DNA of 63,498 nt, filler included, from Hyphochytrium catenoides (taxonomy: Eukaryota; Protista; Hyphochytriomycota), in the NCBI GenBank assembly GCA_900088475.1. It is 9 parts of 9 records of this genome, joined end to end, with 100 filler letters (N's around TTAATTAATTAA, not from the genome) between each part and the next. Parts side by side here need not be neighbours in the genome. Positions count along the whole stretch, not along the records: positions 38,806 to 50,028 come from FLMG01001334.1; 8 more parts are not named here. One strand, written 5' to 3'. Below, piece by piece: positions 1 to 63,498 of this stretch. Within the stretch, counting starts at the first letter, position 1, and each line of letters begins with the position of its first letter. The notes under the pieces are model-generated. The model ran no database searches and was not told the DNA's origin. It saw only the letters and a program-made list of their open reading frames with translations. Both the position numbers and the translations under genes were made by a program.

Positions 1-1399
1 CACTTCGGAGCTAGCCGCCAAGCTGCGCCTACGGCGAAAAGGGAAATTCTAAATGTCAGATGGATCTGCGCTATCCGTGTTCAGATCCATTCCATTCGTT
101 TCTTCCTGTTTGTTCCTCTTCGTGAACGCCAACTTTTTTGTGGCTCTAAAAGTGTCACTTACTTGTTATAGAAAGAGTGAGCGATGGATTTTATCTGTTC
201 TCTCTGCTCCCAGAGCTGAGCGCCGAGCACCGAGAGGACCACCGCCGACAGCGGGAGAAGAAGGGACATCTTTCTCTCCTTCTTCTGCGGCGCCGTGGTG
301 TCTGACTCAACTTTGGTTGGAGTCCCATTGGTCTTGCTCTTGGGGGAGGCTTTTTCTGAGTGGATACATAGAAGAGAAAAGTAAGATCAGAATCCCTACA
401 AAAAAAGAAGGACGCCAGCCAGCAGAGAACTATCAAAAAATTTAGAGCCGGTCAGCCCAAGAGCATGAGGACATGGGAAAGAAGAGACGTAGCGAGAAAG
501 GAAAGGAGAATACATTCACAGATGGAGATGGGCCCTCCACTCACCGCCGTGTTCTTTCGTCTCTGCCTCCGCTCCAGCCTTCGCCATGAGTAGCGCCTCC
601 GCCAGAAGACAGCCTCAGCAGGTCCAGTATCGTCTCTGATATCCAGCTACTAGTTCCCCAAGCCTCTCTCACAATCCTCTCCTCTGACTCTGTTGTCTCA
701 GTCTCTGTGATGCAAGAAGAGTTATCTCCGCGCCTCGGGCAGGCAGGCAGCCTTGAGAGTTAGTTCTGAAGGCGCTTCCTCAGTGATCAGAACCCACCTC
801 TGGCAGACCGCTAGGATCCAACACTCAGCACTCATCAGCACTCCAAGAAGTAGAAAAAGAGACAGGAAAGAGAGAGAGAGCGAGAGAGAGAGTGTGTGTG
901 TGANNNNNNNNNNNNNNNNNNNNNNNNNNNNNNNNNNNNNNNNNNNNNNNNNNNNNNNNNNNNNNNNNNNNNNNNNNNNNAGAGAGGAAGAGACCATCAC
1001 TGCAGTCACAATAGTAGTAATACCTCCGTCATCGCCGCCTAATGGTTTTGCCCTAGATAGCTGTTGGACGTAATAATACGTGGGGATTCCCTTTACAAAG
1101 AACCGGTCGCAGTACCGCTTGAAGATGACTGTCACACAGATGCTCTCTTTTATCTCTCTTTCAATAAATAGCTCATTTCTCCTACAAACGGCCAATTCCT
1201 CTCATAGAACCTCATAAAACCTCATAAAACAGAATCTCCTCACTGCATCTTAGTCCATACTCCTTATAGTCACACAATAAACCTACAGCCCAAAACGATC
1301 ACGGCATAAAACAAGAAGATCAGACAATAACGGACCTCCTAGCCTCGTGAGAGGGGTGGGAGAAGGGGGCGGGGCATATGATAGTCGCTGATACACTTT

Positions 1400-3780
1400 T
1401 ATACTTACTCTAACAACTATAGTAGTAGCTCCTCCTCCTCCTCGCTTCCCAGTGTTTTGTCAGAAGACCTGTGCGACCTATCCATGGTGGGCCGCTTGGT
1501 GTTCGGGAAAGGGAGTGTGGGAAACGACGAAGGGAGCAAAGAGAAAAGAATAACAACTGCTTCTTCATAGCAGCAGCAGCTCGCCGTGGTGATGAGATCA
1601 ATGAGGTCAAGAAACAAGAAGAAAATAAAGCCAGTGGTACCATCAGCGAAGAGGGATGATGATGATATGAGTGACGGCGGCGGGAGCATTGTCACAACAA
1701 GCAGAAAGGAGGTATGTGTACACCACTACTGCGACTTCTGCCTCGATTCATTGGAAAGGAAGGATCGGCCTACTAGGAATAGAGGTGCCCCCACAGGCTG
1801 GAGCTGTACGATGAGTGGTGGGGTTCTCATCTATCAGTGGCCGTTCTTCGCCTTCTTCTTTCTCCGTTGTTGGGCTTTGTGTGGGGTGGCTAATGATCAT
1901 CAAACTGCTGCTTGCTTCCTCCTTTGTCTACTGTTTCTCCAGGTTTTCCTTCTTCTTCGAGGGGCTCCTGTAGCTTGCTGCTTCTTGCTCTTTTACTGCG
2001 TCTCTCCTGCTGTTGCTTTTACTGACGATTGTTGCCTCCTGTGGTGGTCTCAACAATGCTACAACTTGAGTAAGTCTTCTCTTTCCCACTGCCGCTGTCC
2101 TCCTACGATCTACTATATCCCGTAATGCCATCGTAATAACTGCTGCTAGTCGCTGTAATAAAGGCTATCAAGAACTCTTAGCTGCCAGCCGTCATCCCTT
2201 CTCCTTCTCCTCCTATTGGCTCTTACAGGTTCTTCCTTAAGTGGTAAACAACAACAAGATGGCTTGGCCTCTGGTTATTATATGTCCTCAGCCTCCATTC
2301 AATCACGATCTCCTCGTCGCCCTCTTCCTTCGTCTTCTCCTCTACTAAAGCTAATCGGTACTTCCTCCTCGCCGCCATCATAGGCATAAGGAAGTGATCA
2401 GTAGTAACAGCAAAGCACCCAGGGTCCAAGTGGTGGCACCGACCAGTGCCATGTCGTTGCCTAATAATGACAAGTGATCAGCTGGCTGCCTGCCTCTTGC
2501 TCCTTATTATTCTCCTCCCTTCATGTTGGATTTATTTGTCGTCATTGGATGGTAGTTCTCCTCTCTCTTCCTACTGAATGTCTTTCTTCTTCCTCGCTAT
2601 TTGTCTTGACATGATGCCGCCGCCATTGCAAAACAACCTTTCTTCCTTCTGGAGCTACCACGTTCCAAGAAGGAGTGGTATCGCTCAACCTCTCCTCCGC
2701 ACTACTACGTAGGACACTAGAAGAGGAAGATTAGGGGCGTGCTGTGAGTGCAAAAGCATCGCGGCAAATCACGACTGCAATAACAAGGGGCATGCTCTGC
2801 TTATCATCATGATCACCAATAGTCCCGTCCGCCTACTATGCTGCTGACGAAGGCGCGGGCATAGTGCCTGTTGTCATCATACAGAAGAGTCAGCAGCAGA
2901 CAGAATTCTTCATAGAGCGCGTATCTGTTGACGGCCTTTTTCGCCATGCTGCCTCCTCCTTAGTTGTTTAGACAACACAGGAGAAGAAGAAGACCAGCAA
3001 CAACGAGTGCAAATTTGATAAGGCGAAGAAGACTAGATAAAGGTGTGTGGAGTTGCTGGCAACAGGCTGCAATGGCAGCATGGACCTTAACAAGAGGAAG
3101 AGTGAGCAGCCGCTGCTGCTGCTGGTGGTTCTGGGCGGCGCACCGCCCGCCGCTTCCGTTTCCCACCACGGAGGAGGTAGAGGAGGACGTATACCTACTA
3201 GGGCTTTGCTTCCTTATACTGAAGAAGATAAGAAGAATCCTACATCCTCTCTCCCCTCTCCTCTCTATCTCCTAATAATAATAATACGCCAGTGGAAGAA
3301 GAAGAGCAAGCTGACCAAGAAGTGGTGGGTGCGGACCGCCATGTCTGAAAGTGCGGTAGAGGATGGATTTCCTAAGGTAATATCTCTGAAGAGGGCCCAA
3401 AAGCGCACGAGTATAAGGTGACGCCAACATGGCAGATGCCCATACAGCAACACACATACACCGCACTTATCGTGCGTTTCAGACTCTCTATAACCTACTA
3501 AATAAGATAGCTCACAACCTGAACGAGACAGAAGAAAACACAGCGGAGACAGAGACAGGGAGGTAGGAAGAGTAATGACCAAGAGGAGAAACAGAGATAT
3601 CGAGAGAGTGGAAGAGGTAGAGGATGAGAAGAGAAGATGGCACAGCTGGGATTGGAAGAGAAAGAAGAGCGGGACGAGGGGCAGAGACATCATCACCTCT
3701 TCAACTTGGGCGGACGACATTCCCAGAGCCAGAAGTAAGATGGTTCGGAGTGAATGACCGTCCGCTAACCTGTGCTGGGA
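1400..3780 (-). pseudogene. Possible heavily decayed hAT-family transposase relic
   Basis: No intact ORF. On the minus strand, degenerate motifs occur in hAT order: D-N-x-x-x-M (~2870), C..HAxNL-like (~2750), ATTW ~ xTRW (~2450), IPP-SACCDN ~ IPxSSAxCERN (~1700). Read by eye across frameshifts; boundaries approximate. Confidence 0.3.
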
Positions 3781-3937
3781 CTCCACGCCCTTCTACCGAG
3801 TCATAGAACTCTTCTTTTCCTGGGGAGTCAGCGTCCCATCTGGGCAGCAGAGCGCGCGACACGGCGCCAATCCTGCCGCTACGTTACTTTAGTTCAGACC
3901 CACCTTGCAGCTATCTTCTATCCTGACGGTGGGAAGA

Positions 3938-5101
3938 ATGACGACTGATCACCCAATCCGCACAGTCCTGATAACCGGCGGCTCTTCAGGCATCGGTGCC
4001 GCTTTGGTTCGTGCATTTGCTGGATCCAATCATAGCGCCCTAGAGAATTCGGGTCCGCTGTACCAGGTCTGGTTCACCTTCCGCTCTGGCGAGCAGCGGG
4101 CTAAGGCTCTGCTTGAGGAGATCAACAACAGTAGCCACAATGGAGATAGTGGAGAAGTTGGGAAACAGCGAGGAGTCATTCAACATCGCGCGTTCCACTT
4201 CGACCAGGGCAGCTGGGACAGCCAGCAGCTCCTCCTGCAGGCCCTGCCCGGCCCAGTCGATATCCTAATCCACAACGCGGCGCTGGGCAGTGCGACCGTG
4301 AAACACTATGCGCAAGAAGAGCATCTCCGCGACCAAGCGCTGCTGCAGGTCAACGCCCTAGGAGTCCTCTGGCTCACCGAGGCTATTGTGCCAGGTATTG
4401 AGGAGGGAGTTTTGGCTGCGCTCTAACTCTCTCTGATTTGTCTTCCGCTCATCTGCCAATTCGAACCGTGAAGATGTCTATCCTACATATGTAAATGTTG
4501 AGTCCTGGAGATCCATGCCCTAGTGGCACACTTATCGCCTCCTTTGGTCCTCCTCCTCCGATTCGTTCTTTGCGAGCCTTCCCCTTCCTTCTTCCATGTC
4601 ATCCTCCTTCAATTCTGTGTGCTGACTCTCTTCTCTTAAAATATCTCTTTCACATTCACGCCTCTGTGTCGCTAAGGCATGGTTGAGCGGGGCTACGGCC
4701 GAGTGGTGGTGATCAGTTCGGTAGGCGGGGGCATTACGCAATTCCCCGCTTTCCGGCTTGCGGACGGGATGAGCAAAGCTGCGGTAACCTTCATGGCCCG
4801 CCAGCTCGCCGCGCAGCACACCCACACGCCCGTGGGGGTCTTCTGCGTGTGTCCAGGGGCCACGGACACTGATATGTTTCAAGCCAGCACGCTGCAGAAT
4901 ATGACCGAAGAGGAGCGCACCAACTTCGAGGCTCGGTTGCCTAAGAAGCGACTCATTGTGCCGCAGGAGATAGCATCTGTCGTGCTCTTCCTCTGCAAGC
5001 CAGAGGCCGAGTGCCTCCATGGCGCTGTCATTGATGCCTCGCTAGGACTTGGGGTGCACCCCGGCCTCATGACAGGAAGAGAAGAAAGGGAGAACCACTG
5101 A
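3938..5101 (+). CDS. Short-chain dehydrogenase/reductase (SDR), 2 exons (3938-4394, 4677-5101), atypical active site
   Basis: TGGSSGIG (TGxxxGxG), VDILIHNAA, GRVVVISSVGG, ADGMSKAA, VFCVCPGATDTDM. GT-AG intron 4395-4676 joins G+GC to give Gly in frame with the ATG at 4679. Confidence 0.9.
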
Positions 5102-5209
5102 CGCCAGGCCGAAGATGAACTTCCTGCTGCCTTACCCTTAGGATGAGGATTAGCATTATTCTCTACTACTGCTCCGTTATCTCTTTATTATTCACTCCGT
5201 AGCTCACCT

Positions 5210-6950
5210 TGCACCATCATCTCTGAGAAAAGCTGAAGCGAACTGAGCTTGAATACTGCCTTCGTTTTAAATAGAATGTTTCTTCTTTCTTCCCGGCCCA
5301 GCCCTACATTTGCTGTGAAGTAGCGTTCTTGGCTCGAGGCTACCTAAACGATATATTGCTCTAAATTAATGGCAGACTCCTGCGGCGTTTGCTGTATCCA
5401 AACTGCTTTGGCGGGCCAGGTAGCACTTGCTGTCCTCCTGTCGGAAACACCATAGGAAATCCGAGTAGAACTGAGAAGGGATTTTGTCCAATGCTTATTA
5501 CTCCTCTGTATGACGCGGAATTATAAGGAACGGAGAAGTCCTTGCTGAGGACACAGCAATCCTGTACTTCTTGTTGTCTTGGGTGTAAGAAGAGTTCATT
5601 GACAGCTTAGGTTGGAAAGAGGTTTACTATAGTTCGCACTACAAGGCTCATGATTAGCTCTAGAGTCGTCGCAAAGAGAAATGGAGGTAGCCGAGAAGGA
5701 AAAGCCTCATCAACATCTTCGACGTACTTGGTAGTAGCTGACGGTAGTTAGGCTAGGCTTCGCAAAACAGGAGGCCAGAGTCTCCTCAAAACGCAGCTCC
5801 ACACATCCAAGTGAAAAGTTTGAAGAAGTATTAAAATGGAAAAGTGCAAGAAGAAGAAGGGAGTACTAGAATGGGATTATGATGGATGACGTCATCTGTT
5901 CAGATAATGATGGGCACTTTGTTGGAGCGAAAGGCGCGAGGTTGGCCACTGCTACTCGCGGAGGAGTGATGGCCAAAAGAGGACGGCTGTTTATTGGCAA
6001 CCTTGACGGCTCTAGCAGCACCACGACGGAACGACAACATCGGTAGAAGATGATGTAAATCCCTACTTCTTTTTCTTACATCATGCTTGCTGTGAATGCT
6101 GCACAGCCTGATGTCATCAATGGTCAAGCTTGTCCATCAATTGTCCAACAAATTGTCCAAGTTCAAGTAGAGTTTGTCGTTGCTTAGGTGGAGGGGTACA
6201 TGGAGGGTGGTGGTGGTGATGGTGACCGAAGAATGCCTCCACTATAAGTAGTAATCCGTTAGTTCGCTCGGTATGTGCACCACCACCATCTGACGCCATT
6301 TACATATTATTATGGGGTGAATGATGGGTACTTCTTACGGTTTAACCCTAACCCAGGAGATCACCATTCCGAGCGTTGTCCTGAAGCACCACTTCAAGAT
6401 CTCACCGACCATCCTCAAGCAAAGAAGTGCTGCCTTCCAAGCTGTTCGTCCTGGTTGATGAGAGAGAAGAGAAGAAAGCAGAAAGGTACTATTATGTGTC
6501 GACTTGATCTCTATAGTCAGTCACCTATATGTGTTGAACCCCTTTAATGGCTTCAGAAGATGAAATCAGCGACCGCACCATGGCCGATGAGGAATAGGGA
6601 AGAGTCTCTGTGTCTGTGGATGATCTAGCACCCCACCACCAGCGCTTCACCAATAGAAGCTCTTCTTCTGCCTTCTTTGGAGAGTATAGAGCACTCTTTG
6701 GGAATTTGGAAAGGAGGAGAAGGGAACGAACCAGCAGGGTCAGTGACGACAGCAACCTGTTCCTGGAACTCAAGAGTAGTATCTCTGTAGGAAAGAAAAA
6801 TGGGCGTAACAGCGCAAACTGCTCTGCGCTACCTCCCCGCTGAAGCTACTATGGGCAGACCGGCAGGCTACAGTCTCAAATCTACCGAGACAGGTTGACG
6901 CCATGATAAGCGTCCGAGAAGAAAGTCCTGCTGGGACTCACTACCCTATT
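5210..6950 (-). pseudogene. Possible second decayed hAT transposase relic
   Basis: Minus-strand degenerate motifs: LMDK ~ VxDN (~6140), GCAAFT ~ GCxAHxL (~6100), NR* ~ TRW (~5895), GWP...AVFK...ASA-SQR*W ~ WP...VFS...SSAASERNW (~5300-5215). Many stops and frameshifts. Confidence 0.3.
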
Positions 6951-8257
6951 AGCCTCTCTCCTCTCTTCTTCCCTAGCAGCATCTGATTTGGAAAAACTGT
7001 TTCGCGACAAAGAATTGAAAAAATGTATTTATTTATAAATTCTTATCAAAGCAGAATAGACAGTCTTCTGTCACTCTGCTTCTCAGTTCCTCAGCGTATT
7101 TTCCATTCAGCAAGCTGCTACAGTGAAGGCAAAGGAAGTCCAGACCAACCCCATCATTTGGGTCCTTAACAGGTAGTGGAACCTTCCCCACCTTACTACT
7201 GGCAATAGACACTCTTTCTTCTCCCTATCGCTCCTATTGACCCTTTCTTTATTACTGATGGATATGAAGCCACTAGTCCTTTTTATACCTACCTGTATCC
7301 GCTATGCAGCTGGCTTTGCCAAGCATCTTTCTTCTGTTGGATAGCACCTCGTCCAATGCGGTGAAGAAGCAGTAACCTTACCTCCTCTCAAAGATGATCC
7401 TTCCACTCGCACCTCGCCACTCGTGAAGAAAACCCTGACTTCAGCTGCACAATGCAAATAAAACGGATAAAGAGATTTGTTGGTGCGATCAAGCGGAAAT
7501 GTTTACATCCAACACATCGGAGATGAACTGACGAATTCCTCTCTCAGCTAGCAGCACGCACGGCAGTAGTAGTAGACATGACTACTGCATTGTAGAAGAT
7601 GACGTGCTCTTGACGGACATACTTCTCCATTACGCCGGTGACTGAAAAGGAAACATCCACAGTGGTCGTCACTTATCGCAACCTCTTCACGAAGCCACTT
7701 CTTCCACCCTCAAAAGTTTCTCCTGGCGCCGAACGGGGTCTTACAGTGACCGAGATACCTTCGGTCAAGCTAGAACGCTTATTTAAAGGCGTTGGTGAAC
7801 AGAGTTTGAAGGCGCTTCATGGCTCTCCGTGCCGCTCACAAATCCGGATAGTGCAAGGATTGGACGCCGTTCTGATACCTTGCCACAATCCAACTTCCCT
7901 CTCTTAAAGGCGATGCAGGAGGTGGGGCCTCGTGGAAGAGGTGATTAGATAGAGGGTTCGAAGGTCAAGCTATGTATTACCGGAATCCTGATGAGTCTGT
8001 TATAATGTATGGGATTCGTAGACTTTCTTATTTAGGTTACCTGGTGCTCGTACGTTTATTGACCACTTTTAGGAAGAACCGAGGAGTACTACTACAAATC
8101 TCTGTGCTACACTACCAGTAATAAACCGACCAACTCTTCAGGCCTATTACTAAAACCTCTTCTTGGACTGCGGCGGCTCCACCTCTCCTCCGTCGTGGCA
8201 TCTGCTCCAGCGCTGTAATTGCCCGTGGCAAAGGAAGGCGACTGCGCACCATCTGTG

Positions 8258-9660
8258 CACACACCGGATGAGTAATGAGTACAATACTCACATGATGAGT
8301 GAGTATGAGTGAGTATTGGGCTTTTCTGTGTACTTGAGTAACTCATGTTCTATGAGTACTGGTTACTCATAGAGCCTCCCCTATGAGTATGAGTGAGTAC
8401 AATGTACTCGAGTATACTCATACATGTTTTCGATCGAGATACTCATACGTGAGTACTTTTAAGCCCTCTTATGAGTAGGCTATGAGTAAGATGAGGAGTA
8501 GGCCATGAGTAAAATAATGAGTAGGCTATGAGTAGCCTGAGGGGTAAAGGACTAGATAATGACGAAGGAAGGATGACTACAGTGCTGGCTGAGGGCATAG
8601 TTCTAGTCGTAGAAGTTAGAGGAGAAGAAAATCTGCAGCTAGTAGGAGCATTATTTATCGGTTGCTGCTGAAGAACGACGACAAGGAGGCGAGGAAGGAC
8701 GCCAACAAGCAGGAGATGAAGACTACTGCTGGTTGTTACTTGTCTTTTGCCTGTTCTTCGAAGATGCTCTTCGTCGGCTTTATCTCTTATTATGGAGGGT
8801 GCAACCATTGAAGAACCAGAACTGCAGAAGAAAGAAGAATGCGATCATCCACTCATGGAAGAGTGGAAGAAGAAGAGGAGAGGCATCATCAGGCACTACG
8901 TGCATCTTCTTCGTCTTCTCATAGTCTTCTTCTTCTTCGACGCTTCGCTCTCCTCCTTTCTCTCAGTCATCCTAACAAAATCATTGTTCCTCCTACTACT
9001 ATGTACCTGTTGTTATTATATTCTCATATCATGCCAGTCCCTTCTTTTCTTCCAAATTGGTGGCTCTTCTTATTTAATAACTTCTTTGTACATCCTGGCG
9101 CATTCAAGGGCTAGTAGTGATTATAAGAATGATTATGATTCCCCTTCATTACCCGCCACACTCTTCATTCATCGTTGCTGGCAGCAGGTGGTATGATGAT
9201 GCAAAGCATAGTAGCATGACGATGAAGCCAGAGGACAGAGATAATAAAGGAATGATCGATGAAAGGACTCATTATTATCGTGATGATGTCGCCGCTATCT
9301 GCGTTAGCTGACAGGCAAACTGAAAAATAGTAGTATCAAAGTGACCAGCGAGAGGTGGTGGGCCGAGCGAGGGTGGTGAAAAGGGTGGTGGTGCTGTGCA
9401 AAGCAGACATCGTACTCGTAGTGTTGATGGGAAGAAGGTGGTGGTTCCTTATCATTTTGTTAAGAATGTACTCAGATTCACTCATGGCATGAGTAAATTT
9501 ACTCTCATTGTGAGTACTAGTTACTCATAGCCCGTGAGTATACTCACACATGATTTCTATGAGTACCTTTACTCATAGGGCCGCGCGTAACTCATGCAGT
9601 ATGAGTAAAAGTTACTCATTCTACTCGAGTTAACTCATAGCTTTACTCATCCGGTCTGTG
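8258..9660. mobile_element. Non-autonomous TIR DNA transposon (hAT-like), 1403 bp
   Basis: 18-bp TIRs CACACACCGGATGAGTAA (8258-8275) and TTACTCATCCGGTCTGTG (9643-9660), 1 mismatch. Perfect 8-bp TSD CATCTGTG at 8250-8257 and 9661-9668. Dense subterminal (A)TGAGTA/TACTCA(T) arrays at both ends; no intact transposase. Confidence 0.9.
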
Positions 9661-9791
9661 CATCTGTGCATTGCAGCGCTGGACATGTGTTGATATCCTC
9701 TCTTAGATTGAACTAAATGTTAGATTTTATCATTTGATGGTGAGCACTTTAGGTTAATATTGGGGGTTGTCTGGATATAACGGAGAAAAGT

Positions 9792-9867
9792 TTTGTACGC
9801 TCCGGGATTTGAACCCAGGATCTCTGTCTTTGATGCCGGCACCCTAACCAGTATGCACCATACACCA
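9792..9867 (-). pseudogene. tRNA-derived sequence (tRNA pseudogene or SINE head)
   Basis: Minus strand has an A-box-like TGGTGCATACTGG and a T-arm CTGGG-TTCAAAT-CCCGG with B-box GGTTCAAATCC, but the acceptor stem does not pair. Confidence 0.6.
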
Positions 9868-10696
9868 AACGTACTCTTGACTAATCTCCGTTTTTGTTTA
9901 GATACCAGGGATTTTCCCCTCTGCGTCGTCCGCTGTACACTTTTTGGTTTCAGCGTCGATCACAGTTCAACACTAAAGAGAGAGGAAGAAGACAAACCCC
10001 CTCCTCCGCACCTGTCGCGAACTGCTTTAATCCAGTGGCGGAGCGTTTCGTGAACTTCCGTGATAGCTGACAGAAACCTTACTGAGCATCTCGAGAAGTC
10101 CGATAGATAAGCCCCATCAACTCGGCGGGCTGAACAAATTACGGGAGTTACTGATAGCTAATTAGCGTCGGCAGGCAACCGGCCTGCTGAGGGCAACAGC
10201 AACCCATCTATCGCGCCAGCGATGAGGACAACCAAAAGGATGAGACGTTTCTCGACGGTGTAATGCTCCACACCCATCAGACAGCTCTTCGAGAGAGAAG
10301 CCAAAGAGCTGAAGTCTGAGGCTGAAGAGAACGCAAGACTAAGGTCTCCAAAACAATAGACAAAAAAGACGCTGATGGTCACTGCTTGAAGATGCTATCG
10401 GCGAGGTGATAAGCCTGAGCTGAAGAAGCCAAGTGCTACAACTGTAGGTAGCTTGGTCACATGCAGACACAGCGCAACCAAAGGGCCCAGAGGGGTCACC
10501 AGCGACAAACACGCACCATTTGAGCCATCACCTATACCTTGGCGGCAAAAGAGCTTGAGGGACTCGAAGTCCGATTGAAGGCAGATACAGCAGCCAAATT
10601 CCCACTATTGGACAAGCAGCGGCTTGAGCTCCAGACAGGAGAGCTAAAGTAGCGATGGCGTGGATGTAGCGCTTCCGCTCTACGATGCCCAAGGGC

Positions 10697-11019
10697 TGTT
10701 GGATTATATGGGATGATTGGACAATGTCATTAGATGAGAGTGCTCTACTTATAAGCCCAACTGGGGTCCCATAAACTAGAGCTATTCTGACTATGCCAAC
10801 TATTCCTAATGAACGCTAAGATATTCAGTGATAGAGAAATCCCTGTCTAGAACAGTCAGTCCTGAAGGTATTCCGGGGTACTGACCATAAGCCATAGATA
10901 TAAACAGGGACATTTCGTTTGCTTCATATCTCGGCTTCTACTGGGAGTTTGGAGCTGAAACTTGGGTAGTTAAGGTTGCCAGCTTGTAGTCCACATAGTT
11001 GTGCCCTCAGACTCCAACA
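10697..11019 (-). mobile_element. Solo LTR copy 1 (323 bp; strand relative to copy 2)
   Basis: Termini TGTTGGA...TCCAACA; 5-bp TSD AGGGC at 10692-10696 and 11020-11024; reverse complement of 11390-11710 with 14 substitutions plus a 2-bp indel. Confidence 0.93.
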
Positions 11020-11389
11020 AGGGCAACCTTCTTTGAAGAAGAGGTCCTCCACCCCAGCCACGTTTTAAAGAATGGGAGAACAGGTCCACGCTAATGTGGT
11101 CAAGGCCTTACACCCTGATGTCCTTATTGGTCCAGACGGATCAAAGTAGCAACAATCAGTTATGCTACGGGTCTAGCGCTTGCTATCTGAATTACACATG
11201 ACGACGGCCGAGACAAAGCCTGCTTCCTTAAACGAACATTCAGAGGATAAAGACGAGCCACTTCTCCGAAGGGAAAGAGAAGGATAAATGGAGGACCGCT
11301 CCTCTCCTTCGCGACGCCTTTAGTAGCAGAAAACCAAATTGGTCTCCTTTCCAGGGAAAGAAGTTGTGTGCAACTTGCAAGCGGTTGCC

Positions 11390-11710
11390 TGTTGGAGTCT
11401 GAGGGCACACCTATGTGGACTACAAGCTGGCAAGCTTAACTACCCAAGTTTCAGCTCTAAACTCCCAGTAGAAGCCGAGATATGGAGCAAACGAAATGTC
11501 CCTGTTTATATCTATGGCTTATGGTCAGGACCCCGGAATACCTTCAGGACTGACTATTCTAGACAGGGATATCTCTATAACTCCAGATCTTAGCGTTTAT
11601 TAGGAATAGTTGGCATAGTCAGAATAGCTCTAGTTTATGGGACCCCAGTTGGGCTTATAAGTAGAACACTCATCTAATGACATTGTCCAATCATCCCATA
11701 TAATCGAACA
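11390..11710 (+). mobile_element. Solo LTR copy 2 (321 bp)
   Basis: Starts TGTTGGAGTC, ends TAATCGAACA; 5-bp TSD TTGCC at 11385-11389 and 11711-11715. Confidence 0.93.
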
Positions 11711-11859
11711 TTGCCACCAAAAGAAAGCGCTATCACGGAAGAAACGAACGCCGCTCCTCTAGTGAACAGCGCAGCACACTTTGAATAGAGATGCCGCGAT
11801 GAAGTGGTGGAAGGCAGCGTTATGCCGAAAAAACTCACCGGCGAGGGCCGCAAAGAGAT

Positions 11860-11912
11860 TGTTGGAGTCTGAGGGCACAGCTATGTGGACTACAAGCTGG
11901 CAAGCTTAACTA
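11860..11912 (+). mobile_element. LTR copy 3 (start only, truncated by contig end)
   Basis: TGTTGGAGTCTGAGGGCACAGCTATGTGGACTACAAGCTGGCAAGCTTAACTA matches the first 53 bp of copy 2 with 1 mismatch. Confidence 0.9.
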
Positions 11913-12012
11913 NNNNNNNNNNNNNNNNNNNNNNNNNNNNNNNNNNNNNNNNNNNNTTAATTAATTAANNNNNNNNNNNNNNNNNNNNNNNNNNNNNNNN
12001 NNNNNNNNNNNN
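11913..12012. other. Artificial contig spacer N44-TTAATTAATTAA-N44
   Basis: Identical 100-bp spacers also at 17909-18008, 35897-35996, 37249-37348, 38706-38805, 50029-50128, 52641-52740 and 56949-57048; the 12-mer gives stops in all six frames. Confidence 0.98.
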
Positions 12013-13676
12013 CCCCCGAGTTCAGAGTTATCTGGTGAGGTATCTTTTGCTTCTGCTACTGCTCCCTCTAAGGCAAGGGCGATTTCACTTTTGTCATCTT
12101 CTACGGGTATCATAATACCTTCCTCAACAGCTGATGGCACGACCGAGCGAGGGTTGCTTGGCTCAAAGAGCAGACAGATCGCGTCGATGATAATGTCTTC
12201 ATCTGGTGAGGTACCTTGGGTCTCTATTACTATTAGCTGATGGAGTTCAGGGGCGTGGGTCTCCTGTTGATGTGCCTGACGGCTTGGCCAGCCGTCCCAG
12301 TAGTCAGTTGCCGATGCTGTACTGATCAATGCCTGGCTAGCTGCTGTCCCCTTTCCTTGTTGCTCTTCCTTTTCGACGTCCTCAGCACGAAGTCCTATCT
12401 CCGGTGCTTCCCTCGTCTCCGTGTTCGTAGATCGGCCGTTAGTGGCTCCCTCATCCGATGTACCAACAGCAGATATCTCATGAGGTTGAGGAAGCTGCTC
12501 TGGCGCCAACTCTTCGACCAAGGAAATGCCTCCAAGAAGTTCCATTTGTGGCCTGCGGTGCAGCTGAGCCTGTACGTCCGCGGTAAGTCTGGCTCCAGCA
12601 CCTTGGATGACGTCTGCTTTGGGGGCGCATACAGATGATGGGCTATCTGTAGTATATGCGTCTTCGTCTTCTTCCGTCCAGCTATCGAGGTCTTCCATGG
12701 TTAGGGGCTCCAAGGCAGCCTGGGGCGGATCTTGCCATTCCGTTTCTGATTCTCCCAGGTCAACGGTGCTTGAGTCTTGACCAAATTCAACTGGGATTAC
12801 CGTATCCTCCTCCGTAGCTAATGGCATGGGGGAGCGAGGGGTGCTTGGCTCAAAGAGCCGATATACGGCTTCATCGAGTGCGTCTTCTTGTGGTAGGATG
12901 GAGATAACTTGATTCTCCTCCATTACCATCTGATGAAGCTCGGAAGTGGCGTTTATCTCATGTTGCTGAAGGCCTGCTCCATTCTTCCACTGGTATTCAG
13001 CCGTGAAGACTGAAGGAGCTTCCCTTGTTTCCGGATGCTCTATTCCCTGCCCTCGTTGCTCATCCCTATCCATACCCTGACCACCACTTCTGCTCTCCTG
13101 TGGCTCAGTCTCGGAGTCACTGAGATCAGAAGTGGCGATCAAGTCATCTGCTTGTGGCGAAAAAGCTCGTGCGGACAAAACTCCATTTGGAAAAGAAATG
13201 TCGTCCTCAATCTCCATCCTCTCGTGAAGCTGCGTAGAGTTGAAGCCTTCGCCGAAGTTGGTGATGACAGCATTCTCCTGATAAGACGAGATAAGTTCGT
13301 CACTGAGGATCCCTGAACCGGAGGTCAGAACGATGACTGCACGGGGCCGCGGACCCGACGCCAGCTCTTCCCCGTTGAAAAGGGTTTCCCTGGGCCCATT
13401 GGTGGAAAAGGTCGGGAGATGGCCAGCCTCTTCATCCATGTCCTCGAGGTGGTGTATGCCACCAGTGGTTCCTAGAGGCCCAGTAGTGGCATCGGAAGCT
13501 CCCCGTCCTGATTCTTGTCTTGACCCTAAGAGTAGCTGGAGCGCGCTGGACGAATGGGAGCCATTGGACCCGATACGACTCATGATGAGCTCCCTTTGTC
13601 CTGCTTGAAAGACGGCCCCTTGCTCAACGTCATCTGTGTCGCTACTGTTCTCAGGCTGTAGAGAGAGGTCCTCCAA
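12013..13676 (-). CDS. Long intronless acidic, probably disordered hypothetical protein with an internal repeat; 3' end truncated
   Basis: About 555 uninterrupted codons running into the contig end; E/D/S/Q rich; repeat ELHQ..IE...D...DA...LFEPS.PRS..P.A.EE...IPVE occurs twice; start codon uncertain. Confidence 0.6.
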
Positions 13677-16600
13677 TAGATTTATCTGGTAACAGGCAGA
13701 GGCATAATTTAAGTGAGAGGAGCCACGGGATGCCCCAGCGGTCTAGAGGATACGGACGAGTCAGCTGAACCTATTACCGTGATAATTCGTGACTCCTCAT
13801 GGCTATGAAGGGTCCTGCAGTCTCTGCTTTCGATGGCTTGTATTTCGATACTAGCAAAGAAGGACAGAGCGGATATTGAAGGGGCCAGTGGTGTTCGGGG
13901 CATGTGTCAAAAAAGTTGGAAGTATGCAGTAGCGCAATGCATGACCACCTTACCTTTCCGTCCTCCCTCTCGTGCGTCTGGCCGCCCGACGACGGTGGCG
14001 AACGGTCACGAGACTGATAGTTGTGACACACACGGCCACGGGCGGCAAGAGAGGAGAGCTGGCCAGAGCGACTACCTGCAATAGGATAGCCGTGACAGGG
14101 TATGCTAACCTGCTAAGATGTTCTCTCATCTTGAGGGTGAGACCCTCGAGTAGAGGACGCTGCTTCCTATGCGTGGCCTCACCCAATGAAAGATCAATGT
14201 TAATACTAGATGTGCTCTATGTTCGTTATCAATGACAGTCTGCTCATCAAGTGGCTGTGATACTTCAGCGGTAATGCTTGCTGTGGATTCGTGGTCAGAG
14301 TGCATCACACTGTGAAGTTAAGTTTTGCAATCACCGCTAGCGCGCGGCGACCCTTCGCGCCGGGCAGTAGTAGCCTCCATAAGCGGGCCTTAGCTTGTGC
14401 AAGGCGGTAGTAGTGGGAGGGGCCCGGTAGCGGAGGGCTCGGCCAGACGGTAGTGAGGCGACTAATAAGGGCTGTAGGCATTCAAAATTTGTGCAACATA
14501 TCTCTTGGGATACTTTCAAGCGGAGTGAACTGGCTGTCATTCCAAGGCGATAGCTCTAAGGGAAGTGAGCGAGGAGGAGGAGGAAGCTTTCAAGGTCTTG
14601 CTGGGGCTGATACTTACCTAAAGAGCCTTCTCCTCTCCTCTACCCAGTTGACGGTAGGGAAAGAACGTAGGAAAGTTCCTGCTATCACTAGTGAGTTGCC
14701 TTTATGATATGATGCCTGACTAGAGATATCTTTAGAGCCAGCGGCAGCAGGAGAAAGACTAATGAAGAGGACGAGGAAAGGCATTCGACCAAGACAGAGC
14801 GCCGCCAGGCGGGAGCCAGTACTACTACTGTTGGACAAAGGAAAGATATTTTCCCTGATACTTTGCGCCCTTGCTTACTTTCATCCCCTTGATATTAGCA
14901 GAGGAAAGGGCCAAGGAGCAGAAACTTTAGCCTTCGATAGCTTCAAGAAATTTCTGCTATTGACTGAGGTTTATCAAGGAAACCAAGCCATCAGGAGCGA
15001 GGAAGAGGGAGCATTCCCATGTATCTCTAGAAGCCTCACAATTCCAATCGTGGCAGTCACCCCCTGCCCTTCTCCCCTCCCGAATGAGTAAGATTAGCTT
15101 GTTTTGACCTAGAAGATTGTTCTCTACCCCCTTCTTTCTCCTTGTCCCTGTGAGCTCTGTCTCGGACTCTGTCTCGGGCAGTCTTCACCTCTTCTCTCCT
15201 CCTCTTCTCTCTCCTCACTTGCCTTAGTAGTTAGCTCTGTGACTACATCTAGAAAGTACATCTCGACCCCGTTTCCATCAACATAATGCTACTCTGTCTC
15301 GCACCCCTTCCACCCGCTCTCCCCCCTCCCTTTCTCGCCCTTCTAACAAAGGCTCTATTAGACAGTGTTGTAAAATGTCGCTATTGGTACTCTGTCTCGC
15401 GGTTCACCTTAACACAAATCTCCAATTACTGTTTTACAGTAGTTTCTCTCGTCTAGTTCTACTCTGTCTTTCAGTCTCCAACTCGCCTCTCTCATTGGCT
15501 GAGAAGGTCCTCCATTACTAATGGCGGTTTCAGGTTTAGGTTGACCATCGGATTTTCTATATATCAGTGAAAGGTCAGTTTCTAAAATATTCTTCATTAC
15601 TTTGCCTCGTTCTAAATCTTCACACTAACTCTAGTTAATAACCGTAGTGTGGGACTTTGTTATCATTATTTAGACCGGCAATGCCGACAGGCTTACCCAG
15701 ACCTTTGTAGTTACAGCAGTATCCAAGCCCAAGCTAGACGTCCCCGATTTATTTAGGTCTGGGTGATCTTTGCTCCACTGATAAAATGTTAGCAGTAGCA
15801 CCACGTTCCCGCTTGTCGAAGGCGGACGAGATCTTTTCTGTCAGTTAGAGCAGCGCGCTGCTTGGCGCTATTCTTTATACCGTAGCGGTAATCTGGCTGT
15901 ATCTATGATCTTACTCTATCATCGCGAGTGGTGGTGAAGGCGCTCTTCCTTGCTGGTGCGATGGATAGTGAGAGGAGCGACGAAGAGAGGCCACGGACGG
16001 ACGGTCCTTGGCTATCACCCGGCGTGCTGGAGGGCTGGGGTCAATGCTCTGGGCGAGAGTATGGCGCGAAGGGCTGACAGTGGCTGTAGGAAGAAGGACG
16101 CAACAAGCAGTTGCAAGGGACAAGCAGCACGTAGAGCTAGTCTTATCATCGGCTCCTTCCAGGTACGTAGACCTCCTATCGCCGCGAGGAGGACGGCCAC
16201 TGCCGGCATGACCGGTATCGAAGGTCCGAGCAAGGTAACCAATTGTAAGGATAGGCTGGAGCGACAAGACATCTTTGTCTATAGTAAGGTATTCATAGCA
16301 GGACGACTCTCAAGCAGAGTATTTGTGGGATCCTTACAGAAGTGAAAGCGCGACGTGGAAAAGACTGGGCCTTAAGGAAGGGTAGAATGGGTAAGTGCTA
16401 GTCCGCCTCATCATTTGTGCCAGAAATTGGGCGTAAGAAGCCGTTGTCCGGAGTCCTTCTCACTGCTAGTGCCCACCATCCTCCTTTCATTGAAAATATA
16501 TGTACACTAACTCTCGTCGAATAATAACACCCTTGTCCTATTACACACACCTAGCCTTGCAATGAGATGACCACGGTTTGATCATAAATGTCATCATCGC

Positions 16601-17350
16601 GCCCTTTGGCACCTGTCCTGTCTGGCACTTGACCTCAGGGGGGGTTAATGCACCAATTAATTGTCCTTTCACTTGGAGAAAGCCCGAGCTCCTCCAAGTC
16701 TCCCGACACGGCGACGGGAATGAGGTTCGTTGCTTCTAACTACCTTCATACTCAGACCATTCTGAATACTAGACATAATTAGTATACCCCCATCCTCACG
16801 TTTCCTTTACCACATTCATGGAGCCTTGCCACCGCATTATGTTCAATGACGTCTACCAACAAAATAGATGGATACGGAGCCTGTGCCATGACGAACCACC
16901 ATCCTTCACATAGAAAGGAATTTATCGCTTACGCCAATGTATGCTATCCCGACAAGCCGCACTGATCAAAAAGGTAAAAGAAGTAAACGTCAATTATTTT
17001 ACTAGTAGAGAGGTCTGCTGCGATATTGTACATGAGTGCAAGCCACGGCAAGGTTAAGAGAGCGCTTCCCCAAGGCCAGAGCAAAGGGGAATAGCCAATG
17101 AGGTGAAGCCATCAATAGACTGACCGGCTGGCCAAGGTGAAGAAATGCTAATAAGAAGCGACGGATAGGAGCCCATTAACGACAAAGAATGTAGGGATGG
17201 CTAAAACTACAATCTTGTACTTGACTGCTCCCTGAGCGGTCGCAAGAGCCAGAAAGGTAGTGACGAAGTGGAAGAACAAGGTAAGTAAGGAAGTCAAGGG
17301 AAAGGATGAGATCCTTTGTCACGCCAAAGGAGAGAATCAGCGGATCCCAA

Positions 17351-17659
17351 TCACTCTTGGTCCATTACGCTGTCTGATCCTTCTTCTTCCGCACCACTAG
17401 CAGCCTTGGATGCATTCTCAATATCCTCCTTGGTCACAACTCCTGCCGTCAGAAGTTTCTGCTGCTCGTCCCGCACGATGTTCATGATTCTCTTTCTGTC
17501 TTTCCGCTGCTTCTTTTTCGAGGGGCCGGGCTTTTTGCAGCTTCTAACAACACCTACAGTCTCCTTCTTATTGCGCTTGGTTCTCCGCGCACGCTTGTAC
17601 ACGTTGGTCTTCTTGCGATTGATGCTGCAGAGCCTGTAAGTTTTTCCACCGTGGACCAT
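17351..17659 (-). CDS. Small basic protein resembling C11orf98/Alb1-type pre-60S ribosome biogenesis factors
   Basis: 102 aa: MVHGGKTYR...KKTNVYKRAR...TVGVV...SKKKQRK..KRI, then an acidic tail ending VMDQE. The pattern recalls C11orf98 (GGKINR..KK.LFKRRR..VVGAV..SGKKRRK..VEM); recalled similarity, not searched. Confidence 0.55.
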   Translation of the reverse strand: MVHGGKTYRLCSINRKKTNVYKRARRTKRNKKETVGVVRSCKKPGPSKKKQRKDRKRIMNIVRDEQQKLLTAGVVTKEDIENASKAASGAEEEGSDSVMDQE

Positions 17660-18008
17660 TCTACGTCAAGACTGTGAGCTCATAAAATTACCTGCTTTGC
17701 GCTTGGCTAACCATGATGACCGTCGGTATAAGACCTCCGCTATAGGCCTATGCTTGACGACTGGTGCAAACGATGGAATCCGAGAGAAGGTGCGGTTATT
17801 GGCCGTCTTGATGAGAATGCGAGACGGCGTCTGGAGCTCTGGATGCTGCTGCTGCTTGGATTGCTTCTCGTCTTCAGAAAACTCAAGGGAAAAAACGCCT
17901 TGTGATGTNNNNNNNNNNNNNNNNNNNNNNNNNNNNNNNNNNNNNNNNNNNNTTAATTAATTAANNNNNNNNNNNNNNNNNNNNNNNNNNNNNNNNNNNN
18001 NNNNNNNN

Positions 18009-18330
18009 TCCCCGTGCAGCGCAGATAAGATAGGCTACAAAGATGGCACGGCTATGCTAAAGTTCTGAATGTCTTGACTCAGCGCTCGATAGTCCACGCA
18101 CAAGCGGAACTTGCCCATTCTGCCTCATCATCCGCACTGGTGCTCCATAGAGAGAGAGAGAGAAGGCCAGATCATCCCTCACGCCATTACTTTGCCGAAG
18201 TGTCCTCGCGTAGATTTTCCAACTCTTCGGGCCCAAGCTTGTACGCAGGTCGGAGCGGCGGCTTTGATCCTAATGGAGATAGTGCAGTGAACCACCCTCT
18301 CATTGGGTCCTCACCCTGCGCACAGGGGTT
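18009..18330 (-). mobile_element. Ty3/gypsy pol (RT N-terminus) relic
   Basis: Minus strand: GSKPPLRPAYKLGPEELENLRE, G-MIWPS-LS-LYGAPV, KFRLCVDYRAL (18080-18112), matching gypsy YRLSPxELxEL / IRPSxSPYGAP / RLCVDYRALN. Frameshifts and stops present; may extend to ~18830. Confidence 0.85.
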
Positions 18331-18470
18331 AGAGAAGGAAGAGAAGAATGAGCGACGGAGGAAGAGAGAGAGAGACAGAGAGAAAAGGAGAGAGAGAGAA
18401 AAGGAAGGAAAAAGAGAGAGAAAGTTGAGAAAAAGGAAAGAGAGAGAGAAGAGAGAAACAACAATAAACA

Positions 18471-18523
<53 letters not shown>

Positions 18524-19489
18524 GTTAGAGAGAGAGAGAGGGAGAGAGAGGGAGATAGAGAGAGAGAGAGAGACCACATATGGCCTCATAATACTTACGA
18601 GTAGCAACAAAGTAAGGAGAGCTTTTCCTTCGTTTCCTCCCCTTCTTGTCTGTTACATTTCTTGGCTCCAAACCATGATGGATACTTTTCAAATCCGTCG
18701 TTTCCTTCAGAATCTTTCGTTCTCCTAGTATCAATAAGTTAGAGTTTATTTTATCCAATTCCTTCGCTAGACCTGGAAAAGTTTCAATAGCAGCAAGGCC
18801 GTTATGATCAATCATCTGTGGGCAGAGCGAGGCAGTGCANNNNNNNNNNNNNNNNNNNNNNNNNNNNNNNNGAGAGAGAGAGAGAGAGAGAGAGAAAGGG
18901 AGCGCGCGCGAGAGAGAGAGAGAGTGTGTGAAAAGAGTCCAGGCAATGAGGAGAGCGGTGCCTGGAGACAGAGAGAGAGAGAGTGTGTGAGGGGGAGAAG
19001 AAGATAGAGAGAAAGAAAAAGAGAGAACGACATAAATGAGAGGAGGCAGAGGCAGTAGGTCCGTTGAGATGACAGGGAAAGTCTGAAGATGAAGCGGTCA
19101 AGGCTCAAATCTTGCTGCTGTCCTTCCTTAGAGCATTGGCGCCTGCGATCAGTTATCAGCGACAAGCAGTCATTGAGACACAGGAAGAGCCATAGAAAGA
19201 CGGACGGACAGAGAGACATTAGGACAGAACAGCGCTGAAAAAAGGAGAGAACCACAAGAGGGAGAGAACGAATGGGACAAGGAGAGGGAGGTAAAAGAGT
19301 TTGCCTCTCAGGAAGGGGCCGGAATCAGTTTGATCAAAAAGCGGGGTAGGCTGGGACTGCGTAAAGTGGGAAGAAGAGGAAGAGAGAGAGAGAGAAAAAG
19401 AGAAAGAGAGAGAGAGAGGTCAAAAGCTGCCTTCTCACAAGGCACACGTAGATGCCCTCAAGCGTCTGCTTCTGAGAGAAGTAAGGAGA

Positions 19490-21139
19490 ATGGTTCTGAC
19501 AAAGAAGACAGAGGGCGGAAGGCCGAGACGAAGCCTATCAGAAAGCTTGAGAGAGAGACTGTTCGGTCTCCTCAGCTGCGCGGCGGAAGTAAAGCAGAAG
19601 CTAGCCTTAGAGCTGCACGCAGGGAGAGAACTGAGGCACCTGAGAGACTATTCTCCTCTTTTGCGCTGTCTCATGGCAGTGTCAGACCGCCATCGGTCCG
19701 CCTCTCTCTCTCCGTCTCTCCTCTCAACTCTCAGTGGCTTTTCCTTCGATGCCTTTCAATATCGCGTGATGTCCCATTTCCTTTGGGCCTCCCTCTCCCT
19801 CAACTGGGGCGTCGATGACGTGATGTACAAGGTGAGCATCTCTCCCTGCGCGCAACTCGTGTTCCCTCTCTTATTTTTCTCTCTTTTCTTTTCTCTCCTC
19901 TTTGCGCTCTCTCTCTTCTCTCTCTCTCTCTCTCTCTGTGTGTGTCTCTCTCTCTTTCTCTGTCTGTTTCTTTCACTGTCTCATCACTCTGTCTAGTAGC
20001 GGAACCTTCATGAGAAGGAATATTCGCACTTTCTTTTTAGTGTCCGACTTTCAAAATTCTGTCTCTTCCCTTTCTCTCTTCCTCGCCCTCTCTCTCTCTT
20101 CCTCACACCACCCTTTAAGGCTTTACCTAGCTCTATAAAGTCTCCTATTGCTACGCTCATGCTCTGTGCCTTTATCTGTCTCTCCTGTTCGACGTCTCTT
20201 TCCGGCCCTGCTCTTAGACCTTGCAGGTCCTCCTTCAGCTGCTGCGAGACAGTCACTCGGTTGCCCTTGAGGACTGTCTCCAGCCTGAGCATTGGGCGCT
20301 TCTCCAAAGGATAGAGAGACATTACCCGGAAAGAGACAACCAGGACAGGATAGCCTCTGCATCGAAAGAGGTTATGGAGGTGAGCGCGAAAGAAAGAAAG
20401 GTAGCAAAACAAAGGGGAAGAGAGAGAGTCGAAGAAAGAGAGAAAGAGTTGAAGAAAAAGAGAGAGAGTTGAAGAAAAGAAGAGACNNNNNNNNNNNNNN
20501 NNNNNNNNNNNNNNNNNNNNNNNNNNNNNNNNNNNNNNNNNNNNNNNNNNNNNNNNNNNNNNNNNNNNNNNNNNNNNNNNNNNNNNNNNNNNNNNNNNNN
20601 NNNNNNNNNNNNNNNNNNNNNNNNNNNNNNNNNNNNNNNGACAGACAGACAGACAGACAGACAGACAGAGAAAAGTGAGGAAGAGAGAAAGAAGGAGAGA
20701 GAGAAAAAGAGCTGTATCCGTAGAGAGATGTGAAAAGTAGAGACTGAGGTGAAGCTAGTGAAGGTTGAGAGAGATAGGAAGACAGACAGAGAGAGAAAGG
20801 GCTTGAGCTGTGCTGTCAAGCTAACTCACCCATTCATACATTCTCTTTCTCTTCTTTCGCTAGCTTGTAATAAAGAACATGTTACGCCGGACTAGTAAAG
20901 AGAGACTAAATCAGCCTCATAATGACGAGGAGAGACAGAGAGAGAAAGGAAGACGCCTCTCTCCTTTGCGGTGGATGCGCAGCCACCCCCATTACCAGTG
21001 TGAAGCCTTTGAAGATGAAGGAGAAAGCAGCGACGAGGAGCAAGATGTGGCTGGAGTCAGCAGAATACATTGCTGGGAAAGAAAAAGAGGCCAGGGACCA
21101 AGGACGGAAAGGCCGGCGAAGAGAGAGGAAGATTCATAG
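19490..21139 (+). CDS. Hypothetical multi-exon protein
   Basis: Coding-like blocks (19490-19831 ...WGVDDVMYK|GT; ~20227-20379 VLLQLLRDSH...KEVME|GT; ~20864-21139 LVIKNMLRR...EEDS*) separated by microsatellite-rich GT-AG introns; no family recognised. Confidence 0.5.
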
Positions 21140-21448
21140 GAAAAGTGTCTGTTTAACCTGTTATCATAATAAAGTTAGAACTGTTTCTGCTAGGGGCACA
21201 GGGGGCTTTCCCTGTGCCACTCTCTCTGCCCTTCAGAGATAGTCATCTTACTCTCTTTCTCTCTCCTCTCCCAGGAGAGATTATGCTTGGTATGTCTGAT
21301 TCAGACGCGGCCACATCGATGAGGACAATAGGAGAGAGACACCCGGGCGATAAAGTTTTAACCTTCTAAGCCTGTTCTCCCTCTTTCCTGCCCATAGCTT
21401 TCTTCTCTTCGTGAGTCAAACCTGCTTAATGTCTGTCAGCGCCCAACC

Positions 21449-23859
21449 TCACCTGGACATGACCTTAAATGTCAACGTCAAGGGCTTAGGGTGCGAGTTT
21501 AGGATTTGCATGGCCTCCTCCGCAGGCAAGCGGGTGGTATCGAACCTGGTCCCTTGTTGATTCTCAAAGTAAAGTAGCGCATCTCCGATCTTCACTGCTC
21601 CGTCATGGTGAGGATGGACGGAGACGACACAGGGGGCAATCGCTCCCCAAGGTAGCTGGGCAGGAGAGAAGGAAAGCCCGAGTGGGGAGTTGTCCTGCCA
21701 GAGCAGTGAATAGATGCCCTGAGAGACAGAGCGACTCAACAGCACCACTTTCAGTCCATCTCCTCCGACCGCTCTCCCGCCTCTACTAGACTGCGGATTG
21801 AGAGGCCTACCTCCGCCTCCAGGTGAAGGGGAAGAGGAGCGGTGTGTCGGCCTTGTGAGCTCCACCTCCCCTCCTGCGTAAGCCGCGGACGGATGGGGAA
21901 CGGGAGGAGAGGGAGATCGGGCAGGAGATGAAGATCCTCCCGCCCAAGGCACGGGACCAGGCGGCTTTACCCCTTTTTCCCTCGTCTCCGAAGGAGGAAG
22001 TCGCTGAAATCGCAGATGAATAGGTTTCGAGAGAGATTGCAGCATTTCCATTGCCTTATCATAGCCCAGATCTGCACAGGGTTTGCCGTTGACGAGAATT
22101 AGAAGATCTCCCTCTTTCACGTTCTGCAGGTCTGCTTCATGCTTTCGCTCTCCTCCATCAAATGTTTTGCCTTTGCCTGTCAGTCTCCTCACGCAGGGAA
22201 TGTTCAGCGTGCGATGCCTATTCATTGTTAGTCCCAACGCTCCATCCGCCCAAGTAAGGTCATATTGGGAAGCCTGCTGATGGACGGTCGAGGCCACCAG
22301 GGACGGGTACTGGAGAAAGAATGCGCAGTGATGTCCACATTGGAAGGAGAAAGAGAGAGAGAAAGAGAGTTAGAAAGGGCGCATCCTCATTGGGATGATA
22401 TAGAGAAGGAGCGATGGAAAGAACGAGAAAACATGGCTGAGATTGAGCATCTTCTTCTAACAAGAAGGAGGACCCACAGCCTCCAGCGGTGAGGCACTGC
22501 CGTGGACGAGACGAGAGGAAGATCACGATGCCCCTAAATCGTTTAACGTAGACCAAAAGATGTGGAGCTCTCAAAGACGAGACGAAGCTATGGGAGAATA
22601 ACTGAAGGAAGGCCAAGGGAAGCACCAGGCAGGATAGTTGTCCATCTTACCCCTGCGGCGCTGGCAGTTTGGAGGTCCTTAAACCTCAGCAACATTGGCT
22701 TAGGACTGGTCCGTAGTATGTTCACTACCTCCTTAAAGCCTCTTTCTTTGGTTGTCATATCGTTGATCAACATCAAAAGATCGCCTATTTAGTCGCAGCC
22801 TCAGCTCTAACTCTCCACTGAGAAGTAGGCAAGCAGAAAGCAGAGACACCTACCTTTCTTCACTCTTTCATAGTTAAACACCTGCGTCGCCTGGTTGGTT
22901 AACTTGGAAACCATGGGGAACCCTGAGGCGTGCGAGTCATTCAGTACAATGCCTAGAGGACCTGCCTCCCAGAGCACTTCGTACTCATTGTCTGCGAGGA
23001 CAGCGAGAGATGGAGGCGGCTTCTGCCCATACGTGATGCTTTCATCATCCATAGACCGTTGGATCGGAGGAGCGGGAGGCGGAGCTAAGGAGGAAGAGGG
23101 AGCTGAAGAGCGATGCATGAGAGGAGGGCGTGACGGTGCTTGCAGGTCTCTACCTCCTGCCAATACTACGGGCAAGGGCGGGGGGCCTGTCTGCTGGTAC
23201 TGCTGCATTGTATGGAGCGGAGGGGGAGGTGCCAGAGGCGGAGAAGGAGGTTGCTTGTGACTGTTGCCGGCACCTCCTCCTCCTGGCGCAGACTTGAGCC
23301 TGCGATAGTCCTGGGTATGCCGAGGGATCGGGGTGTCAGAGAGAGTTAGTGCGTCTAAGCCCAAAGAGAGTCGACTCGGACGCAGAGCCTCATCCAGTGT
23401 CAGATCGTCAGCTTCTCCGAAACCAATGACAGCAGGACGTGGTGCCGAGGCCAAGGCACTCATAACTTTTCTGAACGAGAGATGAGAAACATCGCCGCCG
23501 TTGATGGAGAGAACCACGTCCCCAATTCTGACATTGGTAAGGCCAACGGCACTCGCTCCTTGAGGGACAAGATCAAAGACCGCCGCTCTGCCTTGCGAGT
23601 TCTGTGCGAGCTTGACTCCCAAGGTGCCGCCAGGCTTCCAGACAAGCTTATACTTGGTGAGCACTTGGACTGCCGCGCTATTTTGCCCGAAGTTGAGTCG
23701 TGAAGACTCGACTTCTGCTTTGATTTTTGCTCTCAATGCAAAGATTCTGGAGCGCGCTGATAGCGTTTCATTGTTAGGAATCATAGAAGGCGCTAGGGAA
23801 GCTCGCTGCTGGTTTTGGGAGGGATGATACTGCTGCTGATGGGGGTAGGCTGCTGACAT
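21449..23859 (-). CDS. Four-PDZ-domain scaffold protein (exons 23859-22854, 22784-22651, possible small exon ~22530, 22309-21449)
   Basis: Four repeats of Y-x-L/V-x-W-x-x-G-x-LG ... V-x-x-GD-L-L-x-x-(I/V)N ... L-x-x-x-x-KP-x-x-L-x-F separated by Pro/Ser/Gly-rich linkers; splice junctions keep the frame. Confidence 0.88.
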
Positions 23860-24935
23860 GCTTTGAAGACAGAGCTGGCGAAGGAGATTGAGAGAGTAAG
23901 AGGACCTTAGATGGTATGAAAGGGAGAAGAAGGTACAGAGTTCAGAGATAATATCAGCCCACGAAGAGACACTTCTTCGTCAGCCAGTGGACAGGTAGAC
24001 GCAGCCGCCTTATAGGCAAAAGTAAGTCTTAGTCTTCATAGGTTGTCCATCGTAACTGCGCTCTATGATACTGGAAGTAGGCCGAATGAGCAAGGAGAGG
24101 CTGACGATCAGCTTCGAGAGGTCTTCACCTAGGATCAACAACTCATCGATGGTGGAGCCAAAAGCAACAACCTGCATCAGCTTCGGTATAACTCTAAGAA
24201 GCGCTGGTTGCGGACCGAAGAAGAGCACTCCAGACCAGAGAATTGTCTTAACATAAGGTCGCACAAAGAAGCTCTTCTTCTAGAGCCATAGCGAAGCTCT
24301 TCCGTCTGATTCTTCCTTTGCTGACGCCTCGACTGGAGCTTCTTGAAGTCTGTGAAAGTGCTGGCAGCAGCTGCGGAAGCGGCGCGAGACAGTGCAGTGC
24401 GGGCCCAAGCCAAACGTGATGGCTGTTTACCCTGTGAACGGACAAGACAGAGATTGAAGAGATGGGGTTTTATAGTTGGTTGAGGGAGGGATCTGGTGAG
24501 GAAGAGCGCGAGCGAGATGGCGATGGGCCTAAGAGCCATGACAGCACTAAGAGAGGAGTGGTCAAAATAGATAGTGGACCTAAGAGGTTCGATGGCAGAG
24601 CCAGAGTAAGAACTAGGTGCAACGATAAGTGAGACAGAGATGAGGTTGTATGTATGGTTCTTTAACAGTGAGATGGGACGTTGAAGGGGAGACAGAGTGG
24701 GGGAGACATATGCATTTTGGAGCTTTTGGCTGTTTCTCTACGGTCCAGGTTTGGACAGGGGACATAGCAGAACACGGCGGTAACTTTCAGAGAAGGAATT
24801 ATTGTTTGTTTCAGTATCACTCATTCCTATATGGGGGTTCTGGTGAAATATTCAGGCTTCAAGGCTTCAACACCAGGTCAGGGTCCTGTCAGATTAACAC
24901 TTCTGCTTTTTCACCAGCCGCAGCCGGGAGAGTCT

Positions 24936-25061
24936 CCTCTCTCTCGCTCTCTCTCTCTCTCGCTCTCTCGCTCTCTCGCTCTCTCGCTCTCTCGCTCTCT
25001 CGCTCTCTCGCTCTCTCTCTCTCTCTCGCTCTCTCTGTCTGCCTTTCTCTCTCTCGGGGAG

Positions 25062-25105
<44 letters not shown>
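24936..25105. repeat. (CTCTCGCT)n octamer array grading into (CT)n
   Basis: Tandem ctctcgct units directly visible at ~24940-25030. Confidence 0.85.
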
Positions 25106-25111
<6 letters not shown>

Positions 25112-25688
25112 CTCTCTCACTCTTTTACCCCATTCTTCCTCTGTCTCTCTCTCTCTCTCTCCTACCCCTAATTCTCTGGTTTCTCTATCTTTCTCCCTCC
25201 TCGTTCATAAAAATTGTTGTCCTTTCTTGACCTCTTCTTCCTGGATGATGATACTTTCCGTCTTTTTGGCTCATGGGCTTGCTATCCAGCACTTGAGGCT
25301 TTGAAGCTTTGGGATGTCAAGATCTCTCCACCGTCAAGGCCACAATCGCTGTAGCCAAAGCTCCAACACCAGGCGGACTTGTGTGGAGACTGAAGTACGC
25401 GATAGACGGAGCTGCGTCAGTGCGTGCTGGACGGGAGATGACCAGCGGAAAGGATCAAGAGAGAAGTATAAGGCTTGTGAAGAGGGAGGGCAAAAGAGAA
25501 AGAGAGGGTAGTCCAGCGACTGCTAAGAGTATCTGAAGAGGGGGAGAGAGAAAGAGAAAGAAAGAGACAGGGAGGAAGAAGGCCAAGAACTAACGAAGAC
25601 TTTCCTTGTGAGCTGGGTCGAGGATGGGGAGTGAGAGAGGAAGAGCGGACGTGAGAGATCGCGGAAACGGTCGAGGAAAAAAGAAATA

Positions 25689-25730
<42 letters not shown>

Positions 25731-25932
25731 GAGAGAAAAGGGCTAGGTTGGTAGGAGCAAAACGATAGTTGTTAGTAATAATCTACATGCCAACAGTACA
25801 CTTGTCATGTGCTTGGTCCTTGCTATTCCATTGATTCTATTCAAGAGTCCTTTAGGCGGCCACCAGCCTTCCCTCTCTCTCTCTCCTCGTTTTCTCTCTC
25901 GTCTTGCGCCACTCCCCGTTCTGCACTCCTTA

Positions 25933-26433
25933 TTAGCTGGATGGGATTCTGTTCATGGGAAAGTGCTGGATCTGAAGTGCTCTCTTTTTGCTGTCGCCTC
26001 TCTTCACCATTCCCTGTCGGCTGTTGACAGGAAGAGCGGGAGAAGAGTGTTGTTGTTCTTCCTTTCTCTCTCTTTCTACCCTTGCAGCTTCCCTCTCTCT
26101 CTGCTTATCCCGACTCTCTCGTAGTCTTTCGTCTATCACGAAAGAGAGAGTGTTTACTGTCAGCAATCCCAGATCGCTCACATCTACCTCCTGTGCCTCT
26201 GTCATCCCTCCTGTTTCTAATAGGTCTCCTTCTTTCTTCTCTTCTTTTTTTGCTCTTTCTCTCTCTCTCCCGACGGCCAGCTGGCAAAGTCTCTCCAAGG
26301 AACGCGGAGAAGGCGGAACGGTAGCACAATGGCTGCTGTGCAGGTAGATGCACAAGAGGTCCTCGACGGTGATGCCGCTCTCTCCGGAGAGAGAAGAAGA
26401 AGAGAAAGAGTAAATCCTGTCGCGCAGACACGT
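25933..26433 (-). CDS. Coding exon(s) of unknown protein; possibly the final exon of the large EF-hand gene upstream
   Basis: AG|ACG TGT CTG... gives TCLRDRIYSF...GITVEDLLCIYLHS...RIPSS* open to the stop at 25933; the connection to upstream exons is unresolved. Confidence 0.45.
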   Translation of the reverse strand, partial: TCLRDRIYSFSSSSLSGESGITVEDLLCIYLHSSHCATVPPSPRSLERLCQLAVGRERERAKKEEKKEGDLLETGGMTEAQEVDVSDLGLLTVNTLSFVIDERLRESRDKQREREAARVERERKEEQQHSSPALPVNSRQGMVKRGDSKKRALQIQHFPMNRIPSS

Positions 26434-26848
26434 CTACAGAGGCAGAGGAAGAACCGGAGCAAGGGACAAGCAGCTTATGAGTTCGACTAAAGTAGGTAGT
26501 TGTGGCGCTAGACCCGAGAGAGAGAGAGAGTGAGAGAGAGACAGAGAGAGAGAGAGAAAGAGAGACACACGTGGACATAAAGAGGAGAAGGGGCGGGGCA
26601 GGCATAGAATACCTGAAGAACAAGAATCAGAGATGAGGACGAGAGACCGAAAGAAGAGAGAAACGCCGAGACAATAGTAGGACGTAGAGGTTGTTAGAGA
26701 CAGAGAAATTTCACCTGTCAAAACTATCAGAAAGAGAAAAGAGCAGGCCAAGAAAGAGGGAAGAGCAACCAATCAGACACAAAGAGAGAGAAAGGAGACG
26801 GTAAGATGTCGTGAGACATATTGAAACAACGTCGATGCTTTTCGTTTG

Positions 26849-29800
26849 CTAGTCCACAACCTTGATCATCTTGGCAAATGTCTTCACGGAGACCACAGGA
26901 GGTGCTGCAGCTGAAGCAACAGGACCTTCGAGAGGCGCGGAGCCGGTAGCATTTGAAGAGGTGGAAGAGGGAAGAGAAAGAGAAGTGTCTTCTACAAGCT
27001 GCTGAATCGTCTTTGAGGGCACGTGACTGCCTTGACAGCAGTGTCTCAGCAGCTTGCTGAACTCCAAGAGAGACTGAGACACAAAAAGAGAGAGAGAATT
27101 AGAGAGCAAGTGAGAGATAAAAAGAGAGAGAGAATAAGAGAGCAAGTGAGAGAAAGAAGATAGTTGATTAGTCCGAGCTCAAGAGAACTGGGCAGACGGA
27201 TCCCGGAAGAGACTGACATGTCCATAGGCGGGATCATGAGAGAGGAAGGAGCGATCTTGGAAGAGGACAGCGATGTATTTGTCTGCTTCTTCTTACCAGT
27301 TCCCCATCTTTCGCCTGGTTGAACTTGGTATACAGATCCACCTGAAAGGGGAGAAAGAGATTAGGAAAAGTCATCCAGGAAGGAGAGAGAGATGCGATGC
27401 TTGTTCTCGAGAGTAGAGTGAAGAAAGCGACAGGCCAGGGTTCTGAGGGCGAAGGATCAAGGAAAGAGGGGACAGTCCGAGGGTTGACCCGAGACACAGC
27501 GAGAAGAGAGACTGCAAGAGATAAATTTGAAAGAGAGGCAATAAAAGACAGCAGAAACCATTCCGACAGAGACACGTAACACGTAACAGAGAGGGAGACA
27601 GGAAGAAAGGAGAAACGAAGGACCGCGCCGAAGAGAGGCACAAAACAGAGAGAGAAAGAGAGGTAGAGAGAGGTGGATGTCAATGTTACGAGATGTGCGG
27701 CATGCTGGACAAGCTGTTGGTCCCAGGTTTGGAGGAGAAGTTCGAGGAAGGAGTCTCCCTGCACAACGGAGTAGTCGCTCTCCGCCTCTTCCAGGACAGA
27801 AGTAGGGGAAGGGGCTTTAACCGAGAAGAAGGCAGGAGAAAGCGGGCAAAAGATGAGCGATACACCCTCATCAAGGTCACCGGGAATGAAGTGAAGAACG
27901 CGGCTTCAAGTATATGAAAGGGTGAAAATAAGGAAGAGAGCGAGAGAGAGAGTGAGAGAGGAAGGAGGCGAGGGACAGAGAAGTCTGAACTGAAAATCAG
28001 GGCTGATAAACACACGTCAAAGCCAACTAAAGTAGGTAAGAAACGGAAAGAAGAGAATGATTATAAAAAAAAAGAGCCTATCGTCCCGTTGGCTGTCCTT
28101 ACCGCTTTCCGCCAGCGCTGTTGCCTTGGGCTTGCTCATCTGTTGCACTTTGTAAAGCAACTCCGCGCGTAGGAAAGGCTGTACGAAGTATTGGCGAGCC
28201 ACTTCGCGACGCGACGAACCCGTCCCAGAGGAAAAGGAAGAGAGAGAGAAGTCCTCCTTCCCTCTTCGTCTTCTCTCCTCGGCGCGGAGGCTTTGTAGCC
28301 CTGTGGCCTCTGGCATGACGGTATGGATAACCTGAGCAAGAGAAGCAGATAGGGGGAGGGAGAGAGGGAAATAAGCGAATCAGAGATGACAAGAAGGATG
28401 AAAGTCTGTTGATGGTCCTACTTCAAACAACAAAGAGTGACAAGAACTCTGTCTTCCTCTTTCAAGTCACGGGAGATAAGAAAGAGAGACAAAAAGAAAG
28501 ACACAAAGGAAAGAGAATGCAGAGAGTGAGAGAGGGAGCAGAGGAAAAGAGGAAGCGGAGAACAAACAAAGAGAAAGAGGAGAGAGAGAGTGAGCGAAAG
28601 AGAAAGGAGGGAGAGGAAGAGAGAAGAATGCAGGAGCTGGGGGAGGGGCGACCTTCATAATCATGTGCAAGGGATAGTAAGAAGCCTTCTCGGAATCCAT
28701 GAACTTCTCTTTGACGAAAGCGCGAGGAAGGAGCTGCCGAGAAAGAGAGCAACAGAAAAAGGGTGTCAGCCATAAGAAAGCGGTATGCCTCATAGCCAGA
28801 TCCTCACAAGAGAGCAATATAACTCAAAAGCGGGACCTGCGAACGAAGAAAAGGCGAGACAGAAAGAGAGAAACCAAGAGAAAGGGAGAAGGAGAGAGGA
28901 AGCCGAAAAAAAAAGAAAAAGAGGGAGAAAAGAGGTCAGAGAAAGGAGAGACTGAGAGATCTAAAGGTGTCTTCTGGTTGGGAGGAGGAGAGAGATTCAC
29001 CAAGAGAGACAGAAAGAGGAAAGAAAAAGGCGTTTGAAGAGAGAGAGACACAGCTCCTCTCCCTCCCAGGTTACATGATAACAGAAGGGGAAGGTCAAGA
29101 GTCCAGGAGACAGGCAAAAGTGCCCACTTACCTGTCCAATAAGCTCCAAGAAGAGGTCACACCGTTCCTCGTCAAAGGACATGGGATCTAAGGCCTTTAA
29201 AGGGGCAAGGAAGGCCAGGATCAAGATGGAGTTAAAGCGGAACAGGCCAGGAGACAGACCGCACAGCGCAGGAAAAGAGAGAGGGAGAGAGAGAGACAGA
29301 CCGACAGACGGATAGAGAGAGAAGAGAGCCGGTAGAATATGAAGATTGGGGAGAGAGGAAAAGATGGGAGAAGAAAAGGCAGACGAACGAAAGAAGCGAG
29401 AGGCAGGTAAAAGGGGCGGGGCCGGGATAAGAGACAGAAGAGGGAAAAAGAGAGAGAAAACTCCATACAAAAAGGAGAGCGCGAGCGATAAACAGAAAGA
29501 GATTTCGAGGAGAGGACACACCCCAATGAGCCTGCCAAAGGTCCTAACCCTGACGCTGTTTGCGTGGAAAGTCTCCACCGCCCCCAGAACGCCTCTCAAG
29601 TGCTCTACTGAGAGACTCTCCAATCCGTAACGAGTCACAATCTGTCGCCTGAGACACAAGAGAGAAGGAGACAGGAAGACAAGGGTTAAGCGACGACAAA
29701 GAGAAGAGACAAGAGTAGCAGCAACCTCAGGTATGGAAGGGATTGTGGGAACAGACGATATGCAAGATTGTTTACCGTCAACGAGAGAGAGAGTGTGAGA

Positions 29801-30603
29801 GTGAGTGAGAGGATTGGAAGAGAGGGAGAAAGAGAAGGGGGAAGAGAGAGAGGGAGAGAGAGAATAAAAGAACGAAGGAGATGGTGCTACTTACTAAAAC
29901 ACAGAGAGAGAGAGAGCAAAATAGGAAAGATGCTAGGGAAAAGGGTAGCGACGGCTTCAGAAGAGCGATAAGAAGAGAGAGAGAGATACCTGAAGAAAGA
30001 TGGGAAAGCTTCTCTTGCTCGGCCGTTTAGGTCATCAACATCATCGGCACATATCTTTTTCTGGTACAGATCGCCGATGAAGGCGTATAACTGGGAGAGA
30101 GTCTTCTCTTGCTGTGAATAAATAAAGACAGGGTTGAAGAGAGAGAGAGAGGTATGAGGAGAGAGAAGCTAGAGATGGAAGAAGAGAGCGGAGAAGGTAA
30201 AGGAGAGAAGGAAGAGAGGAAATAGACAGCAAGAGAACGATGAAGGGAGAGGTCTCTCTCCTACCCTAGGTCCTTCACGAGAGAAGTCTGCTCCCCAGAA
30301 GTTAATGACGCCGTCACCTCCCCTTAAAGCTATGAGAGGCGCCCGGGGCCGAATGTTTTTCGGGGCTTTGAGAGCAAAGGAATCTACCGTTGTGGCCGTC
30401 AGGGGACGGGCGTACTCCTCTCTCCCTCTCTCTTCTCTTTTTTTCCTCTCGGCTTTAGAGGTTGGACTTCTTAGGGGATACTGATAGCGCCGGTGGATAC
30501 GGAGTACTGCAGGTACAAATTCAGAGAAAGAGGAGGGGAGGGAGGACGAGAGAGAAGAGGACGAAGAGAAGAGAGAGAGAGAGACACAGAGAGAGATGGA
30601 GAG

Positions 30604-30642
<39 letters not shown>

Positions 30643-33600
30643 AGGGAGAGAGGAACAGAAAAAGGGTTCGAAAAGAACTGTCAAAATAAAGTCTTTCTTC
30701 CTTTCCTGCGCTTCCCTAGAGCACCTGCCCCCCGCAATTCTCTTCCCTCTATCTTTTCATCCCGTCTCTCTCTTTCTGTTCTCTGGGTCTCTTTAACTCT
30801 TCCTCTAATGTCATAGACAGTTCACAGTCTCTTCCACATTCTTTTTCTCTCTCCTGGATTTACCTGTTCCTGTTGCTTGGTCGATCTCCTCTATAACTTC
30901 CACGACCTCTTCTCTCTCTCTTCTCTCCTTGAGAGCCTCTGCGCTTTGGCTCCCAGAGCCTGACGCAGGTTCCTCAGTTCTCTTCTGTTCTGTTGATGTT
31001 GCTCTGGCGCTGGCGGAAGAGAGACCCTCTTTCTCTCTCTCTTTCTCATCCTCACGTCTCTCTCTCCTATACTGAATCTTTCTATGGACGGATTGTTCGT
31101 CTCCTTCCTGCGCTGGATAGTTCTTCCCTAGGTCCGACTCACTATTCTGTCTCCGGAGGAGGGAGGATGAAGTGGCAGACTCCTCTACTACTGTGCCTGT
31201 GCGGGTGAGAGAGAGACAGAGGGAGAGAGAGAGAGAGGGAGGGAGAATAACAGAAGAGAATAGTAATAAAGAGAAAAGAGAGGAAGGGAGAGAGAGTAAC
31301 AGAAGAGAAAAATGGAGAGGAAAGAGAGAAAAAGAGAGAGAAAATGAGAATGGAGAGAGAGAGTGAAAGCGGTAAGTCAAGAGGGGAACGGAGGCTGCTC
31401 TTCCACAGCTCGCTCTTTCTCCCGGTAGAACTTATCTCTCTCTCTCCCCCTCTCTCTTTCTTTCTCTCTCGTCATCTCTCTCCCCTAACGTATCCGTTTT
31501 ACTGACCTGCAGGCTGGAGTCCTATGTCCTCCTTGGAGGAGGATTCGATGCTAGAGAGAGAGTTGCTTCGTCTTAAGGCAGAAGAGGCAGACTGAGGTCT
31601 TTGTCGTCTTTCCTTTCTCCTCTTCTCCATCACACCTCGGATTTGGTCTCTCTCTTCCCTCTCTAATTGAGCAATCTCCTTTCTTGCAGGATACATCTCC
31701 CTTCCTGTCTTTCTACTGTCTATTCCTGGAGAGAGAGACTCTGCAGAAAGAGAGACACCGTCTTTCTTTGTCCTGCTCGTTGATCCCTGAAGAGAGGAAT
31801 CTTGTTTCTCATCTCCCGTTCTCTCCCCATTGCGACGGTAAACAGACGAGCCTGGCAGAAGAGAGACAGAGGAGGTTGCTGTTTCCTCTCTCTCTTTTTC
31901 TGCTTTTCTTCTATTAAGCTCACTTCTCCCGTTACCCTTAGATCTCCAGGCTGCACCCTTGGGAGACTGCGGGCTAGTTCGTCCCTTCCCTGTGCTCTCC
32001 TGGGCTTCCCCTTCTTCTGTCTCTCTCCTTTCCTTGACCTCCACATTCTCTCTCTCTTCTGCCATTTTGTCAAGGCGACGCGCTGTCACTATCCGGGGCT
32101 GACTGGACTGCCGTCTAGTAAGGAAGGAAGGCCGGGGCTGCGAAGATTCTGGCACTATTGGCGCTAGAGAGAAGAGAGAGAGAGCGAAAGCACGAGAGAG
32201 AATGAGCACGAGAGAGAGAGAGAGAGAGAGGAAGAGGCCGTCCCGAAAATGATTGATATAGAAGGAAACAAAATTCATGGAAAGGAGGGAGAAGAGAAGA
32301 GACAAAGGGATAAACTGGACGGACAGGTCCCTGTCACAGCAAAGACAGAGAGAGAGAGAGAGAGAAAGAGAGAAAAGAGCTGGAATGGAGAGAAACAAAG
32401 AGAGACAAAAGAGGTTTTCCTGCTCACCTTGTTCCCTCTGATCTTGCTCTATTGCTGGTTCATCTTCTCCTTCGGATGACTCCTCTGCCTCTTCTTCGTC
32501 ATCTCTCTGGGCAGAGTTGTCGAAGAGCTGCATCTTCTCTTCCAGCTCTTCCACTTCCTCTGCCAACGTTTTCTTCCTTCCTCTCGTCTCCCTATGAAGA
32601 GGATGGGCCCCGGACCTCTCTCTCTCTATGTCTCTCTCCACCAGCAATGGCTTTTCTACCCGGTCTTGGTCTTCTCCGTCTCTCCCAAAATCTTCTTCTC
32701 TCGCCACGTCCTCCTCTCGTCCAGCTTGCTCTTCCGCTCTCTCTCTCTCCTTCTCGCTGGTTCTTCCTTCCTTTGCTGCCTTGTGGCTACCCTCAGACAT
32801 CCTTGCGCTTCCTCTGCTTTCTGGACGTTCTTGCTTATCTTCTTCCTTCTCTCCACGGGGGAAGGGTTGTTTGCTTTTCTCTTCCTTCTCTTCCCCTAAC
32901 AGAGTCTCTTTCCTCTCTTCTAATCCCTCTTCTCTCTTCTCTAGGGGCTTTTCCTCTCTCTTCTCCTCTAGCGGCTCCTCTTCATTTTTCTGCTCATCTC
33001 CCGTGGACTGTCGCTGCTGCTCCATCTCTCTCAAGCTTATTCTCTGACCTGCAACCGCAGCATCCAAACTTTCATCTTCTCCGCCTCTCTGAGTGAGTTT
33101 CTCTCTTCCACTAATGAGAGAGAAAGAAGAGAGAGATGCAAGGAGAGAAGGTTCTGCCGAAGGAAGCGAAGAAGAAAGAGGCACCATGGACCTCGAAGAA
33201 GAAGAGAGAGCAAGAGAGAGAGAGCGATGTGAAGAAGAAGGAGAAGACGAGAGCAATGACGCAGAAGAGAGAGAGACAGGAAAGGAAGAGACTTGTGTTC
33301 CCTTCGTCTTCGCCTTCACTCTCTCAGTATTGGTCCCGACACTGCGCGCGAGAAGGGGAAAGAATGGTGCCTCTCCCTCTTTCAACAGCTCTTCCTCGAA
33401 AGTCAGCAGCGCCCCAAGCTGTTTGCCACTCCCTCTAGAAACAGTGAGAAGACTTAAGGCTCTCTCTTTCTCTCTTTTGGCAAGCACTTGCACGCTCTCT
33501 TCTTCCGCTCTTGCTTGATGGTCCATTGTTTCCTTTGCTGTTGCACCTGCGGCGTCCGTAGTCTCACTTGAAGGAGAGAGAGGAGCATGCACTGGTCTTT

Positions 33601-34345
33601 CTCTTTCTAGCCCGCCACCCAGGGCAGAGGATGGGATAGCACCAGAGGACGGGAGAGTGGAAGGGAGAGAAGGACTGGGAAGAGATGGAGAGGACGATGA
33701 GGAGGAGAGTCTCTCTCTTTCCGCTGTCACTTGCGGCACTGGGTGTATCTGTGCGCCGCCGGCAGCAGGGTCCTGCTTCTCTTTGACCTCTTGCTGCCCT
33801 GCGAGACCTTCCCCTGCCTGTGGCAAGCCCTTGGTAGGGAGACACAGTGAGAGAGAAGAGTAAGAGAGAGTGCGTGAGAAAGAGAGAAGGACGAGGAGAG
33901 GCTGCGTGAGAGGCGAGGTAAGAGAGGGAGAAGAGAACAAAGGCAGAAAATAAGTAAGAGAGGCTAGAGAAGAAAAGAGAGAGGATAGGAAGGAGGGAGA
34001 AGAGAGAGATATCCGAGAAGGCAGGAGTCCTACCCGGTCCAGGGAAGCCGTGAGAGATTGTGCCGAGGATTGGGACGGTAGAACGGACGGAGAGAGAGGA
34101 GAGACCGCGTTTTGCTCCTCTTTCTCCTCCTGACCCGTCATTGTTAGCAGCACCTGACGAAGGAAGTGTTCCCACTGGTGGGGAAGATCTGTTTCTTCTT
34201 CTTTGTAAGAGGAGAGAGACAGTGATAGGATGTCCTTCAACGCAAGGGGATGAACGGGAGAGGCAGAAGAAGAAGAAGAGAGGAATCTTCGGATCTCCGT
34301 TTCTGGCAGCCCTTGGGCCGGCTCTGAAGCAAGAGGTTAAATAAG

Positions 34346-34401
<56 letters not shown>

Positions 34402-35644
34402 GAGAGAAGAGAGAAGGGGAGAAGAGAGGGAGAGAGAGAGAAGGAGACAGGAAGAGTTAGAGTATGACTTAGAGCATCATGCTATGCCTCAACCTCAGTA
34501 TTGCAAAAGGAAAGTCCAATTCTTGTTCTTGTACGAGTAGAGGCAGGAATGGGATGAAAGGAAAGAGGAGAGAAACAACAAGGTTTAAGGCAGTCAGACA
34601 TACTCTTTCTCTCTCTCCCTTTCTCCTCGCTAAAAAGAATTAAGAGAAACAGGGAAAGAGTTCTAGTCTGTTGCTTCTCCTTTTCCTTACCATGAATCAT
34701 CCGCGATTCTTTCTTTCGAAGCTTCCTGCTTTCTTCCTCTCCGCTCGGCTGGCCGCTAGGTTATAAAGGCAGGAGAGACAGGAGAGACACAATACCAGCG
34801 ATGACAGAAGGTCAGGGAGGGCCGAGAGCATAGAGAACGGGAAGGTCTCACTGACAAGGACTTCTCTCTCTTTCTCTTGCTCTGTGTCTCCCTCTGCCTC
34901 TCTCGCTTTTCTAAGTTTTCCTCTCTCATTTTCCCTCTCTCCTCTCTGTTTCTCCCTCCCTCGCTCTCGAGTCTGGTCCAACAAGGCAGATCTCGTTCCA
35001 TCAGTTCGTTACCTTGCTGGCGTCTGCCGCCAAATCTCCGACTTTCTCTTCTCTTCTTTTCCTGATAGCACCGACACTCGTCGCCTTGACGCCCTCCCTC
35101 CATCCTCACTTCCCTTCTTCAACAGCTTCCTCTCTTTCTCAACGTCTTGCTCTTCCTCTCCGTTATGCTCTCCCTCGAGCGCCGGACGGGAGGATAGTGC
35201 TCCTGATACCCTAGATTTAGAGCTGAGGGAGGAGCGTGAAGAGAGAGCCTCGGTCTTGTCCTCTCTCTCCTCCTTCTCCACGTTCTCTCCCGCAATCTTG
35301 CTCCTTTTGGAAGAAGACTTGGAGATGGCGCTTCCTCTTTTCCCTTTCTTGCTCCCAATGCTCTCTCTTCTCTCTCGGAAGGAGGGAAGTGTAGAGTCTT
35401 GCTCCCTTTCTTCCTGGATTTGTCCAGCGGATTCCTCACTGTCTCTCTCGGCGTCTTTTTTCTGAGGATCAGTTCTCTTACTATCCTCTTGTTCGTCAGA
35501 GGGACTAGAGGTTGGGACGGGCTCTCCAGCTGCTTCTTCGACTTTTCTCTCTCCTGCTTCGGTAGAAAAGATAGCAACTTTAGAGCGTCCGTGCTGAGAT
35601 CCGTGTCTCTCTTTCTCTCTCTCAGGCCTTTTTTCGAGTGTCAT
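26849..35644 (-). CDS. Very large multi-exon protein: low-complexity E/K/R/S N-terminal half, helical conserved region and EF-hand-like C-terminus
   Basis: GT-AG-bounded exons encode QIVTRYGLESLSVEHLRGVLGAVE...VRTFGRLIG, DPMSFDEERCDLFLELIGQ, LLPRAFVKEKF..., GDSFLELLLQTWDQQ and VDLYTKFNQAKDGEL|SLLEFSKLLRHC (EF-hand loop). Long ORFs at 31499-34240 and 35009-35644. Could be more than one gene; 5' end unresolved. Confidence 0.55.
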
Positions 35645-35996
35645 CTGCGCCTTCCCTTTTTGAGTCTCTCCCTTCTTCGGCGAATGTCTATCTTTCGCTA
35701 TTGTTTACTTTCTTTGGTGGACTTTCGCCTTCTTTTCAACGGAGGATGTAGGAGGATGTAGCTCTCTTCAATGTCTCTCTTTGTCTCCCGCCCTCTCTCT
35801 CTCTCTCTCGTTGTTCCATTGGACAACCTTCGTTCAGTCGCTTTGTCTGCTTCTTATATTGCGCTTCCTCTCTCTCCTCGTCTCTCAGTCTCCCTCNNNN
35901 NNNNNNNNNNNNNNNNNNNNNNNNNNNNNNNNNNNNNNNNTTAATTAATTAANNNNNNNNNNNNNNNNNNNNNNNNNNNNNNNNNNNNNNNNNNNN

Positions 35997-37248
35997 GCAC
36001 TCCATTGAGGAAAGCAGTAGAGAAGTCCATTTGCTGTAGCTCTAGATCCTTAGCAGCAGCAACTGCCAGAATGGCGCAGATCGTCTGAAACTTGACCACA
36101 GGAGAGAAGGTCTTGTTAGTCAATACCTTCCTGTTGCGTAAAACCTCGGGCGACCAGTCTGGCCTTGAAGCAATCAATCTCACCGTCCGAATTCTGCTTG
36201 ACCTTGAACAGCCACTTAGAGGTAATTTGCCTTCCTGCCTGGTGGCAAAGGCACAAGCTCCCAGGTATCGTTGTCAACGAGCGATTGATACTCAGCGTCC
36301 ATAGCTTCCTTCCATCGCTCAGCTTCAGGAGAGGCCATGGCCTCAGAGAAGGTGAGAGGCTCATCTAAGTCAGCCGCAGCTGCGGCCATCGCAAATTCCT
36401 CCCCCACAAAGTAGGAAGACACCATAAACTCCTTGATGACAGGCTTCTTCACTCGGCTTGATCTCCAAGGCTCCTTGTCTGATTTCTCTTCTTCCACCGC
36501 CGGCTCCTTCTCCTCTTGGACTTGTTCTCCAGGCACCTCAACTGCTGGCTCCAGAGGCTGCTGTTCTTCATCCTCCAAGAACAGGAAAATATCATCGGTG
36601 GGGTAGTTGTACAGCTCCCTACCCTCTATGTGGAACTTCTGTTCATGGAAAATTACATCCTGGCGGATGACAATCTTCTTGCTGATCGGGTCCATAAGTC
36701 TGTACCCACGCTGATGCCCCGGATAGCCCAAGAAGATATAGGGCTTGCTCCTTGCGTCCAGAGATTTTCGTTGAGTGCTGGGAATGTAACCGTATGCCAC
36801 ACAGCCGAAGACTCTCAGATACTGAAGGGATGGCTTTTTCCCCATTAGAGCTTCAAAAGGAGTTTTGCCTTTTAGAAAGGATGATGGGCATCGGTTCTGA
36901 AGATAAGTGGCAGCTTGAATGGCTTCAGCCCAGAAGACTTTCGGTAGTCTAGCGTGATGCAGCATGCACCTAGCCATGTCCATCAGGGAGCGGTTTTTAC
37001 GTTCTGCTTTCCCATTTTGTTGCGGGTTGTAGGGGGCAGTACTCTGGTGCTCAATTCCATGCTTCTTCACAAAGTCCTTAAAGCTATTTGAAGTATATTC
37101 TCCCCCGTTGTCGCTCACTAGGGTCTTGATCTTCCCAGTTTTATTCTCCATGAATGCTTTGAACCCTTAAACTTTCCAAAGACCTCACTCTTCTCCCGGA
37201 TGAAGTTCGTGCACGTGTAGCTCGTACTCTCCTCGATGAAGGTCACAT
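35997..37248 (-). mobile_element. Ty1/copia LTR retrotransposon pol fragment (integrase then RT)
   Basis: SDNGGEY, PYNPQQNGKAERKNRSL, LRVFGC, FLGY, EAMDAEYQSLVDNDTWELVPLPPGRK, KWLFKVK, FKARLVARGFTQQEGID, TFSPVVK, QMDFSTAFLNG. IN-before-RT order is copia; a few frameshifts; fills the whole contig. Confidence 0.96.
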
Positions 37249-37480
37249 NNNNNNNNNNNNNNNNNNNNNNNNNNNNNNNNNNNNNNNNNNNNTTAATTAA
37301 TTAANNNNNNNNNNNNNNNNNNNNNNNNNNNNNNNNNNNNNNNNNNNNAGAGAGAGAGAGAGAGGGCCGAAGGAAGGGAGGGAGAAGGAGAGAAAGAAGG
37401 AGAGAGTGAGAGTGACGGGAAGGGACAGCTAGCTACAAATATAAAATCCGTTTTCCTCTTCCTCTCCTCTATCTCTCTAC

Positions 37481-38307
37481 CTGGAAGGCTTTATGTAGGA
37501 TGAAGTCAGAGTCTCGCGGAAAGCGATTAGTCAGCAGTACGGGCCGCAAGACTTCAATAACACGCTCCACCGGCGCTGTCACGCCTGCGTGGTCTCGCTG
37601 CAGCTGAAGACATAGAAAGGTTCGCATCAAACGACGAGAAAGAGAGAGAGAAAAATAGAAGTGTGGCAGTGCGAACTTCGAGGGCAACAGAGAGATATGT
37701 GAAGATGAGAGGCAGAGAGAAGAGGGAGATATGGTTGGAGCAAGAAGGAAGAGAGAGATGAAAGACGGGAAGATGAGTGGAGAAAGGCCCCGGTGCCGCG
37801 CACCTTGGAGATAATATGTTCCTTGATGTCACTCTCGCTAGGACACTGGCCCAAGTAGCGCACTATTGATGGCACATCGCTGGGAACACGTGGGAAGTAG
37901 GAGAGGAGAGGAGCGCTTACGATGAGAGAGGTGAGAGGCGTAGGGTTCAAAGAGGAAGTGAAGTTTATGCCAAGCAAGAAGAGAAGTAACGACCAAACAG
38001 ATGCATTGCGATGATGAGAAGGCTAAGAGAGAGAGAAGGAGGTCATTAGGGAGCCAGAGACTGACACATTGAGACAGAGGTTCCCTTTGCATAATATATC
38101 GCACCACCATCGGGAAGAGACAGAGAGAGTGAGTGTGAGAGAGAACACACTGAAGCGAGAAAGAATAGGTCCAGTTCCTCACTCAAAGGAGACCAGATTG
38201 CGGTTTTCTCTGTCGAAGATGGCACAGGCGGCTCTGATCTGCTTCTCATATCTCCTCTCCTGCTTTAGACGCAGATTCTTCTCCGCTAAACTCTCACGAC
38301 GCGCCAT
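37481..38307 (-). CDS. DRC8: Dynein regulatory complex subunit 8 / EFCAB2-like EF-hand protein, partial (exons 38307-38183, 37879-37804, 37603-37481)
   Basis: Spliced product MARRES...KQIRAACAIFDRENRNLVSFDDVPSIVRYLGQCPSESDIKEHIISKLQRD...VLLTNRFPRDSDFILHKAFQ matches EFCAB2 (IKEAFEVFDHESNNTVDVREIGTIIRSLGCCPTEGE...VLLRAFE). 3' exons lost at the contig end. Confidence 0.8.
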
Positions 38308-39016
38308 CTTCGTCACCTGTCAAGTCCGCGGCAGTGGGACCAGCGGCGTAGTATTTGCAAGGTCGGCAGGGAAAAGCGGAAGAAGTTTAACGGAAGGAAG
38401 ATGAGGAGAGACGTCGTCTTTTAGGTCATAACCTTCTTGCTGTCATTTATCCTTTCCTGGTATGGCTATGGCATAGTTTTGACAGGCAGAGGAGGGCAGC
38501 TTTCTAAGCGGCCGAAGGAGGTGATGAAGAGATCAGGAAGTCGAAGAAGTAGAGCAAGAAGGGTAGGGGCGCCAGGCCGCAGTCGGTAGAGATTCTTACT
38601 TCCCAGAAAGCTAGCGAGCAAGGAGGAAGAGAGAGGAAGAGAGAGAGAGAGAGAGAGAGAGAGGAAGAGAGAGAGAGAAGAGAGAGAGAGGAAGAGAGAG
38701 AGAGANNNNNNNNNNNNNNNNNNNNNNNNNNNNNNNNNNNNNNNNNNNNTTAATTAATTAANNNNNNNNNNNNNNNNNNNNNNNNNNNNNNNNNNNNNNN
38801 NNNNNAGAGAGAGAGAGAGAGATGACGGCGGGTAGAGAAGAAGAATACGGGATGAGGAGAGGAACGAGGAGAACAAGAAGCACACCAGGAGAGAGGAGAA
38901 AGATTGGTCCTTTGCGCTCCTCATCATGAGAGAGAAAACGGCTGATCCTGGCCACTTCCTCTGCTCCGGGCTTCGAGATCGTTGGCCACGGTTGATGAAG
39001 AGACAGGGATGAGGGT

Positions 39017-39048
<32 letters not shown>

Positions 39049-39448
39049 GGAGAGAAAGAGAGGAAAGAGACAGAAAGAGAGAGAGAGGATGAAACAAGAC
39101 ATGCTAGGAGGTGTACAGCAGCAGGAGAGAGAAAGATAGAAACAGAGCTACGAGGATCACAGAGGTTCTAAAGAAAAGAGCGACGGAAGGGTTGGGGCGC
39201 TTCTCTTCATTGCAGATAAAGGAAGCGCTGGTCTCCTGCTGCATGGAAAAAAGTACAGAGCAAAAGAAGAGAGAGAGAGAGTGAGAGAGAGAGAGTGAGA
39301 GAGAGNNNNNNNNNNNNNNNNNNNNNNNNNNNNNNNNNNNNNNNNNNNNNNNNNNNCCTCTCTGCTCCTCATAATGACCTCACACACAGTCACAGAGCGA
39401 TGACAAAGTGCGACAAGCAGAGAGAAAGAGAGAGAGAGGAACAGAGAG

Positions 39449-39490
<42 letters not shown>

Positions 39491-40208
39491 GAATGCTGAC
39501 TGTGAGTGAGGTGGTGAGAGACCAACCATAGAAAGATCGAAAGAGAGAGAGGTGCGCCGACCCGATGTCAGTGCCAGTGAGCCTTGTCAACGAAATAGTG
39601 ACCTGATTTGTTTCTCTCTCTCTCTCTCTCTCTCTTTTTTTCTCGTGCCTTGTGGACGAAACAGTGACATGTCTTTCTCTCTCTCTCTCTCTGTCTCTAT
39701 ATATATATCACTCTCATACGCACTCTGTCTCGTTTCCCTGCATACTCTCAAAGCGATTTCTTCGTATCTCTTTGTGACTCTTCTTTTTACTGTAGAACTA
39801 TGACGTCCTGTCCTCACACCTTTGTCATATAAATCCGCAATATCACTTCTAGAACAATTATTATTACGAATAAATAGATATATCATTACCGATACAGTGC
39901 GATGGTGATGGGGTAGCCTCATCTCGAAGGTCATCCCCGTTGTTCCCAGTAGATTCGCCGCCTAGTGCCTTCTTTGGAGATATTATCCTCATCACTAGCT
40001 CAATAATACGCCGCCCATCCCATCACCAGCGTCTCTCTCTTTTTTTTCTTTCTTTCTCTCTCTTCTCCCTTTTCTGCCCTGCCCTTTCTCCCTTTTAGTT
40101 TCCCTGTCTCTCTCTCTCTCTCTCTATAGTTCTACTGGTGCACCCAACATCCTCGCACCCTGCTACGCTCTCTCTAACTTCTCTCTCTTTCTTGCTCTCT
40201 CTCTCACT

Positions 40209-40240
<32 letters not shown>

Positions 40241-40377
40241 GTTGGGCGCGTTCTGCCTACTACCACCTTTTACCCGTCAACTTCCCACAACAAGCCACAA
40301 CTTGACCCAATCGTCATGTTGTCGAAGAGAGAGGAAAAGGTCAGGAGATCTATAGGTTCTCTCTCTTTTCTCATCAG

Positions 40378-40424
<47 letters not shown>

Positions 40425-41191
40425 GCTTGCTTCTCTCCCTCACCCCTCTCTCTCTCTTTCACACACATCACTCGCTTGAAACTTCTTCTGCTCACCTATT
40501 CCCTTGTTTCCCCTCTCTTCTCTTCCCTGGTCTCTCTTTCTTCCTGCCCTCTCTCTCCTTTTCCCCCCCTCCCCACAAGCTTCTTTACATCTTCGGTAGT
40601 TCTACCTCTCTTTCTTGAGAAGAAGAAGAGAGAGAGAGAGAGAGACCGAGAAAGAGATGGTAACGATTCTCTTTTCCTTCTTTTGGGCTACTCTCTTCCT
40701 CACTCCTCTTCGCTCCTCTCTCTTCAAATGCGTTGTGGATGTACATAGAGTGAGCCCCAACCACCTTTAGGAGAAGAGACAGGGAGAGGTGATAGGCAAG
40801 AGTGAGAGAGAGAGAGAGAGACAGAGAGAGAGAGAAAGCAAAGAAGGAGGAGTTTTTTATAATTTATAAAAAAGGAGAGAGAGAAGAGAGACAGAGAGAA
40901 GAAGGCATGAGAAGGTCAGCGCCTTCAGCAGTTCGTGGCANNNNNNNNNNNNNNNNNNNNNNNNNNNNNNNNNNNNNNNNNAGAGAGAGAGAGAGAGAGA
41001 GACCACAGAAAGAAGAAATCAGAACAGAGTCTATTTTATCTTCAGCTCGCTCCCAGGAGCATTGTCAGCGGCTTGAGCTCCACAAAGACCTCACAGAGAC
41101 AGCAGCAGCGCGTCGAACCAGAGAGTAAGAAGAAGAAAGAGAGAGAAAGAGAGAGACAGCTATTAAAGAGAAAAGAGTCTAGTCCCTTCCA

Positions 41192-43190
41192 ATGCCTGCA
41201 GAAGGTGGGGAATACAGAGCCACAGAGAGCATGGAGCCTTCCTCGAGGGCGACCGGCGGAGGGATGGAGGTGCGATACAGAGTGACAAACAATGGACAGA
41301 CAACTTCTTACGTCGAGCAGGTATGAAGAGAGAGAATTGAAGCACCTCTATATACATCTCTTTCTTAAGCTCTCCGTTTTCTCTCTCTCTCTCTCTCTTT
41401 CTTCTCTCTCTCTCTCTGTCTGTCTGTCCTTGGGCTCTCCTTCTTTCTGACCGTGGAGAGACTATTGTCAACTCTTCTATCGTCGCTTACCTGCAACTCT
41501 TCCAAGAAGACTCTCTTGGCCACTGCTTCCTCTACATCTTTTGTCTTTTGTCTTCCTCTGTCTCTCTTTTCTCTTTTGCTCTAACGTTGCCCATAAATCT
41601 CTCTCTGATGTCAGTCCGTCTGTCTGTCTGTCTCTCTCTCTCTGTCTTCAGGTTAATGCATTTGCTGGGCAAGACCTTGGACTCATCTTCCGTGATCCCG
41701 CCAGCATCCCCGTCAATAGAGTGACCATCGGCCCCATAGTGACGCGCACTGCCCAGTCACAGAGCGGGAGAAGAGACGAAGAGAGAAGAGAGAGAGCCCA
41801 GATTGCTCCTTCTCTCTCTTCTTCTTCTCTCCCTCCGCCTCCCACTTCTGGTTCCTCAATTCCTCCGTTCTCTGGCCAGGCACTATTGGCGCGGCGCCAG
41901 ATTAGAGAGAGCAGAAAGAGATTTGACAGCGCGGACTATTATAAGTCCAAAGCTATGGAAAGTGGCTCCAACACCGCCTCGTCTTCTTCTTCTCCATCTT
42001 CCTCTCTCTCCTCTCCTCAGGACGAGAGAGAAGAGAGAGAAGTTCCCACATCAACGGCTGGAAGGAGAGAAAGAATAGAGCACGCCTGGCAGTCAAGAGG
42101 AAGGCCTCCCGCAGTGGTGACAAATGCCGCACTTCTCTCTCTTTCTCCCTCTTCTTCGACAGTCTCTCTCTCTCCTCGCACGTTAGAGTCCACGTACGGG
42201 CCTATGAGCGCGAGAGTTATAGCAAAGAGACAGCTTCAGATGCCACATCTAAGGAGGTTTGATAGCGCTGATCACTTTATAGAAAAGAGACAAGAGAGAG
42301 AGAGAAGGCTCAGGGTAGAGATAGACACAATGGAGAGAGAGGACGAGGAAAGCTCTCAGAACGGGGAGAGGGCTAGTGCCCCAAGCTCTCCCCCTGCTCC
42401 TGAGCCCATCCATAGTCCGAATGGAAGCGGAGAGAGAGGAGAGAAGAAGAGAGAAGACGAGGCTCAGTCTCCCCGGTTCAGATACGGGAGCATTGCTGCC
42501 AAGAAGATCCTTATGAACCGAAGAAGAACGGCTTCTCGAGGAAGATTTGACAGCGCAGAGTACTTTAGTCAGCACGGCGAGGAAGAGAGAGAAGCCTCTC
42601 CGGCTCCTTCTCTCCCGCTTCGCAGCTATTCTTCCTCTTCTCTCTTCTCGGAGAGACAGAGAGAATGGGAGAGGGCAGAGTCTATGGCTCCTCTCTCTCT
42701 TCGGAGAGCCTCTTCTCAGGAGAGACCTTTCTCTCTCTCTCTTGAAAGAAACCAGGAAGTCCAGTCTAAGAGAAAAGTCTATGAAAGTCTCTCGGGACAG
42801 AGATACTACGCCCAGAGACAGACTTGCGAGAAACTGAAAAGATTTGACTCGGCAGACTTCTTCTCTTCCTCTCTCTCCGAGCACCAACGAAGAGGAGAGA
42901 GGGGGGGAGAAAGGTTCTCTCTCTCTAAGAGAGAGGCAAAGGACAAGCTAGAGACTGTTAAACGTGAACTGGAAAGAGTTAGGCTAAGAGAGAAAGTCCT
43001 CGAGGAAGAGAGAGTGTACTTGGAAGATATGCTGAGGCAAATGGAAGAGGAAGAGAGAGTGACGCGGAGGCTTCTCCCTCAAGGCTCCCACAGCTCTAAC
43101 AGAGCGGAGAGAGGGAGCGAAGTGGAAGAAGAGGAGGTGCAAGCGTTAGATGATCTTGATGACATAGACAGAGCGGTCTGTGAGAGGTGA
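41192..43190 (+). CDS. 555-aa protein with four endosulfine/ARPP19-like FDSA(D/E)(Y/H/F) motifs and a C-terminal coiled coil (exons 41192-41320, 41652-43190)
   Basis: ATG at 41192 follows an in-frame stop; phase-0 GT-AG intron; motifs RKRFDSADYY, LRRFDSADHF, RGRFDSAEYF, LKRFDSADFF. Confidence 0.8.
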
Positions 43191-44077
43191 GACAGAGAGG
43201 GTCGAAGCTGGTAGTATTATATCTCCGATAAGCTGTAAATAGATAGAACGCAATGGTCGAGGAGAGAGAGTTTCTCCCTGGGCCGATAACTTAAGCTCTC
43301 TCTCTCTCCCTAGCTCTGCTCTCTCTCTTTCCTCTTCTCTCTCCGTCACTCTTTCTCTCTGTCACTCTTTTCTCTTCTCTCTAGGGTCGGATGACTGACA
43401 AAGAAAAGGTGAAAGTAGGAAGACCGAGGTGGCCTCTCCTCCCTTGATACATTTCTTCGGATCACCACTTTCCTAGTCTGACTCCTTTGCATTCCATATT
43501 TTCTCCTCTCTCTCTCCCTTTCTCTGTCTGTCTGTCTGTCTGTGTCTTTCTTTCTCTCCCTCTCTGAACCGCTCTCTCACTGCTTTCTTCCGCATTCTGG
43601 GCAAGACGAGTCTTCCAGTCTAACAGCACGGTCTTGGCAGCACAGTCTTGGCAGCACAGCAGTTCCTTCTGCTCACCTTGCTCCTTTTGTTTCAAAAGTT
43701 CTCTTGCTCTTTACTCATGCTCCTCCCGGCCTCTTTCCTTTCTTCAAACTCCTCTTCTCTCTCTCTCCCTCACTCTCTCTTTCTCTCTTTCTCTCTCTCT
43801 TTCTCTCCTGGAGAGGATCTTCTTCGTCTGCCTTCGTCAGGTGCTTGCCGCCGCTCGCGCTCTGGCTGTGACCTTTGACTTTCCCATTTCCCTTGCCTCC
43901 TCACCAAACCTGACCGTTAGCAGCTATCCAAATGGTCTGTAGTGGTGTGGTAATACGATATCCACAGGAGGTAAGCCCCTTGATTGGCTTGGAATAGGAT
44001 AGTAATATGCCGGAGGTCTAGTCATCAAGCGGAGGCTGATGGCTGGACTCGAGCGAGAGTGGAGATCCTTTTCTCTT

Positions 44078-44113
<36 letters not shown>

Positions 44114-44584
44114 CTCTCCCTCTCTCCCTGCGTCTCTTTCTCTCTCCTTATGTAAGAAGCCATCCCTCTCCGTCATTTGCTTCCCCTGCGGCCTTCAGAG
44201 AGAGAGAGAGGGAGAGAGAGAGACAGGGTGAGAGAGAGAGGGAGAGAGACAGGAGAGAGAGAGAGACACAGAGAGACAGGAGAGAGAGAGAGAGAGAGAA
44301 AGGAACTACAATCTTCATCCAGAGCTTCAGGTTCCTTGCCAGTAAGTTATAAAAGCCTGTGATCTGGCTCAAGAGACAAAGAAGCGACAGTGAGCGAACG
44401 AAGGGAAGAGAGAGAGAGAGAGAGGCTCTTTCTTTGTCCACCTCCGCCCAGAGTTAAAGTTGCCAAGTCCGCGGCAGAACGGTTCCTGAAAGAGAGTCTG
44501 TCCCTTTCACTCGGAGAAAGAGAGAGAGAGAGAAACAGAAAGAGAGAGAGAAAGAGAGAGAGAGAGGTGCTTATCAAGACAACG

Positions 44585-44895
44585 ATGATTCGAGGCACCA
44601 AGTCCAGCGCTGTCTCTGTTGCTTCCTCTGTCCGGCAGTCCTTGCTTGGCTACACATCTTCCTCTTCTTCTCTCTCTTCTTTCCCTTCCGCGTCGTCTCT
44701 CTCCTTCGCTCGCCGGTTCACAGAGAGCGCAGAGGCAGTGCAGAAGGCTGGGCCCGAGACAGAGGCGAAGAGTGTAGGCGCTTACTTCAGTGACCTCGAG
44801 TACAGAGGTAGAGGAGGAAGACTCTTGAAGATATCGCCGCTGCATAACCTGCTGAGACAGTAAGTGGAGAGAAGAGCCTCACTTCTCCTTCTCTC

Positions 44896-44939
<44 letters not shown>

Positions 44940-45051
44940 GGGTGGTAATGTCTCTCTCTCTCAGTGTGTTTGTGTGTCTGTCACTTTATCTTCTGCCTCC
45001 ATTGCTTGTCTTGCCTCTGATCTCTTGCAAGAAAATGCTCCATCTTTAAGA

Positions 45052-45087
<36 letters not shown>

Positions 45088-46246
45088 ACAAGTGTCAAGA
45101 GCCCTCATGACGTGCATCTGGCGATCGAGGCGATGAAAATTTATCAGAACAAGTCAATTGCCCTCACAGATGAGACGATGGCGCTCTTTGTCGCCGCGTG
45201 CTGCAAGGCAGGAGAGCCGAAGAGAGCTCTGGATTATTTGGAAGAGAAGAAGAGAAGACATCTGCGGGAGCTTCTCTCTCCTACTTCCTATCGAAATCTA
45301 CTGGGCGGTCTCTCTTCTCTTCATGACTTTGAAGGGACACTGAAGACCTTCGAGCTCATGAAGAGACAGAACCTCGCCTTGGACGGCAGACTCTTTCACT
45401 TTGTAATCAAGTAAGGGAAGAAAAAAGAGAGAGAGAGAGAGCGGTGACTCTTGCCCCTGGGCTCTCTCTCTTTTGGCTCTCTCTCTCTCACACTCTCTCT
45501 CTCTCTCTTGGCTTGCTTTCTCTCTTTGTATTCTTCCAGTTTCCCTTCCCTCCCTTTCAAACCAATTTTCGTGGGGTCTTTCACTCGGTTGCTGACTCTC
45601 TCTCTTTCTCTCTCTCCCTCCAGAGCCTGCATTGACACTGACAACGTAGAGAAGGCACTAGAACTATTAGAAGAGAGAACGTAAGTAGAAAGATATTGAA
45701 GAGGAGAGAGAGAGAGAGGAGATGGACACTCCTCGACCTGCCCATCAATCCTCTCTCTCTCTCTTGCTCTCATTCCTGTTAACTTGCGCCTTCCTGCTTT
45801 ACATAGAGAGGAAAAGCGTTATGGATGCTGGCCTTCCTTCTTTCTGGAACGCTTCTCTCTTTCGGTTCTTTCAAGCCTGCACAGTATCCTAGCTAACAGA
45901 TCTAACAAACTCTCTCTCTCTCTCTCTTCCTTTCTCTCTCTTCTCTCTCCGTCTTTCCTTTCAGGGCTGCGTCATCGACTCTAGAGGTACGGCCTGCGAC
46001 TATCAACAAGATTATCGCTTACCTGAAGACCAAAAATGACGCAGAGAAGGTGAGGAAGACTTGAGAAGAGAGGGACGGCCGACTCATGCTTTTTGGGAAA
46101 CTCAACACTCTCTCTCTCTCTCTTTGCCGTCGTATTTCTCTTTTTCTCTCCCCTTCTCTATCCGATAGCTGCAGCGGGTGAATGAGATTGTGAAGGCGCT
46201 AGGCATCAAGGGCAACGAGTCAACGAAGAAGCTGTTGGTGGACTAA
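44585..46246 (+). CDS. Small PPR (pentatricopeptide repeat) protein with a likely mitochondrial presequence (exons 44585-44859, 45093-45410, 45624-45680, 45965-46049, 46169-46246)
   Basis: S/R-rich, acid-free N-terminus ending ARRF; PPR-like units TMALFVAACCKAGEPKRALDYLEE, SYRNLLGGLSSLHDFEGTLKTFELMK, FHFVIKACIDTDNVEKALELLEE; all junctions in frame. Confidence 0.82.
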
Positions 46247-46702
46247 AAAAAAGAGAGAGGAGAGAGAGAGAGAGAAAGAGCTACAAGCTGGAGAGATAGA
46301 AGAGAACGGTAATACAAAGAGGAAAGGAGAAGAAGAAGGAAAGGCAGCTTCCTAGTTCAGCCTCTGCTTGTTACTTATTTTATAATGGGAAAACAGCCCA
46401 ACCACTGATGAGATCGTTGAAAGAGCATCTTTCTCTCTCTCTCTCTCTCTAGTAGGCTTTCTCTCCCTCTCCACTTTTCTCCTGTTACCAAGTGTTGTCC
46501 CAAAGCAGATCATTATCATCACAAGCCGTGCCTTCGCTGCAAACTCTGTCTTTCTCTTTCTCGTGGCACCTGCCTCTCCCTCTTTCCTTCAAAAGTAGGT
46601 CTTTGGTCTCTCTCCGTCTTGTCTCTCTCGGATGGAGAGCGAACCCTCCTTTCCTAAGCTCTTTCTTGCACGCTTCCTTTCTCTCTTCCCCAAGGAGAAG
46701 TA

Positions 46703-46733
<31 letters not shown>

Positions 46734-46746
46734 CGCTTTCTCTCCT

Positions 46747-47945
46747 CTACTCGACATACTTCTGAGTGACTGATGCGCCTTTGAGCCCTGCAGCCTCTAT
46801 CGTTTGGTCCATACTCTTCAGCGGCGTAGGAGGAAAGCCGGCGGAAAGAGTGTACGGCCGCTCGCCACCATTTTCCCTAGAGAGAGAGACACACATAGAG
46901 AAGAAAGAGAGCATGTGACCATCATTGAGGATAACCCGAGAGAGAGGGAAGAGTGAGAGGAACAGACACATAGAGAATAAAGAAAGCATGTGAACACTTG
47001 AGGATAACCCCAGAGAGAGGGAAAGAGAGAGAGAGAGAAAGAGAAAGGGAGAAGATGAAGGTTCCGGACAGCAGTGAATGGGATGCATGTCCTTTAATTC
47101 TGGTGGGACTGGAAGAGAGGAAAGGATGAGAGACAAGAGAGAGAGAAAGAAGAGACGCTGAGAGAAAAGAAGTGGCACTGACAGAAAGGGAGGAACGAGA
47201 AAACCGAGAAGCAACAGAGAGAGAGAGAGAGAAGACCCTGGGACGAGGTTACAGAGGAAGAAACAACAGACAAGCGAGTGAGGGAGGAAGGCAAAGAGAA
47301 AGGGAGAGATAGAGAGCCAGGGGACAAGGAGAGAGAGAGAATGAGTGATAAAACCGGAACTGGCGCGGGCGAGATAGGAGAGAAACCATGGAATGAAGAG
47401 AAAGATAGACAGAGAGAGAGAAGAGAGAAAGATGAAAAGAGAGAGAGAGAGAGGGAGAGAGAGAGAGAGAAGTATAGCCTCTTTTCTTACGCATTGATAT
47501 AGTTGAAGAGGTCTCCGACTGTGTGAGAGAGGTTCAGGGTCACTCTCAAGCGCCGTCCGTCCGCCAGCCGCACCTGCACCGTCCCCACAGGCGCCGAAGA
47601 GTCCACAGTCGGCTTCTCTCCTCCCCAGTCAGCACATCCAACGGCCACCTCGGACTGGGAGGATGACGCCTCAGCCCTTGAGAGAGAGAGAAAGAGAGAA
47701 AGAGAGAGAAGGGAAGAAGTTCGTTCCGAGGGAGACAAGTCAAGTGAGAGTCAGGGGTCCAAGTGCATAGAAGAAAGTTCCAGCTGACAGGGGAGGGGAG
47801 ACAAATTCAATGTGGGAAGACGAGCTGCGTTCAAGGAGAAAATGGCAACAGAGATACTATCAAGCAACTTGTAGAAGAGTTAGCCGGAAAGAGAGAGAGA
47901 GAGAGGGGGAGAAGAGAGGAAGAGAGAGGGAGAGGGAGAGAGAGG

Positions 47946-47980
<35 letters not shown>

Positions 47981-48145
47981 ATAAGATGCTGCCGCCAGAG
48001 CTGAAAGAGAGAAGGAGGTTGTGAGAGAGCGAACGATAGGAAGANNNNNNNNNNNNNNNNNNNNNNNNNNNNNNNNNNNNNNNNNNNCTGCGGGACAACA
48101 CTAGGAAAGGCGGAGGCAAGAGAGACAGGGCATGTATGCAGAAGG

Positions 48146-48189
<44 letters not shown>

Positions 48190-49389
48190 GAGAGGGAACG
48201 AGAAAAGTGAGTGGGCACACGGTATGGTTGCCCAATATCTCACTTCCTATAATGTCTTCCCTCTGTTTTCCTTTCTGATCCCTCTGCTCGTATTCTCTCT
48301 CTCTCTCTTTCCCTCTCTCTCTGTGTCTCTCTCCCACTCATCTCTCTCTCTCTCTGTGTATGCCATCCCGGCGTACCCTTTGGAGATGTCATCCAAGAAG
48401 CTTTTATTCGCAGGATCCTGGAGGCTTCTGAGCGGCCCATTGTCCACTGTGAAGCCATTGCTATAAAAGGTGATGATCCTAGCGTTCTCGGCAGGAGATG
48501 AAGATACCGCGCCAGAGCTGAAAGAGAGAGAGAGAGACACACACACACACACACACACAGAGAGGAAGATAGAGGAACAGAGAGAGAGACAGAGACGGTG
48601 AGAGAGAGATTAGCGCGGAAAGAAATCTTTTTTCGGGTGGAAGAGGCGCTATATGGGGTACGCATAGAGAGAGGAAAGAGAGAGAGAAAAAGAGAAAGAG
48701 AGAGAGAGAAAGAGGGGTTGTATAGAGCTGGAAAAACAGAGGGAAAAGAGCGAAGAGGTAAGGGGCAAGAAGAGAGACAATGAGGAATAAGCTAAAGAGA
48801 GAAAACAGGGAGAAAGAAGGGCGATAGGTGAACAGGTTGAAGGCAGCGACGGTTCAACAGAGACACACAGAAATCTGTCAGAGAGACTCACGCTCGCGCT
48901 CTTTGAAAGACATCCGAGACCGGATCTGCGCCGTCAGAGTTCCTCAATACGGAGAGGCCGCTAAGGAAGAGCAACAACAGTTAGAACCGCCTGAGCACAA
49001 ACGGGCAGAGAAAAGAGAGAGAGAGAAACAGAGAGAGGGAGGGAGAGAGAGAAAAAGAGAGAAGAGCCATAGAGAGAGAGAAAAGAGAGAGAGAGACACA
49101 CACTAAGTAGTAGAATGCTCTTGTGAATAAGGAGGAGGAACAGGCGAGAGAAGAGAGCATAGAGAGAGAGAGAGAGAGAAAGAGAGGTAACATTTAAAGT
49201 AGTTGAAAACTTCTAGTGAAGAAGAAGGAACAGAGGACAGAGAAGGGGAGAGAGAGAGAGAAAGACGCTTGAAGGGAGAGTTGCTGAGGAGAGCAAGCGA
49301 GCACGCGTGGGGCCAACGAGGGATCCCAGAAGAGACGATCCACCTCCACAGACTGTGCCAAGGTACAAGAGGAAGAGAGAGACAGAGAA

Positions 49390-49422
<33 letters not shown>

Positions 49423-49613
49423 AAAGAGAGAAACACTGAGAGAGACTAATGAGGAAGTTAAGGCCCTGAGAGGTGATAAGTAATCGGCCAGGGCTCTGCC
49501 TACCTTCCGCCACCGCGCGCATCGGTTCCTCCTACATAGACACCTTCGTCGTCCTTCTCTTCCTCTCTGCCCTCATCCTTCCTCAGGCTGTTCAAGCTCA
49601 CAATGTTCGCCAT
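46747..49613 (-). CDS. p97/Cdc48 cofactor of the p47/p37 (Shp1) family: SEP + UBX domains
   Basis: Exons 49613-49504 (MANIVSL...YVGG...GG), 48960-48892 ([15 protein letters not shown]), 48517-48377 ([33 protein letters not shown] = SEP), ~47677-47490 ([21 protein letters not shown]) and ~46877-46747 ([24 protein letters not shown] = UBX); one exon is interrupted by an N gap. Confidence 0.9.
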
Positions 49614-50584
49614 ACGGGCAACCGCTAAAAGGAAATCTCGCTTTCCTCTCCTTTACGCCCGCTCTCTCTCGTCTCTCTCTCTCCTCGCTCTCTCTCGGTC
49701 TCTCTCGCTCTGACTCTTCTCTCTCTCTCTCTTTTTCGACGTAGTGTGCGTGCTATTGCTCTTTCTCTTTCTCTCTTTCGCTCTCTCTATTCTCTCCGAT
49801 GTTCAGCCTCCTTGCCTTCTCTGCCACAAAGGTCGCTCTGTCTCTGGCTCGGAAGCTGGAAGATGAAGATTCAGAAGCCGATGGCGATCTTCAATCGCTC
49901 GTCCTGACCTATTCCCATCTCGCGTTGCAAATTCGGTATCATGACCTATTAGCCCTGCGTTATCCGGAATAGGAAGAAGAAGAGAAGATTCGCACAACAC
50001 CAACCTAACACCCTCTCTCTCTCTCTCTNNNNNNNNNNNNNNNNNNNNNNNNNNNNNNNNNNNNNNNNNNNNTTAATTAATTAANNNNNNNNNNNNNNNN
50101 NNNNNNNNNNNNNNNNNNNNNNNNNNNNAGAGAAAAAGAGAAGAGAGAGAAAAGAGAGAAAAGAAGTGAGCGTCGTCTCTATGCCAAACAGTGCTCAAGC
50201 ATTTGGAGGACCAGGACGCTGAACTAAAGCACAAAAAACGAGAAGATAAAGAGAGACAGAAAGACAGAGAGGAGAAAAAAAAGAGAGAAAGAGAGAGAGA
50301 GAGTAAGAGAGGACACACAGAGACAGAAAGAAGGCGTGAGACAGAGGAGAGACCGAGACAGAGAAGAGAAAGAAAGGTTAGCTAGGAAATAGCAAAAGCG
50401 AAAGAAAGAGGAGGGAGGGTAAGAGAGGACGAAGAGAGAAAGAGGATGACAGAGAAGGTGGGAGAGAGAGAGAGAGAGAGAGAGAGNNNNNNNNNNNNNN
50501 NNNNNNNNNNNNNNNNNNNNNNNNNAGAGAGAGGAAGAGCGAGAAAAGGGAAGAAAGCTGGAGAGAGAGAGAGAGAGTGATCAC

Positions 50585-51420
50585 CTCCATTTCTTCCTCC
50601 AATATAAATACTCAGTAAATCCGCCTGGTCCTCCACATAGATCCACAAAGAAGAGAACGCCTCTCTCTTCCGGGAGAAGAGGAGGAGAGGAGAGAGGAGG
50701 AGAGAAAGAAGAGTCCAGTTCCGCTAACTTTAAAGCTGCGCGATTCTGGAAGAGAGAGGAAGCGCCAGAGAGAGAGAGAGATGAAGAAGAAGGAGAGAGA
50801 GAGATACTCTCATAAGGATTTGCCCTAGCTCTTGCTCTTCGGTAGCGCGGATAGTCCTCTTCCCATAGATTTCCTAGGACAGCTCGCGCATCGTAAAGAG
50901 AGAGAGAGAGAGCAGGAGAGAGAACAGGAGAGAGAGGAATCTCTCCCTCTTGGGGCGCTTTCCCATAGGTAATGTTAGAAGAGAAATCGTCGAGGTCGAG
51001 TGGGAGAGGAAGAGAGAGAGAGAAAGAGGGAAGAGTCTCCATATCGGGAGTCAGTTCTACTCTTCGATACTCTTCCTCTGCTCTTCTCCATCTGTCCTCT
51101 TCTTCTAGCTCTTTCTCTTTCTTCTCTCTCTCCTCATTCTCTTTCCTCTCTCTCTGGTCTTTCTCTCCTGCATCGTCTCTTTCTTCTTTGGCTCTTGTGA
51201 GGCTTTTTTCTTTGCTGTCTCTGCTCTCTCCTCTCTCTACTTGGGCTCTCCGTCTCTCCTCCTGTGTGTCTCCTATTTCGCGGGGAAAGAGAGAGAAGGA
51301 CGAAGAAGAGTCAGTCTTTCTCCGCTTCTCTCTTTGTCTTTCGGGGACGGAAGCAGTATGATGAATATTCTGCTTCTCTCTCTCTTCTTTTCCTCTCTCT
51401 TTCTCCTGGTTGCCCTGCAT
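50585..51420 (-). CDS. CMTR1: Cap-specific mRNA 2'-O-methyltransferase (cap1 MTase), partial
   Basis: RARARANPYESI...FQNRAALKLAELD...LFFVDLCGGPGGFTEYLYWRKKW matches CMTR1 ([44 protein letters not shown]); splice donor at 50584; downstream exons are not in the contig. Confidence 0.88.
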
Positions 51421-51644
51421 CGCGGTGATCTGTGCCCCAGTTCCTGAGAGACAAAGAGAGAGGCACAGAGCAAAGGAGAGAGAGAGTGAGAGAAACCAGA
51501 GAGAGAGAGAATGAGGGATAGTGAGACTAAGCTAAGAGGACACAAGGGTAGATCTCAAGGGGATGAACACCCTAGGGCAGAGACTGACAACAGAGAAGTC
51601 ATGTCAGCCCTCGTAAGGAGAGAATAGCAGAGGGAGAAGACTCA

Positions 51645-51707
<63 letters not shown>

Positions 51708-53339
51708 TAGAGAGATTGAGAGAGAGAAAGAGTGTTTGGTCTCTTGCTCTCTCTCTCACAGATCAGGAAGGCAAGAAAAGTAGACGTGAGAACCATAAGA
51801 GACCAGCACACCAGCACGAATTACCGAGATTAGCTACCCGGATATTTGTAACGAATATACTTAGCGATCTATGACTACCGCAACTAGAGGGATAAAGTAT
51901 TATCCTCGTGAGCTGTGCTATTTTCAGCCTAACGCTGTTATTTTGGGGTAAATTTGTCTCTGTGGCCCGCTTCTCCCTTTATTTGTTAGGCTTCCCTCTG
52001 ACTCTTCCTCTCCCCTATTTCCTTGACATCTTCATCTCCGATTCTCTCTTTCTCTCTTTTCTTCTTCCTTTCCCATTCTCTGTCTCGCACTAATCACTTT
52101 CTCTCTTACCCCTGTCTCTCTCTCTCTCTCTCTTCCTTCTCTCTTGCTTATTTATGTCTCTCTCCTTCTTCTCTGCTTCGGTTCTCTCTTTTCCTCTCTT
52201 CTCTTTTCTTTCCCTTTTTCTTCTCTCTCTCCATCTTTTTTTCACACTCATTCTTTCTATTCTCTCTCTCTCTCTCTCGATATCTCTCATTGCTCTTGCT
52301 CCCCTCTCTCTCTCTCTGTTCTTCCTTCTCTTTTACTTATTCTTTTTGATATTATTATGTCTCTCTATTTAGCCTTTTCTTTTTTTGCCTTTTGCTTTTT
52401 CATTGACCAGTAAGTACTTGCTCTCTTTCCTTCTTCTCTGTTTTTTCCTGAAGGTCTATCTTCTTAAGAGGGAGAAGCTCTATTTTTTCCTCTTCTCTCT
52501 CTCTCTCTCTCTCTCATGTTTCTCTCTCTCTTATTTTTCTCAATATCCAGTGGTTCTACATAGATAGACGGCCATCAGAGAGAAAGAATAAAAGAAATGA
52601 GGAGAGGGAGACGAAGAAAGAGAGAGAGAGAAAAAAACGANNNNNNNNNNNNNNNNNNNNNNNNNNNNNNNNNNNNNNNNNNNNTTAATTAATTAANNNN
52701 NNNNNNNNNNNNNNNNNNNNNNNNNNNNNNNNNNNNNNNNGAGAGTAAGTGAGAGACAAAGACAAATCAGAGCTCAGTGGACGGTCCCTAGACACCGTTC
52801 TCCTGGCCTTTAGCTCCCCACGGTCTCTCTTCTACACCTGTCCCCACTTTAAGGGGCACCCTTTGATTGTTCCCCGCTGTTGGAGGTGTTAACTTTGGCT
52901 GGCCCGTAGCTCTGTCGTATCCCCTGGACGATTGCCCCAGACGTCTCTCTCGGAGTGCAAGTCTTCCTGACTATTTTGCCCACCAAGAAACCCTACGGAG
53001 TAGCATTAGACGCCAGGAAAAATGTGCCTCTGCAGGTCTCGCAGCTAGTAGAGACAGTGTGGCTTTTCTATCTGCCTGCTTCCATTCAAGCCTCTGTCAC
53101 TTGACTTGCCAGTTCTGTCCTCGGCAATCTGATGTTTTTCTCAGAACAGGTTCTTAAAAAGCTACTCCTTTGTCATCATTTACCATCTAAGAGCTCTGTC
53201 TATCACAGTCCGAACGCTCGGCCTCCCGCGCCTACTTCTCAGACGTCCTTGATCTGTCATATATATCCGTTAGTCCTCGCACTTTCTGAGCTCGAAGAGT
53301 TCGAGTTCCATGTCGTCCTCTGAGTGAGCGTTCAAACAG

Positions 53340-55234
53340 GTGGAAACGCGATGGATGTGTGAGGATACCGCGGAGTACCTCTCTTCAAACCAGGTTAAGA
53401 CGTACCAGCAGCTTGGAGATGAGAGAGTCTACATCACCAAGCAGGAAGTCAATGCCATCAAGGAGATTGGTGATCCAGGTAAGAAAGAAAGCTTAGAGCA
53501 AGGAGGTGGATGTAAAGAAGAACAGGAGAGAGTATTTAAGCTTGCGTGAAGAGAGAAAGGCTTCTCTGAGTTTGAGCACCACTGTGGGTCTAACTCTGTC
53601 TGCTCTCAGGACTCAAATTGCTGGGATTCTATCCGCTGTTTGCACTGAAGGATTATTATAACCTGCGCTCTCCATACTTCTTATATCCCGATGAGGTGAT
53701 GTTCTTCCTCGCTCTCTCTACGTTCCTCTGAGCTCAACTTTGCTTACTGGCCTCCTTCCTACACCCTCTCAAATGAGTTGTCTAGCGCTGGGTCCTTGTT
53801 TCTTAGCCTTACCCTTCTTCCACTACTAGGACGCGATCAAAGGGAGCACTACTGCCTTTATTGCTTTGCACCAGAGCATGCTGAAAAGGAAGGTCTTTGC
53901 CTTCGCAACTATGATCCCCCGGACGAATACGACGATGAAGCTAGTTGCCCTGCTTCCTCAGGTAGAATCTCATCCTAGAGAATAGGCTCCTACGGCCTGG
54001 CCTACGACGTTGGACCCCTTCGTCCTTGGACTGCCAGTATCATGCACTTTTCTTATTTTATTGCCCTTACAATGCCAGGCGGAGATCCGCGATGAGCTTG
54101 ACAACCAGCGCGAGCCGCCTGGCTTCTATGTCATAACTCTGCCTTGGGCAGATGACATCAGACAACTCAATGTCGAGCAGTATCCCACGGGTAACCAGAA
54201 GCTAGTGAACCAGGCTATGCCTGTTGCCCACCTACCTACACGCTTCTGTCCTGCTTCTTGGATCTCTCTGTCCTCGCCTTCGACTCTCAGCAGCCTTACT
54301 GGGAACTTAGAAAATGCTAGGCAATATCTCTCTTTACGTCTTGCGTCTCTGGTTTATCACTTTTCCTTACTTGAGACCATCGCTGCTGGTTCTAACGCGT
54401 CGTGCATCTTCCTCTTTAGCTGAAGAGGAAGACGTAAATGTTGCATCGAAGATGGTCACCGCCTACAAGCTCAAGAAGTTTCAGAGCACCTCCTTTGAGA
54501 ACCCAGGTACGCTTTGTGTTGGCTTTGTTTGCTACACTCTTTTTTAGTAAATGCCCGGTCTCCAGTCATCCAGAAGTTTTGGGCGCTGCTGCAGGCGATG
54601 GCCTTGGAGGAAGAGGAGATAGACTTTGATGATGAAGAGGGAGATCTGATCAAGCCCAGACCGGACGAAGAACTAGGCCCAATCCTTGTAAGCTCTCATA
54701 TGGTCTCTCACTCTGCCAGCTACCAGCTCCTCCTCTCTCATCTCCCAGGCACCCCATCTCTACTCCCTCCGTGTCGTGCTTGCCAGATGTTTGATCTGAG
54801 GCGACAAGTTGTCCGTCTTGGCTGCTTCTCCAGCTTCCTACAGTGTACACTCCTGACTCTCCTCTTCCTCACTGATGGGATTCCCCTCAATCGTATCATC
54901 GCAGCCCAAAATCGAGAACTTCGTGGCTAGGTTTGGCGGCTTTGAGAAGAAGGATACCAAGAGAAAGGTGCGCCTTAGTACCGATATCGGTTTTGTTGCT
55001 GTGCATCCTTGCATTGCTTTTGTGGTGTCACCCTTTCCTCGAACTGTTCCCTAGATATTGTGACTCTAACGTTGTTTCGGCCTCACCTCCTAGCGAGAGC
55101 CGGCGGTGAAGGATGAAGATGCAGAGGAAGAGCACAAGCCCGGCAGAGGAAGAGGGCGAGGAGCTGGAAGGGGAAGAGGCAGAGGTGCGAAGGCAGCCGC
55201 AAGAGGAAGGGCAAAGAGGGGCCGCAAGTCCTAA
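53340..55234 (+). CDS. XRCC6: Ku70, 3' part (exons 53340-53478, 53610-53695, 53830-53961, 54079-54190, 54420-54506, 54566-54687, 54905-54967, 55094-55234)
   Basis: GLKLLGFYP, YFLYPDE, IKGSTTAFIAL, LVALLPQ, PPGFYVITLPWADDIR, FENPVIQKFWALLQAMAL; all splice phases are consistent; the N-terminal vWA part lies beyond the contig start. Confidence 0.93.
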
Positions 55235-55560
55235 AAGAGGTCGTGGAAACAGCGCAGGTCGAGAGACCACGCCTCACATTGAGCAAGAGGTCTGGCTTAG
55301 CCAGCGTAGTAGTACTCAGGGCCGAAGAAGAAAGAGCGGGCTGTGATGCAGCCCAGACCCACTGACAGAAGGTGGAGGAGGACCTAACTGTGGCAGAGAG
55401 AAAGGAAAGGTCACAGCGCAGAGACCATTTGTCGACTTTCAACGTCTTCTGGTCACAATAAATTATAAAACGCCAGGAAAGGAGTGGATCTTCTTAAGCT
55501 TCCCTTCTCTCACTTCTTCTCTCTCCCTCTTTCTCACGGAGTCTGTCTCTTTCCAAATCC

Positions 55561-56948
55561 TCAGACTATGACACAGTTCTGCTCCTCTGGAGAACTTTCA
55601 TCCACTCCAGTCACAGCTCCATTCTCTCCTTGTCTTCCTTCTGCTTCCGCACGCGTAGGAGGAGACCTTGGAGAGGTCTTTTCATTATCAGTTTCTGTCC
55701 AAACTGGCCCCGGTCGCCTCTTAGGCGACGGCAGGGCAGCCAACAGAGGCTTGTCCCAGCTTGTAGTCTGATTGATATGGTCAATGTAGAAGATGCGGCC
55801 GTTCTCTGTCAATTGCGCCTCCCACCCAGGAGGAAGAGGCTCCTGTAGAAGAGAAGGAGTTGCGGGAAGCGTCTCTTTTAGGTCTTCTATGGCTTGACTT
55901 TGCTCCTGAGAGACTGCTATTGAAGCCTCGGACACCGCATCTCTCTCCCTTTGCTTCATTGACGTCGTATCTGCCACCGGTGCTGAGGAAGAAGGAGAAG
56001 CTGTTCGGGTCTCGCTGCTGACCGCTGGCTCAGTCTCCAAGCGTTTGGGGTGTGTGTCAGGGGAACCCAACGCAGCTTCAACACGCGGTTCTCGTCCCTT
56101 AAGAGACAGAGACGGTCGTCTCTCGCTTCTCAATTCGCTAGAGGCCGTGGGCTCCAGGTGCTGCACGGGACTGACCGTCTTCGCCGGCCGCTCCTGTGGC
56201 TCTAAAGTAGGTGTAGGGAGTGAGTGATGGATACCCTTTGATAGAAGCAGGGCGGAAAGAGACTGAAGGTGCTGACGTAGCAGCTTGTCTGATTGCCTGA
56301 GCCCATTAATCTCCATCTTTAGCGGATCCTGCACCAGTCGCAGGCTCCTGATCTCACCCTCCTGCAGGAGTGAAGCAAAGCATGAGCCATAAAGAGAGAA
56401 AGGGAGATAAGGAGACTCGTAGATGGGGGTTGGACACGAATGAGAAGCAAACAAAGGGAGACAGGATTGATTATATGAAGTGCAGGCAGAAGCAGGAGAA
56501 TAAATTTTCCCTCCACGGTTCTATTACCTGCTCCTTTACTCTCTGAGCAAGCTGGTTTGCTTCCTTAGCCTGCCGCGCCGCCAACTCATTCAACGCCAAC
56601 TTCTCAGCTCGGAGCTTCTGAAGACTTTGGGTCTGCAGGGCAAGGAGGCGCTGCGCCTCTTGTGCTTCTCTCTCTGCAGCATACAGCCGAGCCGCAAGAT
56701 CTGTGCTTGCCTCGTCCATAATCTCCGTCTGCACGTCATGCTCCCGTTCTGTGCTTAGTCGCTCCGTCGTTGCTGAGACGTCGACTCTCGCTACGGCTGC
56801 AGCCCCTTCCTTGGCAGAAGGCCTTGGCGTTTTTTCCAGAGCAGCCAATATATTTATAGTGCTCTTTGGCTCGGTGCCGCTATCACCGTTTACCTCGTGT
56901 ACGGCTCTCTCTCCCACATTACCTTCTGTGTAAGGGGCTTTCCGGGGA
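55561..56948 (-). CDS. Coiled-coil + WW domain protein, 5' truncated (exons ...-56528, 56361-55561)
   Basis: WW motif PLPPGWEAQLTENGRIFYIDHINQTTSWDKP; heptad-rich segment LAARLYAAEREAQEAQRLL...; phase-0 intron. Confidence 0.85.
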
Positions 56949-57115
56949 NNNNNNNNNNNNNNNNNNNNNNNNNNNNNNNNNNNNNNNNNNNNTTAATTAA
57001 TTAANNNNNNNNNNNNNNNNNNNNNNNNNNNNNNNNNNNNNNNNNNNNAGAGAGGGGACCAGGGAGTGGAGGAAGTCGAATATAATAAGGCAGGCGAGGG
57101 AGACATCAAAAAGGA

Positions 57116-57218
57116 AAACCAAAGAAGGGAACTGCAAAGGAAGGCGACATTGAGCATAGAGAGTTAAACCAAAGAAGGGAACTGCAAAGGAAGGCGACAT
57201 TGAGCATAGAGAGTTAAA
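57116..57218. repeat. Exact 50-bp tandem duplication
   Basis: AAACCAAAGAAGGGAACTGCAAAGGAAGGCGACATTGAGCATAGAGAGTT occurs twice in tandem. Confidence 0.92.
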
Positions 57219-57436
57219 GGGAAAAACATCGTAGAAGCGAGAAACGAGACGGAATCCCGGGAAGAAGAAGAAGAGAGCACAGAAGCAAGAAACAGCAAGT
57301 CTCTCCAACATCGAAAGGGCTGACCGTCATCGGAAGACAGCGGTGGGAGACTAATAAGGGTCTCTTTGACTTCAGAAGTGATCAGGAGAGAAGGAGCAAA
57401 ACTATCGACGGGAAGAAGAGAGAGGATCGCAGCTCT

Positions 57437-57632
57437 TCATGAGAAGAACAGCTCATCTCTTCGGAGTCCAAAGGGAAGGATCTCTTCTCCTCGCATGTCA
57501 CGCAAGGGTAACGGCGTGGGAGTATAAGCAAAGCAAGGCCGGACAAACATTGGCCACGGAGACGGGCTGAAGAGAATGGAGACGTCAGGGTGAGACATAT
57601 GTACGACACGCTCTCTCTCTCTTCCACTCTCT

Positions 57633-57670
<38 letters not shown>

Positions 57671-57686
57671 TCTTCTCTCTCTCTCT

Positions 57687-57719
<33 letters not shown>

Positions 57720-58484
57720 GTCTCTCTGTCTCTCTCTCTCTCTCTGTCTCTCTCTTCTCCCCCTTCTCTCTCCTCCTCACTCTCTCTCTCCCTCCCCACT
57801 CTCTCCCCCCCTTAATCCTCAATAGGGGAACAAGCAAATCTCTCTAGTCTCCTTTCTCTCTCCTATCGTTACCTTACCTATAGAAACCTCCGTAGTTCAT
57901 CCAGCGTCTTCTTCGTTGTCTTTCTCTCTCTGTTTCTCTCTCCCTCTCTCTTCCTTCCATCACCAATGGATCCTTACAGAGCTTCAGAAAGCCACGGTTG
58001 ACGGCCTTCATCGCCTTCAGATCTCTCAGGGTCAGAGCACGAAGAATCTCTCCTTTCAGTCCTTCGGAGAGCCCGTCAAGTTCCGGAATTTCCTCTTCTT
58101 TGTTAAACAGATGAAGAAATAAGTGAATCCTGATCCGGTCTGAGAGAGACTTGAAGTTGATGGTCATTCTCCCCTCAGAAGGAGAAAGAGAGACTACGTC
58201 GCGCACTCTGCCAGGAGAGAGAGAAGACCTTAAATAAACGCCAAAGTAGACACCGCTGAGTGCAGCAACAGAGTTCTGTCTGCTTCTCCCTCATCTCTCT
58301 CTCTCTCTCTCTCTCTTCCCCTGTTGCTGTAGCTCTAAATATCTCTTTTCTCTCAGTTTTCTCTCTTTTGACTCTTCCTTCCTCTCTCTAAATCTCTCTC
58401 CTGCCTATGCCTTGTCCGAATGATCGCTTCGTTCACGCAGTCCATCCTTTAAAGTACCTTGCATTCTCTTCTCTCTCTCTCTCA

Positions 58485-58547
<63 letters not shown>

Positions 58548-58701
58548 TCTTTCTCTCTGTTGCTGTAGCTCTACATATCTCTTTCTCTCAGTTTTTCTCT
58601 CTTTTAACTCTTCCTTCCTCTCTCTAAATCTCTCTCCTGCCTATGCCTTGTCCGAATGATCGCTTCGTTCACGCAGTCCATCCTTTAAAGTACCTTGCAT
58701 T

Positions 58702-58732
<31 letters not shown>

Positions 58733-59359
58733 GTTGCTGTAGCTCTACATATCTCTTTCTCTCAGTTTTTCTTTCTTTTAACTCTCCTTCCTCTCTCTAA
58801 ATCTGTCTCCTGCCTATGCCTTGTCCATATGATCCCTTCTTTCACGCAGTCCATCGTATAAAGTACCTTGCATTCTCTTTTCTTTCTCTCTCTCTCTCTC
58901 TCTCTCTCAATTTCCTTCTTTCTTCACTCTCTTTCTCTCGCCGTCTTTCCCTCTCTTGCACTTACTGGATAGAATATTGAAAGGTGGCCATCTCCTGTTC
59001 TCCTGGTTGTCTTCCTGCCACAAAGATCAGAAGAGAGCCAAATGATTGCATGCAGCGGAGTTCGAGGTGTGACTCTCTCTCCCTCTGGTCCTTCTGCTCT
59101 TCGTTATTCTCTCTCTCGTGTGGGAAGCAGTATCTTAGAGAGGGGAAGCTCCCTATCTCTGTCTGCCTGAAGACTGACTCCTGATAGTCTTGGTTAGCCA
59201 AGGTGAAGAGAGAGACGATTATCGATGGAAGGGAGAGTCTGCGTTAGGAAGTCTAAAGGACGAAGATGAGAGAGAGAGAGGAGACCGATGACTGAGCAGA
59301 GGAAGAACGAGAAGATAAAGGGAGTACATAGAAAGAAGAGAGGCTGTCGAAAGGGGGGA

Positions 59360-59406
<47 letters not shown>

Positions 59407-59960
59407 TTATCGAGAGGAATGCGAGGTGTGCACTGATAGCGATTGGCCGAAAGAGAGAGAAGAGAGAGCGCAACAGGTTCCTCTTGATTAGTTGGACCGA
59501 CGGAAGAAGAGGACCAGAGAGAGAGAGAAGGCTTCGTAGAGATGCGCTAAGGAGAAAAAAGGCTGTGACTCTCTTGCAGCTCTTTCACCTTCGATCGGCT
59601 CCATGTGGAAGAGAAGCATCACGCGATGGATGGCGTGCACCAGAGCTTCTGGCTCTTTAGCCTCTGGATGCCGGCCAAGAAACGCTGTGTGACTCTCTAG
59701 AAGAGCTTTCCATTCAGCACTTTCTTTCTCCATCTTCCCATCCTCGCCGCCTCCAGTTTCTTTGCCTCTTTCTTTGACTTTCTCCCTCTGGGAACCCTGC
59801 GCATGCTCCATGGTTGTACCTGGAAAGAGCTTCTCTCGTCAGTAGCAGTTGGAGTTCTTTCTCTCTCTCTCGTTCTCTCTCCGATGGCGCGGGCTGACTT
59901 CTGCAGAAGATCATCTTGGAAGACGATGAGCTTCTCCGCTACCTTGTCCAGGCTCTGGGC
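57437..59960 (-). CDS. FBXO7/SKIP22-like F-box protein (FP/PI31-like domain + F-box + Pro-rich tail)
   Basis: EALVHAIHRVMLL (FP-domain helix), F-box LDGLSEGLKGEILRALTLRDLKAMKAVNRGFLKLCKDP, last exon 57566-57437 Pro-rich; exons 58207-57878 and ...-58966 join in frame; 5' structure uncertain. Confidence 0.65.
58321..58880. repeat. Three intronic tandem copies of a ~150-bp unit separated by variable (CT)n
   Basis: Unit CTGTTGCTGTAGCTCTA...CCTATGCCTTGTCC...GCAGTCCATC...AAAGTACCTTGCATTCTC starts at 58321, 58557 and 58731. Confidence 0.9.
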
Positions 59961-60062
59961 CCTAGGTAGAGCAGTCAAGAGAGAGAGAGACAGAAAGATA
60001 TCGTAGGAAAAGAGAGAGAGAGAGGGGAGAGAGAAAGAGAGAGAAAAAGAGAGAGAGAGAGG

Positions 60063-60145
<83 letters not shown>

Positions 60146-60359
60146 CCAGAAGCGGGGAGGAGGAAGAACAGAGCTTACAGAGAAGAACAACAACAGAGGC
60201 AGCAGCAGCTGCGCACACTACTCATAAGCCATAGTTAATATTAGGCAAAGTCATTCCTCGTCCTCCTGTAAAACACACGGGTCTTCTTAGCCCTTGGAAG
60301 TGAAGGCCTTCACACTCTCTCTCTATCGGAGGCTAGACGCTTAGAGCTTCTGCTCCGCC

Positions 60360-61720
60360 TGTTAATCAGAGATCTTGCAAGCACTTCCATCGACGGCCAT
60401 CGTCTCTGGGCGTGGCCTTGGTGGGCTCATCATCACGGGACATCGAGGTCGTCTATGGAGATCTCTTCCGTGCTCTGTTTCACAGAGCAGCTGCGCTAAG
60501 AGGTGGATTGGGCTTGGCATTCGCTTGAGGCGGTGCTGTTTGCCACTGAGTGCTTCCTCCTGCAGGCTAAGCTTCACCACTAGGCTGTACTTGGTCATCC
60601 CTACCACCGTGCCTTTCCGTTCACATCTGCGCTAGCTTGAGACTAGCTGGTAGACTCCTCGCGCAGCCCATTAGCTCACCTCTTCTCTTCCTCTTCGGCC
60701 ACGAGACTCTTCTCTTCCCCTTCAGCTAACCTTTTGCCCTCCCCTGAAGCTAGCCAGTTTCTCTTTCTGTCTAGGTGTTGCTCTTTTCCCTCTTCCCCTT
60801 TAGCTAGCCTGTTGTCTCTCTCCCTCGAGCCTAGCTTTTCTCTTCCCTTCCAGCTTGCCTCCTCTTCCCTTCCCCTCTAGCTCGCCTTTCTTAAAGCAAC
60901 CCGCACTCTCCTTCTTTGGCGGCGTAGCCTGGGTAGCTAGGATGGCCCTCGAATCTCTTCTCGCGCAGAACTCTTCCTATGCACAGCTTCTGCTCTACAC
61001 CTATGCTGAGAATGTCTATGTAGTACATGGTGATGACTTCCCTAGCTCTCGTATGGGAGAAAGAGGTGGATATGGAAAGATGTTCCGCTTCATTCCTATG
61101 CGTGGAAGACGAATGCTCTGACGACGCATTAACGGGCTCAGCATTTAGCTCAAAAGATGGGCATGGCAGCTGTCCATGTTCCTCATAATTCCTGTCCCAT
61201 CTCACTGTGAGGACTTCCTATCTCTGTATGATGGCTCGCAGCAAAGAATGAGATATACATGGAGGCTGTTCTTATTGAGCGCTTGATCCGGTGGAAGACT
61301 GCGTCATACATGTTGAATCTAGTCACGGATAGCCCTAGTAACACTTCTCCCGTTGCTCAGCTGAAAGACTGCCGCTTGGGACAGCGTCGCACCAGCGCGA
61401 TGTATGATAAATAAACACTTATGTCTCCTGGGCAATGAGCTGCAGTGACGCCGTTTCCTTGCTACCTTGACGCGAAGTCGCGTTGGTGACAAAGGAATTG
61501 GCATGGACTCTCGGGCTTTCTAGCACCAGCATTAGACCACACGCGCTCTATTCTCATAAAGAGTTCAGGCTGTGGACGAAGCATGGCACCGAGTGGAGTG
61601 TGAAAGGCAAGGATGTTTTGCAGAGTGAGGGGGAAGCTGGGCGTAGGGGCCTACTTGACAGAGGTCATCTGACCTTCGCTTGCCTTCATGAGCAAAAAGG
61701 CTCGTCTTTAGGCTTCATTT
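60360..61720 (-). pseudogene. Degenerate coding-like sequence, possibly a Mutator-like transposase relic
   Basis: Stop-riddled; GQLPCP (SWIM-like GLPCxH) near 61165, a KLC...GH knuckle-like stretch near 60950-60990 and decayed EEEKRLA-type repeats at 60680-60890. Weak evidence. Confidence 0.2.
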
Positions 61721-62031
61721 GAAGCTTCTGCACCTATCATCTACGCGGTAAGCTTGTCAGAGGGTGCGAACGGATAGAGCAGATTACTTAAGAGGACCCC
61801 GCTACTCTTGAAGTGCGGATGGTAGAAATGGCATAATCCTCTTTATCCTTTTATTTTGATCCATCTCCGCTCAGCGCAACGCTCTTCAAGCGGCGAAGTT
61901 AGACACTCTTAGCATGGTTCGGTTCTAGCTCTCGCCCTTTCTCTTCGATTGTCTCGCCCTTGCCTTCTCTCTTCGATCTGTGGGGATATAGTAACCGAAT
62001 TTCCCACTTTCAGGTGGCTCTCGCAGTTGGG

Positions 62032-62084
<53 letters not shown>

Positions 62085-62233
62085 CTCTCTCTCACTTCCT
62101 TCTCATTCATGGCTGCTTCTGGTCTTTGTCTCTTTCTCAAACTCCCTCATGCCTCTCTCTCCTGTCTGGCTCGATTCTCGATTGGGATAGCGGATCCCCT
62201 GCTCAGCTATCTCTCACCCTCTTGCACGCTGGC

Positions 62234-63225
62234 CTACAAATCATAAAAGTCCACATGGGAGCCCGACTTGAACTCATTCTTCCGCACGAGCTCGACGCAC
62301 TTCTTCGCAGAGTCTCTGGGCTGCACTAGCTCTCCTTGCCTATGAGCTTTAGAATAGAATTCTTTCTGGGGCTTGAAGATGCCGGGAGAAGCTCTAATCT
62401 CTGCTTGCATGGCCGTGTCCAAAGGCCCAGGAGCGTAGTTCAAAGTCTTGAACTGAAGGCGAAGGGTGAGATCGACGAGGAGGAAAGAGAGACAAGAGAG
62501 AAAGGTACAGGGGAAAGAGGCGCAACATGATATAGCAGTCCCACAATGAACTGAGAGGTTAACATAAAGTGACGAAAGGAGAAAGAAAGCTCCGGAAAGA
62601 GCGGGGACGGGAGAGAGAGAGAGAGAGAGAGAAGGCTGGCCAAAAAGCGTGGGAAGTGCGGTGGATGCGCAGTGATGGAAGAACTAGCAATGGAGATCGC
62701 AGGCTAGAAATCAATCTCCTTATGAAAAGACTCGGAGCCCATTTAGAGATAGAACATAAGGCGACAGAATGGACCAACTACCTTGCCGCTGCAGGCTTGC
62801 TCTATGGCAACCACACGAGAGAACATGTCCCGTGCCGCTTTTCCAGCGCAGTAGAGCCCCCACGTGTGGAAAGGCTCTACTGCAGCTAAGGAAGAGACAT
62901 TGATAATAACAGAAGGGTGACTCTCTCTTTTCTCTTCCCCTTCGTCTTTGCCGCTTATCTTTTGCTCTTCTCTTGGGGGATAGACAGGGACCTCTGCAGG
63001 GAAGGATCCATGAGCTTACTAGAGCGCTGACTGCAAGGATTGAACAGAACGGCGAGCGAGGATACGACTGCAAGGACATCGGAAAACGGGAGAGAGGAGG
63101 TTGGACAGAGCAGAGACTAGAAGACGAGAAAGGTGGGGAGTTATCTAGCTTGCCATTGATTCTCTCCTTGGCGGACTTCTCCTCATCTGACCGCTTTGCC
63201 CCGAGTAACCGTAGGAACCTGCAAT
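62234..63225 (-). CDS. SPR: Sepiapterin reductase-like SDR, 3' part (clear exons 62885-62782, 62452-62234)
   Basis: AVEPFHTWGLYCAGKAARDMF, LNYAPGPLDTAMQ and EFKSGSHVDFYDL* match SPR (WALYCAGKAARDML, LNYAPGPLDTDMQ, EFKSGAHVDFYD); upstream exon boundaries unresolved; the gene runs off the window. Confidence 0.88.
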
Positions 63226-63498
63226 GGCATACCACAAGAGGAAGAGGATGAGGGCCATCGCCGAGTCAACGCTTCTCGAATACGTTGAGTGGAAAGGCAA
63301 ATAAGAGACAGAGACAGAGAGAGCGGAAGAGAGAGAGACAGAGATAGCGAGAGATAGAGAAAGAGAGAGAGAGAAATACATAAAAAGAATTGGGCGACCG
63401 GAAAGCTGGGGATAGAGACAATCGTACATCGATGAAGGGAGCAAGTGGCGGGTAAGATATTTCAGAGGTCAAGATATATCCTAACAGCTGGCAGCACA

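Follow-up and report, generated by a model that had tools for sequence, protein, structure and literature searches.

The window, a stretch of 63,498 nucleotides joined from nine parts of the Hyphochytrium catenoides genome, contains a predicted two-exon gene for a 555-aa protein with four endosulfine-type modules (Table 1). The exon 2 frame stays open far longer than in 1000 dinucleotide shuffles, which averaged 114 codons and never exceeded 231, and no AG other than its acceptor (...TCTTCAG before 41652) is in frame within the open stretch ahead of module 1. Exon 1 is putative and was included because a start codon is needed upstream of module 1; a Pfam search with it gave zero matches, and no homologue was found. 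When its frame is read on past the donor, a stop codon follows two codons inside the intron. The frames of the two exons differ and splicing is therefore required.

The TGA stop (43188-43190) lies inside an AG/GTGAGA string. A gene running on through this GTGAGA was considered and rejected, since from 43190 to the next gene, a PPR gene at ~44.6 kb, there is no convincing coding ORF, and the stop thus looks real. A neighbouring gene encodes a SEP domain. No kinase gene is present within the 11-kb genome piece that carries the four-module gene.

Table 1. Gene parts, modules and predicted helices of the four-module protein, in window positions.
Feature	Position	Strand	Sequence or motif	Description
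Putative exon 1	41192-41320	+	ATG...CAG/GTATGA donor	43 codons; frame open from ATG
Putative intron	41321-41651	+	GT...AG	CT-rich 3' tract; (TC)n and polypyrimidine tracts
Exon 2	41652-43190	+		512 codons and TGA; all four modules and C-terminal helices
Module 1	41850-41963	+	...FSGQALLARRQIRESRKRFDSADYYKSKAME; KRFDSADYY	F codon at 41922; Ser codon 41928-41930; most canonical; helix-to-FDS spacing that of ARPP19
Module 2	42186-42299	+	...TYGPMSARVIAKRQLQMPHLRRFDSADHFIEKRQER; RRFDSADHF	F codon at 42258; Ser codon 42264-42266
Module 3	42474-42587	+	...RYGSIAAKKILMNRRRTASRGRFDSAEYFSQHG; GRFDSAEYF	F codon at 42546; Ser codon 42552-42554; helix-to-motif linker longer than in the other modules
Module 4	42771-42884	+	...VYESLSGQRYYAQRQTCEKLKRFDSADFFSSS; KRFDSADFF	F codon at 42843; Ser codon 42849-42851
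Predicted long helix / coiled coil	42927-43073	+		Exon-2 residues 426-474; 49 residues; AlphaFold2 pLDDT 75-89
Predicted acidic C-terminal helix	43116-43187	+		Exon-2 residues 489-511; AlphaFold2; TGA next

The motif [KRG]RFDSA[DE][YHF] occurs exactly four times in the 555-aa protein, in one frame of one long ORF, and when the whole piece was scanned in six frames for FDS[AG][DE][YHFW], these four and no others were returned. Given the composition of the protein (15% Ser, 14% Arg and 12% Glu), 7.7e-5 occurrences (~8e-5) of FDSA[DE][YHFW] would be expected by chance. The four cores are FDSADY, FDSADH, FDSAEY and FDSADF, all with Ala in the place of Gly. Successive motifs are 112, 96 and 99 residues apart, and linker lengths are unequal among the modules. 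The Ser codon is AGC in modules 1-3 and TCG in module 4, and the residue is therefore conserved at the protein level. This codon switch and the nucleotide identity between modules (25-47%) indicate old copies that have been kept as protein; they are not an assembly or tandem-repeat artefact. Tandem Repeats Finder detected no repeat with the ~300-nt period of the modules. The gene model and the four FDSADY-type motifs had both been proposed in a sequence-only reading of this DNA; the former was reproduced as 41192-41320 plus 41652-43190 with exon 1 putative, and the latter were found in the same places.

The protein is mostly disordered. In 4/4 modules, a single-sequence AlphaFold2 model has a helix ahead of the motif that breaks at [KR]-F-D and resumes as a second helix at the Ser, with low pLDDT across the modules (about 44-70). 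The predicted break and the restart of the helix at Ser match the alpha3-kink-alpha4 arrangement of ARPP19, where alpha4 begins at S62 (PMC10765524). In the predicted long helix that follows module 4, the heptad a/d positions are L/I/V/M in 8/10 cases within LETVKRELERVRLREKVLEEERVYLEDMLRQMEEE, and a phmmer search of the PDB with the whole protein gave this region a weak match to the coiled-coil region of E2F4/5 (E 0.56). The basic helices and the coiled coil of the earlier reading are thus retained, both as predictions. A secreted mimic acting on host PP2A, in analogy with Toxoplasma GRA16, was rejected, since neither a hydrophobic N-terminal signal nor a membrane segment is seen in the model.

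Endosulfine (PF04667) is the sole Pfam family matched by the exon-2 protein. The match comprises two stretches with 24.3 bits and an E-value of 3.4e-5, which is below the curated gathering score of 29.8 bits. Taken alone, module 1 scored 15.7 bits (profile positions 31-59) and module 3 scored 12.6 bits (profile positions 8-55), while modules 2 and 4 gave no match. Comparison of a four-module profile with Pfam-positive oomycete endosulfine repeats in hhalign gave a probability of 98% and an E-value of 2.4e-13 over 37 columns, and this alignment reaches 28 columns upstream of the core, covering the upstream helix. An HMM of the oomycete upstream helix with the core masked found nothing above shuffled controls, and the statistical signal therefore comes largely from the 8-9 residue core. 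These matches support endosulfine-like modules, if more weakly than the sequence-only reading had expected: it foresaw up to four Pfam hits, and Endosulfine was matched in two sub-threshold stretches.

When the PDB was searched with an oomycete module profile, the best match was the ARPP19 chain 8ttb_D (E 0.044, aligned LRKRLQKgQKYFDxGDYNMAKAK), which carries an X at the phospho-Ser. No other query brought up this chain, and when the whole protein was run against the PDB with phmmer, neither ARPP19 nor ENSA was among the matches. In ARPP19 the kink residues F60, D61, S62, D64 and Y65 contact PP2Ac or B55, Y59 is a B55 contact, and F48, L49, R50, R52, L53 and K55 of the helix contact B55 (PMC10765524). 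The kink positions are kept in 4/4 modules, with F at F60, D at D61, S at S62, D or E at D64 and an aromatic residue at Y65, while Y59 is replaced by Arg and G63 by Ala in every module. By our own mapping, ~3-4 of the six helix residues that contact B55 have a counterpart of like kind in module 1, and module 4 has far fewer such counterparts. Overall, conservation of these residues is partial in modules 1-3 and poor in module 4, with module 3 also counted as poor elsewhere in the analysis. The spacing in module 1 was judged against the ARPP19 residues (PMC10765524) and the 8ttb_D alignment.

Proteins with several such modules are found in many protists. A profile search covering 1.84 billion proteins, with a query profile built from the modules of the four-module protein and of P0001, returned 68 cluster representatives, of which 65 have 2-8 RFDSADY-type motifs, so the survey for multi-motif homologues suggested earlier did find them. 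The representatives come from oomycetes, a dinoflagellate, a ciliate, a labyrinthulid, other stramenopiles, a haptophyte and metagenomic eukaryotes, with no apicomplexan among the 68, and those with names are all labelled hypothetical or uncharacterised. Across 224 motifs in 67 proteins, R is found at -1 in 82%, A follows the Ser in 94% and the median spacing is 90 aa. The motifs and the 96-112 aa spacing of the four-module protein fit this signature, which is partly circular as the query profile includes its modules. The group is defined by at least two [KRQ]-R-F-D-S-A-[DE]-[YFHW] motifs in one polypeptide, tens to ~130 residues apart and each behind a basic helix, and the four-module protein, with its predicted helices, falls within it. 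The variants DY, DH, EY and DF are normal variation in the wider repeat family.

The oomycete multi-module proteins match Pfam Endosulfine with 115-144 bits in 3-5 stretches, and several are present in NCBI/UniProt. They include UniRef100_K3X5Y1 from Globisporangium ultimum (144 bits, five stretches), DBA04369.1 from Lagenidium giganteum, KAF0700385.1 from Aphanomyces stellatus and XP_012201302.1 from Saprolegnia parasitica. The segment YG.MSAR..I of module 2 resembles their consensus KYG.LSARNIL. Other proteins with multiple RFDSADY motifs were seen in Durusdinium trenchii (CAK9053080.1), Pseudocohnilembus persalinus (KRX04382.1), Mucochytrium, Incisomonas, Mallomonas, Calcidiscus and the metagenomic picoeukaryote contigs P0001-P0003. 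With phmmer, the exon-2 protein matched P0007 in three stretches (57.5 bits).

No orthologue of the four-module protein was found in the word-index, profile and phmmer protein searches. The word-index search with the exon-2 protein, which was swamped by low-complexity words, had a single match (P0001), and none when restricted to module 1; the ESM Atlas gave no usable match. The architecture, first taken to be undescribed, is hence not unique, but its members are known only as hypothetical or uncharacterised proteins, and no paper describing multi-endosulfine proteins was found in the searchable literature. The four-module protein adds a new member to a multi-module variant of the endosulfine family that is as yet uncharacterised, and such multi-module proteins are widespread in protist genomes.

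ENSA, ARPP19 and the yeast proteins Igo1-Igo2 are PP2A-B55 inhibitors activated by Greatwall/Rim15. By analogy with these we think it fairly probable that the locus encodes a mostly disordered protein of ~555 aa in which four anciently duplicated endosulfine-type modules, accompanied by a predicted coiled-coil helix, inhibit PP2A-B55. Its phosphorylation, PP2A-B55 binding, valency and oligomerisation are all inferred. In each module, a basic amphipathic helix would be joined by a short linker to the core [KR]RFDSA[DE][YHF], and a second helix would start at the Ser. A Greatwall/Rim15-type kinase would phosphorylate the FDS serine of each module; given the Arg at -3, a different basophilic AGC kinase or a calcium-dependent kinase could take its place. 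The first helix of the phospho-module would then dock on B55 and place the phospho-Ser in the PP2A catalytic site, where it might act as a slowly hydrolysed pseudo-substrate. One polypeptide could in this way hold, or repeatedly rebind, several PP2A-B55 holoenzymes. The modules differ in helix residues, linker length and aromatic residue, and so their affinity and dephosphorylation rate probably differ as well.

It is unlikely, but deserves to be weighed, that repeats derived from endosulfine are used otherwise, the [KR]RFDS sites serving a basophilic kinase (PKA, PKG or CDPK) and another phosphatase or reader as multi-site substrates or for docking, and the protein being a signalling scaffold or sensor and not a PP2A-B55 inhibitor. 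The Arg that takes the place of the B55-contacting Y59 of ARPP19, in 4/4 modules and in most motifs of the family, creates an R-x-x-S site, and the poorly kept B55-binding helix residues of modules 3 and 4 fit the same reading. Some relatives are fused to other domains, namely PP2C in P0022 and ALG6/ALG8 in P0033, and no account of a Greatwall-ENSA pathway in apicomplexans was found in the searchable literature. Nevertheless, the F, D, S, D/E and aromatic residues, which place the phospho-Ser at PP2Ac, are invariant or nearly so throughout the family, its oomycete members match Endosulfine strongly, and no result points to another partner.

A wrong gene model or a silent locus, that is, a pseudogene or an exon 2 belonging to another transcript, would mean that the four-module protein does not exist as described. 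The putative exon 1 lacks a homologue or family match, the protein is missing from both protein libraries searched, a look-up of RNA runs returned none, and the GTGAGA overlapping the stop codon could be a splice donor. We consider this improbable in view of the 512-codon open frame, the four motifs that are all intact with synonymous codon differences, the in-frame acceptor with its clean polypyrimidine-AG and the lack of a coding-looking ORF up to the next gene.

More improbable still is that RFDSADY arose by convergence as a short linear motif in a low-complexity protein and that Pfam and hhalign respond only to 7-9 shared residues, as might be argued from the core-masked result, the sub-threshold Pfam score, the Ser-, Arg- and Glu-rich composition and the TssJ/VasD structures (unrelated bacterial proteins with chance FDSADY strings, the only PDB matches of a broad module profile), since there are four copies against ~8e-5 expected, 67 other proteins have the same repeat and flanks ([KR]R before, F/A/Y after and a basic helix ~6-12 residues upstream), these repeats grade into the canonical-looking KYG.L...LL.RKL..RKRFDSADY with up to 144 bits on Pfam Endosulfine, and the hhalign alignment extends well upstream of the core.

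A wider proposal can be put forward, tentatively and with rather less confidence. Many protist lineages (stramenopiles, alveolates, haptophytes and picoeukaryotes) might run the Greatwall-ENSA-PP2A-B55 switch with multivalent inhibitors, disordered chains of 2-8 non-identical phospho-modules, which would sequester several holoenzymes or rebind one and so give a graded or ultrasensitive multi-threshold device. The H. catenoides protein would add oligomerisation through its coiled coil, and may be the first regulator of endosulfine type from its lineage, which by sequence style looked coccidian. In the textbook account, ENSA/ARPP19 has one site and, as an 'unfair competitor', times mitotic entry and exit and quiescence via PP2A-B55. 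If the proposal holds, the logic of this pathway differs across large parts of eukaryotic diversity, among them parasites (oomycetes and possibly apicomplexans) in which little is known of phosphatase control of the cell cycle. With a natural series of 2-8 sites, the effects of valency, site strength and linker length on a phosphatase switch could be tested directly. The practical gain at present is in annotation, as dozens of 'hypothetical proteins', many of them missed at the Pfam threshold, can be named endosulfine-repeat proteins.

The four-module protein shares with ENSA, ARPP19 and Igo1-Igo2 the F-D-S-x-D-aromatic core with its phospho-acceptor Ser, as well as intrinsic disorder and two helices, here predicted: one, basic and amphipathic, lies a few residues ahead of the core and the other starts at the Ser. 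Module 1 comes closest to ARPP19, as it keeps the Y65, K69 and A70 pattern (SADYYKSKA compared with SGDYNMAKA) with the same spacing from helix to motif. Unlike these proteins, which have one module in about 100-200 aa, it has four in 555 aa. Every module has Arg and not Tyr before the Phe, and Ala and not Gly after the Ser; the Pfam score is under the gathering cut-off, a C-terminal coiled-coil-like helix is added, and no PKA-site tail was recognised.

The oomycete proteins likewise have 3-5 modules with a KRFDSADY core, ~80-130 aa apart and joined by disordered linkers. Their modules (KYG.LSARNILIRRKL.ERKRFDSADY) are far nearer to canonical ENSA, as their Pfam scores show, and have a linker one residue shorter than in the four-module protein. 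Where oomycete proteins have five motifs, the last one is no more than ~15 residues from the C-terminus and is not followed by a coiled coil. The similarity is confined to the modules, and the proteins are not orthologues. The other multi-RFDSADY proteins share the core signature and Pfam scores of the sub-threshold type (18-30 bits) with the four-module protein, and the modules of P0001 and P0003 also share the layout of module 2 (hydrophobic-A-[KR]-R-x-L-x-x-P-x-L-RRFDSAD), but these proteins have 2-8 motifs and differ in sequence outside the modules. A looser parallel is offered by FAM122A and IER5, in which short helices of disordered proteins bind the B55 platform and block the PP2Ac site (PMC10765524). 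Both are unrelated in sequence to the four-module protein, and FAM122A is single-valent and works without a phospho-Ser in the active site.

The four modules that the sequence-only reading had placed in this protein, each about 30 aa long and ending in RFDSA[DE][YHF], were all found in their places and in the frame of exon 2 (see the table). The motif FDS[AG][DE][YHFW] occurs nowhere else in the six frames of the piece of the window analyzed (38806–50028), and from the composition of the protein FDSA[DE][YHFW] is expected 7.7e-5 times, compared with the four found. The putative phospho-acceptor Ser residues are spaced by 112, 96, and 99 residues, and Ser, Glu, Arg, and Pro are frequent in the linkers between the modules.

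The piece has a G+C content of ≈49% and is of eukaryotic style, with short exons and GT-AG introns between them. It abounds in (CT)n/(GA)n tracts, read as SLSL/ERER in most of the listed ORFs, and the non-coding parts carry such microsatellites at very high density. Three internal X runs (15–18 residues) in the ORF translations, at roughly 39.2–39.5, 40.8–41.3, and 47.9–48.2 kb, were taken to be assembly gaps of N. Rfam gave no match in the piece. The first 37 codons of the main ORF are rich in CT and run up to TCTTCAG at 41651, as is typical of a 3′ splice site. Since this ORF has no in-frame ATG before the first motif, an upstream exon is needed. In the two-exon model proposed earlier, joining the putative exon 1 to position 41652 gives exactly 555 codons. 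Exon 2 is open for 512 codons, while dinucleotide shuffles gave a mean of 114 and a maximum of 231 (n = 1000). No coding-looking sequence was seen between the stop codon and the next gene downstream. Exon 1 and the 3′ end of the gene remain models; all searches used exon 2 or its parts, and the joined model served for numbering only. The downstream neighbor is a multi-exon pentatricopeptide-repeat (PPR) gene, and a p47/NSFL1C-like gene lies on the opposite strand.

Features of the locus and its neighbors (window positions)
Feature	Position	Strand	Remarks
Main ORF	41541–43190	+	549 codons; stands out among the ORFs of the piece
Putative exon 1	41192–41320	+	ATG at 41192 to CAG|GTATGA; frame differs from exon 2; stop two codons into the intron
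Exon 2	41652–43190	+	
Module 1 motif, KRFDSADYY	F codon 41922	+	exon 2 frame
Module 2 motif, RRFDSADHF	F codon 42258	+	exon 2 frame
Module 3 motif, GRFDSAEYF	F codon 42546	+	exon 2 frame
Module 4 motif, KRFDSADFF	F codon 42843	+	exon 2 frame
TGA stop	43188–43190	+	end of exon 2
PPR gene	44580–45414	+	
PPR gene, candidate first exon	starts around 44580	+	MIRGTKSS...; likely
PPR gene, exon ORF	44974–45414	+	Pfam PPR 26.7 bits; PPR_2 below threshold
p47/NSFL1C-like gene	47487–48558	-	
p47/NSFL1C-like gene, UBX-domain exon	47487–47738	-	25.2 bits
p47/NSFL1C-like gene, SEP-domain exon	48247–48558	-	50.8 bits

Endosulfine (PF04667) was the sole Pfam family found in the exon-2 protein (E 3.4e-5), although with two stretches where up to four had been expected, and at 24.3 bits it lies under the curated cut-off of 29.8 bits. 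Run singly, module 1 (15.7 bits) and module 3 (12.6 bits) matched the Endosulfine profile, while modules 2 and 4 did not. With the core motif masked, the upstream region did not rise above shuffled controls, and searches of PDB and Atlas with the protein itself were blank; much of the statistical signal therefore lies in the 8–9-residue core, as would also be seen if the motif had arisen by convergence. Yet profile–profile comparison of the four modules with 13 modules of the oomycete cluster gave 98% probability and an E of 2.4e-13 over 37 columns that include the upstream helix. The best PDB match of the oomycete module profile, the only query with which it surfaced, was the ARPP19 chain of the one endosulfine–PP2A:B55 complex that has been solved (8ttb_D, E 0.044). 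The stored chain D sequence has an X at the thiophosphorylated Ser (FDXGDY), and for this reason sequence searches under-score it. Judged by sequence, the endosulfine link is convincing through the relatives; the modules are very probably diverged endosulfine domains, and convergence is a minor alternative.

These relatives are numerous. The only word-search match was P0001, a metagenomic protein of 580 aa in which the motif RRFDSADx occurs eight times. A profile of its modules and the four modules studied here, searched against 1.84 billion representative proteins (E ≤ 0.001), retrieved 68 proteins: 65 with two to eight motifs, two with one, and P0021 with none. The named sources are oomycetes (Globisporangium, Lagenidium, Aphanomyces, and Saprolegnia), the labyrinthulid Mucochytrium, the other stramenopiles Incisomonas and Mallomonas, the haptophyte Calcidiscus, the dinoflagellate Durusdinium, and the ciliate Pseudocohnilembus; the remainder include proteins on gene-dense metagenomic eukaryote contigs. 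No apicomplexan was present among the 30 clusters with sources looked up. Against Pfam Endosulfine, Globisporangium ultimum K3X5Y1 scored 144 bits (five stretches), the Lagenidium member 127 (five), the Aphanomyces member 117 (four), the Saprolegnia member 115 (three), P0065 65 (three), P0002 45 (five), and the ciliate member 30.4, just above the cut-off. The similarity of the window protein to all 68 is limited to the modules, and neither protein library searched contained an orthologue.

Some relatives carry further domains. P0033 (662 aa, ENA metagenome) combines three RFDSAD-type motifs with an ALG6/ALG8 glycosyltransferase domain, complete and C-terminal to them (Pfam 350 bits); it is either a genuine fusion or the result of merging two gene calls. 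In P0022 (347 aa, Logan contig, apparently cut off by the contig end), three R[FW]DSAT[YF]F modules, with Thr for Asp after Ala, precede a PP2C phosphatase domain (79 bits). The closest repeat-rich relatives, P0001–P0003, are each called as one uninterrupted ORF on gene-dense metagenomic contigs (L001, L002, and L003/L004; G+C of L001 64%) that look like picoeukaryote genomes.

As named multi-motif relatives are already deposited, the architecture is present in public databases and the novelty is narrower than first claimed. What stands of the term "undescribed" is that every source-given name is "hypothetical" or "uncharacterized," and that full-text searches of the literature readable without subscription gave no description of multi-endosulfine proteins, nor of an ENSA pathway in apicomplexans. 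Within an uncharacterized multi-module ENSA-family variant, the window protein represents a new and divergent member that bears an additional coiled-coil-like helix in its C-terminal part. Of greater interest is the wider repeat family, which can be tested directly.

The modules share 25–47% nucleotide identity, tandem repeats with a period of about 300 nt are absent, and the invariant Ser codon is AGC in three modules and TCG in one. This marks the modules as old duplications that have been conserved as protein sequence, rather than a recent repeat or an assembly artefact.

Single-sequence AlphaFold2 of exon 2 predicted a mostly disordered protein (mean pLDDT 55; 272 of 512 residues below 50). 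The basic helices and C-terminal coiled coil proposed earlier have counterparts in this model: every module has an upstream helix, then an interruption at [KR]-F-D, then another helix that begins exactly at the Ser. Near the C-terminus the model has a 49-residue helix (pLDDT 75–89), in which 8 of the 10 heptad a/d positions are L/I/V/M.

In the ARPP19 complex, helix α3 binds B55 via F48, L49, R50, R52, L53, and K55, residues Y59, F60, and D61 splay at a kink, D61 and D64 form salt bridges to PP2Ac, and phospho-S62, the start of helix α4, lies over the catalytic metals (PMC10765524). As in ARPP19, all four modules keep F60, D61, and S62 and an aromatic residue at position 65, and D64 is kept except for Glu in module 3; unlike ARPP19, all four have Arg for Y59 and Ala for G63. 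By our own mapping, the upstream helix of module 1 is hydrophobic or basic at the F48, R50, and L53 positions, modules 2 and 3 read hydrophobic-A-basic-basic-x-hydrophobic, and that of module 4 is degenerate. In the same mapping, the linker to FDS equals that of ARPP19 in modules 1 and 4, and is one residue longer in module 2 and six in module 3. Given these differences, one would expect the modules to engage B55 differently, which, speculatively, would fit the proposed idea of different thresholds. Arg stands at −3 from the Ser in all four modules, and directly before Phe in 82% of 224 family motifs. Because this makes an R-x-x-S site, phosphorylation by some basophilic kinase rather than Greatwall is quite possible. 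The proposed PP2A-B55 function may be seen as a reasonable analogy to the known single-site inhibitors ARPP19, ENSA, and Igo.
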